DNA from: an uncultured Granulicella sp.
Lineage (GTDB): Bacteria > Acidobacteriota > Terriglobia > Terriglobales > Acidobacteriaceae
Direction of reading: 5' to 3'
DNA length: 64,000 nucleotides
Assembly: GCA_965214195.1 (NCBI GenBank)
Contig: OZ243943.1
Location: forward strand, 1,271,776 to 1,335,775
In this document: positions 1-64,000 of the stretch, piece by piece
Numbering within the stretch: the first letter of the stretch is position 1
How the letters are laid out: each line of letters starts with the position of its first letter
Notes under the pieces: model-generated
Told to the model about the DNA's origin: nothing
Seen by the model: only the letters and a program-made list of their open reading frames with translations
Database searches by the model: none
Position numbers and translations under genes: made by a program

Positions 1-1146
1 CCGCTCCCGCGAATGCTGTAGCGTATCGGTGACGCTGGAGGCCGTCGGCTGCTGCGAACTGCTCGTATAAAGCCACGCCGGACCAGACTGCTCGGGCTGC
101 GGCGTGGACGGCTCCTGCCGGCGCGGAATGTCGTACTGATCCTGGCGCTCTGAACGCTGCTCGGGACGATCTTGCCGAGGTGCAGGGCGCTGACGCTGCT
201 CCTGCCGTTGCGGTGCACGCTCATTGAGCGTCGGCTCCGGCAAACGCTCACGCCGAGGCTCAACCCGCGGCTGCGGAGGCAAGTCATAGGCCGGCGCAAC
301 CCGCGGCACTTCACGCTGGCGAACTGGCTCCGGCTGCACGGGTGCGCGATAAGCCGGGCGCATCCCGGAAGCATCATCCGGGCGGTATCCCTGCGGACGA
401 CGCCGCACTTCCAACTCCGGCCGGAATGCACGACGTTCCCCGGAATAAGCCTGGCGCTCACCGGAGGGACGTGCCGCGCGATACTCGCCGGAAGCGTTGC
501 TGGGGCGCGCATAGCGTTCCGCAAAGCTGTTCAAATCCGAGTAGTCCGGAGCGCGATGCGACATCTTTAGCGCTTCTTCGTGCGCGGGCGCATCGGCATA
601 CTCGTAAGGGTCACTCGCAAGCCCGGGCACACGCACGCGAGAAGGCTGCGGCCCGGCCAGCGTGCGGCGGCGAATCTCCGAATCAGCCCAGCGTGCAGCC
701 TGGCGTTGTGCGCTGGCGTGCGCTTCTGCAATTTCACGCTCTTCCCTGCGAGCCACCGCATCAGCAATCGCCGCGGCCTCAGCCCTGCGTGCTGCTTCCA
801 CCCGCTCCGCAGCAGCCCGCCGAGCGGCCGATTCTGCTGCCTGCAACGACCGTTCCCGCTCGCCGGCATTGTCAAACTGGTCGCTCGTACGCGCAGCCCG
901 CTCCGCTTCACGAGCGACGCGCTCAGCCTCTGTCGCGGCGGCTTCCGCATCCTGCTTGGCTTGCAGTTCGGCTAGACGCAAATCTTCTGCGGCACGGTGG
1001 CGTACCTGCGCGCGATACTCGCGGCGCGATGCAGAAAAATCGCGGTACTTGGCCCCGTGCAAATTTGCCCATGAGTACAGGATCGCTACGTCTTCCGGCG
1101 TTTCCGCCAGCGGCTCTTCCGGGTTGTCGTTCAGCTGCGTGTCCAT
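1..1146 (-). CDS. Probable cellulose synthase operon protein BcsQ/YhjQ-like, N-terminal 382 codons (runs off the window edge)
   Basis: I translated this by hand; it is absent from the ORF track because its stop lies outside the window. ATG at 1146, no in-frame stop down to position 1: MDTQLNDNPEEPLAETPEDVAILYSWANLHGAKYRDFSASRREYRAQ..., then an Ala/Glu/Arg coiled coil, a low-complexity Q/R/E/P tract, and ...GPAWLY...DTLQHSRER. The family call rests on my recollection of acidobacterial BcsQ N-termini; the ATPase domain is not in the window. Confidence 0.6.
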   Translation of the reverse strand, partial: MDTQLNDNPEEPLAETPEDVAILYSWANLHGAKYRDFSASRREYRAQVRHRAAEDLRLAELQAKQDAEAAATEAERVAREAERAARTSDQFDNAGERERSLQAAESAARRAAAERVEAARRAEAAAIADAVARREEREIAEAHASAQRQAARWADSEIRRRTLAGPQPSRVRVPGLASDPYEYADAPAHEEALKMSHRAPDYSDLNSFAERYARPSNASGEYRAARPSGERQAYSGERRAFRPELEVRRRPQGYRPDDASGMRPAYRAPVQPEPVRQREVPRVAPAYDLPPQPRVEPRRERLPEPTLNERAPQRQEQRQRPAPRQDRPEQRSERQDQYDIPRRQEPSTPQPEQSGPAWLYTSSSQQPTASSVTDTLQHSRER

Positions 1147-1470
1147 AATTGTCCAATCAACTCAGTATGCTTCATCCAGGCCCGTAGGGTGGCGCATCTT
1201 CGCTGTAAAGTAACCTCCGGACTGCACACATTGTTATGCAATGTGCTGAGGCTACTTGGCCCTTTACTGTGCGTCAATGAGTCTTAAGTGCCACTTTAGT
1301 GCAAGGACCCTGCTTTCCCACAGAAAATGGAAGAGAGTAACTAAAGAGTTATGCACGATGTGCCTTTTGTGGCACATCACCAACCCGGTAACCGCGCCGC
1401 CGCTCCTTTCACCAGGTCGAAGCGCAAGGTTTCCCTCAACCCCACGCTATGGTATTTTTGAATCTGGTGA

Positions 1471-1546
1471 GAGCCTGTAGCTCAGTTGGTAGAGCATCGC
1501 CCTTTTAAGGCGTTGGTCCTGGGTTCGAGCCCCAGCGGGCTCACCA
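1471..1546 (+). tRNA. tRNA-Lys (anticodon TTT)
   Basis: 76 nt, GAGCCTGTAGCTCAGTTGGTAGAGC...CTTTTAA anticodon loop...GGTTCGAGCCC...GGGCTCACCA; paired acceptor stem and encoded CCA. Confidence 0.97.
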
Positions 1547-1555
1547 AAACATCGC

Positions 1556-1588
1556 AAAAAGCCACAGCCCAGGCTGTGGCTTTTGCTT
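1556..1588. terminator. Bidirectional intrinsic terminator
   Basis: AAAAA-GCCACAGCC-CA-GGCTGTGGC-TTTT between the convergent tRNA-Lys and ATP-grasp genes. Confidence 0.85.
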
Positions 1589-2790
1589 TACGCCGTTGGC
1601 TTATCCGGTGCCGCGATCACCGCATTAAAGTCTTGCAGGAATCGTGGAATATAGTTGTCCAGCAGCGCCTTCAGCCGAGCCTCAGAAGCCGTCTGCAGAA
1701 TCAGCCCCGCGTGATGCTCCTTGTGCAGTCGCATCGCAATCTCCGGGTCCGTATACCCGCTAACATCAGGCTCCGCCTGCCGAGCCAGCGAGATCACACT
1801 TCCCGCGAACATCCGCTTGGTCACCGGCAGCTTGTATTCGATACCCTTCGCCAGCGCCACCTCAATCCGAGCCCACTCCCGCCAGGGATTGACATTGGTT
1901 GCAAACTCCAGCGTCTCCGCGATGTACGCCCCGCCCACCCGCGCAGCTGTCTCCAAAAAGTAGAACTTCCCATCTGCGGCAGCCTTGATGAACTCCGTAT
2001 GAGTCACCCCGGCATCCAGCTTCAGCGCCTGCAGCAGCGGCGCATGCACCGCCTCAATCGCCTTCGCATCTGCACTCGTCACATCGAGCGTGCGCGTGCT
2101 GAAGATCCCACCTTTATGCATCGTCTCCATCGGCGGCTTGCTGTACTGGAACGGCTGCGAAAACAGCAGCTTGCCCCCCCACGTAATGCCCTCGGCATGA
2201 AACACTTCACCGGCGACAAACCGCTCCAGCACGTAGTGGCTCTGCAAATCTCCCAACGCGTCCAGAATAGGCCAGAGCTCGTCAGCCGTAGAGATCGGCT
2301 TGATCCCGATGGCCGAAGCATTTGTCCGAGGCTTCAGCAGCCACGGCCCCGGCACCTCGCGCATAAACGTCCGCAGATCGTCGTAGTGAAACACCCGCGT
2401 AAATTCCGGCACGGCAATACCCGCCGCACGAGCCTGCGTGCGCATCGCCAGCTTGTCGCGGAAGTACCGCGTAGTCGTCTCGCCGAGCCCCGGCAGCCGC
2501 ATGTGCTCCCGCATCAGCGCCGTCACTTCCAGGTCAAACTCGTCGAGCGGCACCAGCCGGTCAATCCGCCGGTCACGCGCAACATAGCTCAGCGTGTTCA
2601 GCACCTGCTCTGGAGTCATCTCCTCCGGCATCGTCAGGAACTCGGTCAGGATGTCCTTGGGCCAGTCCGCGTCGCGCAGTTTATCGACCGTCAACAGCCG
2701 GATTTCGCAGCCCTCGGCCGCGCAGGTCCGCAGGAATTCCTGGCCCTTCTCATACGTGCTCAAGCAAAAAATCGATGTCGGCTTAGTCAT
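1588..2790 (-). CDS. ATP-grasp domain protein
   Basis: FRDKLAMR, WLLKPRTNASAIGI, VLERFVAGE, THTEFI and YFLETAARVGG motifs of the ATP-grasp fold. Confidence 0.85.
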   Translation of the reverse strand: MTKPTSIFCLSTYEKGQEFLRTCAAEGCEIRLLTVDKLRDADWPKDILTEFLTMPEEMTPEQVLNTLSYVARDRRIDRLVPLDEFDLEVTALMREHMRLPGLGETTTRYFRDKLAMRTQARAAGIAVPEFTRVFHYDDLRTFMREVPGPWLLKPRTNASAIGIKPISTADELWPILDALGDLQSHYVLERFVAGEVFHAEGITWGGKLLFSQPFQYSKPPMETMHKGGIFSTRTLDVTSADAKAIEAVHAPLLQALKLDAGVTHTEFIKAAADGKFYFLETAARVGGAYIAETLEFATNVNPWREWARIEVALAKGIEYKLPVTKRMFAGSVISLARQAEPDVSGYTDPEIAMRLHKEHHAGLILQTASEARLKALLDNYIPRFLQDFNAVIAAPDKPTA

Positions 2791-2807
2791 GGGACCCCTC
2801 GTTCTAG

Positions 2808-3797
2808 CTAAGCCATGGCTGCATCGGCAAACGTCTGCCGCACACCCTCTTCAAGCGTCGTAAATGCGTCGTGATAACCCGCTGCGCGCAAGCCGGCAAC
2901 GTCGGCTTCCGTAAAGTGCTGATACCGGTTCTTCAAATCCCCAGGAAACGGAATGTACTCAATCGTCCCCTGCCCATGCACCTGCATCAACGCCTGTGCG
3001 ACAGCCTTGAACGTCCGCGCCTCCCCCGTACCCGCATTCACAATCGCATGCGTTGGCGACTTAGGACTTTCCGGCAGCAGCCCCGCAAAAAACAAATTGA
3101 TCCGGCACAGATCCTTCACGAAAACAAAATCCCGCCGCTGTTCTCCATCCGCATACCCACCGGATCCTTCAAACATCTTGATCCCGCCGGTCTCTTTCAA
3201 CTGCTTCGTGAAGTGGTGCAGCACGGAAGCCATGCGCCCCTTATGCTGCTCCCGGGGCCCATAAACATTGAAGTACCGCAGCCCAACCACAGAGCTCTTG
3301 GGCGCCGTCCCATCCGCAAACGCCTTCCGCACATAGTTGTCGAACACCAGCTTCGAGTACCCATAAACGTTCAACGGACGCTCATTCTCAATCGTAGGCG
3401 CAAACGTCTCACTCAACCCGTAGACCGCCGCGGTGGACGCATAGACAAGCGGCACATCATGCCGCCCCGCAAACGTTAGCATCTCTTTCGAATACGTAAA
3501 GTTGTTGTCCATCATGTACTGCCCGTCATCTTCAAGCGTGTTTGAGCATGCCCCCTGATGCAGGATCGCCCGCACCTTCGCACCCTCGAACGCACCCGCT
3601 GCTAGCGCCCGGCGAAACTCCCGCTTATCCATATAGTCGCTGTATTCAGCGCCCCAAAGGTTCAGGAACTTCGGCCCGGAAAGGTTCGGAGCCGGAGCCA
3701 GATTATCGACCACCAGAATGTCCCGCTCGCCCAGCCGGTTCAGCTCCGCCACCAGATTGCTGCCGATAAATCCCGCACCGCCCGTCACGATAATCAA
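2808..3797 (-). CDS. hldD: ADP-L-glycero-D-manno-heptose 6-epimerase
   Basis: IIVTGGAGFIGSN, HQGACSNT, YASTAAVYG, YGYSK, LRYFNVYGPREQHKGRMASV, RDFVFV and YQHFTEAD; TTG start overlaps the hldE stop. Confidence 0.95.
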   Translation of the reverse strand: MIIVTGGAGFIGSNLVAELNRLGERDILVVDNLAPAPNLSGPKFLNLWGAEYSDYMDKREFRRALAAGAFEGAKVRAILHQGACSNTLEDDGQYMMDNNFTYSKEMLTFAGRHDVPLVYASTAAVYGLSETFAPTIENERPLNVYGYSKLVFDNYVRKAFADGTAPKSSVVGLRYFNVYGPREQHKGRMASVLHHFTKQLKETGGIKMFEGSGGYADGEQRRDFVFVKDLCRINLFFAGLLPESPKSPTHAIVNAGTGEARTFKAVAQALMQVHGQGTIEYIPFPGDLKNRYQHFTEADVAGLRAAGYHDAFTTLEEGVRQTFADAAMA

Positions 3798-5266
3798 GCC
3801 ATATCTCCCGTCAGCTTCTTCACAATATTGGTCGTGGAAAAGCCCTCGACCGTAGGCACAATCTCCACCCGTCCACCGCTCGCGAGCACCTCCTGGTGCC
3901 CCACCACGGTCTCAATCGAGTAATCCCCGCCCTTGACCAGCACGTTCGGCTTCAACGCCTTGATCAGCTCCAGCGGCGTCTCTTCATCAAAGATCACCAC
4001 CGCATCCACGCTAGCCAGCGCACTCATTACACGCGCACGTTCGCGCTCCCCAACGATTGGCCGCGTGGGCCCCTTCAACCGGCTCACACTCGCATCCGAG
4101 TTCAACCCCAGCACCAGCTTCGACCCGAACTTGCGGCAATCCTCCAACAACGTGATATGCCCCACATGCAGCAGATCGAAGCAGCCGTTAGTAAAAACCA
4201 CCGTCTCGCCCGCCGCGCGCCACTCGGCCACTCGCCTCTGCACCCGCGCCGCATCCAGCAGCTTCTCGGCCGAGTTGATCCCCGAGCTAGGCGTCAGCAG
4301 AGCCACCAGCTCATGCTGCGCAATCGGCACCGTCCCCACCTTGCCGACGACGATCCCGGCAGCCAGATTCGCTACTTCCACGGCCGTCTCCACCTTTAAC
4401 CCACCGGCCATACAAGCCGCCAGCGTAGCGATAACCGTATCGCCGGCGCCCGATACATCAAACACTTCCCGCGCCCGCGCCGGCGAAACATAATCACCCT
4501 CACCACGCAAAATCATGATCCCGCGCTCGCTCATCGTCACGGTCAAGAATCCAAATTCATGCTCAATCATCTGCGCCCGCGCCGCAGCCAGCAGAGCCTC
4601 CGTCTGGTGCGCCGGCACACCCGTCGCCAGCGACAGCTCCGCCAGATTCGGGCACACCGTCGTCGCCCCGGAGTACTTGCTCAAGTCGCGAGCCTTGGGG
4701 TCCACCAGTACCATTACGCCGGCCTGCCTCGCCGCACGAATGATCGCCTCGCACACATCCGCCGTCAGCACACCCTTCGCATAGTCCGAAAGAATCACCG
4801 CATGCACCTTCGGCACCAGCGCAATCGCACGCGCCAGCAGACGATCCGTTTCTTCCTGCGGCACCGGATCCTTGCTCTCAATATCGAGCCGCAAAACCTG
4901 CTGCGTTCTCGCCACAATCCGAGTCTTCGAAATCGTAGGCAGCGAGCTCGTCACCACGCCCGCCGTATTGATCTTCGCCGCATCCAGCAGCCGCGCCAGC
5001 TCCGCCTGCTCGCCGTCCGCGCCCCAGAATCCACATAAAAACGCCTGGCATCCCAGACCCGCAATATTCATCGCGACGTTTGCCGCGCCGCCCGGCCGCT
5101 CATACCGCTGCGCGTGCCGCAACACCGGCACCGGAGCTTCCGGCGAAATCCGTTCCACCTCGCCAATCACATAGCGGTCCAGCATCAGGTCGCCCACCAC
5201 CAGCACCCGCAGCTCTTGAAACCCACTCTCCAGCAGACCCAGCACAGCATGCAGTTCAGGAAGCAT
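3794..5266 (-). CDS. hldE: Bifunctional heptose-7-phosphate kinase / heptose-1-phosphate adenylyltransferase
   Basis: RISPEAPVPV, GGAANVA and DVSGAGDTV (PfkB kinase), plus FTNGCFDLLHVGH and VKGGDY (nucleotidyltransferase). Start placed at ATG 5266. Confidence 0.95.
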   Translation of the reverse strand: MLPELHAVLGLLESGFQELRVLVVGDLMLDRYVIGEVERISPEAPVPVLRHAQRYERPGGAANVAMNIAGLGCQAFLCGFWGADGEQAELARLLDAAKINTAGVVTSSLPTISKTRIVARTQQVLRLDIESKDPVPQEETDRLLARAIALVPKVHAVILSDYAKGVLTADVCEAIIRAARQAGVMVLVDPKARDLSKYSGATTVCPNLAELSLATGVPAHQTEALLAAARAQMIEHEFGFLTVTMSERGIMILRGEGDYVSPARAREVFDVSGAGDTVIATLAACMAGGLKVETAVEVANLAAGIVVGKVGTVPIAQHELVALLTPSSGINSAEKLLDAARVQRRVAEWRAAGETVVFTNGCFDLLHVGHITLLEDCRKFGSKLVLGLNSDASVSRLKGPTRPIVGERERARVMSALASVDAVVIFDEETPLELIKALKPNVLVKGGDYSIETVVGHQEVLASGGRVEIVPTVEGFSTTNIVKKLTGDMA

Positions 5267-6416
5267 GAGCAATCTCCCTGACGATCCCGCCCAGCGACAC
5301 GCTGTAGTCAAACAACCAGTCCGGCCGCGCCTCAGGCGCCTTGCCCTCAATCGCCGCACAGGCCGCGCCCAGCACCTCTTCCACCGTGATGCTCCGCACG
5401 CATTTCATCTGTTCCACTGTACACTCCCGCATCCCGCAGCCATGGCAGTTCACCTTGTGATAGACCAGGTGGTGCCGGGCTCCATGCGGGAACCAGCGCG
5501 TGGGCGGATTGCGCGCGGAAAACACCGCCATCACCGGCGTCCCCGCAGCATCGGCCAGATGCATTGGCCCGGAATCATGCCCCAGAAACGCCTGCGCCCG
5601 CTCAAACATTGCGGCACTTTCCCGCGGGCTAAGCTTGCCGCAAAGGTTCAACACCATCGCCTGCGCACCCGCGCCTTCACGCCAGCCATCCGCCGCGAAC
5701 TCACTATCCGCACTCTCGGAATGAACCCCGCTGATCGCCAGCGCATACCCCGGATATCGCCGGCCCAGCTCCAGCAGCAATCCCCGCCACTTCTCGCGAC
5801 CCCAGTTGTTCGCCGTAACCTTCGTCCCCAGGCTGATCGCCAGGATCTTCCGGTCCCCCGCCGGCAACAAAGCCGCCGCCGCCCGCGCTCGTTCGCCATC
5901 CGTAAACCGCAGATCCCAGCTCGCGTCATCCATCACGGCCCCATCGCCCAGCTCAGCAATGTTCCTCACCAAACGCGCCGCCTCATACTCCTCAGCCCCA
6001 CGCTCAGGCTGCCAGCGATTGCGCTGCATGTCTTCCGTCAGCGGCACGCCATACTGCTTGCGGATGCCGCAAACCCGGAAAAACCATGCATCCCGCTTGG
6101 CCCCCTTGACCCCTCGAGCCGAACCCAGGTAGACCACCGCCTGCGGCCGCCAACGCACCAGATCCCACCAAAGCTTGCCCAGCGCAAGCACGTTACGCGT
6201 AGCCACCTGGTAGTCAAAATACCCGCTCACCAGCCCCGTATTGACCAGAATCGCAGCCGCCGCAGCAGCCTTCTCATTGATCGGCCGATTCGTCAGCAGC
6301 CGTCGATCCGCATCCGGAAACGCGCGCGCAACCAGGTGATACGCGGGCAGCGAAACCACCGTATCGCCCATGCTTCCCAGCCGATACAGCAGCACGCGCT
6401 TGATCGGTTTGCCCAT
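5256..6416 (-). CDS. Glycosyltransferase family 9 (heptosyltransferase-like)
   Basis: YRLGSMGDTVV, NLCGKLS and FLGHDSGPMHLADAAGTPVMAVF. Start at 6416 (alternative 6434). Confidence 0.9.
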   Translation of the reverse strand: MGKPIKRVLLYRLGSMGDTVVSLPAYHLVARAFPDADRRLLTNRPINEKAAAAAAILVNTGLVSGYFDYQVATRNVLALGKLWWDLVRWRPQAVVYLGSARGVKGAKRDAWFFRVCGIRKQYGVPLTEDMQRNRWQPERGAEEYEAARLVRNIAELGDGAVMDDASWDLRFTDGERARAAAALLPAGDRKILAISLGTKVTANNWGREKWRGLLLELGRRYPGYALAISGVHSESADSEFAADGWREGAGAQAMVLNLCGKLSPRESAAMFERAQAFLGHDSGPMHLADAAGTPVMAVFSARNPPTRWFPHGARHHLVYHKVNCHGCGMRECTVEQMKCVRSITVEEVLGAACAAIEGKAPEARPDWLFDYSVSLGGIVREIAHAS

Positions 6417-6469
6417 CCCAAAATCATACGGCATACCAATCCTGTCTACGATATAGACTAGGCGTGCAC

Positions 6470-7051
6470 ATGCTCCACGCCCAGACCATCCTCCACCTAC
6501 ACGACACCGCGACCAGCCAATGGCATTGCGAGCTTGAGCTCCCCACACCCGTCTCCCCGCTGGACGCCCTGGTGCTCTTCCAGCACCGCGCCAACTTCGA
6601 TCTCTGGCACGAGGAAGACAAGGCCCGCAGCCCGCGCGCCTCGGACCACGACATCACCGAAGTCAAGCATCACATCGACACCATCAACCAGCGCCGCAAC
6701 GACCTGGTCGAGCAAATCGACTCCCTCCTGCTCCACGCCGCCGGCCAGCAAAACGAGAGCTCCCCGCTCCACTCCGAATCCCCCGGCCTCATCATCGACC
6801 GGCTCTCCATCCTCGAGCTGAAGGTCTACCACACAGCCGCTGAAGTCGACCGCCAGACCGCCACGGAGCAGCACCGCGCCAAGAACCGCCAGCGCCTGGA
6901 AGTTCTCACCCATCAGCGTGACGATCTCGCCGGCTGTCTCGACGCCCTGTGGCAGGATGTGCTCGCCGGACGCCGTCGTTTTCACCTCTATCGCCAGCTC
7001 AAAATGTACAACGACCCCGAGCTCAATCCGGTCCTCTACACTCGCCCTTGA
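6470..7051 (+). CDS. DUF4254 domain protein
   Basis: LWHEEDKAR, IDTINQRRNDLVEQID, ESPGLIIDRLSILELK and KMYNDP; divergent from the GT9 gene. Confidence 0.85.
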   Translation: MLHAQTILHLHDTATSQWHCELELPTPVSPLDALVLFQHRANFDLWHEEDKARSPRASDHDITEVKHHIDTINQRRNDLVEQIDSLLLHAAGQQNESSPLHSESPGLIIDRLSILELKVYHTAAEVDRQTATEQHRAKNRQRLEVLTHQRDDLAGCLDALWQDVLAGRRRFHLYRQLKMYNDPELNPVLYTRP

Positions 7052-7134
7052 CCCTGCATCCCGTTGCGCGTATAAAACCGTGAAGCCCCTCTAGCTTTCT
7101 CAACGCAATAATCGCCGGCCCCAGGAACGTGCAA

Positions 7135-7692
7135 ATGGCTCAAACTAAGACCGCTTCCGCCCCAGTAAAACGCACCCGCCTGCTTGCCGGCAGCGTCGTC
7201 CCACCGCCAGACACTAACCGCGCTGCAGCCATCGCCGCATACGAGGCCGCCATCACCTTGATGCAGGCCGGCAAATTCGATAAAGCCCACGCCGCCTTCA
7301 ACAAGATGCTCGCCAACAGCCCAGGCGAGCTTGCCGACCGCATCCGCATGTACACCAGCGCCTGCCTCGGCCAGGTCACCAAGGGCAGCACCAGCTTCCA
7401 GAGCCACGAAGAGCAGTACGACTACGCCATTTCGCTGCTCAACCAAGGCAACTACGACGACGCCCGCACCCACTTCAAGCAGATCCTCAGCGCGCACCCT
7501 TCCGCTGACTACGCCTTCTACGGCCTCGCCGTCCTCGCCTCCCTCACCGGCGACCCCACCGGCTGCCTCGAGCACCTCACCCGAGCCATCCACTTCAACC
7601 ACAAAAACCGCATCCAGGCCCGCGCAGACTCCGACTTCCAGGACATGGCCGACGATCCCCGCTTCACCGAACTCCTCTACCCCGAAGCCTAA
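7135..7692 (+). CDS. Tetratricopeptide-repeat protein
   Basis: TPR-like helices (YDYAISLLNQGNYDDARTHF, YAFYGLAVLASL) and C-terminal NRIQARADSDF. Confidence 0.75.
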   Translation: MAQTKTASAPVKRTRLLAGSVVPPPDTNRAAAIAAYEAAITLMQAGKFDKAHAAFNKMLANSPGELADRIRMYTSACLGQVTKGSTSFQSHEEQYDYAISLLNQGNYDDARTHFKQILSAHPSADYAFYGLAVLASLTGDPTGCLEHLTRAIHFNHKNRIQARADSDFQDMADDPRFTELLYPEA

Positions 7693-7908
7693 GTCGAAGA
7701 GCAGAACCGGTCCCATCAGGCCGAAAGCCACCCAGCAAATCGTTGGCCCCGCTTTTGGTTGTCACCCTGTAGGGATCTGCTTGTTCTCGCTCGGTCTCCC
7801 TAACCGCAACGAGCTGCCCGCGCCTAAGCATTCCCGCCATGCCTTCATCCCCACTTATCCCCGTAACGCCTTGCTTCTCCCTCCCTGCGATACCCTAGAG
7901 CCAAGGCC

Positions 7909-8928
7909 ATGCCACAAGACCCCCCACAAAGATCCCTCCGCGTAGTCGCCATCGGCGGCGGCACTGGCCTCTCCACCCTCCTCCGCGGCCTCAAGCGCTT
8001 CGTAGCCGTACCCGCCGGCGCGCCAGACGCAGAGTGCCACAACGCCCTCTGCGTCATCAGCGACCTCGCCGCAGTAGTCACCGTCTCGGACGACGGAGGC
8101 TCTTCCGGCCGGCTTCGCGAAGACCTCAAAATGCTCCCCCCCGGCGACATCCGCAACTGCCTCGTAGCCCTCTCGGAAGACGAAACTCTCCTCTCCCGCC
8201 TCTTCCAGTACCGCTTCGCCCAGGGCGCGCTGGACGGCCATTCCTTCGGCAATCTCTTCCTCGCCGCCCTCGCCAACATTACCGGCGACTTCGCCCAGGC
8301 CGTGCAGATGTCGTCGCAAATCCTCGCCACCCGCGGGCGCATCTACCCCGCCACTAACACCAACGTCACGCTTTCCGCCTGCATGGATTCCGGCGATCTC
8401 GTCCACGGCGAAACCAACATCTCGGCCTCCCAGCACCGCATCGCAGAGCTCTCGCTCAACCCGCCAGACGCACCACCACTCCCCGAAACCATCGAAGCCC
8501 TCGCCCAGGCCGACCTCATCACTCTCGGCCCCGGCTCCCTCTACACCTCGCTCATCACCAACCTCCTCGTCCGAGGCATCCCTGAAGCCATCGCCTCTTC
8601 AAACGCCACCCGCGTCTACGTCTGCAACCTCATGACCCAGGCCAACGAGAGCCTCGGTCTCACCGCCTCGCAGCACATCGAAAAGATCCAGGCCCACGGC
8701 GGCCGCTTCGACTACGCCCTCATCAACACCGCGCCCATCTCCCCGGAAATCCTCAGCCGCTACGCCGCAGAAGGCCAGACCCCCATCCACGCCGACCTCG
8801 ACCGCATCCGCCAGCTAGGCGTCGAACCCATCGAAGGCAACTACGTGCACGAAGGCGACCTCCTCCGCCACGACTACGACAAGGTAGCTGAAACCCTCCT
8901 CGAACTCGGCCTCCGCACCGCCTCCTGA
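7909..8928 (+). CDS. yvcK: UDP-GlcNAc-binding gluconeogenesis factor YvcK (CofD/UPF0052 family)
   Basis: VAIGGGTGLSTLLRGLK, VSDDGGSSGRLR, PPGDIRNCL, GHSFGNL, GPGSLYTS and NLMTQANE. Confidence 0.93.
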   Translation: MPQDPPQRSLRVVAIGGGTGLSTLLRGLKRFVAVPAGAPDAECHNALCVISDLAAVVTVSDDGGSSGRLREDLKMLPPGDIRNCLVALSEDETLLSRLFQYRFAQGALDGHSFGNLFLAALANITGDFAQAVQMSSQILATRGRIYPATNTNVTLSACMDSGDLVHGETNISASQHRIAELSLNPPDAPPLPETIEALAQADLITLGPGSLYTSLITNLLVRGIPEAIASSNATRVYVCNLMTQANESLGLTASQHIEKIQAHGGRFDYALINTAPISPEILSRYAAEGQTPIHADLDRIRQLGVEPIEGNYVHEGDLLRHDYDKVAETLLELGLRTAS

Positions 8929-9024
8929 GCCCCTCGCATCGTCTCGCCCTTCTCGTCAAGCTGAAAACGAAAGCCGGGTACCCCACTCATCGCGCCTTTG
9001 CAATGACCGGGATGCAAGTCTCCG

Positions 9025-9936
9025 TCACAGGCACGATCCGCACTGAATCACCTCCCACGCCTCTGGCAGCCGGGCCTCCACCCTGATCCGCTCCCCACTC
9101 ACCGGATGCGCAAAACTCAAAACCTGCGCATGCAGCAGATACCCCCCATCCCCCGGCAGCCCGGGCAACTCCGCCAGCGGGATCCCACCCGTCCCGTACA
9201 AAGGATCCCCCACCAACGGGTGCCCGATGGAAGCCAGATGGATCCTGATCTGGTGAGGCCTCCCTGACCCCAGGCTCACCGCAAACGTTGTCGTCCCCTC
9301 GCCGCGCGAGACCACCGTAGCCACTGACTTCGAAGCCTTGCCGCCAGCCTTCGCCGCCCAGACCGATCCCAGCAACGGGTGCGGCACCAGCCCAATCGGC
9401 GTCCGAATCTCGTACATCGCCTCAGCCGCATCCCCCGCAGCCGCCGCCCGGTAGATCTTTTCGATTCGCGCCGTATTCCAGTCCGCGGTGAGCGCAGCCG
9501 CCACCGCAGCCGTCTTCGCAAACAGCACCACACCGCTTGTAGCCCGGCCCAGGCGATGCACGGGATTGGCTCCAGGCGTACGCTTCTGCACCAGCCGCAG
9601 CAACGTATTTTCGCAGAATCCACCTCCCGGCAGAGTCGGCAGGCCGCTCGGTTTGTCCACCGCCAGCAGATATTCGTCTTCAAGCAGCACCGTAAAGTGC
9701 AGTGGCGCCTCAGGCTCCACCCATGGCGGACGCTCCCAAACCAGGACCTGGCCCGCGCGTAGCATTTCCGGTCCACTCGCCCCCGCACCGTCGATCGTCA
9801 CTTCGCCGGCATCCAGACTCCGCTGCCATCGCTCCCCACTGGAGTGCCGGTAAGCCCCCGCCAGGTGCGCCAGCAGCGTTCGCCCCTGCTCCCTGCTGCC
9901 GATCACTGTTCGGTAGGCATAGCCCCGGTTGAGCAT
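9025..9936 (-). CDS. RluA-family pseudouridine synthase
   Basis: S4-like N-terminus, VDKPSGL, HRLGRATSG (catalytic Asp position is G here), GRPHQIRIHLASIGHPLVGDPLYG and LHAQVLSF. Confidence 0.85.
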   Translation of the reverse strand: MLNRGYAYRTVIGSREQGRTLLAHLAGAYRHSSGERWQRSLDAGEVTIDGAGASGPEMLRAGQVLVWERPPWVEPEAPLHFTVLLEDEYLLAVDKPSGLPTLPGGGFCENTLLRLVQKRTPGANPVHRLGRATSGVVLFAKTAAVAAALTADWNTARIEKIYRAAAAGDAAEAMYEIRTPIGLVPHPLLGSVWAAKAGGKASKSVATVVSRGEGTTTFAVSLGSGRPHQIRIHLASIGHPLVGDPLYGTGGIPLAELPGLPGDGGYLLHAQVLSFAHPVSGERIRVEARLPEAWEVIQCGSCL

Positions 9937-10105
9937 CTATAAAAGTCTAAGCGATCCCCGACCATCTCAAAAGGCCACTCAAATCTCTTGTCAAGCCCTC
10001 CAGGCTTGCAAGATGCGGCTAAGTGCATGCACCGCAGTCACTTACGGCTCAAAAATAGTTGGCATAATCACCCCTGGCCACCTGCTATGCTTAAAACAGT
10101 CAAGC

Positions 10106-10134
10106 AAAAAGGCCCCCGGCACCGGGAGCCTTTT
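10106..10134 (-). terminator. Intrinsic terminator of rlmN
   Basis: The minus strand reads GGCTCCCGG-TG-CCGGGGGCC-TTTTT, about 70 nt past the rlmN stop. Confidence 0.75.
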
Positions 10135-10149
10135 CCATTTGCAGCCTTC

Positions 10150-10213
10150 AAGTCCAGACCTAACTACCCTCGATTCAAGACTTTAGCCCCCACAGGTAGG
10201 GGGGCCTACCCCA
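10150..10213. repeat. Dispersed repeat (second copy at about 60315-60372), overlapping the rlmN stop codon
   Basis: gtccagacctaac...aagactttagcc..cacaggtagggggg here versus gtccagacttaac...aatactttagcc..tacaggggagggggg at 60315. Confidence 0.6.
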
Positions 10214-11465
10214 CCAGTTGCACTAGCTCCACCGGCGCAGCCTCAGCCTCCACCGTCCGCTTCAACTGCCCGCAAGCCGCATAGATATCGCGCCCGCGGG
10301 GCCTGCGCGTAAACGCCGGGATCCCCCCTGCGATCAGCAGCTTATGGAACCGGTCCGCTGACTCCTGCGTCGGCTGCTTGAACTCAGCTCCCGGCCCCGG
10401 ATTCCAGACGATCAGATTCACCTTCGCGTTCATCCCGCGCAGCAGCTTCAGCACTTCCGCCGCGTGCTCCGGCTGGTCGTTCACCCCGCCCAGCAGCACG
10501 TACTCAAAAGTCACATATTCACGCTTCGAGAAAGGAATCGCCTTCACCGCATCCAGCAGCGTCGCAATGTCCCACTTACGCGTGATCGGCATGATCGCCT
10601 CGCGCACCACGTCGTTGGACGCATTCAGCGACAACGCCAGCTTTGGCCGCACCGGTTCCAGCGCAAACCGCCTGATCCCCGGCTCAATCCCACTGGTGGA
10701 AACCGTCATCCTGGCTGCCGGGATCCCCATCTCCCCCGTCAAAATCCTCACCGAGTCCATAAAGGCGTCGTAGTTCAAAAACGGCTCGCCCATCCCCATG
10801 AAGACCAGGTTGATGCGATCCGGATTCCCGCGCCCGGGGCCCGTCCCCAGCTCCACCCCATGCCGGTTCAGCACCGCCGCAACCTGCCCTGCAATCTCAC
10901 CTGCGGTCAAATTCCGCCGAATCCCCAGCTTCGCCGTCAGGCAAAACTGGCAATTCACCGCGCAACCCACCTGGCTCGAAACACAAATCGTAGCCCGCTG
11001 GTATCGATTGTTGTCGTCCCGCTGCTCTTTCCCAACCAGCTTCTGAGCCCGGCCGCGAACGCTGGGTGCCCCATGCATCGCAGCTTCATCGCGATGACTG
11101 GGATCACTCAATTCTTCACCACCCGCGTCCGACCCATCGCCTCGTTCGCCACCGTCTCCACCCGGCATCCAAACCGTTTCAACCGTCTCCCCATCCGCCA
11201 GCCGGACCAGATAACGCTCGGTCCCATCGACACTCTTCGCCGTCTGCGCCAGTTCCGGCAGACCAACAGCAAAACCTTCCGCGGCCAGCCGTTCCCGCAC
11301 CGCCAGCGGCAGCGCCGTGATCTCTTCGACAGCCTGCACCCGCTGCCGGTATAGTCCATCCCCAAGCTGCACCGCGCGATACGCCGGCAGCCCCAACCCC
11401 GTCACCAGCGCGCGCAGGTCCGCAACCGACATCCCAAACAGCGCCTTGGTCGTACGCAAATCCAT
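10206..11465 (-). CDS. rlmN: 23S rRNA (adenine2503-C2)-methyltransferase RlmN, with an internal low-complexity/repeat insert
   Basis: SSQVGCAVNCQFC (CxxxCxxC), FMGMGEPF, SLNA, FEYVLLGGVND, VNLIVWNP and RGRDIYAACGQL. Confidence 0.95.
   Translation of the reverse strand: MDLRTTKALFGMSVADLRALVTGLGLPAYRAVQLGDGLYRQRVQAVEEITALPLAVRERLAAEGFAVGLPELAQTAKSVDGTERYLVRLADGETVETVWMPGGDGGERGDGSDAGGEELSDPSHRDEAAMHGAPSVRGRAQKLVGKEQRDDNNRYQRATICVSSQVGCAVNCQFCLTAKLGIRRNLTAGEIAGQVAAVLNRHGVELGTGPGRGNPDRINLVFMGMGEPFLNYDAFMDSVRILTGEMGIPAARMTVSTSGIEPGIRRFALEPVRPKLALSLNASNDVVREAIMPITRKWDIATLLDAVKAIPFSKREYVTFEYVLLGGVNDQPEHAAEVLKLLRGMNAKVNLIVWNPGPGAEFKQPTQESADRFHKLLIAGGIPAFTRRPRGRDIYAACGQLKRTVEAEAAPVELVQLVG
11064..11107. 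repeat. REP-like palindromic element inside rlmN
   Basis: gggtgccccatgcatcgcagcttcatcgcgatgactgggatcac matches intergenic 53141-53184 at 36/44 nt (manual alignment); related copies at 8976-9014 and 56397-56433. Confidence 0.8.
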
Positions 11466-11474
11466 ACTCTAAGT

Positions 11475-12485
11475 CTATTCCTTTGCCGCACCCGCGCGAG
11501 CCCCTTCACGCGCAAGTTGCAACGTATACCGCGTCGCCGAAAAATGAGCCCCCGCAAGCAGAATCAGCCCGGAGATAAACGCCCACATCATCAGCCCCAC
11601 AGCAGTCGCAAACGGACCATACACAGCACCAAAATCAAGCTTAGGCAGCAGCAGGATGTAGATGTATTTCGCCACTTCCCAGCTTAGCCCCACCACCACA
11701 GAAGTAGGCAAAACCGCCATCGCCGGAATCCGCCGGTTAGGCAGGATCCAGTAGATAAGGAAGAACATCAGGATCCCCGCCACAATCGCAAAGATCTCGA
11801 GCGCTCCACGCCCGATCCACTGCACAATCGTCCAGTCGTCATGGCCGAAAAAGACCCACTTCAACACGCTGTGCTGCCCCGCGGTCCCAGCGACAGACAC
11901 CAGCACCAGCAGCCCTACAGAAGCCGCCAGCCCCAGCGAAACCACCTGATTCTGCAGGTAGTTCCGATGCTTCTTCACTCCCCAGACTTCATTCAGCGCC
12001 ACTTCAAGCGGCAGAAAAACACCCGTAGAAGTGATCAGCAGCATAAACACTGAAAACAACTGCACCGCCCGATGCGGATGCACCAGCACCGCCATGTTGC
12101 GATAAACAAAGCTCCCACCCACCGGCAGCAGCGCCTCCAGCATGCCGCGCGTCGCATCCAGCATCGCCGCCACCTGCGTGGGCGAGTGGAAAACCTTCTG
12201 CGTAATCGTAAGGATCAGCACGATGAAAGGAAACAACGAAAAGATGACATTCGCCGCCACGCTGAACGCATATGTGTGCACCTCGGTGCCCGAAAGAAAC
12301 ACCAGCAACTCCTTCGTCGTAGGCCACCAACCCTCGGCATCAACCACCGGCTCGACATCCACCATCGGCGTTGCGCGCTCCTCCGCCATGCTCGGCTTGG
12401 CAGCCAGCGCGGGCGTCGCAACTTGCTCGGCCAGGCTACCGGTGCGCGCACGACGCAGCGCGGCTTGTGAAAACATCGACATCAA
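11475..12485 (-). CDS. YihY/virulence factor BrkB family membrane protein
   Basis: AFSVAANVIFSLFPF, FFLIYWILPN, AVYGPFATAVGLMMWAFISGLILLAGA; multiple TM segments. The true start may be downstream of 12485. Confidence 0.9.
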   Translation of the reverse strand: MMSMFSQAALRRARTGSLAEQVATPALAAKPSMAEERATPMVDVEPVVDAEGWWPTTKELLVFLSGTEVHTYAFSVAANVIFSLFPFIVLILTITQKVFHSPTQVAAMLDATRGMLEALLPVGGSFVYRNMAVLVHPHRAVQLFSVFMLLITSTGVFLPLEVALNEVWGVKKHRNYLQNQVVSLGLAASVGLLVLVSVAGTAGQHSVLKWVFFGHDDWTIVQWIGRGALEIFAIVAGILMFFLIYWILPNRRIPAMAVLPTSVVVGLSWEVAKYIYILLLPKLDFGAVYGPFATAVGLMMWAFISGLILLAGAHFSATRYTLQLAREGARAGAAKE

Positions 12486-13598
12486 TCACCCCTCATCCAA
12501 TGCTACCAACCCCAGCCGCCCCAGCGCCCAGCGAGCCGCCTCCGCCAGCACCTCATCGTCGCCCGCGGCCCACTCACTCAACCGCCGGCCAAACTGCACA
12601 TCGCCACGATTGCCCATCGCAATCGCCACATTACGCTGCACCCGCGCACGCTTCGTACGCTCCAGCGGAGACCCGGCAAACTCCCGCTTGAACTCCGCCG
12701 CATCCATCCCCGCAAGCCACTCGAGCGATGGATTCACCAGCTCATCCCGCCGCCGCAGCCCTGCAACATTGGCGATCGGCGCCTGCCGGTTCCACGGACA
12801 AACCTCCTGGCAGATGTCGCAGCCAAACACCTGCCGGCCCATCTTGCCGCGCAGTTCTTCGTCGATCGCGCCCTTCTTCTCAATCGTCAGATACGCGATG
12901 CACCTCGCCGCATCCATCTGCCGAGCGCCCACCAGCGCGTCCGTAGGGCACGCATCGATGCAGCGCGTACAGCTCCCACACCGGTCCGCAGCCGCAATCG
13001 TCAACTGCGCCGGTGCCTCCAGCGACGTCACAATCACCCCTAGCAGCAGCCACGATCCCTTGCCCTGGTTGATCACACACGTGTTCTTCCCTATCCAGCC
13101 GACGCCCGCCCGCGCAGCAAAATCCCGCTCCAGCAGCGGCCCCGTATCCACATAGCACTTGGTCCGGCAATCCTGCCGCGCCAACAACGCCGCCTCCAGC
13201 AACCGCAGCCGAGCCAGAAGGTCGTCATGATAATCAACCGCCCCACCATCCTCCTTACCGTTCCACGCATACCGCGCAATCCACCCGTCCCCACCGCCCG
13301 CCTCGTCGATCGATCGCGGCCCCGCAGCGTTATAGTTCATGGCACAAACCACCACGCTCCGCACCCACGGCAGCGCCACCCTCGCCGAGCGGCGCAACAG
13401 CTCCCCAGCCTCATCGCGACGCTTCAAATACTCCATCTCCCCGGCCCGCCCACGCTCAATCCAATCCGTAAAACGCTCCGCGGTCAGCACCCCTTCTGCG
13501 TCCTCCGCAGCCGGCGCCGGCGCCACCCCGCAGAGATCAAACCCAGCCTCCGCCGCCCGCAACCGCATCCACTCCACCGCTTTCAAATCCCACGCCAT
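12486..13598 (-). CDS. queG: tRNA epoxyqueuosine(34) reductase QueG
   Basis: IARYAW, DYHD, YVDTGPLLER, AGVGWIGKNT, CGSCTRCIDACPT, CIAYLTIE and FGCDICQEVCPWN. Confidence 0.95.
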   Translation of the reverse strand: MAWDLKAVEWMRLRAAEAGFDLCGVAPAPAAEDAEGVLTAERFTDWIERGRAGEMEYLKRRDEAGELLRRSARVALPWVRSVVVCAMNYNAAGPRSIDEAGGGDGWIARYAWNGKEDGGAVDYHDDLLARLRLLEAALLARQDCRTKCYVDTGPLLERDFAARAGVGWIGKNTCVINQGKGSWLLLGVIVTSLEAPAQLTIAAADRCGSCTRCIDACPTDALVGARQMDAARCIAYLTIEKKGAIDEELRGKMGRQVFGCDICQEVCPWNRQAPIANVAGLRRRDELVNPSLEWLAGMDAAEFKREFAGSPLERTKRARVQRNVAIAMGNRGDVQFGRRLSEWAAGDDEVLAEAARWALGRLGLVALDEG

Positions 13599-13632
13599 AC
13601 CCACAAGCTTATCGCCGCAAACGCAACCAGCA

Positions 13633-13661
13633 TTGAAGATTTAGCCCACACCCGCTAAACT
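13633..13661 (+). promoter_or_regulatory. Sigma-70-type promoter of tRNA-Ser
   Basis: TTGAAG-N17-TAAACT, 10 nt upstream of the tRNA. Confidence 0.7.
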
Positions 13662-13671
13662 GAAACCAAGC

Positions 13672-13764
<93 letters not shown>

Positions 13765-13789
13765 AACCCCTTCCAGAGCCCACCCTAAG

Positions 13790-14183
13790 ACGCGCTTACC
13801 TGAACGAGCTGCCCAGCGCGTGGCTGCTGGAGTGTGTTGCCGGCATGGTCGATCAAGGCGAAGGCGCCGAAGCGGCCGCACGCCGCGAGGTGAGCGAAGA
13901 GACCGGATGCGAAGTGCAGGAGCTTGAGTTGATCGGCGAATACATGACAAGCCCCGGCATCACGGACGAATATGTCAGCCTCTTCGTCGCCCGAGTCGAC
14001 GCCGCCAGGGCCGGTGGCGTGCATGGACTGGCGAGCGAAGCCGAGGACATTCGCACCTTCGTTCTGACCGCGGAGGACGGCGTTGCCGCCAGCAAGGATG
14101 GCCGTGTGCGCAACGCCATGTCGCAAATTGCGTTGCTGTGGTTTGCCCTGAACGGTAAGGACCTGCGGCAACGCTGGTCGTAG
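13790..14183 (+). pseudogene. 5'-truncated Nudix hydrolase (ADP-ribose pyrophosphatase NudF-like) fragment
   Basis: WLLECVAGMVDQGEGAEAAARREVSEETGC (intact Nudix box), TSPGITDE and EDIRT. The N-terminal part and a start codon are missing; the tracked ORF begins inside the tRNA. Confidence 0.75.
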
Positions 14184-14193
14184 CCGGACAGGG

Positions 14194-15084
14194 TCAGCTG
14201 CGTACAACACTCCCCGCGAGCTCCGTCAGGCAGCTCTTTGCGACCAGTTGATAGTGGATCTTGCCGCGGGCCTGTATGTCGCCGACCGTCACCGTGTCGC
14301 AAAACGCGAGATCGCTGCCGCCGAGGTCGACCGCAGTCCCTTCCGTCACCAGCACTTCATTCAGCACATGGCGCTTGCCGATCGCCGGCGCAAACAGGCT
14401 TTTGGCCGTACGCAGCAGTCCCTGACTGACTGACACGAGCGAAATAATAGAAGGCTGCTCCAGCCGCTGAATACGCTCGACATGCTCCGCGGCGAGCGAA
14501 TAAACGAAGCCAAGCGGCGGCCGGCCTGGCGACACCGCCGGCCTGGTCCGCTCCACCAGGTGCCTCGCAACCAGCACCTGCGCGCCGATGGCGAGGCCGG
14601 GTTCATCACCAAATTGAGCGGGCGAGCAGCCCTGCGTCGGCCAGCCCAGACCCTCTTCGATCTCTCGCCGAACGATTTCACGGAGGCCGGCTTCGCGCTC
14701 GACGACAAGGAGATGGTCGGCCGGCTCCAGCAGCAGCCGCTCGCGCACGCGCAGCCGCAGCGCCTGCAGGGGGTAGCCCATGGCACGCGCGCGCTGGATC
14801 GTTTCGTTGATCAGGTCGTCCAGATCGTGCGGCTTTTCCGCAGCTGCAACCCCGCCGACCACGAGCCGGCTGCCGGGCCGTCGCGTCACCCAGCCTCGAC
14901 GTACCAGCTCTCCGTAAGCCTCGCTGACAGTGTTGTGGTGGACCTTGCTCTGCCGTCCGAGCGCGCGCACGCTGGGTAGTTCCTCGCCCGCGTGGAGCTG
15001 CTCGGTCGTGATCAGGAAGACGATCTGCTCAGCAATCTGCTGCCGCAGGGGCACGTCGCTGTCTTTGCTCAGCATGATCTGCAT
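14194..15084 (-). CDS. GntR-family (YtrA-like) transcriptional regulator with C-terminal extension
   Basis: PLRQQIAEQI...GEELPSVRALGRQSKVHHNTVSEAYGELVRRG winged HTH. Confidence 0.85.
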   Translation of the reverse strand: MQIMLSKDSDVPLRQQIAEQIVFLITTEQLHAGEELPSVRALGRQSKVHHNTVSEAYGELVRRGWVTRRPGSRLVVGGVAAAEKPHDLDDLINETIQRARAMGYPLQALRLRVRERLLLEPADHLLVVEREAGLREIVRREIEEGLGWPTQGCSPAQFGDEPGLAIGAQVLVARHLVERTRPAVSPGRPPLGFVYSLAAEHVERIQRLEQPSIISLVSVSQGLLRTAKSLFAPAIGKRHVLNEVLVTEGTAVDLGGSDLAFCDTVTVGDIQARGKIHYQLVAKSCLTELAGSVVRS

Positions 15085-15109
15085 TGGGTTCCCCTGGCCT
15101 GCAGGTGGT

Positions 15110-15131
15110 GTGACAGTTACGAAACCGTCAC
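15110..15131. promoter_or_regulatory. Candidate operator palindrome between the divergent gntR and DUF2339 genes
   Basis: GTGACAGTTACGAAACCGTCAC is 18/22 self-complementary. Confidence 0.45.
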
Positions 15132-15198
15132 CCAGCCTTTACTGCTGTCGCATGTTTCTTCCTATTCTCCAACAAGGAAAGCTGTTCAGGAGAAAAGT

Positions 15199-18165
15199 AT
15201 GTACGTGGTCATCGGCGTAATTGCCATCATCGTTTTGCTTTACCTGCTTTCGCGGATGAAGATTGCGCTGGGCGCGGGCGACCGGATCGCGACGCTGGAG
15301 CTGCAGGTAGAGCGGCTGACGACGCGGTTGCTGGCGCTTGAAACGCGCGCGCCGGAAGCGGCCGTTGCAAAAGTGCCGGTGCCGCTTGCGAGGGAGCAGG
15401 CAGCGCCGCCGCCACCGGTACAGAGCGAAGCGACCGAGGTGGTAATAAGGCCGAAGAACATGGTGCCGGTCCCGCCCCCGGCGCCCCCGGTCCCGGCGCA
15501 GATCGCCGCGCGGGTAGCCGAGCCAATTGCGCAGGCTCGGATTGCGGAGACTATTCCTGCTCCGGAGCCCACCCCGGTACGGGTCTCAGTTCCGGCTCCG
15601 GACCCGGTCAAAGTTCACGTCTCGTTGGAAGAGCGCCTTGGCCACAACTGGCTCAACAAGCTTGGCATTGTGATCTTGGTGACCGGTCTGGTTCTGCTGC
15701 TGGGCTACCAGGTGCGCTCGCTGGGCGCGGCCGGCAAGAGCGCGCTTGGCCTGTTCCTTTCCGTCGCGATCCTGGCTACTGGCCTGGTGCTGGAGCGTCG
15801 CGAGCGGTACCAGGTATTCGGCCGGGCAGCCATCGGCGGGGGCTGGGCGCTGCTGTACTTCGTTACTTTCGGGCTGTTTCATGTGTCAGCGATGCAGGTG
15901 CTGCACTCGCAAGTAGTCGACCTGATCCTGGTGCTGGTAGTCGCGGCGGGCATGGTGCTGCACTCGCTGAAATACCGGTCACAGGTAGTCACCAGCCTGG
16001 CGTTTTTACTTGGCTTTTTCATCGTTGCGATCAGCCACGTCACCGTTTTCAGCCTGGTCGCCAGTGCGATCCTTGCCGCCGGCCTGGTGGTCGTCGCGTT
16101 CCGCCAGCGCTGGTTTGTGCTGCAGGTAAGCGGCCTGGTTGCCGTGTATCTGAACCATTTCCTTTGGCTGCACCGCCTGCTGCCGGACGGCGGACAGCCC
16201 GGCTACAGCTTTGCGGAGTTCCTGCCAAGCGTTTCGTCCCTGCTGTTCTATTGGCTGCTGTTCCGCGCTTTTTACATCTTCCGCGTGCCGGACAATGACC
16301 GCGACCGCGTCTGCTCAACCCTGAACGTGCTACTCAACTCCGCTGGGCTTCTGGGGCTGCTCAAGTACCAGTCGTCGCACCCTGAGTGGGCGTTCCGCAG
16401 CCTGCTCGCGCTGGGCGCAGTCGAGTTGGTGCTCGCGTTCGTCGCACGCCGGCGCTTTCACACTGGTTTTGTGGTGCTGGCGTCCATTGCTTCTGTACTG
16501 ATGCTCGCGGCGGTGCCGTTTCACTTCGCAGGGTCGAGCTGGTCACTTGGCTGGCTGCTTGAATCCGAGCTGCTGTTCGTCGCTGGCCTGTCGCTGCGCG
16601 AGACGGTGTTCCGCCGGCTCGGCATACTTTCCGCCTACGCTGCGGTAATGCACTTGCTCATCGTGGGAGCCTTCCCAGTCTTTGAATTGCGGCAGGCCGG
16701 GCCGGATGTCAGCCACCATCTGGGATTGACGATTGCCTTTGCCTGCGCCGCGCTGGCCAGCTGGTTCAACGCGGAATACGCTACGCGCCGCTGGTCGCAT
16801 GTCGCCGCTCTTGCGCTTGATGCGGCTGCTTTGCGCGGGCTCAGCTATCTCGCCGTCCTGTGCGCCGGCGTGGCGATATGGCTCGCTGTCCCTGGACAGC
16901 TTACGTTGCTGCCGTGGCTGGCGCTTGCGCTGCTGCTTGCGTTTGCGGCGGACAGGCTGCAGTCGAGCGACCTTGCCCAGCAGGCGGATGTGCTCGCTGT
17001 TGCTGCAGTCGCAAGGGCTGCGGCGATCAACTTCCCGCAGTGGGTCCAGCATCCAGGCTCGGCGCGGACGCTGATTTTGCTGGGCGCCGCTGCCCTGCTG
17101 TACGGGCAGATGCGTCGCAAGCAGCCGGCTCACGGTTTGCCGCAGCAGGCGATTGCCCCGGCTTACACCTGGGCTGGTGCGGCTCTGCTTGGCACGTTGG
17201 CCTGGTATGCGCTGCAGCCAGCGGCGGTCGCCATTGCATGGGCTGTGCTGGGAACAGTGCTGCTGGAGCTGGGGATCGCCGGGCGCAAAACCTACTTCCG
17301 GCAGCAAGGAGTGGCGCTCCTGGCCGCCAGCTTCGGCCGGCTCTTCTTCATCAATATCGCGCTCGATGGCGGACCGCGCCTGTACACCATTCTGCCGCTG
17401 GCGGTGCTCTTCGCCTGGGCCTATCAACGCCTCTACACCACAGGGCAGCCCACACCTTTCGATCGCATGGCTGGCGCGATGAACGCCTGGTTCGCACTCG
17501 GCACCACGGCCACGCTGCTGTACTTCAGCCTGCATCCGGCTTGGGTTTCGATTGGTGGCGCAGTGCTTGCCGTAGCGGTTCTGCTGCTGGCTCGCGTGCT
17601 GGGCCGGCCACTGTTCCGGGCACAAGCTATCGCGCTGGTGTTGGTGACGGTCGGCAGAACGCTCGCCTTCAACGTGCTCTCTGCGAGCCCGCTCACGTCC
17701 AGCTTCACGGGCAGCCGCATCTTTACCGTGGCCGTGACCTGTGCGCTGCTGCTCGCCGCGCTTCCGATTGCCTACACGCTTCGGCGGCAGACTATGCCGG
17801 AAAACGCCGCGCAGCCAGCCTGGTTTCACCACCTACTGGCGCACCCGGAACAGGTCTTCTTTTTCGCGACGCTCACGGTGCTGTTCGCTCTGGTCCCCGT
17901 GCAACTGCGCGCCGGCATGATGACGATCGGCTGGAGCGTGCTGGGCCTGCTTGCCTTCCTGTTCGCACTGACGGTCAGCGAACGCAGCTTTCGGCTTTCC
18001 GGCCTGGGATTGCTGCTGCTGGCCGTCGGCAAAGTCCTCACGGTCGACGTGTGGCAGGCATCGCCGATCGACCGGTACATCACGTTGATCGTCATGGGTG
18101 GCGTGCTGCTGCTCGTATCGTTCCTTTACTCTCGCTACCGCGAGCAAATCCTCGAACTGTTGTAA
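15199..18165 (+). CDS. DUF2339-like polytopic membrane protein
   Basis: AGGAG RBS before ATG 15199; N-terminal TM, coiled coil and Pro-rich linker, then SLEERLGHNWLNKLGIVILV and many TM helices, ending RYITLIVMGGVLLLVSFLYSRY. Confidence 0.8.
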   Translation: MYVVIGVIAIIVLLYLLSRMKIALGAGDRIATLELQVERLTTRLLALETRAPEAAVAKVPVPLAREQAAPPPPVQSEATEVVIRPKNMVPVPPPAPPVPAQIAARVAEPIAQARIAETIPAPEPTPVRVSVPAPDPVKVHVSLEERLGHNWLNKLGIVILVTGLVLLLGYQVRSLGAAGKSALGLFLSVAILATGLVLERRERYQVFGRAAIGGGWALLYFVTFGLFHVSAMQVLHSQVVDLILVLVVAAGMVLHSLKYRSQVVTSLAFLLGFFIVAISHVTVFSLVASAILAAGLVVVAFRQRWFVLQVSGLVAVYLNHFLWLHRLLPDGGQPGYSFAEFLPSVSSLLFYWLLFRAFYIFRVPDNDRDRVCSTLNVLLNSAGLLGLLKYQSSHPEWAFRSLLALGAVELVLAFVARRRFHTGFVVLASIASVLMLAAVPFHFAGSSWSLGWLLESELLFVAGLSLRETVFRRLGILSAYAAVMHLLIVGAFPVFELRQAGPDVSHHLGLTIAFACAALASWFNAEYATRRWSHVAALALDAAALRGLSYLAVLCAGVAIWLAVPGQLTLLPWLALALLLAFAADRLQSSDLAQQADVLAVAAVARAAAINFPQWVQHPGSARTLILLGAAALLYGQMRRKQPAHGLPQQAIAPAYTWAGAALLGTLAWYALQPAAVAIAWAVLGTVLLELGIAGRKTYFRQQGVALLAASFGRLFFINIALDGGPRLYTILPLAVLFAWAYQRLYTTGQPTPFDRMAGAMNAWFALGTTATLLYFSLHPAWVSIGGAVLAVAVLLLARVLGRPLFRAQAIALVLVTVGRTLAFNVLSASPLTSSFTGSRIFTVAVTCALLLAALPIAYTLRRQTMPENAAQPAWFHHLLAHPEQVFFFATLTVLFALVPVQLRAGMMTIGWSVLGLLAFLFALTVSERSFRLSGLGLLLLAVGKVLTVDVWQASPIDRYITLIVMGGVLLLVSFLYSRYREQILELL

Positions 18166-18177
18166 CCCGGAGCTCCT

Positions 18178-19089
18178 ATGAAGCCTTATCTTCCACTTGC
18201 CGTGTTGCTGAGCGCCGGCGTCGCAGCGATTGTGGCGGTTCAGCACCAGCACATCAACACGCAGCCAACTGTGCAGACTTTGCTCAGTGTCGCAGCAGAC
18301 GGGCAGTATGAGATGACCCGTCTGCCTGCCAGCCTCGACCGCATGAGCGATGCGGACGAGATTGCGATCGGCGACGAAACGGCGAGGCAAGCTGAAGCGT
18401 ACTTCGGCGCACATTCTTCCGGGTCTGCTGGTGCCGAGCAGGTTTATCTGCAGCAGGTGGGCTTGCGAGTCGCTGCGCGCGCTCGCCGCAAGATGCCGTG
18501 GAAGTTTCACTACATTGCGGACTCCGGCTTTGTGAACGCGTTCGCGCTGCCGGGCGGTCATGTGTTCGTGGGCGCGGGGCTGCTGCAGTTAATGCATAGC
18601 GAGGATGCGCTCGCGGCGGTGCTGGGGCATGAGATCGAGCATGTTGACCTGCGGCACTGCGCGGAGATGGCCCAGACGGAAGCGCATCTGCGGCACCTGG
18701 GTCCGCTCGCAGGGCTGCCGTTGGATCTTTTCGTGGCCGGCTACAGCAAGGAGCAGGAGCTGGCCGCCGATCGCGACGGCACCACCCTGGCCGTGCGCGC
18801 CGGATACAACTACAACGGCGCGCTGCAATTGTTCGACGAGTTCGCCCACATGGAAGCGGAGGACGAACCAGAAGCCGGCAAGGCTGCGGGGCCACTCGCG
18901 GAAGCTGCGAAGCTCTCGCTCAGCACTGCCAGCGGCTACCTGGCAAGTCACCCGCCCAGCAGCCAGCGCTCCCAGCGGCTGCGCGAGCAGGCCAGCGAGG
19001 ATCACTGGCCGACGCCGGCGTTGAGGCCGCTGCAGAATCAGAAGCCCCTGGGCGTCGAGACTGAGCTTGACTTGGCGTCCCCACCTTAG
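18178..19089 (+). CDS. M48-family zinc metallopeptidase
   Basis: NAFALPGG, LGHEIEH (HExxH), YSKEQELAAD and LASHP. Confidence 0.9.
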   Translation: MKPYLPLAVLLSAGVAAIVAVQHQHINTQPTVQTLLSVAADGQYEMTRLPASLDRMSDADEIAIGDETARQAEAYFGAHSSGSAGAEQVYLQQVGLRVAARARRKMPWKFHYIADSGFVNAFALPGGHVFVGAGLLQLMHSEDALAAVLGHEIEHVDLRHCAEMAQTEAHLRHLGPLAGLPLDLFVAGYSKEQELAADRDGTTLAVRAGYNYNGALQLFDEFAHMEAEDEPEAGKAAGPLAEAAKLSLSTASGYLASHPPSSQRSQRLREQASEDHWPTPALRPLQNQKPLGVETELDLASPP

Positions 19090-21506
19090 TGCATATCCCC
19101 TTTTTGCCCCAGATCTGACACCAACTGATGTGCCTGCAGCGCGTAGGACTTCTCAACTGCGGACATCGCGGGAACAGCCGCGTATTCCCTATCCGAGATC
19201 TCTGCATGGTGCAGCGCGTCCGCGTTGCGGCCCTGGCCTTGGAGCGCCTGGGCAAGCACAAGTTCAAGAAGAGCTACACGTGGACTGTTCGGATTTGCTT
19301 TACCAACTGTGGCCTGGATGGCTTGCGTGGCGTACGACTCTGCCTTATCGAATTGCGAGGTCTGAATGTAAGCCATCGCCAGGAAACGAAGCGGCTCGCA
19401 GAGGTTAGGACTTCCTGGAAAAGCCTTTCGCCAGTTCGGCAACGATGATTCAAGGATCGGAATGACTTCTTTGGCGTGTCCCAGTTTGATCATCGCTCGC
19501 GCCATGAAGACTTGAGTCAGCAGAGTATTGGAACTGGCATCACCAGAGCAGGTTTGGAAGTCGTAGTATGCACGCTTGTAGTTCGGCAGGCTGCCCGCAG
19601 TGTCCCCGCCCATCGTCTGAATGTTAGCCAAAATCACCCGTGCATCGGCCTGATCACACAGGGCGTAGGGCTCGCCTGAGTAAATATTGAGAGCCTCTGA
19701 TGCCAGCGCTTTGGCCTCGAGCAAATCGCCTTTGTAAGACAGGTACTCTGCCAAAAAGAAGACGGCTTTCGCTCGTTCCCGATCAGGCAGCTTTTGCCGT
19801 CTGCTATCGATCACTGCGGTGCGCAGCAGTGCTTCGTCTTCAGGGGTTCTGATTCCCCTGTTCATACGATTTTCAACAAAATACAAGACGATTTGATTGC
19901 GCACCGCCGGACTTACCCCCGAGTTCCGAGAAAGTGCAAGCGAGTCTGCGAGGAGTGAGGTTGAAGTTTCCGTTTCGCCGGCCCGGTACATAATGGTGCC
20001 ACTGTAGGCTTCAGCTTCCGCCAGCGTGGCCTTGTCTCCGCTTCGCTTTGCTTCTTCGATTACGCTTGCAAACACCTCGCCAGCATCGGCAAGATCGTCG
20101 TCGTCGAACATGGATTCCGCGAGGCTGAGTTGCGCCGCACGACGGTCGACGGGGTTATCTATCAGATTTGGAAGCAGGTGAACGCCCAGACGAAGAAACT
20201 CAGGAACGGTGGCCGCCGGCTTGCCCATGTAATTGGTGTTCGCCAGTTTGAACAGCTCTGACATAAAGCCTTGCATCTGCAACGCCCGCCGGCCTTCGCG
20301 AAAAGCCAGCTCCTGCTTCCACGCCGCATAACTGCCAATGACAAGGATGCAGCAAATCAACGCGCCGGCAGTAACGACCAGGATGCGATTTCTCCGAACA
20401 AATTTGCTGAGCCGATACGTTGTGGTCTGAGGCCGCGCCAGAATCGGCCGGCCCGCAAGGTACCGCTGGACATCCGCGATCAAGGCCTCCACGGTTGCAA
20501 AACGGTCCTTTGGTCGCGGGCTGATGCACTTGGCCACGATGGTTGCGAGGTCCCCGGTGAGCAAGCTACGCAGACGCGTTTCCGTAAGGCCACGATGTCC
20601 AGCCGAAGCCGCCGTCACACCAGCCGTCACAGATTCCGGTGGCAGCTCCATCATGGATCGCTCGATCATTGCCGCCACTGAACTGTTCTGGTTTGGTCTC
20701 CGGCCGGAGAGCAGCTCAAACAGAATCGCCCCTAAGGCGTAGACGTCGCACACCGTGGTCACCGGCTCATTGCGAAGCTGCTCTGGGCTCGCGTACGCGG
20801 GCGTGGCCATCACGGTTGTCGTGAAGAGGCTACCTGGCTGGATCAGCTTGGACGTTCCAAAGTCCAGCAGCTTCACGACCCCTCCAGCCTCTGTCACCAG
20901 AATGTTTGAGGGCTTCAAGTCAAGATGCACCACCAGACTGCGGTGTGCATACGCGACCGCTTCGCATACTCGCAAAAAGAGTTGCAACCGCTCAGGTATG
21001 CCCAGAGACCGATCGTCGCAATACGCATCCAGATGCACCCCGTCGACATACTCCATCGTCAGGTAGGGCTCGCCTTCGTCTGAGAAACCGGCATCCAGCA
21101 ACCGCGTGATGTTTGGGTGGTCCAGCGACGCAAGAATGTGTTGCTCGCGCGCAAAGCGGTCTGCAAAGAAGGGTCCCGCAGCATCGCGCGTCAGCACTTT
21201 GAGCGCGGCCTTTTGCACCAGGCCAGCCGTGGTTCGTTCCACCAGGTACACCGTGCCGATACCACCCGAGCCGAGGTGCCGCAGGATCGTATAGGGGCCT
21301 ATGCTCCTGCCACCCACAGGCCGTACGGCCGGCGCCTCAGGCTCACTCTTCTGCCTGGAAGCGCGCACGAGCGCAGCCACGCGCTGCCGCAATTCAGGGG
21401 TATCGCATGCCGCCAGCAAAATGTCGTCGAGCTCCGCATCTTGCGCCTGCTCGCCCAGGTGAAAGAGCGACTGCAGTTGCTCCCAATCCTCTGCATCCAG
21501 TGACAT
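19086..21506 (-). CDS. Membrane-anchored Hanks-type Ser/Thr protein kinase with C-terminal TPRs (HLD catalytic loop)
   Basis: LGSGGIGTVY, AALKVL, HLDLKPSNILV, KLLDFG, TPAYASPEQ and DVYALG; a TM helix after the kinase domain, then TPR-like helices. Confidence 0.92.
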   Translation of the reverse strand: MSLDAEDWEQLQSLFHLGEQAQDAELDDILLAACDTPELRQRVAALVRASRQKSEPEAPAVRPVGGRSIGPYTILRHLGSGGIGTVYLVERTTAGLVQKAALKVLTRDAAGPFFADRFAREQHILASLDHPNITRLLDAGFSDEGEPYLTMEYVDGVHLDAYCDDRSLGIPERLQLFLRVCEAVAYAHRSLVVHLDLKPSNILVTEAGGVVKLLDFGTSKLIQPGSLFTTTVMATPAYASPEQLRNEPVTTVCDVYALGAILFELLSGRRPNQNSSVAAMIERSMMELPPESVTAGVTAASAGHRGLTETRLRSLLTGDLATIVAKCISPRPKDRFATVEALIADVQRYLAGRPILARPQTTTYRLSKFVRRNRILVVTAGALICCILVIGSYAAWKQELAFREGRRALQMQGFMSELFKLANTNYMGKPAATVPEFLRLGVHLLPNLIDNPVDRRAAQLSLAESMFDDDDLADAGEVFASVIEEAKRSGDKATLAEAEAYSGTIMYRAGETETSTSLLADSLALSRNSGVSPAVRNQIVLYFVENRMNRGIRTPEDEALLRTAVIDSRRQKLPDRERAKAVFFLAEYLSYKGDLLEAKALASEALNIYSGEPYALCDQADARVILANIQTMGGDTAGSLPNYKRAYYDFQTCSGDASSNTLLTQVFMARAMIKLGHAKEVIPILESSLPNWRKAFPGSPNLCEPLRFLAMAYIQTSQFDKAESYATQAIQATVGKANPNSPRVALLELVLAQALQGQGRNADALHHAEISDREYAAVPAMSAVEKSYALQAHQLVSDLGQKGDMH

Positions 21507-21756
21507 GGCAGCTTCCTCTCACGGTACGCGCTCAATGCGTGCAATCTGTGTCATCGGACTACAGCATGCCAGACCAATTCGAGTGCGGTTTGCAAACAAC
21601 CTTGAATCTGCGGAGCTCGCGTTTTACGGTCGCCTTCAATATGCCAGGCAAAGCTCCAGGTCTGCACCCTAATGTAAACCCACCTTTCAAACAGGATGAG
21701 GTATATGACATCCGATCCTTCGTCCGAGGGATCAGAAGCAGGCTGAGGCTGAGCCA

Positions 21757-21841
21757 AGATGCATGCTCAGGGCAGATGCATGCTCAGGGCAGATGCATGC
21801 TCAGGGCAGATGCATGCTCAGGGCAGATGCATGCTCAGGGC
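21757..21841. repeat. Perfect tandem repeat, 5 x 17 bp (AGATGCATGCTCAGGGC)
   Basis: Five contiguous identical units with no spacers, in the divergent intergenic region 82 nt upstream of the radical SAM ATG. Confidence 0.97.
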
Positions 21842-21923
21842 TGCGCTTGGCGGGTCGCGCGCAGCAGGCCGTGTAGCATAAGGGCAGTCACCAAGGCAGC
21901 TGACTTATGCGCAGGGCGGGGCT

Positions 21924-22763
21924 ATGAAGTACGAGATTGTTGGCGGCAAGGTACAAACGCGGGCGCTCGAATATCACATTGCCGACCACTGCAACCTGCG
22001 CTGCGATCATTGCTGCTCTTACTCTCCAATCCTGAAAAAGTGGCTTGCTGATCCTGTGGAATTCGAGAGCGATCTGCGCGCGGTGGGCGAGGTGATCGAG
22101 CCGCGATTCCTGAAGATTGTCGGGGGCGAGCCTTTGCTGCATCCGGAGCTTGAACGTCTACTCTGCGTAGCGAAAACACTTCCCATTGGCCGCCGGCTTC
22201 AACTTACGACGAACGCCCATCTTATCGACCGGCTCACGCCGCGCGGCTGGGAAAGCATCGATATGCTGACGGTATCGCTGTACCCGGAGCCAGCCCTGCC
22301 CAAGGAGCGAATCCGCTTCATCGCGCGGGAAGCGAGGCAAAGGAATGTTGAGGTGAATTGGAAGGTGCAGGATAAGTTTACCTGTCTAGATCGTGACCAG
22401 GTGGCGAGTTCTGAGGAGGCGGAGGAGACCTTCCGCAACTGCTGGATCAGGCATCGTTGCCACAGCATCAAGCAGGGCCGCTTTTATAGCTGCACACGGC
22501 CGCAATATGTGCAGAAATTTGCGGGCGAGCCAGCCAGATATCTTGCTGATGGCATTGCGCTGGGAGGGCCGGACGCTGCGGTACTCGCAGGAAGGATCAA
22601 GCAGCACCTTGAGCGAAGCGAGCCGCTGCAAACGTGTTTCCTTTGTCAGGGTGGCGATGCGCCGCTCGATACGCATCGCCAGCTTACGCCTTTAGCGGTG
22701 CAGGCAAAGCGCGCCCACTTGGTGAGTTTGTCGCAGATGGTGCCGGCGGCGGGGGAAAGATGA
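21924..22763 (+). CDS. Radical SAM protein with Cys-rich C-terminal (twitch/SPASM-like) extension
   Basis: HCNLRCDHC (CxxxCxxC), GGEPLLHP and LTTNA; additional CWIRHRC, FYSCTR and CFLC. Confidence 0.9.
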   Translation: MKYEIVGGKVQTRALEYHIADHCNLRCDHCCSYSPILKKWLADPVEFESDLRAVGEVIEPRFLKIVGGEPLLHPELERLLCVAKTLPIGRRLQLTTNAHLIDRLTPRGWESIDMLTVSLYPEPALPKERIRFIAREARQRNVEVNWKVQDKFTCLDRDQVASSEEAEETFRNCWIRHRCHSIKQGRFYSCTRPQYVQKFAGEPARYLADGIALGGPDAAVLAGRIKQHLERSEPLQTCFLCQGGDAPLDTHRQLTPLAVQAKRAHLVSLSQMVPAAGER

Positions 22764-23722
22764 CGGAGTGGCAGCCATTGTTTCTGCACCCACGTACGGG
22801 AAGGAGCACTGCCCACCTGCGCGAGATCTATGGCTGGTGCTCGCCGAAAGAGCGGCAATTGTCCTTTGACTTTTACAACCTTTATCCGGCAGGCAACGGG
22901 ATCGGCTCGCTCACGCCGTTTGTGGGAATTCTGCAGGGCCAGGGGCCTTTAGCCGATGGCTGCCATCTGGTGAGTAGCAGTGAAAGCGGCAAGGCAAGTC
23001 TTCAGGAGCGTCTGAGCCATGCGCTTGTAGAAGCCCTGCTTGACAGCAAGGAGGTTGCGATCGCGGTCAGCGGGGGCGTGGACTGCTGGTTGCTGGCTGC
23101 GCTTTGCCAAAAGCTTGGCTACAGCGTTTGCGGCTGGTACCTGGAAAGTGGACTGCCGGGATACTGCGAGCGTGAGCAAATGCTGCGCTTGTCGGATGCG
23201 CTTGGAATCGAGTGCCGGTGCCTACGAGTGGCTGCGAGCGACTTCGTCGATTGCCTTGCCGAGTTCACTGCAGTGACGCAGATGCCTGTCTACAATCTGC
23301 ATCCTGTGTCCAAGTGGCTGCTTGCTAGGGGGCTTCGCGAGCAAGGCATCACGACCGTGGTGACGGGCGATGCGGCCGACCAGGTGATGCGTTGGGATTG
23401 GGATTGCGACCTGCTGCCAATCACGATCAGCTGTTTCAAAGGCGCCGGGATCCAAATGGTTGCGCCATTCATGGCGGACGACGTCATTGCTTTCTGCAGG
23501 CAGCCTTTCGCGGATAAAGAGCCAATTCGAAAGCTGGCCCGTGACCTTGGCGTGCCTTCGATCGCCAAGCAAGCATCCTCGTTTCCACCGTTGGCTCTGC
23601 CTGCATGGCCGCGGGCTTCGCTACCAACTTCAGGAGCCGCGCCGGACCAGCTTGCCTGTCTTGCCTATACGACAGGCGTGCTGCAGCAGTGGCTCGAAGG
23701 CGGTTTGCCATGTGCGGGATAG
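22760..23722 (+). CDS. Stand-alone asparagine-synthetase C-terminal (adenylating) domain protein
   Basis: AVSGGVD PP-loop, VVTGDAADQV, APFM and DKEPIRKLA; no N-terminal Cys/Ntn glutaminase domain. ATGA overlap with the radical SAM gene. Confidence 0.75.
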   Translation: MTEWQPLFLHPRTGRSTAHLREIYGWCSPKERQLSFDFYNLYPAGNGIGSLTPFVGILQGQGPLADGCHLVSSSESGKASLQERLSHALVEALLDSKEVAIAVSGGVDCWLLAALCQKLGYSVCGWYLESGLPGYCEREQMLRLSDALGIECRCLRVAASDFVDCLAEFTAVTQMPVYNLHPVSKWLLARGLREQGITTVVTGDAADQVMRWDWDCDLLPITISCFKGAGIQMVAPFMADDVIAFCRQPFADKEPIRKLARDLGVPSIAKQASSFPPLALPAWPRASLPTSGAAPDQLACLAYTTGVLQQWLEGGLPCAG

Positions 23723-25488
23723 GCGGCATTGTTCGCACCGCCGGGGTGCAGCCGCGGGATCGCGGGTGCGTTACGCGCTTGGAGAAGCTGTTGCTGCATC
23801 GCGGCCCGAATGGCTCCGGCAACTTCAGTGATCATTTCTGCGCGCTTACGCAGACTCGGCTCGCGCTGGTTGGCCCGGCGCTCATGCCACTGCCGGTCCG
23901 GTCTTCCGATGGCCGCTACGTGCTGGTCTACAACGGCGAGGTCTACAACTTCAAAGAACTCCGTCAGGAGCTAGCGGCCACGGCACAGTTTGCCTTGGAG
24001 ACCGACACGGAAGTCGTGCTGGCGGCGTACCTGCGGTGGGGGGAGGAATCGCCGAAGCACTTCAACGGCATGTTCGCCTTCTTTGTCTGGGACACCCAGG
24101 AACGGCGGGGGTTTGCCGCGTGCGACCCACTGGGCATCAAGCCTTTCTTCTATGCAAGCGAGCCTGGCTATTTCGTGTTCGCGTCAGAAGCAGGCGCGCT
24201 TATAGAAAGCGGCGCGTGGCGCTTCTCTCCGAACGCGGAGGCGATTGCCGAATGCCTGCTGGCACCTTACTTCAGCTCCGTGACGGCGCTGCCGTTTGCA
24301 GGCGTGGAGCGGCTCAAGCCCGGCCACATTCTGCGCTTGGACGATGGTCGCACCACGGTCCAGCCCTACTTCAGCTTTGTGCATGGGCGCAGCGAAGTAG
24401 CGGATGCGGAAGGGTTAGCCGGACAGATTGCGGAAGCTGTAGAGCAAGCCACGCTGACCAGTCTGCGGGCCGACGTGATGGTAGGCATCTTCCTGAGTGG
24501 CGGTGTGGATTCCAGCTTGCTCGCAGCGGTTGCGCAGCGGCACACTGCGACGCCTCTTACTGCGTGGACCATTTCGTACGAAGGAGAGCAAACAGTTGAC
24601 TATTCCCGGTCGCTGATTGTGCGCAGTGCCGACAAGAATTTTGCAGCCAAGGTGGCCAGGGACCACGGTTGCGTCCACTCGCTGGTGGCGGTCGACGAAG
24701 CGTGCTACGAGGCGGCATTGCTGAGAACATTGCGCGCAAACGACCTGATCTGCGCGTGGGAGCAGGAAGTTTCACAACAGTTGCTAGCCGAAGCAGCGGC
24801 AAAGCAGGTGAAGGCGGTACTGGTGGGTGATGCAGCGGACGAGACCCACTTTGGCTATTCTTTTCTGCTGGACGCTAGTCGCATCGATTCGCCACGGCAT
24901 GTCATCGGGTTCTTCGGGACCGCGCCGCTGCGACGCTCGTTTCTCGCTGATGCGCCCAGCTACTTCACCGATAAGTACCAGCGCTTTGCGGAGGAACGGG
25001 GCTATAGCTGGTCGAACGAGAGAGAGCAACGTTTGGCGATGTCATGCCTGATTTACCACTTGTGGCTGACGCGCCTGATGCATAACGGTGACGTTCATCT
25101 TATGTCGCACTCGCTGGAGGGAAGAGTGCCGTTTGGTGATATTGGCTTGCTGCGCCTGGCGCAACAGGTGCCGCAGGAACTGGGATACCGCAACGGTATT
25201 GAAAAGTGGCATCTGCGGCACGCGGCCGAGCGCTTTATCGAGCCGGCAATCGCATGGCGGCCAAAGTCCGCGCTGACGAAAAATCTACGCGCCAACGCAA
25301 TCATCCATCGCCACTTCGTCCGCACCTGGCGAACATCAGGCGCGCATCTTGAGCCTTACGTGGACAGCGATGCCGTTGATCGGATTGCTAACGCGGAAGC
25401 CCCACAGACCGAACGGGAGATCGGCATCTGCTTCCGCATGCTAGCGGTAATGAGCTGGTTTGACCGATTCAGCAAGGCCATGCCATGA
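23710..25488 (+). CDS. AsnB-family glutamine-hydrolysing amidotransferase
   Basis: MCGIGG (Cys nucleophile), HRGPN, YNGEVYNF, TDTEV, DPLGIKPFFY, FLSGGVDSS, VLVGDAADE and SLEGRVPF. Confidence 0.9.
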   Translation: MCGIGGIVRTAGVQPRDRGCVTRLEKLLLHRGPNGSGNFSDHFCALTQTRLALVGPALMPLPVRSSDGRYVLVYNGEVYNFKELRQELAATAQFALETDTEVVLAAYLRWGEESPKHFNGMFAFFVWDTQERRGFAACDPLGIKPFFYASEPGYFVFASEAGALIESGAWRFSPNAEAIAECLLAPYFSSVTALPFAGVERLKPGHILRLDDGRTTVQPYFSFVHGRSEVADAEGLAGQIAEAVEQATLTSLRADVMVGIFLSGGVDSSLLAAVAQRHTATPLTAWTISYEGEQTVDYSRSLIVRSADKNFAAKVARDHGCVHSLVAVDEACYEAALLRTLRANDLICAWEQEVSQQLLAEAAAKQVKAVLVGDAADETHFGYSFLLDASRIDSPRHVIGFFGTAPLRRSFLADAPSYFTDKYQRFAEERGYSWSNEREQRLAMSCLIYHLWLTRLMHNGDVHLMSHSLEGRVPFGDIGLLRLAQQVPQELGYRNGIEKWHLRHAAERFIEPAIAWRPKSALTKNLRANAIIHRHFVRTWRTSGAHLEPYVDSDAVDRIANAEAPQTEREIGICFRMLAVMSWFDRFSKAMP

Positions 25489-26666
25489 AGGCCGCGTTCG
25501 CAATTGTGCCGGAAATGGGCCACATCAATCCGTACATCGGGCCGGCGCAGGCGCTGGAGTATGCCGGCCATGAGGTCGTCATCGCGGCGCCCGGCGACAT
25601 TGCCGCTCAGATTGGAAGAGCCGGGTTAGCTTTCCGTCACGATCTGATCCGGCGTGGCGCCAGTGTGCGGGTCACGCGCGGCGCAGAACTGGTCGAATTG
25701 ATCGAGGATAATGAACGGCTGCACCAGTGGGTTGAGCATTTGCTGCTGAGCGATCTGCAGGAGGAAGTGGAATCCGTCCGGAAGTGGCTCCGCCGCGAGC
25801 GTGCCGATGTGGTCGTGGTGGACCCGCTGTACTATGCCGCGGCGATTGCGGCGGAGGTCGAGGGTCTCCCCTGGGCGTCGCTGTCCAACTCGTTAAATCC
25901 TGTGCTTCCACCGGAACTTGGTAGCGCCTTGTTGCGCTCTGTGAAACGTCTGAGTGCGGCCCGTGCCAAGCTTTTCCGCAGCTTTGCGGTAGAAGCCTCT
26001 TTCGCCGGTTGCGACGTGTTGTCTCCTTACCTGACCGTCGCCTTCACGACTGAAGCCCTGGTGGGCAAGCCGCCGGCTGGCGTAACGCTGGTGGGCCCAT
26101 CGCGACCTCTGCACAACCGCGGCGATGAGACGGCGCTACGTCAGCTGCCAAACGACCGGCCAATCATCTATGTTTCATTCGGCAGTCAAATCTACTTCTG
26201 GCCTGAACTTTTCGAGACTCTTTATGCTGCGGGGACATCGCTGCACGCTCATCTGGTTCTAAGCATCGGCGATCTTGTAGACGATCCCCGATGGTCTGCG
26301 CCCCGGAAGCACTGTGACGTGTACCGCTATGCTCCGCAGCCGCAGATACTGCCCCATGCTGCCATTTTTGTGACGCATGGCGGAGCCAATTCTGTGAATG
26401 AGGCAATCACAGCGGGGGTGCCGATGCTCCTTTCGCCCATGTGCAACGACCAGTTTCATCAGGCTTTCTTTGTTGAAAGGGCCGGGATCGGATACGTGGA
26501 GAACCTGCTGCGGATGCCGGTGGAGCGAGTCGTCGAAAAGCTGCAGGCCCTGCTGCACGACTCTGATGTGCGCTCAAGGATGGCGGCGGTCTCGAAGTCC
26601 TACCAGACGAATGGGGCCTCAGTGGCGGCGGCCATGATCGCCGGGCTTGCGGAGCGGCGCGTATGA
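25485..26666 (+). CDS. Glycosyltransferase family 1 (MGT/UDP-glycosyltransferase type)
   Basis: GHINP, IYVSFGS and PQPQIL..AAIFVTHGGANSVNEAITAGVPMLLSPMCNDQ (PSPG-like box). Confidence 0.9.
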   Translation: MKAAFAIVPEMGHINPYIGPAQALEYAGHEVVIAAPGDIAAQIGRAGLAFRHDLIRRGASVRVTRGAELVELIEDNERLHQWVEHLLLSDLQEEVESVRKWLRRERADVVVVDPLYYAAAIAAEVEGLPWASLSNSLNPVLPPELGSALLRSVKRLSAARAKLFRSFAVEASFAGCDVLSPYLTVAFTTEALVGKPPAGVTLVGPSRPLHNRGDETALRQLPNDRPIIYVSFGSQIYFWPELFETLYAAGTSLHAHLVLSIGDLVDDPRWSAPRKHCDVYRYAPQPQILPHAAIFVTHGGANSVNEAITAGVPMLLSPMCNDQFHQAFFVERAGIGYVENLLRMPVERVVEKLQALLHDSDVRSRMAAVSKSYQTNGASVAAAMIAGLAERRV

Positions 26667-27634
26667 CCAGACCTCGATTGATCATTCCGATCGGCATCAC
26701 GGCGCGCGACGAAGCTGCAAATATCCTCGGTCTGCTATGTTCGATGCGCGTGGCAATTTCTCGCGCGTCGCAGGAACTTGCGTGCACCTTCCACATCCAT
26801 GTTCTTCTCAATGACAATCGCGACAACACTGCGCAGCTTCTGGCAGCCTTCCATGACATCACCGTCTGGCATACGTCTGGCGGCATTGTCGAGGCACAAC
26901 GCACCCTGGCACAATTTTGCGGCCGCTGGGCCCCTTTTCTGGTGTTTTCTGACGCCGATATTTTGGTAGACCCAGAGGCGTTGCTTGAAGTCTCGCGCGC
27001 AATGCTGACTTGCCCCGAGTTAGAAATAGCCTACGCCGAAAAACGTCCTCTCCCGCCGGTCCACCAGACGACGTTAGCGACTGCGCTTTACCTTTACAAC
27101 CTGCGCGAGGGATACCAGACGACTCGCCACTACTGCAACGGACAATTTTTCGCCATTCGCCGGTGGGACATCCCAACCGCTGCAGCACTTAACTGGGACA
27201 GGACCCGGGACACGCCTTTTTTGAACCTGGCGGCGGGCATCCGCGTCGACGATATCTACCTCTCGCGTGACGTCCTGAGCCGCGCGGGACCCGGTGCGAT
27301 CCAATGCGTGCCTGCGGATATCTTTTACCGCCCGCCGGCTACGCTTCGCGGCATGTTCCGCAAATATCAACGCATGCGCCTGGAGCTTGAACGACTCGAC
27401 CACTATTTTCCTGCCATGCGTAGTGCACACATGCGGTGGGGTAGGCGCGGACATGACAAGAGCAAAGTCAGCAATGCATCAATTGTTGAACAGATGCACT
27501 TCCGCGTGTTCCAGGCAGCACTTATCCTCTGTAAGGTCGCCTATCACGTTCAGCGATGGTACTTCACGCACCTCTCCCCAGTACCCTGTCCGACTTGGTT
27601 TCCGATAACCGAAACAAAGGAGCAAATCCCTTGA
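26663..27634 (+). CDS. Glycosyltransferase family 2-like (GT-A fold)
   Basis: ITARDEAANI, LNDNRDNT, FSDAD (DxD), NGQFFAIRR, VDD and RKYQRM. Confidence 0.7.
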   Translation: MTRPRLIIPIGITARDEAANILGLLCSMRVAISRASQELACTFHIHVLLNDNRDNTAQLLAAFHDITVWHTSGGIVEAQRTLAQFCGRWAPFLVFSDADILVDPEALLEVSRAMLTCPELEIAYAEKRPLPPVHQTTLATALYLYNLREGYQTTRHYCNGQFFAIRRWDIPTAAALNWDRTRDTPFLNLAAGIRVDDIYLSRDVLSRAGPGAIQCVPADIFYRPPATLRGMFRKYQRMRLELERLDHYFPAMRSAHMRWGRRGHDKSKVSNASIVEQMHFRVFQAALILCKVAYHVQRWYFTHLSPVPCPTWFPITETKEQIP

Positions 27635-36418: not shown

Positions 36419-37275
36419 CGAACCACCTCATCAAAGGTCGCGTTGACCTGCTTATCACCACTGATGGTCTGCACCACCTGCTGGTGCACCGGCCTGGGCG
36501 CGGCCAAAACCACTGGCCTGGCAACATGAACGCGCGGAGCGGCCAAGGGCGATGGCAGGGCCTCCGCCGGCAGGCTAGGATCGGCCAGTTGCGCCAGAGT
36601 TACGCCGCCATCGCGTGCCTGCGTGCGGTCTGATCCGCTGCGCATCACAAAGTGGATGGTGCCCTGCGCGCTCGCCAGCACGGCACGTTCCGCGTCCCCC
36701 GGGGCCAACAACAGCGTCACGACACTCACAGTCGCCGGCTTGCCCTGCGGGTCCGGCTGGATCTGCTGACCCACCGCAATTACCTCTGCGTTCTGCAGTA
36801 CGGTGACCGTGCGCGGGTCCGGCGATTTCTCCGTGTGATACGTTACCAGCACGTCAAGATGGGAACCCGGCAGCAGAAATCCTGCGACGCCCATCACCTC
36901 ATCGGAGCGCATCGCGATCGCCCGCATACCATCCGGGATCCTGCCCGCAAGCCCGGTGCCGGCACCCGGTGCGCTTAGCATCTGCTCCGTCAGCGGCTGG
37001 TTCAGCCCGATCGGGTAAAGCATGGCGCGGCCAATCGCATCGGCCGGCTTGGTGAGCACACCGGGGACGGCGTGGTCCGCGGGCCACTCCACTGTTTGCA
37101 GGCTATCGGCCCGTAGAATTTCACCAGCGGGGATAGCGCGATTGGGCACCAGGTAGGAAAGCATGGCGATCTTCTGAACTGTGTGCACCTTCAACTGGCG
37201 GCCTATCACCAGCGTGCATAAGCCGGACACAACCAGCGCGATCAGCAGCGGCGGGGTCAAACGTTTCAGGGTCAT
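36415..37275 (-). CDS. cpaB: Flp pilus assembly protein CpaB/RcpC
   Basis: SAF domain, IPDGMRAIA, VAGFLLPGSHLDVL and VTLLL. Confidence 0.9.
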   Translation of the reverse strand: MTLKRLTPPLLIALVVSGLCTLVIGRQLKVHTVQKIAMLSYLVPNRAIPAGEILRADSLQTVEWPADHAVPGVLTKPADAIGRAMLYPIGLNQPLTEQMLSAPGAGTGLAGRIPDGMRAIAMRSDEVMGVAGFLLPGSHLDVLVTYHTEKSPDPRTVTVLQNAEVIAVGQQIQPDPQGKPATVSVVTLLLAPGDAERAVLASAQGTIHFVMRSGSDRTQARDGGVTLAQLADPSLPAEALPSPLAAPRVHVARPVVLAAPRPVHQQVVQTISGDKQVNATFDEVVR

Positions 37276-37820
37276 AGCGACACGCCTCCATGCATCATGA
37301 GCAGCAGCGCACCCAGGCAACCGCCGGCGATCGGCAGCGCGTAAGGCATGCGCAGCATCGATTGATTGCGCACATTCAACTCAGGGTGCGTGACCAGCCC
37401 GCGGGATTGATGGTGGACGAGCAGAGCCCAGGAGTTCGTCAGTGTCTGGCGCAGGCGACCACTGGCCAAGGCAGCTACGATCGCGAACAGAGCACCAAGC
37501 AGGACAGTCGCCAGCAGCATCTCGCGGATGGACTGCAGCCCCGCCAGGCTGGCAGTGGCGGCCATCAGTTTGACATCGCCCGCCCCCATGCCGCCCGCGA
37601 GAAACAACAGCAGGAACAGGCCCCCTGCAATGACTGCCGCGAGCAGCGCCGCGCCCATTTGCCGCCAACCACCAAGCGCCAGATGCAGGCAAAGGCCGCT
37701 GATGAACGCAGGCCCCGTCAGCCAGTTCGGAATGCGGCGACTCCGCAGGTCTGTCAGCACGGCCACGCCCGCACAGGCCAGGGCGCACTGCAGATAAATC
37801 AGGTCGGGCTGGTAGCTCAT
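37272..37820 (-). CDS. cpaA: Prepilin peptidase CpaA/TadV (A24)
   Basis: TDLRSRRIPNWL, GMGAGDVKL and MPYALPI. Confidence 0.92.
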   Translation of the reverse strand: MSYQPDLIYLQCALACAGVAVLTDLRSRRIPNWLTGPAFISGLCLHLALGGWRQMGAALLAAVIAGGLFLLLFLAGGMGAGDVKLMAATASLAGLQSIREMLLATVLLGALFAIVAALASGRLRQTLTNSWALLVHHQSRGLVTHPELNVRNQSMLRMPYALPIAGGCLGALLLMMHGGVSL

Positions 37821-37939
37821 CGAAGCTCCTTCTCGGGTGTCTAGCAGCTACATCGGCAGAGCCGGCGGGAGCGTGAATGGCCGTCACGTCCGGGCACCGC
37901 GCTGCCGATAACGACGAAGATCGAGGGGGGAATCTGACC

Positions 37940-39460
37940 GTGTCCGTAACGCAAAGCCCAGCCACGTTCCAGGCCAGATTACTGTCCCTCAACGCAGTTC
38001 TGATCCTGCTGACGTTGTTCCTCATCCTGATCGCGATTCCCCACACCATGGCCGACCCCGACCTGTGGTGGCACCTGCGCAACGCCAGGGAAGCAATAGG
38101 GCAGCGCGCAGTCGTCACGCATGACACCTACTCCTTCACCGTGCACGGCGTCCCGTGGATGGATCATGAGTGGCTCAGCGAGCTGGCCTTCTACCTGAGC
38201 TGGCTCACCGGCGGCGCCAACGGGATCTACTTCCTGTCGATCGCGCTAATCGAGAGCATCTTCATTGCCGTTCTCTGGCTATGCTGGCGAGCCTCGCACA
38301 GTGTAGTCACGGCTTGCGCGAGCACACTCGTCGCAGCTTTGCTGGCGACCGTTTCCTTCGGGCCTCGCACGCTGCTTTTCGGCTGGCTTTGCCTAGTCAT
38401 TCAGCTTGTCGTGCTGGAGCTTTTCCGCGACTGCCCACGCGCGGTACTCGCGCTGCCAGTGCTCTATCTCTTCTGGATCAACCTGCATGGCTCTTGGCTT
38501 ATTGGGCTCGCGCTCCTCTTCCTGTTCACACTCACTGGCCTCATGCGATTAGATCAATCCTGCCTCCAACACCAGTCATTCAGTCCCCGCCAAACAAGGC
38601 TGCTGGCGATAAGCGGGGCGGCTCTCGTGCCCGCCCTGCTGTGCAATCCCTGGGGCTGGCAACTTGTTACTTACCCCTTCAACTTTGCGTTCAAGCAGAC
38701 ACTCAACGTGGCGAGCGTGCAGGAATGGCAAAGCCTGGACCTTCACAGCATGCGCGGACGGCTCGTGCTCGCGGGCATCCTGCTAGTAGCAGGCAGGCAA
38801 CTCTGGAAGCCCCGCACCTGGTCCCTCAATGAGCTTGCGTGGCTGCTCATCGGACTCTACTCAGCATTCAACTACTCGCGCTTTCTGTTCCTGCTGGCGC
38901 TACTAGCCGCACCTGCAGTTTCTCGCAGCTTCCCATCTCGCAAGCAATTTCCGGCCGCGCCACCACGGTTTGCACTCAACGCAATGTTGCTGATCACGCT
39001 AGCAACTCTCACGCTGGTCACTGTCCGCCGCCAGACCTGCGCAAAGGATGAAGGGCTGCTCTTGTACCCTGTCGCGGTGCTCCGGGCGCTGAGCCACATC
39101 CCTCCTCAAAGTAGGGTCTTCAACGAATACTCCCTGGGCGGCTACCTGGAGTGGTACGCACCTAACACCCCCGTCTTCATCGACTCGCGCATGGATATTT
39201 TTGAATACAACAATATCCTGCGGGACTACCTCGATATCATTCACTTGAATCGGTCCATCGAGTTACTCGATCACTACAAAATTGATCACGTTCTTTTCGC
39301 CAAGAGTACTCCGCTGATCTATCTGCTCCAGCATACTTCCGGATGGAAAAGCAGCTACCAGAATGAAAACTTCATCCTGATGGATCGATTCTGTAATGCC
39401 GCGTCCAAGTCCGCCGATAACCCTCCTAGATGTAGAGACCAGGAGGGGCGGCCGCGATGA
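37940..39460 (+). CDS. Polytopic membrane protein, putative GT-C-fold glycosyltransferase
   Basis: DPDLWWHL, WMDHEWL, RTLLF, LWINLHGSW, CNPWG, EWQS and VFIDSRMD; many TM helices plus a C-terminal soluble domain. GTG start (alternative 37877). Stop overlaps the tadG-like ATG. Confidence 0.6.
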   Translation: MSVTQSPATFQARLLSLNAVLILLTLFLILIAIPHTMADPDLWWHLRNAREAIGQRAVVTHDTYSFTVHGVPWMDHEWLSELAFYLSWLTGGANGIYFLSIALIESIFIAVLWLCWRASHSVVTACASTLVAALLATVSFGPRTLLFGWLCLVIQLVVLELFRDCPRAVLALPVLYLFWINLHGSWLIGLALLFLFTLTGLMRLDQSCLQHQSFSPRQTRLLAISGAALVPALLCNPWGWQLVTYPFNFAFKQTLNVASVQEWQSLDLHSMRGRLVLAGILLVAGRQLWKPRTWSLNELAWLLIGLYSAFNYSRFLFLLALLAAPAVSRSFPSRKQFPAAPPRFALNAMLLITLATLTLVTVRRQTCAKDEGLLLYPVAVLRALSHIPPQSRVFNEYSLGGYLEWYAPNTPVFIDSRMDIFEYNNILRDYLDIIHLNRSIELLDHYKIDHVLFAKSTPLIYLLQHTSGWKSSYQNENFILMDRFCNAASKSADNPPRCRDQEGRPR

Positions 39461-40746
39461 GATTCTGGAAGGATGATTCTGGGCAAACACTCGTGATCTC
39501 AGCAGCCTTCATGGGGATTATCGCCATAGGTTTTGCAGCATTTGCGGTGGATACGGGCTACTTATTCCGGGAGCGACGCCTGGCCCAGGCCGCCGCGGAC
39601 GCCGCAGCGCTCGCCGCCTCGACTGAGGCAGTCGCCGGGTACCCTGCCAATGAGCAGATCGTCGCCAACGCGGTTGCGAAGCAGAACGGCTTCGACACCA
39701 CGCTCGCTACCAATCCAGCAATCGTGACACTCTCTAGTCCCGCGACCGGCGCATTCGCAGGTTCAGCCTACATCCAGGCAACTGTCTCGAAGCCCATCCC
39801 GACTTACTTTTTAAGTGCCTTTACCAGGAATGCGACGACTACCGTCTCAGCCTCAGCCGTAGCAGGCGGCAGTTCCAGTACTCCCACCTGCGTCTGCCTG
39901 GAAGGTACAACGGGACAGGTACTCTCGCTCTCCAACAATTCCCAACTCAACGCTACAGGATGTGGTGTCGTCGACAACTCCTCAAGCCCAAATGCTGTAG
40001 GCATAGTAGGCAGCTCGTTGCTGAGCGGTCTAAGTCTGGGAACAGTTTCTACAACCTGGGATAACAACAGCAATATCAATAACGGTGGAAGCATCAGCTC
40101 TTCGACCAAGATCATTCAGGGTATCAGCAGTGGTTGCGCGCCTCCCCTTCCCGTGGCTCCAATTTCTGCGGCTTGCCTGCCGGACCCCGGCGGAAGCTAC
40201 GGTACATTCACTTTCGGACCGTTGATCGCTGGCGGCACAGTTTGCTACACCTCACTCACAATTGGCGCAAATGGCTCGACTGTCACGCTGAACCCGGGAA
40301 TCTACGTCATCACCTCTGGAGCGTTGCATTTCGAGTTCGGTGCAAACAACCACTCCAACCTGGGTGGAAATGGCGTCTTCTTCTACTTAACCGGCACTGC
40401 TTCGCTCTCCATCGATAACGGCGCCAACGTCAATCTGGTTGCGGGCGGAACGGCACAGGCCAACGGCGCTACCGCCCCCTCGCTGGGAGCTTACAACGGC
40501 ATCCTTGTTTACCAGACGACGCCCGATATCACCGCTCTATCTCTACAGGGCGGCTCTACGACTTACATCAGCGGTTCACTCTACGCACCGGGTGCTGCAA
40601 TCAACGTCGGCAACGGAAGTGGAGCTACTCTAGCCGGCGGCATCGTCGCCAAGTCGCTCGCATTGACTGGCGGTGGAACGCTGAAGGCCGTTGCACAAAC
40701 AAACCAGGGCAGTCTATCGACGGGGTCGGCGAAGGTGGTCCAGTGA
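39457..40746 (+). CDS. TadG-like minor pilin/tip adhesin
   Basis: DDSG|QTLV prepilin site, AVDTGYL...AQAAADAAALA Tad motif; Gly/Ser/Thr/Asn-rich C-terminal domain. Confidence 0.85.
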   Translation: MRFWKDDSGQTLVISAAFMGIIAIGFAAFAVDTGYLFRERRLAQAAADAAALAASTEAVAGYPANEQIVANAVAKQNGFDTTLATNPAIVTLSSPATGAFAGSAYIQATVSKPIPTYFLSAFTRNATTTVSASAVAGGSSSTPTCVCLEGTTGQVLSLSNNSQLNATGCGVVDNSSSPNAVGIVGSSLLSGLSLGTVSTTWDNNSNINNGGSISSSTKIIQGISSGCAPPLPVAPISAACLPDPGGSYGTFTFGPLIAGGTVCYTSLTIGANGSTVTLNPGIYVITSGALHFEFGANNHSNLGGNGVFFYLTGTASLSIDNGANVNLVAGGTAQANGATAPSLGAYNGILVYQTTPDITALSLQGGSTTYISGSLYAPGAAINVGNGSGATLAGGIVAKSLALTGGGTLKAVAQTNQGSLSTGSAKVVQ

Positions 40747-41222
40747 TCAATCTCAGGGATGACGAAAGCGGCAGTGCGCTGATCGAGCTCGCGCTGATGG
40801 TCGGGCTTCTCGGCGTACCTCTTCTGCTCGGCGCGGGTGAAGTGGCCCCACTGATGTACGACTCTGCCGAGATCGAAAACGCCGCACACGCCGGCGCCCT
40901 CTACGGCATGCAGAGCCAGGTCTTCGCCGCGGATAGCGCCGGCATTATCAGCTCTGCTCAAACAGAGGCAGCCGACTTTGGCACGAATCTCGTCGTCACG
41001 CCTCTGACTTACTACACGTGCGCCACCAGCATAAACTCCACGCAGTACACCGGCACCAATGCGCTTGCTAACGCGACCGCAGGCTGCACGGGCATCAACA
41101 ACCACCCACTCCAGTTCATTCAGGTCACGACCACACTGCAGGTCATACCTTCTATCCGTTGCCCGGGCCTGCCGGCCACGTACACGCTGACAGGCTTTTC
41201 CATGATGGAAGTGGAAAAATGA
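40743..41222 (+). CDS. TadE-family pseudopilin
   Basis: DESG|SALIELAL, ENAAHAGALYG. Confidence 0.85.
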   Translation: MINLRDDESGSALIELALMVGLLGVPLLLGAGEVAPLMYDSAEIENAAHAGALYGMQSQVFAADSAGIISSAQTEAADFGTNLVVTPLTYYTCATSINSTQYTGTNALANATAGCTGINNHPLQFIQVTTTLQVIPSIRCPGLPATYTLTGFSMMEVEK

Positions 41223-41674
41223 GATTGCCAATCAACCACGTCGCTAAGCCTTCGATCAGAACCAACGCAGAAGGTGGCGCGCTCATTGAAACAGCAGTCT
41301 GCCTCCCTATCCTGCTCTCACTCTTCTTCTGTTTCATTGAGGTATGCCTGGCGTTTTATTCCAAAGACATGATCTCCGAGTGCGCACGTGAAGGTACCAG
41401 GTACGCGATCTACCACGGCTCCACCTGCCCCACCTCCAGCAGTCCCACCTGCGAGGCAACGGCGACGGACGTCAACGCCTTCGTAAACAACCTCGGCTGG
41501 CCCAATCTCGGCGGAGGAACGATGACCGTGAACACAACCTACCCTGATGGAAACGAAGCACCCGGCAGCCTGGTCCAGGTGAGCATCACCTATGTTTTTC
41601 CGATCAGACTTCCCTTTGTGCCGTCGTCCGCACTATCGTTCTCGAGCGCGTCCAAGATGCCGATCCTCCAGTAG
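41219..41674 (+). CDS. TadE/TadF-family pseudopilin
   Basis: EGG|ALIETAVCLP, ECAREGTRYA; ATGA overlap with the previous gene. Confidence 0.85.
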   Translation: MRLPINHVAKPSIRTNAEGGALIETAVCLPILLSLFFCFIEVCLAFYSKDMISECAREGTRYAIYHGSTCPTSSSPTCEATATDVNAFVNNLGWPNLGGGTMTVNTTYPDGNEAPGSLVQVSITYVFPIRLPFVPSSALSFSSASKMPILQ

Positions 41675-41964
41675 TGAGGCCAGCTAAACTCATCAGCAAT
41701 CGGCTCTCTACGCTTTGGCATCCTTGCGACGCTAGACCCAGACCGCAGACCAACACACACCGCAAACGGCACTCTGCCTCCACCATTCATAAGCGAGGAT
41801 CATTTCGGAGCGTAGCAAATAACGCCGTCGCAGCACCAGTTCGCACAACTGTAACCGCCTCTTCACGGTCTATCTATCTAGTCTCCTTAGGCTCCAGACA
41901 ACCGCTCACAGGACTCGCTTCCCTTGAACCTGTTGACGGCCTGCACCTCAGGAGAATGTTCGCA

Positions 41965-44900
41965 ATGAAGAAGTTGCTCCCGTCCCTTGCAGCGATCGCT
42001 CTGCTCGCGCCGCTTTCCGCCTCCGCTCAGTTTGAAACCGCATCCGTTCTGGGCTATGTGCGCGACGCCGCCGGTGCATCCGTCACCGGGGCAAGCGTTT
42101 CGCTCATCAACGAGGAGACCAAAGCCACGGTCACCGTGCGCACCAATGGCCAGGGCGCCTATGAATTCACCGACGTCAAAATCGGTCAGTACGAGGTCCG
42201 TGCCGAGCGCCCCGGCTTCGACCGCAGCGTCACCGCGCCCTTTACCGTGCAGGTCAACGCCCGCCAGCGCGTCGATCTGAACCTCCGCGCCGGCTCCGCG
42301 AATGAAACCGTCACCGTCAACGCCGCCGCCGAGCTCCTCGAAACTGACTCCAGCGAACGCGGCCAGGTCATCGGCACCCGCGAGGTCGAGAATCTGCCGC
42401 TCAACGGACGTGCCTATGCAGATCTCGCCGCATTGGTCCCGGGCGTGCGCCGCAACATCCTGGAAAACGGCACCAACGCCAGCCGCGACGCATCCTTCAA
42501 CGTCAACGGGCAGCGCAGTGAGTTCAACAACTTCCTGCTCGACGGCGTTGACAACAACGCCTACGGCACCTCAAACCAAGGCTTCAGCAACCAGGCCATC
42601 CCTCCCTCCCCTGACGCTATCTCCGAGTTCAAGGTAGAGACCGACAACTACAGCGCAGAGTATGGTCGCGCGGCCGGCGCCGTCATCAACGTCAGCATCC
42701 GCAGCGGCACCAACAACTTCCACGGCAAGGCCTACGACTATCTCCGCAACACGATCTTCAACGCGATCGGCCCTTTCACTCCGCCGGCCAACGCCCTCAC
42801 CGGCAATCCGCAGAAGCCGGTGCTGATCCGTAACCAGTTCGGCGGCACCTTCGGCGGTCCCATCTTCCGCGACAAGCTCTTCTTCTTCGCCGACTATGAA
42901 GGCACGCGCCAGATCGTGCACGCCATCACCTATGCCACTGTCCCCACCGCAAACCAGGCAGGCACCAGCGCCCTGGCAAAGACCAACGGTGGATATACCT
43001 TCGTCGCTTTACCGCTCGATGCCAACGGCAAGCCCACGTCCAACACGGAAACCGGCAACACCGTCGCGCTGCTCAATCCGCTGAACAACACCCCCTACGC
43101 CAATGGCGTTATCCCTTTCAGCGACCCGTCGATATCGGCTTTTGCCAAGGGCGTTCTCGCGGCGCTTCCGGCGGCCAATGTGCCCGGCGCGCCGCTCACC
43201 AACAACTACGCTTCACTGCCCGCGGACACGCTGGTGGACGATAAGGGTGACGGCCGCCTGGACTACACGCTCAGCGGACGCACCACCATGTTTGCCCGCT
43301 ACAGCGAGCACCAGGGTCTCATCGGCGCTCCCCCCGCCATCCAGGGTCCGGCCGGCGGCAACAGCAACGGCCAGGTCAAGATCCTGAACAAGCAGGCAGC
43401 CGGCGGCGTCACCCATCTGTTCAGCCAGAACTCCATTCTCGACGTACGTTTCGCCTGGACCCACACGGATGGCGGCAAGGGTCCTTACGGCGCCAATCTG
43501 CCAAGCCTTGAAGCCGGCATCCCCGGCTTGCCCACGGATCCGCGCGTTGTGCGCAGCCTGAACGCACAAATCCTTGGCGGCTACACGCAATTCGGCAACC
43601 AGACCAGCAATCCGCAATTTCAGAACCCCACCATCTACAACCCAAAGGTCAACTACACGCTCATCAAGGGCCGCAACAGCTACAAGGCCGGCTATGAGTA
43701 TCAGCACATCGCAACCGTGATCGACGACTTCAACCCAACCTACGGGCAGGACACCTACAACAACGGTTTCAGTTTTGCCGGCGCAGGCGCAGTCAGCGGC
43801 AAGGACGCCTCCACCAAGGAAGCCGCCAACTTCGCAGACTTCCTCTTCGGCACGCGCGATAGCTTCCAGCTCAACAACTTCCAGGTCGTCAACCTGAACC
43901 AGCGCATGCACTTCTTCTATTTCCAGGACGACATCCGCGCCACCTCCAAGCTCACACTCAACCTGGGCCTGCGTTATGAGCTCGTGACCCCGCAGTGGGA
44001 GTCCAACAACCTGCTCTCAAACTTCAATCCGGCCACCAATTCGCTCACCCAGGCGACCGGCGGCAGCCTCTTCAACCAGGCGCTGGTGCACACACCCAAG
44101 AAGGACCTTGCGCCCCGCGTCGGTCTCGCATTTGCGGCGAACCCAAAGACCGTCATCCGCGCCGCTTACGGCATCAACTTCCAGCAGTTCAACCGTGAAG
44201 GCGGCGAAAACCTGCTGGTCTATAACCTGCCGGCCATCGTCAACACCAACATCAACCAGGTCCCGCAGTTCGCGCTTGCGTCGCAGCAGGGCGGCCGCGC
44301 TCCCCTTGCCCTTTGCAGCGCAGCGCAGGCCGCGGCCACATATGACTCCACCAACCCGACCCCATGCTTCCGCACCTCGTCGCAGGGCTACCCGACCGGA
44401 CTGGTTGCAGTGCCCACCCTGCCAACCGATCTCACGGCCCGCAACCTGAACACGCAGGCGCGCTACATCCCTTCCAATCTACCCACCGGCTACGTGCAGA
44501 GCTACCACCTGACCCTGCAGCAGGAAATCGCAAAGACCACGGTCGAGGTCTCATATGTCGGCGAGCACGGCGTCAAGTTGCAGACGCTGGCCGACTTCAA
44601 CCAGGCCGCACCCAACCCCGTCACGGCAACCTGCCAGGGCACCATCACCTCGGGCTGCCTGTCGCTCGCGGCGCGCCGTCCCATCCCTTCCTTCACCACG
44701 ATTGAAGAAACCATTCCTGCCGGCTTCCTTTCCTACAACGCGCTGCAGGTCAAGCTGGAGCACCGCTTCGGCGGCGGCCTCTACATCCTGAACTCCTTCA
44801 CCTGGTCGCACGCTTTCGATAACGCCTCAGGCCATCTCGATACCCCCAACGGCGACAACTCTCGCATCAACCTGGCCAACGGCGGCCTGGGCGAGCGTGG

Positions 44901-45504
44901 CAACTCCGCCTACAACCAGCCCATCAACAACGTCCTTTCCGTCGTGTACGATCTGCCCTACGGCCACGGTCGCCGCTTCGGCGCGCAGGCTCCCTTCCTG
45001 CTGGAGGAGGTGCTGGGCGGCTGGCAGCTTACCGCCATCAACGACAACAACAGCGGCCAGCCCATCAACGTCGTCTACTCCGCCAATGGCGCGCAGGCAG
45101 TAAGCACTATCCTGGCTCCGCGACCCAACCAGATCCCCGGCGTAAACCCTGTGCTGCCGAAAAATCAGCGCACCCGCATCGCAGGCAACAGCGCCTTTAT
45201 TGCGTTGAATCCTGCTGCGTTTTCCATCCCCACAGCCAACCAGCCTTACGGCAACGCGCAACGCAACACGGTCCGTTTTGACGCTTACCGCAACACGGAT
45301 ATTGGCTTGCACAAGCAGTTTGCGCTCTATCCGGAAAACGTAAAGCTTGAGTTCCGCGCCGAAGCCTTCAACATCCTTAACCAGACCAACTACGCACTTG
45401 CAACCAGCAACCTCAGCAATTCCGGAGCACCTTTCGGCACTGTAAACGCAGCGGAAACCTTCCCCGCGCGCGTCCTGCAGTTCGCTGCAAAGATCCTGTT
45501 CTAA
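41965..45504 (+). CDS. TonB-dependent receptor (Oar-like, carboxypeptidase-regulatory N-domain)
   Basis: Signal peptide, LPLNGR, NNFLLDGVDNN, SAEYGRAAG, NQFGGTFGGPI and C-terminal RVLQFAAKILF. Confidence 0.92.
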   Translation: MKKLLPSLAAIALLAPLSASAQFETASVLGYVRDAAGASVTGASVSLINEETKATVTVRTNGQGAYEFTDVKIGQYEVRAERPGFDRSVTAPFTVQVNARQRVDLNLRAGSANETVTVNAAAELLETDSSERGQVIGTREVENLPLNGRAYADLAALVPGVRRNILENGTNASRDASFNVNGQRSEFNNFLLDGVDNNAYGTSNQGFSNQAIPPSPDAISEFKVETDNYSAEYGRAAGAVINVSIRSGTNNFHGKAYDYLRNTIFNAIGPFTPPANALTGNPQKPVLIRNQFGGTFGGPIFRDKLFFFADYEGTRQIVHAITYATVPTANQAGTSALAKTNGGYTFVALPLDANGKPTSNTETGNTVALLNPLNNTPYANGVIPFSDPSISAFAKGVLAALPAANVPGAPLTNNYASLPADTLVDDKGDGRLDYTLSGRTTMFARYSEHQGLIGAPPAIQGPAGGNSNGQVKILNKQAAGGVTHLFSQNSILDVRFAWTHTDGGKGPYGANLPSLEAGIPGLPTDPRVVRSLNAQILGGYTQFGNQTSNPQFQNPTIYNPKVNYTLIKGRNSYKAGYEYQHIATVIDDFNPTYGQDTYNNGFSFAGAGAVSGKDASTKEAANFADFLFGTRDSFQLNNFQVVNLNQRMHFFYFQDDIRATSKLTLNLGLRYELVTPQWESNNLLSNFNPATNSLTQATGGSLFNQALVHTPKKDLAPRVGLAFAANPKTVIRAAYGINFQQFNREGGENLLVYNLPAIVNTNINQVPQFALASQQGGRAPLALCSAAQAAATYDSTNPTPCFRTSSQGYPTGLVAVPTLPTDLTARNLNTQARYIPSNLPTGYVQSYHLTLQQEIAKTTVEVSYVGEHGVKLQTLADFNQAAPNPVTATCQGTITSGCLSLAARRPIPSFTTIEETIPAGFLSYNALQVKLEHRFGGGLYILNSFTWSHAFDNASGHLDTPNGDNSRINLANGGLGERGNSAYNQPINNVLSVVYDLPYGHGRRFGAQAPFLLEEVLGGWQLTAINDNNSGQPINVVYSANGAQAVSTILAPRPNQIPGVNPVLPKNQRTRIAGNSAFIALNPAAFSIPTANQPYGNAQRNTVRFDAYRNTDIGLHKQFALYPENVKLEFRAEAFNILNQTNYALATSNLSNSGAPFGTVNAAETFPARVLQFAAKILF

Positions 45505-45522
45505 ACGCACCGCAGCAGCAGT

Positions 45523-45556
45523 CCCTACGGGCAACTTTGTTGTCATGCCCGTAGGG
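45523..45556. other. 11-bp perfect hairpin after the TBDR stop (no U tract)
   Basis: CCCTACGGGCA-N12-TGCCCGTAGGG. Confidence 0.6.
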
Positions 45557-45599
45557 CGCAGGCCACCGCACCTCGCATCCAATCACCGCAGGATCCCTC

Positions 45600-46535
45600 A
45601 TGAACCGCAGAGACTTTAGCACCCTCGCCGGCACCTCGCTCGCTTCCCTGCTCACCCAGCGCCTGTGGGCGCAGCAGACTTCAAAGTCAGCGCATACGTT
45701 CTACTTCGCCATGATCGCGGACACGCACATCATCGACGAGTACTACGTCAAAGGCAGCGAAAATGGCGTCGAAGACAACGAAAGCATCCTGCTCACCACG
45801 CCGCGCCTGATCGCCGCGCGCGACCTCATCAACTCGCTTAAGCCAGCCATCGAGCACGTTTTCCTCATCGGCGACTACTTCCACAACTATCCCTCCACCG
45901 ACTACGATTTCTACTTCCAGCACACCACGCGGGTCGATAATGCCAAAACCATTACCGACAAGTTCCACGCCCCCGTCCACCTCGGTTTTGGCAATCACGA
46001 CTACGACGTCCGCCACATCCCGCGCGACTTCAGCCACCGCCTCTTCGAAGCCAAGTACAAGACCAAACCCTACACCGCACTCGACTATAAGGGCTACAAG
46101 TTCATCCACCTGAACAACTTTCTAGGCAGCACGCATGACGTCAACGCCGCCAACTTCAACCCCGGCCGCGGCTCGCTCGGCGAGCAGCAACTGCAATGGC
46201 TTGATGCGCAACTCCAGCAACACAAGCCCACCTTCGTCTTCATCCACTACCCGCTCGATCTCGACGAGCCCACTGAATTCGCCGACTTCGGCCTGTATCC
46301 GCTGCTGCAGAAGTACAAGGACACCATCCAGCTCGTAGTCTCCGGCCACAAGCACAGGTGGATCGATAACGGCACCCAGTACGGCCCGCGGCACATCGTC
46401 ATGGCGTCCACCCGCTATGACCCCAACGCCTACATGCTCATGGAAGTCGACGCCGCACACGGCACCTGGCGCTTCATGAACCAGGACCTCGTCCAGTGGT
46501 CCACCCACTACAGCAAGCCCTACGTCACCTCGTAA
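45600..46535 (+). CDS. Tat-exported calcineurin-like metallophosphoesterase
   Basis: MNRRDF Tat signal; ADTH, GD, GNHD, FIHYP and GHKH metal motifs. Confidence 0.88.
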   Translation: MNRRDFSTLAGTSLASLLTQRLWAQQTSKSAHTFYFAMIADTHIIDEYYVKGSENGVEDNESILLTTPRLIAARDLINSLKPAIEHVFLIGDYFHNYPSTDYDFYFQHTTRVDNAKTITDKFHAPVHLGFGNHDYDVRHIPRDFSHRLFEAKYKTKPYTALDYKGYKFIHLNNFLGSTHDVNAANFNPGRGSLGEQQLQWLDAQLQQHKPTFVFIHYPLDLDEPTEFADFGLYPLLQKYKDTIQLVVSGHKHRWIDNGTQYGPRHIVMASTRYDPNAYMLMEVDAAHGTWRFMNQDLVQWSTHYSKPYVTS

Positions 46536-46546
46536 TCGGAGTCCCC

Positions 46547-47638
46547 TTGCGCCCCTTCGCTATCACTCTTATGCTCGCGCTTCCCTTACCGCTGCTCGCA
46601 CAGACGCCGCTCAAGCTCAATCAGATCCAGGTCATCGGCACGCATAACAGCTACCACGCAGGCATCGCGCCGAGTGAATCAAAGGTCTGGCAAGCCAAGT
46701 ACGCTGACGCCTACAAGGGTCTCGATTACCAGCACCCGCCACTGCCCGTGCAGCTTGACGGCGGCGTCCGCCAGATCGAGCTCGACGTCTACGCTGACAC
46801 CGCCGGCGGTCGCTTTGCGCACCCTTCCGGCCCCGCCATGGCCGCCGCCGCAGGCCTGCCGCCGGACGCCTCCTTCGACCCCGAAGGCGCGATGCTCAAA
46901 CCCGGCTTCAAGGTCATGCACGTGCAGGACGTCGACTACCGCAGCAACTGCCAGCCCTTCGTCGCCTGCCTGAAACAGGTTCGCGACTGGTCCGACGCGC
47001 ACCCTAACCATGAGCCCGTCTTCATCCTCGTCGAGACCAAACAGGACTCGCCCAAGGGCCTGAAGCTCACTGACCCAGAGCTCTTCACCTCCGCGACCTT
47101 CGACGCGCTCGACGCCGAGATCCGCTCCGTCTTCGCGCCCGCCCGCATGATCACGCCGGACAACGTCCGCGGCTCGTACGAGACACTCAACGCGGCCATC
47201 CTCGCCGGCAATTGGCCTACGCTTGCCGCCAGCCGCGGCAAGGTCGTCTTCCTGATGGATCAGCGCCCCGTCGGCCCCGTCTACCTGCAGGGCCACCCCA
47301 GCCTGCGCGGTCGCGTCATCTTCACCAACGCCGAGCCCGGCCAGCCCGACGCCGCCTTCCTCGAGCGCAACAGCGGCCCCGCAGAAGAGATCACCAGACT
47401 CGTCCGGCTAGGCTATCTCATCCGCGCCCGCACCGACTCCGACACCAGGGAAGCCCGCACCAACGACACCACCCTGCGCGACTCCTTCATGGCCGCCGGC
47501 GCACAGATCCTAAGCACCGACTACCCCCACAACGAACCCGCTCGCTGGGAAGGCCACTTCAACGTCTCGCTCCCAAACAACGCCGTCCTGCGCTGCGACC
47601 CCGTCAACACCCCACCCGGCTGCGACACCACTCATTGA
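46547..47638 (+). CDS. Secreted phosphoinositide phospholipase C-like (PI-PLC-C1) phosphodiesterase
   Basis: IGTHNSYH, QLDGGVRQIELD, VMHVQDVD, HEPVFILVETK, RGKVVF and GAQILSTD; TTG start with GGAG RBS. Confidence 0.85.
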   Translation: MRPFAITLMLALPLPLLAQTPLKLNQIQVIGTHNSYHAGIAPSESKVWQAKYADAYKGLDYQHPPLPVQLDGGVRQIELDVYADTAGGRFAHPSGPAMAAAAGLPPDASFDPEGAMLKPGFKVMHVQDVDYRSNCQPFVACLKQVRDWSDAHPNHEPVFILVETKQDSPKGLKLTDPELFTSATFDALDAEIRSVFAPARMITPDNVRGSYETLNAAILAGNWPTLAASRGKVVFLMDQRPVGPVYLQGHPSLRGRVIFTNAEPGQPDAAFLERNSGPAEEITRLVRLGYLIRARTDSDTREARTNDTTLRDSFMAAGAQILSTDYPHNEPARWEGHFNVSLPNNAVLRCDPVNTPPGCDTTH

Positions 47639-47798
47639 CGTCTCACACACGCGCTTCTGGGATAGGTCGAGGCTTTAGCCTCGACATCCCCGTACCCAAA
47701 ACCACTCCGGAGCTTTAGGTCCCGGGTCAGGGTCTCGTGCAGATCCGCAACATCTAACTTGCCCCTGTCCCGTCTCAGAGAACGACCGCACCAACCCC

Positions 47799-50276
47799 TC
47801 ACTCAACGATCGCAAACTCTTCCCGGATCGAGTCCTGCTCTCGCCTGATGTTGCTCATCAACGCCTTAAAATCAGCTCTGCCATGCAGCAACTTCAGGTA
47901 TGGATCAAACTGAAAATACCGGTGATTTGGTAGACCCATCGCCGCGCATCGTTCCAGCTCGAACATAGCCTTCTCCGGCTTGTTAGCCAGCGCGTAAGCC
48001 GCCGCACAGGAATGCCACGTATGGTGCGTGTGCGTCATGCTGCGCGTACTTTGCGCGGCCTCGTCTGCCAACGCCTCGGCACGCCTTGCTTCACCATCGA
48101 TACCCGCCAGGATCGCCTCCATCGCCACACCAAACGACTCCAGCGGAAACATCTGCCGCGCATTTCTGACGCTCACGCGCGCAGCATCAATGCGCCCGGA
48201 ATACAGCACCGCCACGGGCGACATCAAGTGGTTCAGCACGCCATTGGGATCAATCTCCAGCGCCCGTTCGTAGAGCTCCACGCTCCGTTCGGAGTGTCCA
48301 CTCTGCAGCGCGATCGCCGCTAGATGCATCGCACTCAAAGCCGGACTGGTGACCTTCAACTGCAACGCATCTTTCTCGGATGCAGCGGTAAAGCCCAGGT
48401 GCCACAAAATAGCCGCGCGCTGATGCCGCGCCGTGGCCCGCGTAGGATCGATGCGAAGGGCCGCGTTCAGCGCACGCAGCGCCGCCCGGTTCTGGAACCC
48501 ACGCGAGGGCGACCACAAAATGATGCTGCGCGCACACAGCGCCGTACACTGCACCGGGTCGAGCTCCAGCGTCCGCGCAATCGCACGCTCCGCCATCTCA
48601 AACCACTTTGGATCCGTGTCCAGGTGCGAGCCCATCTGCGTACAGGCCTGCGCCAGAAGACCCCACGCATCCGCAAATCCCGGATCGAGCTCTGTCGCCC
48701 GCGTCAGCATCTCGATCGCAGAAGCCATATCGAACTTCTCAACATGCACCTGCCGGTCCACCGCGCGCAGATAGAACTCGTAAGCGGCGCTGTTGCGCGT
48801 CGGCGGGATCCGCGCTTCTGGCTTCTCACCCTGCGGCGCAAACACCTCAGAGACCGCATCAGACAGTCTGTCCTGCAACGCAAACAAGTCGCTTGAATCC
48901 CCATCCTGCTTGATCGACGCCAGCGTGTGCATATCGCTCATGCGGTGCGCGCAAACCATCACCCGAATCCGGCCACCCGCAATCTGAATCGTGCCTTCCA
49001 CCACCAGGTCGACGTTCAGCTCACGCGCCTGCTTTGTCCAATCCGCCTCTGCCTCCGCATACTTCAGTACGGCGACAATAGGCCGCACCACCATCTCCCC
49101 AGTCGCCGAAAGCCTGTGAATCAGCGACTCCGCCAGCGAGATCGACAGAAACTGATCGGACGCCGCACCCCGGATCTTGAACGGCAGCACTGCCAGTGAT
49201 GGCCTCCGCGCGCGAATAGTCACGCTCGGCGCCGGCTCGCGCGAGTACTCCAGCGACTTCAGCGCGGTCGCCAGTTCCATCGCAGAATCCGGCCGGTCAT
49301 TCCGATTCTTCGCCAGGCAATGCATCACCAGGCGCACCATTTCAGACGGCAGATCAGGCCGCAGCACGCCCAGCAACTCGGGCTCGGCTGTGTTGATCTC
49401 GTGGATCAACGCGTAGTCGCTTTGCTGCAAAAAGGGTCCGCGCCCGGCTGCCGCCTCGTACATCACGCAGCCGAAAGAAAATATATCCGACCGGAAATCC
49501 AGCACCTCTCCACGCGTCTGCTCGGGCGACATATACGCCACCGTCCCAATGATATTTCCCGCGCCCGTCAGATGCGGGTCGTCCGAGCGCTCCTTCCCCT
49601 TGGCCACTCCAAAGTCCAGCACCTTTGCCTGCTGCTCCCGCGTAATCATGATGTTGGCCGGCTTGATATCGCGATGCACGATCCCCGCCGCATGCGCCGC
49701 ACCCAACGCCAGCGCTACCTGCGACCCTACCGAAACCAGCTCTTCAAACTTCATCCCCTCTTCCGGAATCAAGTCCCAAAGCGTCTGCCCTTCCACATAC
49801 TCCATCACCAGAAAATCAATTTCGTCATGCTTGGCAATGTCATACAGCGCCACAATATTCGGGTGATTCAACGACGAAGCCAGCCTTGCCTCATTCAAAA
49901 ATCGAAGCGCCGCAGGCCCGTCCGTCGTCTGCCCCGGCGGCAAAACTTTAATCGCAACCGTCCGGTTCAGCTTCGTATCGTGCGCGCGAAAGACCTCACC
50001 CATCCCTCCCGCGCCAATCGCTTTTTCAATTACGTAACGGCCCAGTTGCGACACGGTACCCGGCCGATCCTGCTCATAGCGCGGCTCTTCCGGTGCCGGC
50101 ATTGGCGGCTCCCCAAAGCTGCCCATCTGCGCGTAGTCCGCCAGCAGCGCCTCTACTTCAGCGCGCAGTTGCGGCTGGTGCGGCGCGACCTTACGCAGGT
50201 ACGCAGACCGCTCTGCCGTGCCCAGGTCCAGCACCTCGCCAAACAACTCTTCCGCGGAAGGTTCGTACTCGGCCAT
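47799..50276 (-). CDS. Cytoplasmic Ser/Thr protein kinase with TolB-N-like and TPR domains
   Basis: IGAGGMGEVF, VAIKVL, HRDIKPAN, DFG, YMSPEQ; then SLAVLPF and TPR-like helices; no clear TM. Confidence 0.93.
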   Translation of the reverse strand: MAEYEPSAEELFGEVLDLGTAERSAYLRKVAPHQPQLRAEVEALLADYAQMGSFGEPPMPAPEEPRYEQDRPGTVSQLGRYVIEKAIGAGGMGEVFRAHDTKLNRTVAIKVLPPGQTTDGPAALRFLNEARLASSLNHPNIVALYDIAKHDEIDFLVMEYVEGQTLWDLIPEEGMKFEELVSVGSQVALALGAAHAAGIVHRDIKPANIMITREQQAKVLDFGVAKGKERSDDPHLTGAGNIIGTVAYMSPEQTRGEVLDFRSDIFSFGCVMYEAAAGRGPFLQQSDYALIHEINTAEPELLGVLRPDLPSEMVRLVMHCLAKNRNDRPDSAMELATALKSLEYSREPAPSVTIRARRPSLAVLPFKIRGAASDQFLSISLAESLIHRLSATGEMVVRPIVAVLKYAEAEADWTKQARELNVDLVVEGTIQIAGGRIRVMVCAHRMSDMHTLASIKQDGDSSDLFALQDRLSDAVSEVFAPQGEKPEARIPPTRNSAAYEFYLRAVDRQVHVEKFDMASAIEMLTRATELDPGFADAWGLLAQACTQMGSHLDTDPKWFEMAERAIARTLELDPVQCTALCARSIILWSPSRGFQNRAALRALNAALRIDPTRATARHQRAAILWHLGFTAASEKDALQLKVTSPALSAMHLAAIALQSGHSERSVELYERALEIDPNGVLNHLMSPVAVLYSGRIDAARVSVRNARQMFPLESFGVAMEAILAGIDGEARRAEALADEAAQSTRSMTHTHHTWHSCAAAYALANKPEKAMFELERCAAMGLPNHRYFQFDPYLKLLHGRADFKALMSNIRREQDSIREEFAIVE

Positions 50277-50347
50277 ACCGGACTCCACCCAGCGGAGGAA
50301 GCCACCGGGATACTATCTTAGCGTACAGCGAAAGGCGACTGATCCAA

Positions 50348-50944
50348 ATGGAAAAGACCCCACAACAAGTCACGCAGCTGCTCAAAGCCATGGTCAGCGG
50401 CGACGAAACCGCCGGCGCCGACCTCCTCCCGCTCGTCTACGCAGAGCTCCACCGCCTGGCCCGTTCCTACATGCGCCGCGAGCGCCCCGACCACACCCTC
50501 CAGGCCACCGCCCTTATCAACGAGGCCTACATGCGCCTCGCCCACGCCGAAGTGGACTGGAACTCGCGCGAGCACTTCATCGGCGTCGCCGCCAACGTCA
50601 TGCGGCGCGTCCTCGTCGATTACGCCCGCGCCCACAAAGCCGAGCAGCGTGGCGGCGACATGCAACGCGTGGAATTCGAGAACGATCTCGCCGTCTCGGA
50701 AGACAAGCTCGCAGAGGTCGCCATGATCGATCAGGCCCTGCTCAAGCTTGAAAAAGAAAACCCCCGCCAGGCTAAAGTCGTCGAGCTCCGCTACTTCGGC
50801 GGGCTCTCCGTAGACCAGATCGCCTCGCTCCTCGGTGTCGCCCCACGCTCCGTCAAGCGCGATTGGGCACTCGCCCGCGTTTGGCTATTCCGCCTGCTCA
50901 AGCCCGGCGAACTCATGCCAAAAGAAGTCGCAGAAAAAGATTGA
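50348..50944 (+). CDS. ECF RNA polymerase sigma factor (TIGR02999-like, kinase-associated)
   Basis: VTQLL, LLPLVYAELHRLA, HTLQATALINEAYMRL, VVELRYFGGLS and RDWALARVWL. Confidence 0.92.
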   Translation: MEKTPQQVTQLLKAMVSGDETAGADLLPLVYAELHRLARSYMRRERPDHTLQATALINEAYMRLAHAEVDWNSREHFIGVAANVMRRVLVDYARAHKAEQRGGDMQRVEFENDLAVSEDKLAEVAMIDQALLKLEKENPRQAKVVELRYFGGLSVDQIASLLGVAPRSVKRDWALARVWLFRLLKPGELMPKEVAEKD

Positions 50945-51031
50945 CCTACGGTGGCCCCTTTTCTGCGCCCATCCCGCCTTACTAAGTGTAGGCAGTCAGT
51001 AAGCTGCCACAACTTATAAGGAGATACCACC

Positions 51032-51490
51032 ATGATCACTCGCTCGCTCAAACTCGCCGCCTCCGCCTTCGCCGCCCTCCTCACCCTCGCTGCCGGCATC
51101 CCCGCCGCCCACGCCCAGGGCGTGCGCTCGGACATTTCCAAAATCAACGTTCCCTTCTCCTTTGAAGTCGGCTCCGCGCATTTCGCTCCGGGCACTTACA
51201 CCATCAGCCGTAGGAGCTTCATCCTCACCGTGGAAGGCGAAAAGAACAGCGCGCTGCTCATGGTGCTCAGCGAGCAGAACCACAACGTGCCCGAAAAAGG
51301 CAAAGCCGTCTTCCAGCACATCGGCGACAAGTTCTTCCTCACCCAGGTGTGGAACGCCGGTAACGCAGACCACCTCGAGTGCCCCAGGACCCCGGAAATG
51401 AAGCGCGCCCAGCGCATCCAGCAAGCCGCCCTGCGCACCGAGCCCACGGCCACCAAGCCGGAAAGCGTCATCCTCGCACTCCTGCGCTAA
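51032..51490 (+). CDS. Secreted hypothetical protein (small beta-rich family)
   Basis: AAGGAG RBS, signal peptide AHA|, NVPFSFEVG..PGTYTI and YFL-like FFLTQVW. Confidence 0.75.
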   Translation: MITRSLKLAASAFAALLTLAAGIPAAHAQGVRSDISKINVPFSFEVGSAHFAPGTYTISRRSFILTVEGEKNSALLMVLSEQNHNVPEKGKAVFQHIGDKFFLTQVWNAGNADHLECPRTPEMKRAQRIQQAALRTEPTATKPESVILALLR

Positions 51491-51519
51491 TGAGCCGCAG
51501 TCCTCACCAACAACAACAC

Positions 51520-51587
51520 TGTCATCCCGGGCGAAGCGGCTTACGCACTTTGCAAGCCGCACATTCGAAGGACTTGCATCTCCCCCC
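51520..51587. repeat. REP-like element (second copy at 55621-55685)
   Basis: tgtcatc..gcgaag-[inner hairpin]-gaaggac.t.catctccccc in both copies. Confidence 0.75.
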
Positions 51588-51653
51588 AGCGCTGCACTTC
51601 GATCAAAGGAGACCACAACCGCCAGCAAGTCTGATCGAGCGATCAACAAGAAT

Positions 51654-51682
51654 GGGGTGCCCAAATAAAGGGCACCCCTTTC
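51654..51682. terminator. Hairpin/terminator between convergent genes
   Basis: GGGGTGCCC-AAATAAA-GGGCACCCC-TTT. Confidence 0.7.
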
Positions 51683-51744
51683 TGTTCGTATCGCCTGTTT
51701 TAGTTGTCATCCCCGAAGAGCATCTGCAGCTCGCCTTGCAGCCC

Positions 51745-52893
51745 TTACAAATCCCGCAACAACTCCCGAGCGATCACAATCCGCTGTATTTCGCTCGTTC
51801 CCTCGCCAATCGTGCAAAGCTTCACATCGCGATAAAACTTTTCAGCCGGGTAGTCCTTGATGAACCCATACCCCCCATGAATCTGCACTCCCTCATCGCA
51901 AATCCTGCAAGCTACTTCGCTCGCATACAGCTTCGCCATCGCAGATTCACGAGTCACCTTCATCCCCGCATCCTTCATCTGCGCCGCACGCATCGTCAAC
52001 AACCACGCCGCGTCGAGCTCGGTAGCCATCGTAGCCAGCTTGAACTGAATCGCCTGAAACTCACTGATAGCCTTGCCAAATTGCCGACGCTCCGTCGCAT
52101 ACTTCATCGCCGCATCCAGCGCACCTCGTGCGATCCCAAGCGACAGCGCGGCAATCGAAATCCGCCCGCCATCCAGGATCTTCATCGAGTCCTTGAACCC
52201 GTCACCCTCCACGCCCAGCAGGTTCTCTGCCGGCACATAGCAATCCTCAAAGATCAGCTCGGCAGTATCGCTGGCCCGCAGCCCCAGCTTGTTTTCCTTC
52301 TTGCCGCTCTTGAACCCAGGCGTCCCGCGCTCAATGATGAACGCCGAAATCCCCCCACGTGTCCCCTTCTCTTTATCCGTATTCGCCAGCACCACCGCGC
52401 ACTGCGCATAGCTGCCGTTGGTGATGAAGATCTTGCCACCGTTGATCACCCAGCCATCGCCTTTGCGCACAGCCGTCGTCCGCATACCACCGGCGTCAGA
52501 CCCGGAGCCCGGCTCCGTCAAACCCCAGGCGCCCAGCCACTCGCCGCTCGCCAGCTTGGTCACATACTTCTCACGCTGCGCATCATTGCCCGCCAGCATA
52601 ATGTGGTTCGTGCACAAAGAGTTATGCGACGCCACAATGATCCCCACGCTGCCGTCCACACGCGAGAGCTCCTCCACAGCGGTCACATACTCCACATACC
52701 CCATGCCCGCGCCGCCCAGCTTTTCCGGAAAGATGATTCCCATCAACCCCATCTCGCCCATCTGCTTCACGACATCGTGCGGAAACGTGCCCGCCTCATC
52801 CCACTCTGAAACATGGGGCGCAATCTCAGTCTTCGCAAACTCCCGCACCGCAACCCGCAACGCTTCCTGCTCTTCATTCAGCCCAAATCGCAT
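51745..52893 (-). CDS. Acyl-CoA dehydrogenase
   Basis: [54 protein letters not shown] and [10 protein letters not shown]. Confidence 0.95.
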
Positions 52894-53084
52894 TTCCAAA
52901 TCTCCTATAAGCAAAACCAATAGCCCCATCACAATAACGAATACAAACAATTCTTTGCAAGTTACCTCCAGACCCGCGTTCTACGTCATGAAGCCGGCTG
53001 CAGAAGCCGCCAGCAATTTGTCTGTTTCTCCAAAATTTTGGTTGTCACCCCCAGGAAGTTTGGTCGTCATCTCCAAAAGTTTGT

Positions 53085-53116
53085 TTGTCATCCCCGGAGG
53101 GGATCTGCTTTTCGCC
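53085..53116. repeat. REP-like element TTGTCATCCCCGGAGGGGATCTGCTTTTCGCC (related copies at about 7757, 51703, 61820 inverted, 61866)
   Basis: Near-identical copy at 61866-61898 and an inverted copy at 61820-61848. Confidence 0.8.
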
Positions 53117-53140
53117 CTTAGCCCGACCAGCCCCGACCCT

Positions 53141-53184
53141 GGGTACCCCATTCATCGCAGTCCCACCGCAATGAGTGGGATCAC
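53141..53184. repeat. REP-like element, intergenic copy of the rlmN insert
   Basis: gggtaccccattcatcgcagtcccaccgcaatgagtgggatcac. Confidence 0.8.
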
Positions 53185-53380
53185 AACCCTCCACCCCACC
53201 ACCACACCAAGGGCTGTAAGCCCGACTTATACCAGCCTGGGTCGAAGCCCTGGGTCCACCAGCAAACACAAACCAAAGCGCTGAAAGCGCGACTTATAAC
53301 TCTCCACTCAGAAAACAATTCCAACCCCCCGGGAACATTCCACCCCAAACGTCGGTCTAATCCCCACAGGAGCCCCACCC

Positions 53381-55591
53381 ATGCGCGTCCGCCACCTAGC
53401 CCCCCTGCTCCTCCTCGCAAGCCTGCAAGCCCAAAATCACAAACCCCACCCCGCCACCCAAATCCAGCCAACATCGTCCCTCCCCATCACCCGCGTAGCC
53501 CTCTACAAAAACGGCGTCGGCTTCTTCGAGCACACCGGCCACGTAGCCAACGACCAGGCCGTCACCATCGACTTCACCAGCGCGCAGCTCAACGACGTCC
53601 TCCAATCCCTCACCGCCATCGACCTCAACGGCGGCCGCATCTCCGGCGCCGGCTACAACTCCACCACGCCGCTTGAGCAGCAACTCAAAACCCTCCCCCT
53701 CGGCCTCTCCGACGACCCCTCCGACATCGACTTCTACAACGCCATCCGCGGCGCACGCGTAGCCGTCTCGGGTGCCGGCGTCAGCATCACCGGCCGCCTG
53801 CTCTCCATCGACCTCCGCCCCGAAGTAAAAAAATCCGACGCAGACGACTCGGACGCCCTCACCAAATCAGCCCGCCGCTTCCTCACCGTAGTCTCCGATG
53901 GCGGCCAGGTCCGCACCATCGAGCTCACCCAGGGCGTCTCCGTCACCCTCGTCGACACTGCCCTCCACACCGACGTCACCCGCTACCTCGAGCTCATCTC
54001 AAACGCCCGCAACCAGGGCCTCCGCCACCTCACCCTCACCGACCGCGGCACCGGTCCCCGCGAACTCCGCGTCAGCTACATCTCAGAAGTCCCCGTCTGG
54101 AAGTCCACCTACCGCATCCTCTTCACAGACAGCAAAGCAGCCAACGCCACCCTGCAGGGCTGGTCCGTCGTCGACAACACCACCGGCTCCGACTGGATCA
54201 ACGTCCACATGGACCTCATCGCCGGCGCCCCGCAAAGCTTCATCCAGCCCCTCTCCACCCCCTATTACACCCGCCGCGTAGAAGTCCCGCTCCCCCAGGA
54301 AGCCCAGATGGATCCCCAAACCTTTGAGTCCGGCGTTGTGATTGACTCAGAGGAGGTCAGCAAACTGCCGATCGAAAGCCGCAATGTACAGCTTGCCCAG
54401 ATTCAGCCAAGCGTCGCCGCCAAAGCTCGTTCCAACGCGGTTCATGGCTTGGCAGGTGGCGTCGCAGGCGGTGTAATCGGCGGCCGCGTCAAAGCATACG
54501 CCCCAGGCGAAGCGCTGGGAGGCGCAATCAACATCAACGGCATGGTACCCCCACCCCCTGCCCCCATCGACTACGCCGACGCCGCCACCACCTCCCTCAC
54601 CCCCCAAACCACCACCGCCGCCTTCGACGATTACTTCCAGTACTCCCTCACCGACCCCATCACCATCCGCAAAAATGAGTCCGCCCTCGTCCCCATCCTC
54701 CAGACCAGGCTCCCCATCGAGCGCGTCACGTTGTGGTCCATCCAGCAGCCGCAAGCCCTGCGAGCCCTCTGGCTCACCAACAACTCCAACCTAACCCTCG
54801 ACCGAGGCTCCTTCTCCATCGTAGAAAACGGCAACTTCGGCGGCGAAGGCCTCCTCGACCCCATCCACCCGGGCGAGCGCCGCCTCCTCTCCTACGCCGC
54901 CGACCAGGCCGTCCGCGTAACCCCCGGCCGCGACTCCAACTCCCACACTGTCTTCCACATCGCCATCAACAAAGGCGTCCTCACCCAGCGCCTCACCTAC
55001 GTTGAGGAGCGCAGCTACACCATCCGCAACGCCGCACCCGACACCCGCACCGTCCTCGTCGAGACCCCCGTCCTCCCCGGCTACGCGCTCGATTCAACCC
55101 CCAAACCCGACGAAACCACCCCCACCGTCTACCGCTTCAAGGTGGAAGCCGCCCCAAACATCAACGTCAACTTGCACGTAGGCCAGCGCAAGGTAGGCTA
55201 TGAATCCTTCCGCCTCGTCGACCGCGACGAAAACCAGCTAGTCCTCATCCTGCGCAACGCCAAGGCCAGCCCCGCCGCCATGGCCCAGCTCCAACCCGTC
55301 TTCGACGCCCACCACGCCGTCCTGGCTTTGGACAAGCAAATCGCCGACCGCCAGGCCGAAACCAACACCATCACCCAGGACCAGAACCGCCTGCGCGAAA
55401 ACATGAAGGCCCTCAAAGGCTCGCCAGAAGAGCGCACCCTCCTGACCCGCTACACCGCTGAACTAAACACCCAGGAAGACCGCCTGGCAGCCCTCACCAA
55501 AGAAATCGCAGACCTCCGCCTGAAACGCATAGCCGCCGACCAGGACTTCACCACCAAACTGAACGCCATCCAGATCGACGAAAACACCTAG
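53381..55591 (+). CDS. DUF4139/DUF4140-type exported protein
   Basis: Signal peptide, LPITRVALYKNGVGFFEH, YISEVPVWKSTYRI, VDNTTGSDW, F.Y.L..PITI and C-terminal coiled coil. Confidence 0.85.
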   Translation: MRVRHLAPLLLLASLQAQNHKPHPATQIQPTSSLPITRVALYKNGVGFFEHTGHVANDQAVTIDFTSAQLNDVLQSLTAIDLNGGRISGAGYNSTTPLEQQLKTLPLGLSDDPSDIDFYNAIRGARVAVSGAGVSITGRLLSIDLRPEVKKSDADDSDALTKSARRFLTVVSDGGQVRTIELTQGVSVTLVDTALHTDVTRYLELISNARNQGLRHLTLTDRGTGPRELRVSYISEVPVWKSTYRILFTDSKAANATLQGWSVVDNTTGSDWINVHMDLIAGAPQSFIQPLSTPYYTRRVEVPLPQEAQMDPQTFESGVVIDSEEVSKLPIESRNVQLAQIQPSVAAKARSNAVHGLAGGVAGGVIGGRVKAYAPGEALGGAININGMVPPPPAPIDYADAATTSLTPQTTTAAFDDYFQYSLTDPITIRKNESALVPILQTRLPIERVTLWSIQQPQALRALWLTNNSNLTLDRGSFSIVENGNFGGEGLLDPIHPGERRLLSYAADQAVRVTPGRDSNSHTVFHIAINKGVLTQRLTYVEERSYTIRNAAPDTRTVLVETPVLPGYALDSTPKPDETTPTVYRFKVEAAPNINVNLHVGQRKVGYESFRLVDRDENQLVLILRNAKASPAAMAQLQPVFDAHHAVLALDKQIADRQAETNTITQDQNRLRENMKALKGSPEERTLLTRYTAELNTQEDRLAALTKEIADLRLKRIAADQDFTTKLNAIQIDENT

Positions 55592-55803
55592 CCCCTATCC
55601 CACTTACTCGGAACAAATGTTGTCATCATGCGCGAAGTCCACCGGCACTATCGGCGGACGCAGTTGAAGGACCTACATCTCCCCCGTTCAGCCACCAATC
55701 TCATCAGCCATGCCCCCGGGTGCCCCATCCTTTCAGCCTCACCGATAGGGTGGGTTATCGATTCCAGCAGGAATCGACCGCCCTCCTCCCCCAGCCCCTA
55801 ACC

Positions 55804-55839
55804 CCGGGTGCTTCAGGTCTCGCTTCTGAGACCTGGGTT
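55804..55839. repeat. REP-like hairpin, intergenic relative of the DUF1015 insert
   Basis: ccgggtgcttcaggtctcgcttctgagacctgggtt, with stem CAGGTCTC/GAGACCTG. Confidence 0.75.
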
Positions 55840-55878
55840 CCAACCCGCCACCCCGTGCTACCCTTATCCACAAATCCC

Positions 55879-56301
55879 ATGCTCCCACTCCTCGCACTCC
55901 TTCTCGCGCAAGAGTCCGGCCCCGCAGAAATCATCGTCGACGAGCGCTGCCGCGTCTACACCCAGGACCGCCCCGGCCCCAACGCCGCCTACTCCAAACC
56001 CGGCTTTCACGATGGCTCCGGCCTCTGCCACATCAAGAGCGACAACCACTCCAGCCACTGGGAAGAGTCCGTCTCAAACGGCATCGTCAACCGCACCAAG
56101 GTCCAGATCCACGAGCGCAACTACCTCCTCTTCAACCCATCCGACGCCCGCGTAGCCTTCGTCCTCGAGGTCTCCCTCCCCGATGGCTGGGTCATCGACT
56201 CCATACCCCAGCCCACCGAAGTCGTTGACCACATGGCCACCTTCCGCGTCTACGCCAAACCCGGCGAAACCCTCAAGCTCCACATAGGCGAACGCAAGTA
56301 G
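55879..56301 (+). CDS. Exported hypothetical protein resembling the C-terminal beta domain of the upstream DUF4139 protein
   Basis: Short signal MLPLLALLLAQ; ERNY...GWVIDSIPQP.E....FRV.A.P......LHIGERK aligns with the upstream gene. Confidence 0.65.
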   Translation: MLPLLALLLAQESGPAEIIVDERCRVYTQDRPGPNAAYSKPGFHDGSGLCHIKSDNHSSHWEESVSNGIVNRTKVQIHERNYLLFNPSDARVAFVLEVSLPDGWVIDSIPQPTEVVDHMATFRVYAKPGETLKLHIGERK

Positions 56302-56451
56302 CCCAGCCCGCCTCCCGGACTTGCCTAAGCATTTTTGTTGTCGTTTCGTAGCGCAGCGAAGAAACCCTATGGTCTCAAACCCAGCCGCAACCGCAGATGC
56401 CACATCCATCGCGCCTTTTGCGATGAGCGGGACGTAAAACGTCGAGCCCTA

Positions 56452-57516
56452 CTACTTCGTCCCCGCCGCCGCAGCTGCCGCTCCGGTCCGCGGATAATAC
56501 CCACTCCGCGTCCGCACATCCAGCCTTCCAAATCCCTTCTCCTTAGCCTCCACATGCACCTGCCGATACCCACCCTTCGTCGGCGGATTCGTGCTCCGAT
56601 AAGAAATCGAGTACTGCGACCGAATATCAGCCGCCACTTCCGTAGCGATCGCATCCACTTCCCCAACGTTCTTCGGAAAGTAAGCCGCCCCACCGGTCTG
56701 CTGCGCAATCGTCTCCAGCACCTTACGCGCGTGGTTGCGTTCGCGCTTATCGATATCCGCCCCAAACAGCAGCCCAATGCAGTAAATCGTGGGCCCGTCC
56801 AGGTCCTGAATCCGCCGAATCATCTGCTCCAGCGTCGCGCTCGAAGTATTGTCCTCACCATCCGTAATGATGATCAGCACCTGCTTCGTGTTCTTCGCAT
56901 TCTTGGTCAGGTAGTCGGCGCTGGCCACCAGAGCGTCATAAGCCGCCGTCCCACCCTTCGGCTCAATGTAGCTCAATCCCTGCTGCAGCTTGTCAATCGA
57001 GCTCGTAAACTCCTGGTCCAGCATCGATTCATTCGCAAAGTCCACCAGAAACTCTTCGTCCTTCGGGTTGGAAAGCTTGACCAGATCGATCGCCGCCTTC
57101 TCCACGCCTTGCAGCTTGTCATACATGCTGCCAGAGTTATCGATCAGCAGCCCAATCGAGACCGGCAGATCCTCATGCCGAAAGCTCACAATCGTCTGCG
57201 GCACCCCATCCTCATACACATGGAAGGAGTCCTTGCTCAGCGTCTGAATGTTCCGCCCATTGCCATCCAGCACACTCGCATTCAGCCGAACCTCATACGC
57301 ATCGGACGAAAGCGTATACCGCCCGTTCGCGCCCTTGGCCACATCGCTGGTCGTCTTCCCGCCCGTCACCGGCGCCACCCCCACCACCGGATCCGGGTCC
57401 GGCGAAGGCATCGGGTCTCGGTCCACATTCAGCGGCAGCGGCGTACGTTGCGCGTACCCAGACGCGCCCAGCATCAACCCTAGTCCCAACAACAAAGCTC
57501 TACTGCGAAGGCGCAT
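56452..57516 (-). CDS. VWA domain protein (acidobacterial type)
   Basis: LLIDNSGSM MIDAS, GGTAAYDAL and IITDGEDN. Confidence 0.9.
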   Translation of the reverse strand: MRLRSRALLLGLGLMLGASGYAQRTPLPLNVDRDPMPSPDPDPVVGVAPVTGGKTTSDVAKGANGRYTLSSDAYEVRLNASVLDGNGRNIQTLSKDSFHVYEDGVPQTIVSFRHEDLPVSIGLLIDNSGSMYDKLQGVEKAAIDLVKLSNPKDEEFLVDFANESMLDQEFTSSIDKLQQGLSYIEPKGGTAAYDALVASADYLTKNAKNTKQVLIIITDGEDNTSSATLEQMIRRIQDLDGPTIYCIGLLFGADIDKRERNHARKVLETIAQQTGGAAYFPKNVGEVDAIATEVAADIRSQYSISYRSTNPPTKGGYRQVHVEAKEKGFGRLDVRTRSGYYPRTGAAAAAAGTK

Positions 57517-58495
57517 AGTACCCCTGCCGAAAGTGTACTGTCAGCGGTGGAAGTCCCGCCGGCTGCAACAGTCGAACCTTCAATTTACGCCAATTCCCAT
57601 CCTTTTTCATATCGCTCGGCCGATACCCCACCACGTACTCATTCCTCAACTCCTGGCTGATCCGCGTCGCGATATCGCTCATATCCTCCGCGTTTGTCAC
57701 CTTGAACATCTTGCCGCCCGTCAGCTCGCAAATGTCCGTCAGCAGCATCGGCCCCAGCACTTCTTCCTCGGTAGGCGCGTAGGAATCAAAAATTCCAATC
57801 GAGTAAATCTGCACGTCGCTTTCCCGCACCACGCGCCGCAGTTCGTTCTCGCTGTACCGGCTCCGGTTGTCGCCGCCGTCACTTACAATCAACAGCGCCT
57901 TCCGCTCATACTTGGCCTGCTTCAGCTTGTTGATCCCCAGGTACACCGCGTCGATCAGCGCCGTCCTGTTCTCCGGCTTCAGCATCACCATGCGCGCCTC
58001 CACGTCGTCCACATCAGACGTGTAGTCCACGATCACGGCCGGCTTATCGTTGAACGCCACTACAAAAAACTCATCCGCCGGGTTGCTGGTCCGCAGAAAT
58101 TCAGTCAGCGCCTTGCGCGCACGCACAAACTTGCTCTGCATGGAGCCACTCAGATCAAACACAATCCCGATCGTTACCGGCGCATCCTCGGTAGAAAACG
58201 TCTTGATCTGCTGCCCCATATTATTGTCATACACTTCAAAATTCGTCTTCTCGAGCCCCGTAACCAGCCGGTTCAGCGGGTCCGTCACCGTCATCGGCAC
58301 CAGCACCAGATTGGCTTCCACGCGGATGCGCGGCGTCTTGGTCCTGGCCTCTTCAGGCGTCACCACCTCAGGCGTCTTGGTCACCGGCCGCGTCGGGGTC
58401 ACCACCTGGTCCAGCGGATTTTCCTGCGCGCGCAGCCCCCCTGCACCCACCAGCATCAGCAGCACCGCAACAACCCAAAGCCCAGACTTCCTCAT
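57500..58495 (-). CDS. VWA domain protein (acidobacterial type)
   Basis: VFDLSGSM, RTALIDAV, IVSDGGDN and ELRNEYVVGY. Confidence 0.9.
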   Translation of the reverse strand: MRKSGLWVVAVLLMLVGAGGLRAQENPLDQVVTPTRPVTKTPEVVTPEEARTKTPRIRVEANLVLVPMTVTDPLNRLVTGLEKTNFEVYDNNMGQQIKTFSTEDAPVTIGIVFDLSGSMQSKFVRARKALTEFLRTSNPADEFFVVAFNDKPAVIVDYTSDVDDVEARMVMLKPENRTALIDAVYLGINKLKQAKYERKALLIVSDGGDNRSRYSENELRRVVRESDVQIYSIGIFDSYAPTEEEVLGPMLLTDICELTGGKMFKVTNAEDMSDIATRISQELRNEYVVGYRPSDMKKDGNWRKLKVRLLQPAGLPPLTVHFRQGYYAPSQ

Positions 58496-58745
58496 CCCGT
58501 CTACCAACCCTCAACCCACAAAGCTCTTGACTCCCCGCCTGCAGCCGCACCGTCTTTACTGGGACGCCGAACCACAGCAACCAGATTCACGCCTCGCCAA
58601 AGCGTATGAGATACTTCCCCACAAGTAAGTGCCCTGATCACAATCGCAGCTTACACCCATCCGCCTCCTCCTGGCACAGTCTAGTTTTCCGGGGTATGAC
58701 CTCATCGCAGCCTCATCAAAATCCGCGCCCCAACGCGCCACTGCC

Positions 58746-60227
58746 GTGTGCCTTCTGCTTGCCGGCACGGCCGCCGCCATGGCAATTTTGCTCGCGCTCT
58801 GGCCGCAACTCGGCCATGACCAGCTCTGGCACCTGCTCGCCGCAGACCGCACCCTGATCGTTCCAGCCTTCCGCCACGCCCACCACCTGGACCCCTACGG
58901 CCCCCTCTACTTTGAATCCAACCCACCCCTCGCCCTCTGGTCCGCGGCATTTTCTAACTCGGTCGCCCACGCCCTCCACCTCCCTATTGCCTTCACTTTC
59001 AAGGCCCTGGTCCTGCTCCTTGCCGCCGTCTCCGCTTTCTTTTCACTCGCCCTCCTGCTCGAATTGCGCCCCACCCTCACCCGCACCAACCTCGCCTTCC
59101 TCGCTTTCGCATTCATCACCATCTTCGGCGCCGTCCCCGCGCGCGACTTCGGCCAACGCGACCACCTCCTCGCGCTCCTGATCCTGCCTTATATAGTGGG
59201 AGCCGCGCTCCACGCCATCGGCAACCCCATCTCCTACCCCTGGCGAGCGGTCTTTGCCACTGCCGCCGCCCTCGGCATCGCCTACAAGCCGCACCTCGCG
59301 CTCGTTCCCGTCGCAGTTGAGCTCACCGTCGCCATCCTTCGCCGGCGCCCGCGCCTTATCCAGACCGCCATCTTCCTCAGCCTCGGCGCCGCCTACTATC
59401 TGGCCGTCCGCCTCCTCGCTCCCACCTACCTCAGAGAAGTCGTCCCCATCCTGCGCCAGACCTACTGGGCCTTCGGCAGCCTCTCACTCCCCCAGCTCCT
59501 CACCCAGTCCATAGAGCTCGACGTCCTCGCCGCCGCGGCCATCACCCTTTACTTCATCCAACGCAATCGCAGACGCTCCCCCCTGACCCTGCTCCTCCTC
59601 GCCGCCGGCACCGCGGCCTTCGCCGGCTACCTCCTCCAGGGAACCGGCTGGTACTACCAGCAGCTTCCGGCCATCAGCCTCTTCGGCCTCGCGTTCGCCA
59701 TTGAACTCATCGACCTCGCCCAGTACTACCCTGTCCCCACCCCCGCATGGCTGCCGATGGGTACCGCCGTCCTCGGCCTGCTCGCAGTCTGCCTCACCGT
59801 CCGCTTTTCCGACTTCGCCCCCCAGCCCACCCCCGACCCCGGCTTCTACGCCGGCCTCGCGCCCGGCGCCGCCGTCGCCACCCTCACCACCACCGTAGAC
59901 GACACCGTCCCCCCCGCCGACACCTACCACCTCATCCTCGCCCAGCGTTACCCCCACCTCTGGATGCTCCCCGCCATCCTCCGCCGGCCCAATCCTCAGC
60001 TAGCCGCGGTACAACGCAAATTCATGGTGGAAGACCTGGAGCGCTGGCACCCTCAGCTCATCCTCGTAAATCGCTGCCAGGACCCGCAAGTCCATTGCCA
60101 GGTGCTTGAAGACCGGCACGACAACCTCCTCGAATTCTTTCTTGCGGACCCCCGCTTCGCCGCCATCTTCAGCCACTATCATCTGCAAAAATCCGCCGGC
60201 CCTTACGATGCCTACGCCCTGAACTAG
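58746..60227 (+). CDS. Polytopic membrane protein, possible GT-C-fold enzyme
   Basis: HDQLWHL, ESNPPL, FGQRDHL and KPH; many TM helices plus a C-terminal soluble tail. Start uncertain. Confidence 0.55.
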   Translation: MCLLLAGTAAAMAILLALWPQLGHDQLWHLLAADRTLIVPAFRHAHHLDPYGPLYFESNPPLALWSAAFSNSVAHALHLPIAFTFKALVLLLAAVSAFFSLALLLELRPTLTRTNLAFLAFAFITIFGAVPARDFGQRDHLLALLILPYIVGAALHAIGNPISYPWRAVFATAAALGIAYKPHLALVPVAVELTVAILRRRPRLIQTAIFLSLGAAYYLAVRLLAPTYLREVVPILRQTYWAFGSLSLPQLLTQSIELDVLAAAAITLYFIQRNRRRSPLTLLLLAAGTAAFAGYLLQGTGWYYQQLPAISLFGLAFAIELIDLAQYYPVPTPAWLPMGTAVLGLLAVCLTVRFSDFAPQPTPDPGFYAGLAPGAAVATLTTTVDDTVPPADTYHLILAQRYPHLWMLPAILRRPNPQLAAVQRKFMVEDLERWHPQLILVNRCQDPQVHCQVLEDRHDNLLEFFLADPRFAAIFSHYHLQKSAGPYDAYALN

Positions 60228-60404
60228 CTACCGCAGTGAGCCCTGCCCCTTGACGCCACTGATATTCTAATAAAGGGGGTAGAGTTTCTCTCGTCCCAAA
60301 AGTTCGAGCACGCAGGTCCAGACTTAACCCTAATCCTTTGAATACTTTAGCCTCGTACAGGGGAGGGGGGGAGTACAGCACCAAACCCAAGGAGACTCAC
60401 CAGC

Positions 60405-61811
60405 ATGGCCCGCATTTATCCCTTCCGCGCCCTTCGTTACGACACCCAGAAAGTCCAAATGGAGGATGTTGTCACCCAGCCCTACGACAAAATCACGCCG
60501 GAAATGCAGCAGGCCTATTACGATCGCTCCAAGTACAACCTGATCCGCGTCATCCTCGGCAAAAAAGAGCCCGGCGACACGGACGCTTTTCAGCCGTCCG
60601 ATGAGCCCGCACATAACGTCTACACCCGCGCTGCCGAGTCGCTTACCAGCTGGCGAAAAAAGTCCATCCTGCGCGAGGAAGCCGAGCCCGCCCTCTACGG
60701 CTACTCGCAAACCTACCAGGTGCCCGGAACCGACCAGATCCAGGAGCGCAAGGGCTTCATCGCGCTCGGCCAGCTCTACGACTACGCAGAAAAGGTCGTC
60801 TACCGCCACGAGCAGACGTTTCCCAAGCACAAATCCGACCGGCTCGCGCTCTTCAAAGCCACCCGCGCCTACTGCGAGCAGATCTACATGCTCTACTCCG
60901 ACCCCGCCTTCACGGCTGAAAAACTGATCTTCACCGGCGCCCCAGCCGACCTCGAAATCACCGACGAATATAACGTAGTCCACCGCGTATGGCGACTGAC
61001 GGACGCGCACCTGATCAACCTCATTGTCACCGCCATGGCCGACAAAAAGCTCATCATCGCCGACGGCCACCACCGCTACGAAACCAGCGTCACCTACATG
61101 AAGGAGCGCCAGGAACAGTTGAATCCGGGTGCCCCACCTCTCGATTCTGAGAGGTGGGATGGAAGCGGCACAGACCCCAGTGAATCCCCCTCCAACCGCG
61201 CCGACGAGCCCCACGCGCTCCTCCCCAAGCCAGCCTTCCCGGAAGCCGCCATGATGATGACCTTCGTCAACATGGACGCCCCCGGAATCACCATCCTGCC
61301 CACTCACCGCGTAGTTTTCGGCCTGAAAGACTTTTCGACAGGCACCTTCCTCACCGCCGCTGAACCCTACTTCGAGATCACCCGCCAGGACTCCGCAAGC
61401 GTCCCCGCAGAAATTCAGGGAGTAGCCCTCGTCGCCGCAACCCGCGACGGCAACCACCTGCTCACCGCAAAGCCGGAAGCAATTAGCGCGCGCCTGAAAG
61501 AGCTGCACCCGGAAATCACCGCCCGCCAGGCGTCTCTCGATGTGGTCCAGCTCCACCGCATCCTGCTGGAAGACGTCCTGCAGCTATCGCACGAATCTAT
61601 CGCCAACACCGAGAACATCCGCTACATCCGCAGCGCTGAAGAAGCCGTCGCACAGGTCGCCGAAGGCAAGGCCGATGTCGCCTTCCTGATCAAGCCCGTT
61701 ACTCTCCAGCAGCTAAAAGACATCTCCCTCTCAGGCGACGTCATGCCCCAGAAGTCCACCGACTTCTACCCCAAGCTCCTCAGCGGCCTGGCCATCTACG
61801 CCCTCGACTAG
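60405..61811 (+). CDS. DUF1015 domain protein
   Basis: PFRALRY, VVTQPYDKI, YRHEQT, IIADGHHRYET and MPQKSTDFYPKLLSGL; AAGGAG RBS. Confidence 0.9.
   Translation: MARIYPFRALRYDTQKVQMEDVVTQPYDKITPEMQQAYYDRSKYNLIRVILGKKEPGDTDAFQPSDEPAHNVYTRAAESLTSWRKKSILREEAEPALYGYSQTYQVPGTDQIQERKGFIALGQLYDYAEKVVYRHEQTFPKHKSDRLALFKATRAYCEQIYMLYSDPAFTAEKLIFTGAPADLEITDEYNVVHRVWRLTDAHLINLIVTAMADKKLIIADGHHRYETSVTYMKERQEQLNPGAPPLDSERWDGSGTDPSESPSNRADEPHALLPKPAFPEAAMMMTFVNMDAPGITILPTHRVVFGLKDFSTGTFLTAAEPYFEITRQDSASVPAEIQGVALVAATRDGNHLLTAKPEAISARLKELHPEITARQASLDVVQLHRILLEDVLQLSHESIANTENIRYIRSAEEAVAQVAEGKADVAFLIKPVTLQQLKDISLSGDVMPQKSTDFYPKLLSGLAIYALD
61125..61160. repeat. REP-like hairpin inside the DUF1015 coding sequence
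   Basis: ccgggtgccccacctctcgattctgagaggtgggat; perfect 10-bp stem CCCACCTCTC/GAGAGGTGGG. Confidence 0.78.
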
Positions 61812-61922
61812 CAAAACAGAAGCAGATCCCCTCCGGGGATGACAACCAAGCCAACGCCACCATTCGGTTGTCTCCCCGCAGGGGATCTGCTTTTCGCCTC
61901 TGTTCAGACAATCTACGTCCCA

Positions 61923-62963
61923 ATGCGCTTTTATCAGTCTTCTCTGCGCCAAGCCCTGGCACTAAAGCTACAATCACTTTCGGACCCCTTGACCTTCTTC
62001 AGACCAACTCGCGCCCTGCTCCTGCTCGCCACCCTCGCAGCCGCAGCCCAGACAGCGACCCCGCCAGCGACCTCGCCAGCACCCAAGGCGAAGGCAAAGT
62101 CCAAAAAGTCCGAAGCACCCGCCTACAACACCAACCTGATCGTGCTCGACGCAGCGCATGGCGGAACCGATAACGGCGCCACTCTCGGTGAAAACTCGCT
62201 CGAAAAAGACGCGACCGTCGCACTCGCCGCGCTACTCAAGCCGCGGCTTGAGGCCAAGGGTTTCACCGTTGTGCTGACCCACAACGCCTCGTCCGACGAG
62301 GTGGCTTCTGACACCCGAGTCGAGCTTGCGAATCGCAGCCGCGCTGTCGCCTGCCTGCTGCTGCATGCCTCAAACGGTGGCCATGGCGTGCATCTTTACA
62401 CGTCCGCGCTCACGCCTAACCACCCCTCGCTCACGCCGGACGAGCCCAAAGAAATTCAGCCCTGGGACAGCGCCCAGGCGTCCGTGTTGCCGCAATCCAT
62501 GCGGCTTTCAGGTGATCTCGCTGCAGCCATCAACGGCATCCGAGTCCCGCTCGTCGTCAGCCAGGCGAGCGTCAAGCCGATTGATTCGCTTACCTGCCCG
62601 GTCGTCGCGCTGGAGCTTTCCCCGTTGCCCGGAGACACGCCCACGCCCGCGTCGGACCCCGCTTACCAGGCACGCGTCGCGGACGCAGTGGCACAGGCGC
62701 TGGTCTTCTGGCGCGGTCACGTGATCTCCATCAGCTCCGCAGCCGCGGCCGCGCAGGCAAACTCCACACCGACGCCGGCTACTGCAGATCCCGCCAAGCC
62801 GGCACCGAAGCCGAAGCCAAAGCCGGTTCCGCCACCCGTCAAAATCCCTGACGAGGAGCCGCTCGTCGACAGCCCGCCACCGCCAAAAACCAGGCCAGCG
62901 CCCATCGTGCGACCCGCGCCGGACGTGCCCGCAACTGTTCCACCCACGGGAGCAAAGCGATGA
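61923..62963 (+). CDS. N-acetylmuramoyl-L-alanine amidase (Amidase_3) with Pro-rich tail
   Basis: IVLDAAHGG, EKD, RVELAN, LLLHA and ALEL. Confidence 0.85.
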   Translation: MRFYQSSLRQALALKLQSLSDPLTFFRPTRALLLLATLAAAAQTATPPATSPAPKAKAKSKKSEAPAYNTNLIVLDAAHGGTDNGATLGENSLEKDATVALAALLKPRLEAKGFTVVLTHNASSDEVASDTRVELANRSRAVACLLLHASNGGHGVHLYTSALTPNHPSLTPDEPKEIQPWDSAQASVLPQSMRLSGDLAAAINGIRVPLVVSQASVKPIDSLTCPVVALELSPLPGDTPTPASDPAYQARVADAVAQALVFWRGHVISISSAAAAAQANSTPTPATADPAKPAPKPKPKPVPPPVKIPDEEPLVDSPPPPKTRPAPIVRPAPDVPATVPPTGAKR

Positions 62964-63661
62964 TTCCCCGCTATCAACGCATTGCTTATTGGTGCCTGGT
63001 CGGCGCAATCTTCCTGATGCTTCTGCTGCTGCTGCGCGGCTGCGTGCGCGATCGCGAGCGCATCAAGGCCATGCGCGATCAGAGCCCGATCTCCGCGCCC
63101 ACCGACACGCCGAACGAGCAAATTTCCATCGCGCTCGCCAACGATGCCGATGGTACCATTACGCTCGATCAAATCTCGATTGCGCTTCCGGACCCGCCTC
63201 CACTGCGCGCTCGCGTAATGCTGGACCGGCTTCTGACCGACTTCGCGCGCCCCAATTCGACACATCCGGTACCGCAAGGGCCCGCCGTTACTGACGTTTT
63301 CTTCGTTCCTCTGCCGCTCCAGTACAAGACCGCACCCGGCAACTCCGCCGATCTGCCCGACGCGCAGCCGGTGACGCCGTACGGTCGCTACCACCTGAAT
63401 GGCTCGCAACTCGCAGTCGTGAACCTGACGAAAGCGTTTGCGGACGCGCACCCCTCCGGGATCGAAACGGAAGACCTGACGCTGCGTGCGATTGTCGCCA
63501 CGCTGCATTCGAATTTTTCGCAGATTGAGCAGGTCCGCTTCACGGTGGAGGGCGCCACGCGCGACACGCTCGCCGGCCACGCCGACCTGACGCGGCCGTA
63601 CAGCGTCAACGACCCAACCATGCGGATTCACGTACTCTCTCCCGACGGAAACCAAATCTAG
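62960..63661 (+). CDS. GerMN domain protein
   Basis: N-terminal TM; AVVNLT..F...HPSGIETE.L...IV.TL..N...IEQVRFTVEG. Confidence 0.8.
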   Translation: MIPRYQRIAYWCLVGAIFLMLLLLLRGCVRDRERIKAMRDQSPISAPTDTPNEQISIALANDADGTITLDQISIALPDPPPLRARVMLDRLLTDFARPNSTHPVPQGPAVTDVFFVPLPLQYKTAPGNSADLPDAQPVTPYGRYHLNGSQLAVVNLTKAFADAHPSGIETEDLTLRAIVATLHSNFSQIEQVRFTVEGATRDTLAGHADLTRPYSVNDPTMRIHVLSPDGNQI

Positions 63662-64000
63662 TGGCGCCTGACGCGCAGGGGCCTTGCATCGCCGTGTTCG
63701 ATTCCGGCTTTGGCGGCCTGACGGTGTTGCGTGCGCTGCTGCCGCTGATTCCGGGCGCTCGCTACCTGTACCTGGGCGACACGGCGCGGCTGCCCTATGG
63801 TGAAAAATCGCAGCAAACGATCGCCCGTTACGCGCTCTCAAGCGCCGCTTTCCTGCTCGAGCAGGGCGCTGAGATGCTGGTGGTGGCCTGTAACACGGCC
63901 ACGGCGTTAGCGCTCGACGAGCTGAAGGCAGCGCTACCGATCCCTGTCGTGGGCGTTATCGATCCCGGGACCAGAGCCGCGGCTGCCGTTGGTGGTAATG
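63661..64000 (+). CDS. murI: Glutamate racemase (5' part, truncated by the window)
   Basis: Manual translation from GTG 63661: IAVFDSGFGGLTV, YLGDTARLPYG, LVVACNTATA and PVVGVI. Confidence 0.93.
   Translation, partial: MAPDAQGPCIAVFDSGFGGLTVLRALLPLIPGARYLYLGDTARLPYGEKSQQTIARYALSSAAFLLEQGAEMLVVACNTATALALDELKAALPIPVVGVIDPGTRAAAAVGGN

What the first reader, a model, noticed from the sequence alone, without database searches (positions are those of the whole stretch)
11064..11107. REP-like palindrome translated in frame inside RlmN
Seen: the 44-nt segment matches an intergenic repeat at 53141-53184 at 36/44 nt, with related copies at 8976-9014 and 56397-56433. It lies in the variable loop between ETVWMP and RATICVSSQVGC and encodes part of LSDPSHRDEAAMHGAPSV without breaking the frame. 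Established: Rickettsia palindromic elements are known to add peptide inserts to housekeeping proteins. Inference: an analogous repeat-to-protein process operates in this lineage.
Basis: partly seen in the sequence, partly recalled or inferred. Interest (0 to 1): 0.7.

Follow-up and report, generated by a model that had tools for sequence, protein, structure and literature searches.

The report
Mobile REP palindrome translated inside RlmN
A 45-54 base copy of a small mobile DNA palindrome (a REP element, usually found between genes) sits in frame in a floppy surface loop of the rRNA/tRNA methyltransferase RlmN of a soil acidobacterium; this kind of event is already described in other bacteria, but here the same loop has been hit repeatedly by different repeats in related species.

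Summary
Window 11062-11106 (probably 11053-11106) is a strong member (46.7 bits, E 1e-11) of a 43-45 nt hairpin repeat family. The family has 68 copies in this 4.06 Mb Acidobacteriaceae genome, and 62 of them are intergenic.

The copy sits in rlmN (window 10206-11465, minus strand). It encodes SDPSHRDEAAMHGAPS(VRG) within a loop that AlphaFold2 models at pLDDT below 50.

- **Orthologues:** syntenic orthologues at 87% identity (P0007, P0008) lack the insert. P0004 carries a decayed copy at the same place and P0005 a marginal trace. Two 76-79% orthologues carry the same family in another register. Distant orthologues have a roughly 10-residue loop, and their genomes lack the repeat.
- **Other repeat families:** the RlmN loops of two other species in the genus carry different dispersed repeats of their own genomes.
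- **Likely mobilising enzyme:** a RAYT gene (NF047646, 83 bits) is flanked by sister REPs with the same GGGTGCCCCA head.
- **Other in-frame hosts:** about 40 superfamily copies appear to be in frame in genes, including UvrC, GyrA, RecG and DUF1015.

Verdict: this is a REP-type mobile palindrome tolerated as a passenger peptide in a permissive loop. It is a new member of a known kind (Rickettsia RPEs; intragenic REPs, PMC3733652). Interest is moderate to low.

The parts
11062..11106 (+). Core of the REP copy: head GGGTGCCCCA followed by a CATCGC/GCGATG hairpin. It lies antisense to rlmN and encodes SDPSHRDEAAMHGAPS on the minus strand.
   Evidence: nhmmer 46.7 bits, E 1e-11; 41/45 identical to the family consensus; hairpin -8.7 kcal/mol with a 2x2 internal mismatch.
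11053..11106 (+). Probable full inserted element of 54 nt (18 codons), including the 5' extension CCGCGAACGCT (family consensus CCACAAAcgCT).
   Evidence: Position-wise conservation of the flanks of 64 copies. Removing 54 nt leaves a loop of the same size as the empty alleles P0007 and P0008. Boundaries are uncertain by a few nt.
10206..11465 (-). rlmN, the dual-specificity radical-SAM RNA methyltransferase: 419 aa, intact, single copy.
   Evidence: TIGR00048 318.9 bits, above its cut-off; Pfam Radical_SAM and RlmN_N; one match in the genome; QueG-BrkB-RlmN-CofD synteny with orthologues.
11001..11162 (-). Hypervariable loop (residues 102-155) between the N-terminal domain strand ETVWMP and RATICVSSQVGC. 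It contains the REP peptide.
   Evidence: No counterpart in solved RlmN structures: the alignment breaks between residues 100 and 156. AF2 pLDDT is below 50 for residues 117-155. Loop length is 16-98 aa in 79 Acidobacteriaceae species.
8974..9015 (+). Intergenic family copy between convergent genes, 10 nt from a gene end.
   Evidence: nhmmer 38.8 bits; position relative to predicted genes.
53139..53183 (+). Intergenic family copy between divergent genes.
   Evidence: nhmmer 45.2 bits.
56398..56435 (+). Intergenic family copy between convergent genes, 17 nt from a gene end.
   Evidence: nhmmer 34.0 bits.
61127..61158 (+). Sister-family REP with the same head and a CCTCTCG stem, in frame inside a DUF1015 gene (PGAPPLDSERWD).
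   Evidence: Superfamily scan; ORF 60405-61811; the Pfam DUF1015 match is split into two stretches at residue 239.

Best explanation
A REP-type element, a short imperfect palindrome normally found between genes, inserted into the DNA that encodes a long, acidic, disordered surface loop of RlmN. The loop joins the N-terminal RNA-binding domain to the radical-SAM core. Elements of this type are probably mobilised as single-stranded hairpin DNA by a RAYT (HUH/Y1) transposase. The insert is about 54 nt, a multiple of three, and has no stop codon in the frame used, so the gene stayed intact. The roughly 18 extra residues are carried as a passenger peptide. Selection acts as a filter: only in-frame, stop-free insertions into tolerant loops survive.

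Shown here: family membership of the copy; its absence from close orthologues; the mostly intergenic distribution of the family; a RAYT gene flanked by sister REPs; a clean insertion of the same family in another protein; and low model confidence for the loop.

Inferred: mobilisation of this particular family by that RAYT, translation of the peptide, and neutrality of the insert.

The loop is a recurrent sink. The own copy is probably a separate, younger event than the decayed copies in P0004 and P0005.
For: 1. **Family membership.** The copy scores 46.7 bits, E 1e-11, among 68 copies, against zero matches in shuffles and in the reversed-pattern control.
2. **Distribution typical of REPs.** 62 of 68 copies are intergenic although about 87% of the genome is predicted coding. 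Many lie 6-25 nt past a stop codon. Between unidirectional genes, 23 copies share the upstream gene's orientation and 5 oppose it.
3. **Presence and absence among syntenic orthologues.** P0007 and P0008 (87% identity) lack the insert. P0004 (13.4 bits, E 8e-4) carries a decayed copy at the same place and P0005 (6.7 bits, E 0.096) a marginal trace. P0009 and P0013 (37.4 and 35.2 bits) carry the short-loop variant in another register.
4. **Distant orthologues.** They have a loop of about 10 aa, and their genomes hold no copy.
5. **Other repeats in the same loop.** RlmN loops of two other species of the genus contain other dispersed repeats of their own genomes (22 and 46 genomic matches). Loop length is 16-98 aa in 79 species, many with repeat-like peptides.
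6. **RAYT.** NF047646 scores 83 bits against a cut-off of 80. The gene is flanked on both sides by REP doublets with the same GGGTGCCCCA head. The head occurs 154 times exactly against about 23 expected.
7. **A second clean insertion.** The same family adds about 20 aa to an unrelated 493-aa protein, and the insert is absent from 7 genus relatives.
8. **Permissive site.** AF2 pLDDT is below 50 for residues 117-155, while the model is confident over most of the rest of the protein (further low stretches at 175-179 and the C-terminal tail 392-419).
Against: - No RAYT lies next to a copy of this particular CATCGC-stem family. The only REP-flanked RAYT carries sister stems.
- The REPs lack the GTAG or CGTC tag of the described REP super-families.
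- No same-species genome is available, so no exact empty site with sharp boundaries could be shown.
- The RlmN tree backbone is weak (bootstrap 50-80). A single old insertion followed by decay or loss cannot be excluded against recurrent insertion.
- The hairpin of this copy is weakened and does not differ from shuffles on its own.
Confidence: 0.85

Rival explanations
1. One ancient insertion in the ancestor of the roughly 87-89% identity clade was inherited vertically. It was then deleted in some lineages (P0007, P0008, P0006) and decayed in others (P0004, P0005, perhaps P0002), while the own copy was kept close to consensus by constraint or gene conversion.
For: The copies in own and P0004, and the marginal trace in P0005, lie at the same place in the loop and in the same orientation. 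The tree backbone is too weak to exclude this.
Against: The own copy is 41/45 to consensus (46.7 bits) while P0004 and P0005 score 13.4 and 6.7 bits. The nearest relative, P0003 (bootstrap 80), lacks it and has another repeat there. The loop demonstrably captures repeats repeatedly.
Confidence: 0.3
2. The insert has been co-opted. Either the hairpin in rlmN mRNA acts as a pause, processing or regulatory site, or the peptide contributes to RlmN function or partner binding.
For: The copy is unusually well preserved compared with the copies in orthologues. Intergenic REPs sit in a fixed orientation just after stop codons, suggesting activity at the RNA level.
Against: In rlmN the element is antisense to the orientation usual after genes. 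Its stem carries a 2x2 mismatch and folds no better than shuffles. Close orthologues do without it. The loop is hypervariable in length and sequence and is modelled with very low confidence.
Confidence: 0.08
3. The resemblance is due to chance or composition, or the insert is an assembly artefact or marks a pseudogene.
For: None found. The genome is GC-rich, which raises the background of short GC-rich palindromes.
Against: E 1e-11 with 0 matches in shuffled and reversed controls. The genome is a single closed contig at 99.99% completeness. Independent metagenome assemblies show the same family in RlmN. The ORF is intact, the catalytic Cys motif is conserved and the protein passes the RlmN equivalog cut-off.
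Confidence: 0.02

Closest known systems
Intragenic REPs (repetitive extragenic palindromes) and their RAYT/TnpA-REP transposases, as surveyed by Di Nocera, De Gregorio and Rocco 2013 (PMC3733652) and classified by Quentin et al. 2018 (PMC6006769)
   Same: A short imperfect palindrome of 30-45 nt with tens to hundreds of dispersed copies, mostly just downstream of genes and between convergent or unidirectional genes. The genome has a RAYT gene flanked by REP doublets. A minority of copies lie in frame in genes, notably DNA repair and replication genes (here UvrC, RecG, GyrA, and RecQ by eye), adding short peptides.
   Different: The conserved end is GGGTGCCCCA, with no GTAG or CGTC tag. The lineage is Acidobacteriaceae. 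The CATCGC-stem family has no adjacent RAYT in this genome. The share of copies inside genes appears high (about 40 of 184 strict superfamily elements, a rough upper bound). One loop, in RlmN, is hit by several families in many species.
Rickettsia palindromic elements (RPE; cited as refs 13, 14 in PMC3733652)
   Same: A palindromic repeat inserted in frame in housekeeping genes, translated as an extra peptide, with the host protein presumed still functional.
   Different: RPE-1 elements are longer (about 100-150 bp, my own knowledge), belong to an obligate intracellular alphaproteobacterium, and show no sequence relation to this element. The element here is REP-sized and RAYT-associated.
Bacterial MITEs found in frame in genes (for example Nezha of cyanobacteria, listed in PMC3733652)
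   Same: Small non-autonomous repeats that can sit inside ORFs without breaking them.
   Different: MITEs are 70-300 bp with terminal inverted repeats and target-site duplications. This element is a single 43-54 nt hairpin with no visible duplication at its ends.

Membership tests
REP / REPtron (RAYT-associated repetitive extragenic palindromes) | Short (about 20-45 nt) imperfect palindrome able to form a hairpin | tested here: met
   The consensus folds into a 12-13 bp stem at -10.9 to -11.7 kcal/mol (z -2.3 and -4.8). The RlmN copy folds at -8.7 kcal/mol with an internal mismatch.
REP / REPtron (RAYT-associated repetitive extragenic palindromes) | Many dispersed copies, predominantly extragenic and near 3' ends of genes | tested here: met
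   68 copies, of which 62 are intergenic: 25 between convergent genes, 28 between unidirectional genes (23 in the gene's orientation) and 9 between divergent genes. Many lie 6-25 nt after a stop codon. The gene map is home-made.
REP / REPtron (RAYT-associated repetitive extragenic palindromes) | A RAYT (Y1 HUH transposase) gene flanked by the cognate REPs | tested here: inconclusive
   A RAYT at genome 1182.4-1182.9 kb (NF047646, 83 bits against a cut-off of 80) is flanked by four REP doublets with the same GGGTGCCCCA head but other stems. No Y1 gene lies next to a CATCGC-stem copy.
REP / REPtron (RAYT-associated repetitive extragenic palindromes) | Conserved GTAG or CGTC tetranucleotide at one end (super-families of PMC3733652) | tested here: not met
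   The consensus CCACAAAcgCTGGGTGCCCCATTCATCGC...GCGATGAGTGGGATCAC contains neither tag on either strand.
REP / REPtron (RAYT-associated repetitive extragenic palindromes) | Demonstrated mobility (RAYT-dependent cleavage or transposition) | not testable with these tools
   Only indirect evidence is available: presence/absence among orthologues and patchy distribution in the genus.
Rickettsia palindromic elements (RPE) | Sequence homology to RPE families and occurrence in Rickettsia | tested here: not met
   The host is an Acidobacteriaceae genome. The element is REP-sized. It resembles RPEs in outcome only.
MITE | Terminal inverted repeats of an IS plus a target-site duplication; length 70-300 bp | tested here: not met
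   The element is 43-54 nt, a single hairpin, with no direct repeat at its ends.
RlmN (host gene) | Equivalog HMM above cut-off, CxxxCxxC radical-SAM motif and the two catalytic cysteines | tested here: met
   TIGR00048 scores 318.9 against 290. C168, C172, C175, C161 and C398 are invariant in 62 homologues. The protein matches solved RlmN structures 6fz6 and 3rf9.

The most novel reading that the evidence does not exclude
The long disordered RlmN linker of Acidobacteriaceae, and similar linkers in UvrC, GyrA, RecG and other proteins, may be built largely from successive captures and decay of REP and other mini-palindromes. Mobile hairpins would then be the main source of new linker sequence in this lineage. 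Insertion there may be targeted, for example strand-specific and replication-linked, as suggested by the orientation bias of copies between GC-skew segments, rather than merely tolerated.
Probability: 0.3. Interest if true: 0.55.

Novelty: new member of a known kind. Interest (0 to 1): 0.38.

Why it matters
The case gives a well-controlled example, with filled, decayed and empty alleles among syntenic orthologues, of how a mobile palindrome becomes protein sequence in a conserved RNA-modifying enzyme. It also shows that one permissive loop can act as a repeated sink for several repeat families across a bacterial family.

For annotation, it explains odd low-complexity inserts and apparent gene fusions in Acidobacteriaceae genomes. 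It also defines a REP superfamily (head GGGTGCCCCA) with a candidate RAYT that lies outside the GTAG and CGTC classes. It does not reveal a new principle.

Tried and rejected
- **Rfam:** at gathering thresholds the window yields only two tRNAs, so the repeat is not a curated RNA family.
- **Target-site duplication and GTAG/CGTC tags:** looked for and not found.
- **RAYT next to the CATCGC family:** none of the four Y1 genes has such a copy within 1.5 kb.
- **Counting the repeat in the genomes of the close metagenomic orthologues (L031, L033, L035, L043):** those records are not held.
- **Tree to decide between single and multiple insertion:** the backbone is too weak to decide.
- **Hairpin stability of the RlmN copy alone:** not significant, so it is not used as evidence.
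- **Long ORFs overlapping copies at genome 3131103, 1999701 and 1999906:** rejected as non-coding by codon score.
- **Copies at 1146590, 3358196, 1403526, 2656465 and 3273646:** these lie before the likely true start codons and are not counted as intragenic.
- **Literature:** searches found no report of REPs in RlmN or of this acidobacterial family.

Full report
**Observation**

The window lies in a closed 4.06 Mb, 61% G+C genome of the family Acidobacteriaceae. The nearest named RlmN sequences come from Granulicella, Terriglobus and Edaphobacter, at 62-70% identity.

The ORF at 10206-11465 on the minus strand encodes a 419-aa protein. It reads ...ETVWMPGGDGGERGDGSDAGGEELSDPSHRDEAAMHGAPSVRGRAQKLVGKEQRDDNNRYQRATICVSSQVGC.... 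It is RlmN: TIGR00048 scores 318.9 bits against a cut-off of 290, and Pfam finds Radical_SAM and RlmN_N. It is single copy in the genome.

A pattern taken from these copies occurs three times in the window, against none in 100 shuffles.

**The repeat family**

A profile built from 13 strict copies finds 68 non-overlapping copies genome-wide at E<1e-3. The consensus is CTGGGTGCCCCATTCATCGC, then either GCnnTTT or AGCYTCAYC, then GCGATGAGTGGGATCA. It forms a 12-13 bp hairpin (z -2.3 and -4.8 for the two loop variants).

The RlmN copy spans genome 1282837-1282881, which is window 11062-11106. It ranks 11th, at 46.7 bits and E 1e-11, and is 41/45 identical to the consensus. A moderately conserved 5' extension (CCACAAAnnCT) is also present in RlmN as CCGCGAACGCT. 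The element is therefore probably window 11053-11106, 54 nt or 18 codons.

I built a rough gene map from codon usage (3244 genes, 87% coding). On that map:
- 62 of 68 copies are intergenic.
- 25 lie between convergent genes.
- 28 lie between unidirectional genes, 23 of them in the orientation of the upstream gene.
- 9 lie between divergent genes.
- Many copies lie 6-25 nt after a stop codon.

Four copies are truly internal to genes:
- RlmN.
- A beta-lactamase-family domain (PF00144, E 1.7e-55).
- A CadC-like Trans_reg_C protein.
- A 493-aa protein with no Pfam match.

This is the classical REP distribution (PMC3733652). Rfam holds no family for the repeat.

**Is the RlmN copy an insertion?**

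A search of the 5.8-billion protein collection gave orthologues at 86-91% identity, all from metagenomes or MAGs. Their DNA shows the same QueG-BrkB-RlmN-CofD neighbourhood.

The orthologues differ in the loop as follows:
- P0007 (GAEESVSPRLVRK) and P0008 (GAEDSGDDRAPRLVGK) have no insert.
- P0004 (AHRKTAAMSGAPG; 13.4 bits, E 8e-4) carries a decayed copy at the same place and in the same orientation. P0005 (THRGEVATHGARG; 6.7 bits, E 0.096) shows only a marginal trace there.
- P0009 and P0013 (76-79% identity) carry the short-loop variant in another register (DPLIAKGAMNEAR and DPLIARNAMNGAR; 37.4 and 35.2 bits).

Removing 54 nt from the own gene leaves GGEELSRAQKLVGK. That matches the size of the empty alleles.

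Orthologues from the other family of the order have a loop of about 10 residues. The strict repeat pattern is absent from all 12 of their genomes. Within the genus it is patchy: 13 copies here, 22 in G015, 1-2 in four genomes and 0 in thirteen.

**Single or repeated events**

I built a tree from rlmN without the loop (1077 nt). It groups own with P0003 (bootstrap 80), which has a different repeat in the loop. It groups the empty alleles P0006, P0007 and P0008 together (bootstrap 94). The backbone is weak.

The own copy is near consensus, while those of P0004 and P0005 are strongly decayed. I therefore favour a separate, younger insertion in this lineage, at odds of roughly 0.55 to 0.3. This is not settled.

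**The loop as a sink**

The RlmN loop of G015 contains a 48-nt element with 21 other matches in that genome. The loop of G001 contains a 45-nt element with 45 other matches. P0004 also has a second REP of the GGTCTC-stem type next to the first. P0013 has two copies of yet another stem type.

Across 79 Acidobacteriaceae species the loop is 16-98 residues long (median 39). Many loops carry peptides typical of such repeats, such as GAPSFP..ERVG, LRSAQDDN, ARLKSCPDT and SLRNDK.

Solved RlmN structures have no counterpart to residues 101-155. AlphaFold2 with a 62-sequence alignment gives pLDDT below 50 for residues 117-155. Most of the rest of the protein is modelled confidently (pTM 0.79), though residues 175-179 and the C-terminal tail 392-419 are also below 50. 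The catalytic cysteines are invariant.

**Likely mobilisation**

The genome has four Y1_Tnp matches. One lies at genome ~1182.4-1182.9 kb on the minus strand. It has the motifs HVH and YMHQNP and passes the NCBIfam equivalog cut-off for REP-associated tyrosine transposase (83 bits against 80).

That gene is flanked by three REP doublets on one side and one on the other. These doublets share the head GGGTGCCCCA with the RlmN element but have other stems (CCTCTCG and GGTCTCG). The head occurs 154 times exactly, against about 23 expected.

No RAYT adjoins a CATCGC-stem copy. Mobilisation of this family by that enzyme is therefore an inference. No GTAG or CGTC tag and no target duplication are present.

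Copy orientation differs between the two GC-skew segments: 17 plus and 3 minus in one, 20 plus and 28 minus in the other (Fisher p 0.0012). The RlmN copy follows the majority of its segment. This would fit strand-specific, replication-linked insertion. The skew profile is asymmetric, however, so I treat this only as a hint.

**Generality in this genome**

A strict scan (head with at most one mismatch, plus a stem of at least 9 bp) finds 184 superfamily elements. About 40 fall in frame inside predicted genes. This is an upper bound because the gene map is home-made.

Pfam confirms hosts with domains on both sides of the inserts: UvrC, GyrA, RecG and DUF1015. The DUF1015 gene lies in this window, at 60405-61811.

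For the 493-aa protein, seven genus relatives lack the roughly 20 residues RRDEAAMNGAPGVGGG..., so this is a clean lineage-specific insertion of the same family.

**Comparison with what is known**

In-frame palindromic inserts were first described as RPEs in Rickettsia. Intragenic in-frame REPs have since been catalogued in many bacteria, often in repair and replication genes (PMC3733652). RAYT classes have been surveyed, with only sparse mention of Acidobacteria (PMC6006769).

I found no report of this acidobacterial family or of REPs in RlmN. Earlier notes of this scan describe similar cases in other Acidobacteria. They agree with this reading, but I do not use them as evidence.

**Verdict**

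The finding is a new member of a known kind.

The recurrent use of one RlmN loop by several repeat families across a bacterial family, and the high share of genic copies, are the only less ordinary aspects.

Translation of the peptide, neutrality of the insert and the identity of the mobilising enzyme remain untested.

Noticed in passing
window 60405-61811 (REP at 61127-61158): A DUF1015 gene carries a sister-family REP (GGGTGCCCCACCTCTCGATTCTGAGAGGTGGG) in frame, encoding PGAPPLDSERWD. The Pfam match is split into two stretches at that point. The stem type is the same as the REPs flanking the RAYT gene.
   Followed up: partly
genome C1:1181860-1183010 (outside the window): A REPtron: a RAYT gene (NF047646, 83 bits) flanked by four inverted REP doublets of two stem types that share the head GGGTGCCCCA.
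   Followed up: yes
genome C1:20482-25920 (-), outside the window: One 1812-codon open frame joins four parts: a sodium:solute-symporter-like part, a beta-lactamase-family domain (with a CATCGC-family REP inside), seven tandem 25-aa units (PANIVILSEGPRSPTARTAVEGPAF) of another repeat family, and a DUF1343-like part (symporter-like and DUF1343-like assigned by eye). Either it is a real multidomain fusion with repeat-built linkers, or adjacent genes are bridged by stop-free repeats.
   Followed up: no
genome C1: 337497-339581, 2183722-2186799, 3841203-3843572 and others (outside the window): UvrC, GyrA and RecG (confirmed by Pfam) each carry one to three REP-superfamily inserts in frame. By eye the same holds for RecQ, PurL, an aldehyde dehydrogenase, a GMC oxidoreductase, a TolC-like protein, a penicillin acylase and a UvrD/AddA-like helicase. 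Typical peptides are GAPGLASETWD, RVPQVSTLRPG and GAPSFP..ERVG.
   Followed up: partly
genome C1:3151432-3152904 (+), outside the window: A conserved 493-aa protein with no Pfam domain carries a clean insert of about 20 aa from the same REP family (HPTRRDEAAMNGAPG). The insert is in the same orientation and frame as in RlmN and is absent from seven genus relatives.
   Followed up: yes
whole genome: The cumulative GC skew has its extremes at 0.79 and 2.27 Mb, giving very unequal segments (1.5 and 2.6 Mb). REP orientation is biased between them: 17 plus and 3 minus against 20 plus and 28 minus.
   Followed up: partly
L034 (P0004), L044 (P0013), L004 (G015), L013 (G001): RlmN loops of relatives hold tandem or multiple inserts of different repeat families. 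P0013 carries at least four, including two copies encoding RGEHPTLSDKARKDGAP.
   Followed up: partly

What the first reader, a model, noticed from the sequence alone, without database searches (positions are those of the whole stretch)
22760..25488. Paired Asn-synthetase homologues that both read GDAAD instead of GEGxD; one lacks the glutaminase domain
Seen: the short protein has SGGVD...TGDAADQ and no N-terminal Cys/Ntn domain; the long one has SGGVDSS...VGDAADE and an intact MCG/NGE glutaminase. Established: true AsnB has GEG(S/A)DE, with the Glu implicated in aspartyl-AMP formation, while non-Asp members (beta-lactam synthetases GYG(A/S)D, lasso cyclases GxGGD) diverge here. Inference: neither enzyme makes asparagine. 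The short one may adenylate a carboxylate and use an amine on the substrate (lactam or amide bond) or ammonia from its partner, possibly as a heterodimer.
Basis: partly seen in the sequence, partly recalled or inferred. Interest (0 to 1): 0.55.

Follow-up and report, generated by a model that had tools for sequence, protein, structure and literature searches.

The report
Two retooled asparagine-synthetase-like enzymes in sugar operon
Two neighbouring genes look like asparagine synthetase but almost certainly do another job: they belong to an unstudied, horizontally spread sugar-tailoring operon found in six bacterial phyla, including Burkholderia, where they probably make amide bonds on an unknown glycoside.

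Summary
The short protein (22760-23722, 320 aa) has SGGVD and TGDAADQ and lacks the catalytic two-thirds of the glutaminase domain. The long one (23710-25488, 592 aa) has MCG, NGE, SGGVDSS and GDAADE. Asp replaces the catalytic Glu348 of E. coli AsnB in both, and is invariant in both families.

Both genes sit in a translationally coupled cassette: a SpeY/HygY-like twitch radical SAM enzyme, short, long, GT1, a GT2-like protein and a ROK-like protein. I found 80 such genome loci in six phyla. The constant core is radical SAM + short + GT1. The long enzyme is adjacent in only 38 loci, and five Burkholderiales genomes with the core have no long-clade homologue, so an obligate heterodimer is unlikely.

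The long enzyme is not housekeeping. It was not found in 300 other Acidobacteriota genomes sampled, and many complete same-genus genomes have no AsnB at all. In two trees, the nearest relatives of each family carry Glu, so Glu-to-Asp apparently arose twice.

Asp at this position is not rare in the wider AsnB family, so the motif alone is not diagnostic.

Best reading: two separate amide-forming tailoring enzymes of an unknown glycoside. The same operon was noted earlier in this scan (e1-5226105).

The parts
21924..22763 (+). Twitch radical SAM enzyme, homologue of SpeY/HygY (sugar-carbinol dehydrogenase/epimerase). First gene of the cassette.
   Evidence: Pfam Radical_SAM. phmmer to PDB 7wzv E 2.8e-28 and profile E 6.9e-56. 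AF2 pLDDT 96.2. Foldseek TM 0.85 and rmsd 1.7-2.3 to SpeY. Invariant C23/C27/C30 plus C173/C190/C238/C241.
22760..23722 (+). Short AsnB-superfamily synthetase (320 aa) with no glutaminase active site. Core member of the cassette.
   Evidence: Pfam Asn_synthase 81-210. AF2 pLDDT 95.4. VIA Z 21.3 to BLS, 21.1 to CarA, 20.5 to AsnB. 79 orthologues in 80 loci.
23069..23083 (+). PP-loop SGGVD of the short protein (S104-D108)
   Evidence: invariant S104 G105 G106 D108.
23363..23383 (+). TGDAADQ of the short protein. D204 matches E348, D207 matches D351 and Q208 matches E352 of E. coli AsnB.
23567..23569 (+). K270 of the short protein, aligned with catalytic Lys449 of E. coli AsnB. K253 (23516-23518) aligns with Lys429.
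   Evidence: both invariant.
23710..25488 (+). Long AsnB-family glutamine amidotransferase (592 aa). Founding member of a VLVGDAADETH[FY]G clade and an accessory member of the cassette.
   Evidence: Pfam GATase_7/6 plus Asn_synthase, and TIGR01536 at 334.6 bits. Best PDB match is TsnB9, 7ylz, E 3.7e-45. Clade defined.
24496..24516 (+). PP-loop SGGVDSS of the long protein
24826..24858 (+). GDAADETHFGY of the long protein. Asp stands in place of AsnB Glu348.
25485..26666 (+). GT1 (MGT/UDPGT-type) glycosyltransferase. Core member of the cassette.
   Evidence: Pfam UDPGT and NCBIfam MGT. PDB YjiC/OleD-type GTs. Found in 73 of 80 loci.
26663..27634 (+). GT2-like (GT-A, DAD motif) protein. Accessory.
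   Evidence: Weak Pfam GT2 hits. Found in 33 loci.
27556..28410 (+). ROK-like protein (start 27556 or 27631). Accessory.
Evidence: No Pfam hit. tblastn finds relatives in about 26-31 loci.

Best explanation
The two genes encode two different, non-housekeeping members of the asparagine-synthetase (class II amidotransferase / PP-loop) superfamily. Both serve as tailoring enzymes of a horizontally mobile glycoside-building cassette.

The cassette's invariant core has three parts:
- a GT1 glycosyltransferase;
- a SpeY/HygY-type twitch radical SAM enzyme, which oxidises or epimerises a sugar carbinol;
- the short enzyme.

The short enzyme keeps the whole adenylation machinery: the PP-loop, the Mg/acid residues E137, D204 and D207, and the two catalytic lysines K253 and K270. 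It has lost the glutaminase active site and the segment that in AsnB closes over aspartate. I infer that it adenylates a carboxylate on the pathway intermediate. The acyl-AMP would then be captured by free ammonia or by an amine of the substrate, giving an amide or a lactam, without help from the long enzyme.

The long enzyme is a complete glutamine-dependent amidotransferase. I infer that it converts a (second or alternative) carboxylate of the same scaffold into a carboxamide, as an optional decoration present in about half of the cassettes.

What is shown: gene structure, motifs, fold, family membership, cassette conservation, independence of the short from the long, and non-housekeeping distribution. 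What is inferred: carboxylate adenylation, the nucleophiles, and the identity of the substrate, which remains unknown.
For: Motifs and gene junctions.

Adenylation residues are conserved. Invariant S104 G105 G106 D108, Y135, E137, H181, G203 D204 A206 D207, K253, R257, K270. They align to AsnB SGGLDS, D279, E348, D351, K429 and K449.

Fold: pLDDT 95.4. VIA Z 20-21 to BLS, CarA and AsnB, against about 13 for other PP-loop enzymes.

Cassette: 80 loci in Pseudomonadota 44, Acidobacteriota 19, Verrucomicrobiota 9, Myxococcota 3, Planctomycetota 3 and Bdellovibrionota 1.
- rSAM in 77, short in 79, GT1 in 73, long in 38.
- A PIG-L deacetylase follows in about 21 loci.
- An FkbM methyltransferase and an APH-type kinase are present in about 37 Burkholderiales loci.

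The rSAM is a SpeY homologue.

The long enzyme has intact glutaminase and synthetase residues. Its best solved relative, TsnB9, amidates a non-amino-acid carboxylate.

The long enzyme is not housekeeping. GatB and AsnRS are present and AsnA is absent.

Five core-only genomes lack any long-clade homologue.

Two trees give the short family and the long clade as separate groups, each with support 100 (SH-aLRT and FastTree local support). The sisters of both carry Glu.
Against: - No substrate, product or activity is known for any member of either family.
- The long protein passes the NCBIfam asparagine-synthase cut-off and is the only intact AsnB-type enzyme in a genome that has AsnRS and no AsnA. 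From memory, unverified here, a carboxylate side chain at position 348 suffices for some aspartyl-AMP formation in E. coli AsnB.
- The short protein also gives weak sequence hits to LarE, TtuA and QueC-type PP-loop enzymes and carries a mostly conserved Cys136, so a non-carboxylate or sulfur chemistry is not excluded.
- Tight overlap of short and long (22, 13 or 1 nt in 33 of 37 pairs) is compatible with a complex where both are present.
- The trees are quick/FastTree trees on a sample biased towards relatives of the long protein.
Confidence: 0.55

Rival explanations
1. Heterocomplex. The long enzyme's glutaminase domain supplies ammonia to the short enzyme's synthetase site, so the pair acts as one split amidotransferase.
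For: The genes overlap by 13 nt here and by 1-25 nt in 34 of 37 pairs. The short protein keeps a vestige of the N-terminal domain, the part that matches AsnB from about residue 139 to the start of the synthetase domain. One metagenomic protein, P0313, reads as a short-long fusion.
Against: 35 loci have rSAM-short-GT1 with no long gene. Five such genomes have no long-clade homologue anywhere, with best hits of 120-150 bits to generic paralogues. The long enzyme has its own complete PP-loop, Asp/Asp/Glu pocket and lysines. Many Bryobacterales short proteins (about 218 aa) lack the vestigial N-terminal piece yet sit beside a long gene. P0313 would bury Cys1 and looks like a frameshift or a gene-calling artefact.
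Confidence: 0.12
2. The long enzyme is simply this organism's asparagine synthetase, with a conservative Glu-to-Asp change, and happens to lie in the operon.
For: TIGR01536 gives 334.6 bits against a cut-off of 267.1. It is the only intact AsnB-type protein in the genome, where AsnRS is present and AsnA absent. The D351, E352, K429 and K449 equivalents are kept.
Against: The clade co-travels with the cassette across phyla. It was not found in 24 same-genus and 300 same-phylum genomes sampled, and several 98-100% complete same-genus genomes lack any AsnB above cut-off. GatB is present, so the tRNA-dependent route is available. The loop matching AsnB T322/R325 reads P/W and position 387 reads N across the clade. 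Its sister group is TsnB9-like.
Confidence: 0.07
3. The short enzyme is not a carboxylate adenylase. It would be a PP-loop enzyme that activates a carbonyl or amide oxygen (for example acetamido to acetamidino, like PseA/WbuX-type sugar amidotransferases), or a sulfur transferase like LarE or TtuA.
For: Weak hits to LarE (E 1.9e-6), TtuA, MnmA and QueC models. Cys136 in the GYCE motif is conserved in 85-95% of members. The context includes N-acetyl-sugar-type genes, with a PIG-L deacetylase in about 21 loci.
Against: Structure and sequence place it with AsnB, BLS and CarA (Z 20-21) well above LarE, NAD and GMP synthetases (Z 12-14). It keeps the AsnB-specific K429, K449 and D351 equivalents. 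Cys136 is replaced by S, G, D or E in several members, and the other two cysteines (C216, C225) are confined to Acidobacteriota.
Confidence: 0.15

Closest known systems
Glutamine-dependent asparagine synthetase B (E. coli AsnB, PDB 1ct9; human ASNS, 6gq3)
   Same: Long: same two-domain architecture, with Cys1/R49/NGE/D98 in the glutaminase part and PP-loop, D279, D351, E352, Y357, K429 and K449 in the synthetase part. Short: same synthetase fold (Z 20.5), same PP-loop and lysines.
   Different: Glu348 (human Glu364, which is required for activity; PMC6748925) is Asp in both. Long: S346 is V, G349 is A, and the T322/R325 loop reads P/W. Short: no glutaminase active site, E352 is Q, and the segment matching AsnB 357-391 is missing. 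Both are operon-bound and patchily distributed rather than housekeeping.
TsnB9 hydroxyamidotransferase of trichostatin biosynthesis (PDB 7ylz)
   Same: Best solved relative of the long enzyme (E 3.7e-45, aligned 1-521). TsnB9-like GEAADE proteins form the sister group of the long clade. It is an AsnB-type enzyme that amidates a natural-product carboxylate rather than aspartate.
   Different: TsnB9 keeps Glu (GEAADE). It sits in a different gene context, and only about 157 bits are shared.
Beta-lactam synthetase and carbapenam synthetase (PDB 1jgt/1mbz, 1q15/1q19)
   Same: Top structural matches of the short enzyme (Z 21.3 and 21.1). They are AsnB-derived enzymes with no glutaminase activity that use a substrate amine as the nucleophile after adenylation.
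   Different: They keep a full-length but inactive N-terminal domain and are about 500 aa. From memory, they have Tyr at the Glu348 position. The short enzyme is 320 aa (about 218 aa in some) with Asp.
SpeY (spectinomycin) and HygY (hygromycin B) twitch radical SAM enzymes (the neighbouring gene, which sets the pathway type)
   Same: The upstream gene matches SpeY at profile E 6.9e-56, TM 0.85 and 26% identity. The radical SAM cysteines and four auxiliary-cluster cysteines align.
   Different: There are no aminocyclitol genes in the cassette. An extra invariant Cys179 lies where SpeY has Ser. I infer, without a test, that this may mark an epimerase like HygY (title of the HygY paper as cited in PMC10991966).
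AsnB-like uronamide-forming amidotransferases of O-antigen and nucleoside-antibiotic clusters (e.g. WbpS, WbtH, gougerotin pathway). Recalled from memory, not tested here.
   Same: AsnB-family enzymes next to glycosyltransferases, thought to turn a sugar carboxylate into a carboxamide.

Membership tests
Glutamine-dependent asparagine synthetase (AsnB, EC 6.3.5.4) | N-terminal Cys1 Ntn glutaminase with R49, N74-G75-E76 and D98 | tested here: met
   Met for the long protein (D33 is Asn in this copy). Not met for the short protein, which begins at the equivalent of AsnB residue about 139.
Glutamine-dependent asparagine synthetase (AsnB, EC 6.3.5.4) | PP-loop SGGxDS plus the catalytic Lys429 and Lys449 equivalents | tested here: met
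   Both proteins.
Glutamine-dependent asparagine synthetase (AsnB, EC 6.3.5.4) | Glu348 in GEG(S/A)DE (human Glu364, essential) | tested here: not met
   Asp in both proteins. It is invariant in 40 of 40 aligned long-clade representatives and in all 61 short sequences. PMC6748925 reports E364A and E364Q as inactive.
Glutamine-dependent asparagine synthetase (AsnB, EC 6.3.5.4) | Aspartate-binding elements (T322/R325 loop and the K376-D384-R387 segment) | tested here: not met
   Short: the segment matching AsnB 357-391 is absent, and the loop is replaced by the invariant YNLHPV(S/A)K motif. Long: P/W in the loop and N at 387. The alignment in this region is less certain.
Glutamine-dependent asparagine synthetase (AsnB, EC 6.3.5.4) | Score above the NCBIfam TIGR01536 cut-off | tested here: met
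   Long: 334.6 against 267.1. Short: 38.6, not met. The model is broad: relatives that pass it carry E, D, Q, L or V at position 348.
Glutamine-dependent asparagine synthetase (AsnB, EC 6.3.5.4) | Housekeeping distribution (needed for Asn supply) | tested here: not met
   not found in relatives sampled, many of which have no AsnB. GatB is present.
Glutamine-dependent asparagine synthetase (AsnB, EC 6.3.5.4) | Makes asparagine from aspartate | not testable with these tools
   Needs an enzyme assay or complementation.
AsnB-derived synthetases without glutaminase activity (beta-lactam synthetase, CarA) | AsnB-type synthetase fold with PP-loop and catalytic Lys | tested here: met
   Short protein: Z 21.3 and 21.1, with 283-300 residues aligned. 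K270 is aligned to K449.
AsnB-derived synthetases without glutaminase activity (beta-lactam synthetase, CarA) | Full-length but inactive N-terminal domain | tested here: not met
   The alignment starts at BLS residue 137 and CarA residue 122. Some orthologues lack even this remnant.
AsnB-derived synthetases without glutaminase activity (beta-lactam synthetase, CarA) | Intramolecular amide (lactam) formation | not testable with these tools
   The substrate is unknown.
PP-loop sulfur transferases (LarE, TtuA, NcsA) | Catalytic Cys, or three Cys binding an iron-sulfur cluster | tested here: inconclusive
   Cys136 is 85-95% conserved. C216 and C225 occur only in Acidobacteriota. Structural Z is about 13, against 21 for AsnB-type enzymes.
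SpeY/HygY twitch radical SAM enzymes (the neighbouring gene) | CxxxCxxC motif, twitch auxiliary-cluster cysteines and a shared fold | tested here: met

The most novel reading that the evidence does not exclude
The short protein founds a new class of minimal AsnB-derived amide ligases. Together with a SpeY/HygY-like radical SAM enzyme and a GT1, it would build a so far unknown amide-linked glycoconjugate, for example an acid joined to a deacetylated amino sugar in the manner of mycothiol or bacillithiol assembly, or an aminoglycoside-like pseudosaccharide. This product would be made by bacteria from Burkholderia cepacia complex species to soil Acidobacteriota and Verrucomicrobiota. The twice-evolved Glu-to-Asp change would be the specificity switch for that shared substrate.
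Probability: 0.25. Interest if true: 0.7.

Novelty: new variant of a known kind. Interest (0 to 1): 0.5.

Why it matters
AsnB-family genes are routinely annotated as asparagine synthase. This case shows two clades, defined by sequence motifs and gene context, for which that label is very probably wrong.

It also ties them to a compact cassette with no NCBIfam family assignment and no description I could find. The cassette occurs in six phyla, including genetically tractable Burkholderia and Paraburkholderia species.

The residue that commits AsnB to aspartyl-AMP formation has apparently been replaced in the same way twice, in two enzymes of one operon. That gives a concrete handle on how substrate choice is set in this superfamily. 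Finding the product would reveal a new glycoside or cell-surface modification.

Tried and rejected
Gene context therefore came from the search for related loci and my own tblastn and ORF clustering.
- The PADLOC scan gave only weak viperin and QueC hits, so an anti-phage system is unlikely.
- The ESM Atlas returned only generic asparagine-synthase-related clusters.
- A search for fused forms of the short protein among longer proteins found none, which is weak evidence.
- No Rfam riboswitch lies upstream of the operon. No promoter-like site was found, and terminator-like hits were below the shuffled expectation.
- I considered an iron-sulfur or LarE-like reading of the three cysteines seen in Acidobacteriota. 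I dropped it as the main reading because only Cys136 is broadly conserved.
- I considered a RiPP or lasso-peptide reading (rSAM plus AsnB-like). It was rejected because the rSAM is SpeY-like, the genes abut with no conserved small ORF, and the upstream neighbours differ between clades.
- I tested whether the Burkholderiales 332-aa protein is the GT2-like protein in disguise. It shows no similarity.
- Literature searches for the cassette, for PDB 7wzv and for the E. coli Glu348 paper found nothing usable. Statements on Glu348 mutants of E. coli AsnB, on BLS Tyr348 and on WbpS/WbtH therefore rest on memory.
- A slow MAFFT run timed out and was replaced.


Full report
**Observation**

The region holds two overlapping plus-strand genes.

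The short gene runs from ATG 22760 to TAG 23722 and encodes 320 aa.
- Its ATG overlaps the stop of the upstream gene (ATGA).
- Its N-terminus matches those of its homologues.
- It carries SGGVD at 23069-23083 and TGDAADQ at 23363-23383.

The long gene starts at ATG 23710 (MCGIGG), 13 nt before the short gene's stop. It ends at 25488 and encodes 592 aa.
- It carries SGGVDSS at 24496-24516 and GDAADETHFGY at 24826-24858.
- Pfam sees only the first half of the Asn_synthase domain in the short protein. In the long protein it sees GATase_6/7 plus a full Asn_synthase domain.

HMMER alignments to E. coli AsnB put Asp of both proteins opposite Glu348 of GEGSDE. I took the E. coli sequence from NC_000913.

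**Conservation of the motifs**

- GDAADE is present in 113 of the 120 closest long homologues, down to about 39% identity.
- It is also present in about 41 clusters at 50% identity, which share VLVGDAADETH[FY]G.
- [TS]GD[GA]ADQ is present in essentially all short homologues, and D204 is invariant.
- The short family consensus is GDGADQ. The exact GDAAD string shared with the long protein is a lineage detail, while the Asp is family-wide.

**The short protein**

An AlphaFold model built from 61 sequences has mean pLDDT 95.4. VIA-align gives:
- Z 21.3 to beta-lactam synthetase (chain residues 137-491);
- Z 21.1 to carbapenam synthetase;
- Z 20.5 to E. coli AsnB (residues 139-507);
- Z 18.1 to TsnB9;
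- about Z 13 to LarE, NAD and GMP synthetases (Foldseek agrees).

It is therefore an AsnB-type synthetase domain preceded by a remnant of the last third of the N-terminal domain. Cys1, R49, N74-E76 and D98 are all absent. Some Bryobacterales orthologues (about 218 aa) lack even the remnant.

Profile alignment gives these equivalences to E. coli AsnB:

| Short protein | E. coli AsnB |
|---|---|
| S104-D108 | PP-loop |
| GLPGYCE (E137) | GLPGSPD (D279) |
| D204 | E348 |
| D207 | D351 |
| Q208 | E352 |
| PF(M/L) | PFLD |
| K253 | K429 |
| K270 | K449 |

All of these residues except Q208 (conserved in at least 90% of sequences) are invariant in the 61-sequence alignment. The enzyme therefore looks catalytically competent for adenylation.

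Two parts differ from AsnB. The segment matching AsnB 357-391 is missing, and the T322/R325 loop is replaced by the invariant motif YNLHPV(S/A)K. In human ASNS, Glu364, Asp367, Glu368 and Asp400 form the pocket that holds the amino group of aspartyl-AMP, and the E364A and E364Q variants are inactive (PMC6748925). The short protein keeps two of these acids and lacks the region that holds the fourth.

**The long protein**

The glutaminase residues are intact, as are the PP-loop, D279, D351, E352, Y357, K429 and K449. Across the whole clade:
- S346 is Val;
- E348 is Asp;
- G349 is Ala;
- the 322/324 loop reads Pro/Trp;
- position 387 is Asn.

Its best solved relative is the hydroxyamidotransferase TsnB9 (E 3.7e-45), ahead of E. 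coli AsnB (E 3.2e-30).

**Gene context**

A genome-wide scan with the short family found 80 loci. tblastn with the window's proteins and ORF clustering show one cassette.

| Component | Loci (of 80) |
|---|---|
| Radical SAM | 77 |
| Short | 79 |
| GT1 | 73 |
| Long, beside the short gene | 38 |
| GT2-like | 33 |
| ROK-like | 26-31 |

- A PIG-L-type deacetylase follows in about 21 loci, and an FkbO/Hyg5-like chorismatase precedes the cassette in a few.
- In about 37 Burkholderiales loci the long, GT2-like and ROK-like genes are replaced by an FkbM-type methyltransferase, an unknown 332-aa protein and an APH-family kinase. These loci include B. cenocepacia, B. contaminans, B. lata, Bordetella, Achromobacter, Paraburkholderia and Trinickia.
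- By phylum: Pseudomonadota 44, Acidobacteriota 19, Verrucomicrobiota 9, Myxococcota 3, Planctomycetota 3, Bdellovibrionota 1.

The core is therefore radical SAM + short + GT1.

**The radical SAM neighbour sets the pathway type**

It matches PDB 7wzv at E 2.8e-28, and at 6.9e-56 with a family profile. Its model (pLDDT 96.2) superposes on that entry at TM 0.85. The entry is the twitch radical SAM dehydrogenase SpeY of spectinomycin biosynthesis.

SpeY and its relative HygY act on a sugar carbinol of a glycoside. The HygY paper title is cited in PMC10991966. The family here has an extra invariant Cys179 where SpeY has Ser. I read this, as an inference only, as a hint of HygY-like epimerase chemistry.

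Together with two glycosyltransferases, a kinase and often a deacetylase, this points to glycoside tailoring. A peptide-modification or nucleotide pathway fits less well.

**Is the long enzyme the cell's asparagine synthetase?**

For this reading:
- It is the only intact AsnB-type protein in the 4.06-Mb genome. The other PF00733 hits are a Cys1-less paralogue with SAGLDSS and no acidic motif, plus MnmA and QueC.
- AsnRS is present and AsnA is absent.

Against it:
- GatB is present.
- None of 24 same-genus genomes sampled has the short gene.
- Several same-genus genomes that are 98-100% complete have no TIGR01536-level AsnB at all.
- No long-clade homologue was found in 300 Acidobacteriota genomes from 186 genera.

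The genus therefore does not depend on AsnB, and the long gene behaves as acquired cargo. Some genomes are flagged unpublished (G008, G029, G034-G036, G038, G040). The claims above do not rest on them specifically.

**Do the two enzymes work as one?**

- 35 loci have the core without the long gene.
- In five such genomes the best match to the long protein is a generic paralogue of 120-150 bits or nothing. Clade members score at least about 260 bits.
- The short enzyme therefore does not need the long one.
- Where both are present, they overlap by 22, 13 or 1 nt in 33 of 37 pairs. This fits co-translation but does not show a complex.

**Origin of the shared Asp**

In an IQ-TREE quick tree and a FastTree tree of the synthetase parts:
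- the short family and the long clade are each monophyletic (support 100) and lie apart;
- the short family's sisters are full-length GEGSDE and GEGADE proteins (support 100 and 89);
- the long clade's sister group is mostly GEAADE, GEGADE and GECADE (SH-aLRT 99; FastTree support 67).

The Glu-to-Asp change thus seems to have happened twice. This fits a shared substrate feature. The sample is biased and the trees are quick ones.

**Is Asp diagnostic?**

No.
- Among the non-clade representatives nearest to the long protein, position 348 reads E 45, D 32, Q 19.
- Among 15 TIGR01536-passing AsnB-like proteins of relatives it reads E 7, D 3, Q 2, L 2, V 1.

Position 348 is a generally variable, probably specificity-linked site in proteins labelled asparagine synthase. 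The full signatures (VLVGDAADETH[FY]G, and TGD[GA]ADQ with YNLHPVSK) mark these two clades.

**Verdict**

These are two distinct, very probably non-asparagine-forming AsnB-superfamily enzymes in a mobile, uncharacterised glycoside-tailoring cassette.
- The short one is most likely a stand-alone carboxylate-adenylating amide or lactam synthetase of the core pathway.
- The long one is most likely an optional glutamine-dependent carboxamide-forming step.
- The substrate and the product are unknown.

Noticed in passing
window 21924-22763: The first gene of the operon is a clear homologue of the twitch radical SAM dehydrogenase SpeY (PDB 7wzv; TM 0.85). It has an extra invariant Cys179 where SpeY has Ser, which might mark a HygY-like epimerase.
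   Followed up: partly
window 23710-25488 (residue 33 of the mature protein, HRGPNGSG): The glutamine-binding Asp33 of the Ntn domain is Asn in this copy. 37 of 41 clade representatives keep Asp, so glutaminase efficiency might be altered here.
   Followed up: no
window 23700-23722, and the 3' ends of short genes in L001-L019: The conserved C-terminal tail CAASPA of short-family proteins is a by-product of the overlap with the next gene's MCGIAG start read in another frame. It is not a functional motif.
   Followed up: partly
protein P0313 (metagenomic, 566 aa): It reads as the C-terminal half of a short protein fused to the N-terminal half of a long protein. It is probably a frameshift or a gene-calling artefact, because the fusion would bury Cys1.
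   Followed up: no
own genome, outside the window: G000:C1:1703621-1705558: A second AsnB-like paralogue with SAGLDSS and VGNRGN in place of the acidic motif. It could be a lasso-cyclase-like or other divergent member.
   Followed up: no
own genome: The genome has AsnRS and GatB but no AsnA and no canonical AsnB. Several complete same-genus genomes have no AsnB at all. This suggests asparagine is made on tRNA, as in Thermus and Deinococcus.
   Followed up: partly
L021:15675-16505, L022:15327-16100, L026:15516-16412; L021:8018-9127, L022:8339-9091: A PIG-L-family deacetylase follows the ROK-like gene in about 21 loci. An FkbO/Hyg5-like chorismatase precedes the radical SAM gene in a few Verrucomicrobiota and Bdellovibrionota loci. 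These hint at a deacetylated amino sugar and an aromatic acid in some variants.
   Followed up: partly
L062:7100-13651 (B. cenocepacia NCTC13227) and about 36 other Burkholderiales loci: A variant cassette: FkbM methyltransferase, unknown 332-aa protein, radical SAM, short enzyme, GT1, then an APH-family kinase. It has no long enzyme.
   Followed up: partly

What the first reader, a model, noticed from the sequence alone, without database searches (positions are those of the whole stretch)
61125..61160. Second in-frame REP hairpin, inside DUF1015, with compensatory base changes versus its intergenic relative
Seen: ccgggtgcCCCACCTCTC-gattct-GAGAGGTGGGat (encodes PGAPPLDSERWD) aligns end to end with intergenic 55804-55839 (ccgggtgcttCAGGTCTC-gcttct-GAGACCTGggtt). 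The CC/GG pairs of one stem are GG/CC in the other, so the hairpin is preserved while the sequence changes. It shares the GGGTGCCCC left end with the rlmN insert. Inference: a structured repeat family inserts into tolerant protein loops, and this has happened twice within this window.
Basis: partly seen in the sequence, partly recalled or inferred. Interest (0 to 1): 0.65.

Follow-up and report, generated by a model that had tools for sequence, protein, structure and literature searches.

The report
Mobile REP hairpin translated inside DUF1015
A 32-45 base copy of a small mobile DNA hairpin (a REP element, with its own transposase gene elsewhere in the genome) sits in frame in a floppy loop of a conserved acidobacterial protein; about 25 such in-frame copies exist in this genome, but this kind of event has already been described in other bacteria.

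Summary
Window 61125-61160 is a perfect copy of the "B" subtype of a repeat with 93 copies in this 4.06 Mb genome. The repeat has a 5' tag GGGTGC and a 10-bp stem. The intergenic copy at 55804-55839 is the "A" subtype. The two differ by a GG/CC to CC/GG swap that keeps the stem paired.

The family is a genuine REP/RAYT system. A REP-associated tyrosine transposase gene lies inside a cluster of A/B copies at 1.18 Mb. Its orthologues in four related species are flanked by the same repeat. The family occurs in 22 of 25 genomes of the genus and in none of 16 from the sister family.

The DUF1015 copy encodes PGAPPLDSERWDGSGT in a predicted disordered loop. That loop is 38-103 residues long across about 105 orthologues, and the closest relatives lack the element.

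Genome-wide, 27 copies lie deep inside conserved genes, including GyrA, UvrC, PurL, AsnS, RecG, RecQ and MutS2. Nineteen share one orientation and frame (GAPGLASETWD / GAPPLDSERWD).

In-frame intragenic REPs, enriched in DNA-repair genes, were described by Di Nocera et al. 2013 and for Rickettsia RPEs. This is therefore a new member of a known kind. The cause of the one-frame bias and of the distinct 3' tail of genic copies is unresolved.

The parts
61125..61160 (+). The 36-mer of the finding: a REP copy of subtype B (CCCACCTCTC / GAGAGGTGGG stem) in frame in DUF1015.
   Evidence: Sequence read. The 32-nt core at 61127-61158 has 0 mismatches to the family pattern and scores 54.2 bits with covariance model R1. 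The same 32-nt core occurs 7 times in the genome.
61159..61171 (+). 3' extension ATGGAAGCGGCAC (encodes ..DGSGT). This is the tail variant typical of genic copies; intergenic copies have TT(T) here.
   Evidence: Genic consensus is ATGgAgCaGCa against TTt for intergenic copies. TT follows the core in 39/53 intergenic and 4/27 genic copies, p 8e-7. In the RNA fold, UGGA of this tail pairs with the 5' flank UCCG and leaves GGGUG in an internal loop; -26.7 kcal/mol, z -2.8.
60405..61811 (+). Host gene: DUF1015 family protein, 468 aa. The REP-encoded residues are about 241-257 (PGAPPLDSERWDGSGT).
   Evidence: Pfam PF06245, E 7e-76, with the match split at residue 239. The AlphaFold2 model has mean pLDDT 82.5. 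Residues 240-278 have no regular structure and pLDDT 43-55, lying between helix 222-239 and strand 283-289.
55806..55837 (+). Intergenic REP copy of subtype A (CAGGTCTC / GAGACCTG stem; the tag is degenerate, GGGTGCTT).
   Evidence: 48.7 bits. It lies between the stop of ORF 53381-55591 and the likely ATG at 55879 of the next gene.
55716..55782 (+). Longer two-hairpin repeat of subtype C with the same GGGTGCCCC tag, directly upstream of the A copy.
   Evidence: There are 41 genome copies of this type. The same C-then-A arrangement recurs elsewhere, including inside genes.
11064..11107 (+). Subtype D repeat with the same tag. It lies antisense to, and in frame within, rlmN (peptide ..SDPSHRDEAAMHGAPSV..).
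   Evidence: The host ORF 10209-11468(-) is RlmN: TIGR00048, 318.9 bits against a cut-off of 290.

Best explanation
The hairpin in DUF1015 is a copy of a genus-specific REP (repetitive palindromic) family. Each unit has a conserved 5' tag GGGTGC, a 10-bp G+C-rich stem, a 6-nt loop and a short outer helix. The family has a cognate REP-associated tyrosine transposase (RAYT, an HUH/Y1 enzyme) encoded at genome position 1.18 Mb and flanked by the repeats. By analogy with studied RAYT and IS200/IS605 enzymes, the transposase acts on the folded single strand and spreads copies around the chromosome; this step is inferred, not shown. Copies persist where they do no harm. Most persist a few bases after the stop codon of a co-oriented gene. 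About a quarter persist inside genes, in frame, in disordered loops or linkers. There, one reading frame gives a small, flexible, acidic peptide: GAP-G/P-L-A/D-SE-T/R-WD. The DUF1015 copy is such a passenger. It is read through as PGAPPLDSERWDGSGT in a loop that is disordered, acidic and length-variable in all relatives. The GG/CC versus CC/GG difference from the intergenic neighbour marks the two main subfamilies (A and B). These often sit as inverted doublets and both keep the stem paired. The element is probably young or sequence-constrained: its core is identical to the subfamily consensus and its codons are not adapted to the genome.
For: Copy number and structure:
- 92 copies by pattern search and 93 by covariance model.
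- 95.1% of stem cells are paired against 86.0 in shuffles and at most 60% when the partner columns are slid.
- Further compensatory stem variants (CA/TG, TGTCCC/GGGACA, CTGG/CCAG) and T-G wobble variants (TA/TG) occur in sister species.

Transposase:
- A Y1_Tnp hit lies inside the A/B cluster at 1181841-1183023.
- It matches NCBIfam NF047646, REP-associated tyrosine transposase, 83 bits against a cut-off of 80, E 2e-23, with HVH and YMHQNP motifs.
- Orthologues in G023, G014, G007 and G006 are flanked by the same repeat.

Distribution: 22 of 25 genus genomes and 0 of 16 sister-family genomes carry the family.

Insertion into DUF1015:
- The closest orthologues (77-79% identical) lack the element. 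The loop is 38-103 aa long. G005 carries an A-like copy at nearly the same site.
- The loop is disordered in the AlphaFold2 model.

Generality:
- 27 copies have at least 100 codons on each side. Hosts confirmed by NCBIfam include UvrC, RecQ, GyrA, MutS2, PurL, AsnS, RecG, XseA and NifS.
- AsnS and PurL orthologues show clean empty sites in most species of the genus.

Youth or constraint:
- 12 of 27 genic copies match the consensus perfectly, the same share as intergenic copies.
- Element GC3 is 0.45 against 0.76 for genes.
- A peptide-level search finds only one extra decayed copy.

Strand bias: the tagged strand lies on one replication strand in 49 of 68 singles (p 4e-4), with dnaA at 2.87 Mb. 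This is as expected for single-strand Y1 transposition (PMC6006769).
Against: - No activity of the RAYT on these repeats has been shown. Mobility is inferred from copy number, empty sites and analogy.
- The DUF1015 site is not a clean insertion relative to living relatives. The gene is only 15-21 nt longer than in the nearest relatives, and the flanking loop sequence has also changed. Exact boundaries and any target duplication cannot be read.
- The tag is GGGTGC, not the GTAG or CGTC of the described REP superfamilies.
- Passive tolerance does not obviously explain why 24 of 27 genic copies are sense-oriented, since one antisense frame (NPGLRSETWGTR) looks equally loop-friendly.
- Passive tolerance also does not explain why genic copies share a 12-nt 3' tail.
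- Translation of the segment is inferred from intact essential ORFs, not observed.
Confidence: 0.85

Rival explanations
1. The hairpin inside coding sequence is kept because it works as an RNA or DNA signal. Possible roles are mRNA stability or processing, translational pausing, or a gyrase or other protein binding site. On this view genic copies are selected rather than neutral passengers. This rival is compatible with a REP origin.
For: - Genic copies are as close to consensus as intergenic ones, and there is almost no tail of decayed copies.
- Codons are not ameliorated.
- 24 of 27 genic copies are sense-oriented.
- T-G wobble variants in the stem in sister species suggest pairing at the RNA level.
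- Hosts are enriched for DNA repair and replication proteins, as in Di Nocera 2013 (PMC3733652).
Against: - Orthologues of every host examined work without the element in most species.
- Occupied sites differ between close species.
- The same facts fit rapid turnover of young insertions.
- Nothing here tests a function.
Confidence: 0.15
2. The segment did not arrive by transposition into DUF1015. Instead, recombination or gene conversion from another copy overwrote an older repeat-derived loop. That would explain why orthologous sites hold different subtypes in different species.
For: - DUF1015: subtype B in G000 and an A-like copy in G005 at nearly the same site.
- PurL site 2: subtype B in G000, subtype A in G023, empty in G011.
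- The AsnS loop holds A, C and other repeats in different species.
- The net length change in DUF1015 is only 15-21 nt.
Against: - Flanks of the AsnS insert differ between G000 and G007/G014, which suggests independent insertions.
- The nearest relatives of G000 have empty sites.
- Repeated hits on the few loops that tolerate inserts explain the pattern without conversion.
Confidence: 0.1
3. The peptide GAPxLxSExWD is a protein-level motif, for example a processing, sorting or modification signal. It would be selected independently in many proteins, and the DNA similarity would be secondary.
For: Nineteen unrelated proteins carry it in the same frame, often followed by D-G-A-A.
Against: - Copies are identical at synonymous positions, with codons atypical for the genome.
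- 53 copies are intergenic.
- The same DNA flanks a transposase gene.
- Other frames and antisense copies also occur in genes.
- Orthologues lack the motif.
Confidence: 0.03

Closest known systems
Intragenic REPs and RAYT/REPtron systems, surveyed by Di Nocera, De Gregorio and Rocco 2013 (BMC Genomics 14:522, PMC3733652); RAYT and REPIN work of Nunvar, Bertels and Rainey, and Ton-Hoang
   Same: - A short G+C-rich hairpin with a conserved 5' tag, in tens to hundreds of copies.
- Subfamilies with complementary stem changes.
- Inverted doublets.
- Singles placed less than about 30 bp after the stop of a co-oriented ORF.
- A transposase gene flanked by its own repeats.
- A share of copies entirely inside ORFs, in frame, sometimes twice per gene or as whole dimers, with many hosts in DNA replication and repair (UvrC, UvrD/RecB-like and helicases here too).
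   Different: - The tag is GGGTGC, not GTAG or CGTC.
- The host is an acidobacterium. That paper reports only TIR-flanked transposases for this phylum.
- The genic share is high: 27 of 92.
- Nineteen of the 27 genic copies share one frame.
- Genic copies carry a distinct 3' tail without the T run.
Rickettsia palindromic elements (RPE; Ogata et al. 2000, 2002, as cited in PMC3733652)
   Same: Palindromic repeats inserted in frame into many conserved, evidently functional genes and read through as extra surface peptide.
   Different: - I compared no RPE sequence; this is a functional analogy only.
- From my own recollection, not checked here: RPE-1 is much longer (about 100-150 bp).
- Di Nocera 2013 found no dedicated transposase for the CGTC repeats to which RPE-4 and RPE-6 correspond.
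- Rickettsia hosts are reduced intracellular genomes, whereas this is a free-living soil bacterium.
IS200/IS605-family single-strand transposition (IS608, ISDra2; reviewed in PMC6006769)
   Same: An HUH/Y1 enzyme, subterminal hairpins recognised as single strands, and a strand bias relative to replication (49:19 here).
   Different: REPs carry no transposase of their own. The RAYT is single-copy and chromosomal. No cleavage site or target sequence has been defined here.

Membership tests
REP / RAYT (REPtron) system | Short imperfect palindrome (20-40 bp) present in many dispersed copies. | tested here: met
   92-93 copies of a 32-nt unit with a 10-bp stem. Three further tag-sharing types bring exact GGGTGCCCC sites to 179.
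REP / RAYT (REPtron) system | Stem maintained by compensatory change. | tested here: met
   95.1% of cells paired against 86.0 +/- 0.9 in shuffles; 45 cells changed on both sides against 16.6; 3 of 10 pairs show changes on both sides. More variants occur in sister species. These are few events, because subfamilies are counted many times.
REP / RAYT (REPtron) system | Cognate RAYT gene (HUH and Tyr motifs) flanked by the repeats. | tested here: met
   The ORF at genome 1182383-1182901(-) matches NF047646 at 83 bits against a cut-off of 80, and has HVH and YMHQNP motifs. B(-) and A(+) copies lie on both sides. The same arrangement is seen in G023, G014, G007 and G006.
REP / RAYT (REPtron) system | Inverted doublets (REPIN/BIME) and mostly extragenic location downstream of ORFs. 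| tested here: met
   At least 8 A/B inverted pairs less than 120 bp apart. 53 intergenic copies; 40 of the 56 intergenic or gene-edge copies have a co-oriented gene on the 5' side, often 6-30 nt from its stop.
REP / RAYT (REPtron) system | RAYT binds and cleaves the REP single strand. | not testable with these tools
   Requires purified protein and oligonucleotides.
GTAG- or CGTC-tagged REP superfamilies (Di Nocera 2013) | Terminal GTAG (or a listed degenerate form) or CGTC next to the stem. | tested here: not met
   The tag is GGGTGC in more than 85% of copies. It contains GGTG/GTGC, not GTAG, GTGG or CGTC. I therefore file this as a REP/RAYT system but not in either named superfamily.
MITE | Terminal inverted repeats of an IS plus target-site duplication. 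| tested here: inconclusive
   No duplication is visible at the AsnS insert boundaries, but flanks have diverged. No related IS was sought.
Any Rfam RNA family | Match to a curated covariance model. | tested here: not met
   Only tRNAs reach the gathering score in the window. Nothing matches at either REP site even at E up to 10.

The most novel reading that the evidence does not exclude
The genic copies may not be a random surviving sample of insertions. They could be a sub-lineage adapted to life inside coding sequence. They keep the sense orientation (24 of 27) and one frame (19 of 27). They replace the T-run tail with ATGGAGCGGCAC (WDGAA) while preserving an outer helix. They stay at consensus sequence, and they recur at the same loops in different species with different stem subtypes. 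This would imply either insertion coupled to transcription or translation, or an active cycle of insertion and precise excision that makes protein loops a regular habitat for a RAYT-driven replicator.
Probability: 0.2. Interest if true: 0.7.

Novelty: new member of a known kind. Interest (0 to 1): 0.4.

Why it matters
On its own this is one more in-frame REP insertion, a phenomenon documented since 2000 for Rickettsia and since 2013 for several phyla.

The genome is nonetheless a compact natural data set for two open questions about REP/RAYT systems. The first is how these elements choose or survive at their sites. The second is why DNA-repair and replication proteins are hit so often. Relevant features here:
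- 93 copies, of which 27 lie inside conserved and partly essential genes.
- Two tail variants that separate genic from intergenic copies.
- A clear replication-strand bias.
- Sister species with different stem variants and empty sites.

For annotation, the result warns that 11-25-residue GAP...WD segments in acidobacterial proteins are repeat-derived. They should not be read as conserved motifs.

Tried and rejected
- Rfam at gathering score and at E up to 10: no family at either REP site.
- PDB sequence search with DUF1015: no solved relative. The loop was judged from an AlphaFold2 model instead.
No population or RNA evidence was therefore available.
- Intrinsic-terminator idea for intergenic copies: only 8 of 53 have at least 5 T in the 8 nt after the stem, and the window's intergenic copy is not called by the terminator scan. 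I keep this only as a possible role for a minority of copies.
- Replication bias as the cause of the sense orientation in genes: rejected. Genes are split 48:52 between strands, yet 23 of 25 single genic copies are sense.
- First codon-usage gene finder: it seemed to mix sense and antisense ORFs and was replaced by an iterated dicodon model. Host identities were then checked with NCBIfam.
- Some long predicted genes that contain repeats (20482-25890; perhaps 2230534-2232195) are probably read-through of repeat arrays. I gave them little weight, but the copies in these two ORFs (24742 and 2231021) still count among the 27 deep genic copies.
- Peptide-level search for decayed copies: only one extra hit, against 0 for reversed-peptide controls.

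Full report
**Observation**

- Window 61125-61160 lies in ORF 60405-61811(+). This ORF is a DUF1015 protein (Pfam PF06245, E 7e-76, match split at residue 239) and reads ...YMKERQEQLNPGAPPLDSERWDGSGTDPSES....
- The family consensus with up to 3 mismatches hits exactly these two places in the window, against 0.00 expected in 100 shuffles.
- As RNA the DUF1015 copy folds at -26.7 kcal/mol (z -2.8). The 5' flank UCCG pairs with UGGA of the 3' tail, which leaves GGGUG in an internal loop.

**A genome-wide family**

The window is C1:1271776-1335775 of a single 4.06 Mb contig with 61% G+C.
- GGGTGCCCC occurs 179 times.
- These sites fall into tag-sharing types:
  - short hairpins A (CCCAGGTCTC..GAGACCTGGG) and B (CCCACCTCTC..GAGAGGTGGG);
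  - a long two-hairpin type C;
  - a type D.
- A pattern search finds 92 A/B-like units. A covariance model built from them finds 93 at E <= 0.01.
- The DUF1015 copy is a perfect B unit. The intergenic neighbour is an A unit with a slightly degenerate tag.

**Covariation**

- On 59 distinct copies, 95.1% of stem cells pair, against 86.0 +/- 0.9 in shuffles and at most 60% when partners are slid.
- 45 cells are changed on both sides, against 16.6 +/- 2.9 in shuffles.
- Three of the ten pairs show changes on both sides: GC/CG/UA at pair 5, GC/CG at pair 6, and AU/GC at pair 4.
- The two variable positions were left free in the search pattern, so their pairing is not an ascertainment effect.
- These are few evolutionary events counted many times.
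- Sister species add more variants: CA/TG, TGTCCC/GGGACA and CTGG/CCAG, plus common T-G wobble variants such as TA/TG.

**The transposase**

- Pfam Y1_Tnp hits four places in the genome. One, at 1182632-1182862(-), lies inside a cluster of alternating B(-) and A(+) copies at 1181841-1183023.
- The ORF begins MPEGLERR... and carries PEHVHLL and WYMHQNPVKRGL motifs.
- It matches NCBIfam NF047646, REP-associated tyrosine transposase, at 83 bits against a cut-off of 80, E 2e-23.
- In G023, G014, G007 and G006 they are flanked within about 100 bp by copies of this same repeat, carrying that species' own stem variants.
- The repeat is present in 22 of 25 genomes of the genus and in none of 16 from the sister family.
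- Record titles of DUF1015 relatives place the organism in Acidobacteriaceae, near Granulicella, Edaphobacter and Tunturiibacter.

**The DUF1015 site**

- Across about 105 orthologues, the segment from DGHHRY to MMxFVNM is 38-103 residues long.
- Only the window's gene and that of G005 carry the tag. G005 reads GAPDQASETWD, an A-like copy with a decayed left arm, at almost the same place.
- Two other lineages carry unrelated repeat-derived inserts.
- The closest relatives (77-79% identical) read ...AAELGIQPSTAEDDESPS... or ...AAELGLTLSPEATEEDEESPS... where the window has ...QEQLNPGAPPLDSERWDGSGTDPSESPS...
- The gene is only 15-21 nt longer than in those relatives, and the neighbouring loop sequence has also changed. 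The boundaries therefore cannot be read exactly.
- An AlphaFold2 model built on 42 sequences (mean pLDDT 82.5, pTM 0.82) shows no regular structure and pLDDT 43-55 for residues 240-278. This stretch lies between helix 222-239 and strand 283-289.

**Generality**

- I predicted genes with an iterated dicodon model: 3116 genes covering 88% of the genome.
- Under that model, 53 units are intergenic, 3 touch gene ends and 36 lie in predicted genes. Twenty-seven have at least 100 codons on each side.
- NCBIfam confirms these hosts: UvrC, a RarA-like ATPase, RecQ, an AddA/RecB-like helicase, GyrA, an aldehyde dehydrogenase, MurQ, MutS2, PurL (two copies), AsnS, NifS, RecG and XseA. The profile match often breaks at the insert.
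- MutS2 carries a whole inverted doublet in frame.
- AsnS has a clean empty site (..KLETIQAP|FPRISYD..) in most species of the genus and a 69-nt insert in this genome.
  - An independent-looking A-type insert with different flanks sits at the same point in G007 and G014.
  - Other repeats occupy the same point in G017, G006 and G002.
- PurL site 2 holds subtype B here, subtype A in G023, and nothing in G011.
- The rlmN case in this window is a type D copy, antisense to the gene. This agrees with the earlier scan note e1-5226107.

**Biases**

- Frame and orientation. Of the 27 deep genic copies:
  - 19 are in one orientation and frame (GAPGLASETWD or GAPPLDSERWD);
  - 5 are in the other open sense frame (RVPQVSxLRPG);
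  - 3 are antisense;
  - the third sense frame has TGA in the loop.
  - p = 2e-8 for the single frame against one in five open frames, and p = 5e-5 for orientation.
- Types C and D also favour the frame that reads the tag as G-A-P.
- 3' tail. Genic copies share the tail ATGGAGCGGCAC, whereas intergenic copies have TT(T). TT follows the core in 39/53 intergenic against 4/27 genic copies, p 8e-7.
- Position of intergenic copies. Forty of the 56 intergenic or gene-edge copies have a co-oriented gene on their 5' side, often 6-30 nt from its stop.
- Replication strand. dnaA lies at 2.87 Mb and the skew maximum at 0.79 Mb. The tagged strand of single copies lies on one replication strand in 49 of 68 cases (p 4e-4), while genes are split 48:52.
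- Sequence state.
  - Genic copies are as close to consensus as intergenic ones: 12/27 against 22/53 perfect.
  - Their GC3 is 0.45 against 0.76 for genes.
  - A peptide-level search finds only one extra decayed copy.

**Interpretation**

- Shown here:
  - a structured repeat family;
  - its association with a RAYT;
  - presence/absence at orthologous loops;
  - intact reading frames through essential genes.
- Inferred:
  - mobilisation by the RAYT on single-stranded DNA;
  - read-through translation of the inserted segment;
  - purifying selection as the filter that leaves in-frame copies in disordered loops.
- Not explained: the strong sense and single-frame bias and the genic tail variant.
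  - The favoured frame is the only one without basic residues and with net negative charge. That fits acidic disordered linkers such as the DUF1015 loop, so peptide tolerance may be enough.
  - A mechanistic coupling, or a coding-adapted sub-lineage, is not excluded.

**Comparison with the literature**

- Di Nocera et al. 2013 (PMC3733652) describe all of the following:
  - REPs entirely inside ORFs in several species, as singles, dimers and double hits;
  - enrichment of such hosts in replication and repair genes;
  - REPs less than 20 bp after upstream ORFs;
  - stem subfamilies with complementary changes;
  - RAYT genes flanked by REPs.
- For Acidobacteria that paper reports only TIR-flanked transposases.
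- Rickettsia RPEs are the classic in-frame palindromes.
- Quentin et al. 2018 (PMC6006769) review the lagging-strand link of Y1 transposases.
- I therefore rate this as a new member of a known kind, with moderate interest. Most of that interest lies in the size and cleanliness of the genic subset.

Noticed in passing
window 55716-55839: A long type C repeat (two hairpins, same GGGTGCCCC tag) is followed 88 nt later by the type A copy. The same C-then-A or A-then-C arrangement recurs at several genome sites, both intergenic and inside genes (for example the ArnT-like protein at genome 3930982-3933441, ..PGAPSFPASPERMGY..NPGAPGLTSETS..).
   Followed up: partly
genome G000 C1:2965820-2968420 (MutS2): A complete inverted REP doublet (B antisense plus A sense, 59 nt apart) is read through in frame as ..AEPTSQTREVGHPDSVSDDNGLGAPGLASETRDGGGNN.. 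inside MutS2 (TIGR01069, 685 bits).
   Followed up: partly
genome G000 C1:2230534-2232195: A GT2 (HpnB-like) glycosyltransferase ORF contains one A-type copy and four tandem type C copies. The type C copies read in frame as GAPSFEPHPKGGVSFP(Q/A)GND... between the catalytic domain and the membrane part. I did not establish whether this is one gene or a read-through of two.
   Followed up: no
genome G000 C1:20482-25890; also loci L116 (DUF1015) and L078 (AsnS): A different abundant repeat translates as ..(N)IVILSE(G)P(R)SPTA(R)TAVEGPAF.. It forms arrays here and also sits in frame in the same DUF1015 and AsnS loops in other Acidobacteriaceae. This second repeat family uses the same loops.
   Followed up: no
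genome-wide (hosts listed): Eight of about 22 host genes act in DNA repair or replication: UvrC, RarA-like, RecQ, AddA/RecB-like, GyrA, MutS2, RecG and XseA. This echoes the unexplained enrichment reported by Di Nocera et al. 2013. It was not tested against a length- or linker-matched background.
   Followed up: no
genome G000 C1, whole chromosome: The tagged strand of single REP copies lies on one replication strand in 49 of 68 cases. Eighteen of 25 single genic copies are sense copies whose tagged strand lies on that strand, which places these host genes on the lagging strand, whereas genes overall are split 48:52. GC skew is flat between 2.3 and 3.2 Mb although dnaA lies at 2.868 Mb.
   Followed up: partly
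genome G000 C1:3547061-3547384, 1068159-1068461, 2280048-2280203: Three further Y1_Tnp (PF01797) hits were not characterised. They may be IS200-type transposases or the RAYTs of repeat types C and D.
   Followed up: no
window 55720-56301: The longest ORF here starts at GTG 55720 and would read through both intergenic repeats. The signal-peptide-like MLPLLALLLAQ at ATG 55879 is the more likely start, so automatic annotation may wrongly place these two repeats inside a gene.
   Followed up: partly
genome G000 C1:749131-751929 (RecQ) and 655085, 751058: A composite variant of the A unit carries about 25 extra bases between the tag and the stem (GGGTGCCCCAGAGCCTGCCCTGAGC..GAAGGGTCTCG..). In RecQ it is read in frame as GAPEPALSSSKGLASETW.
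   Followed up: no
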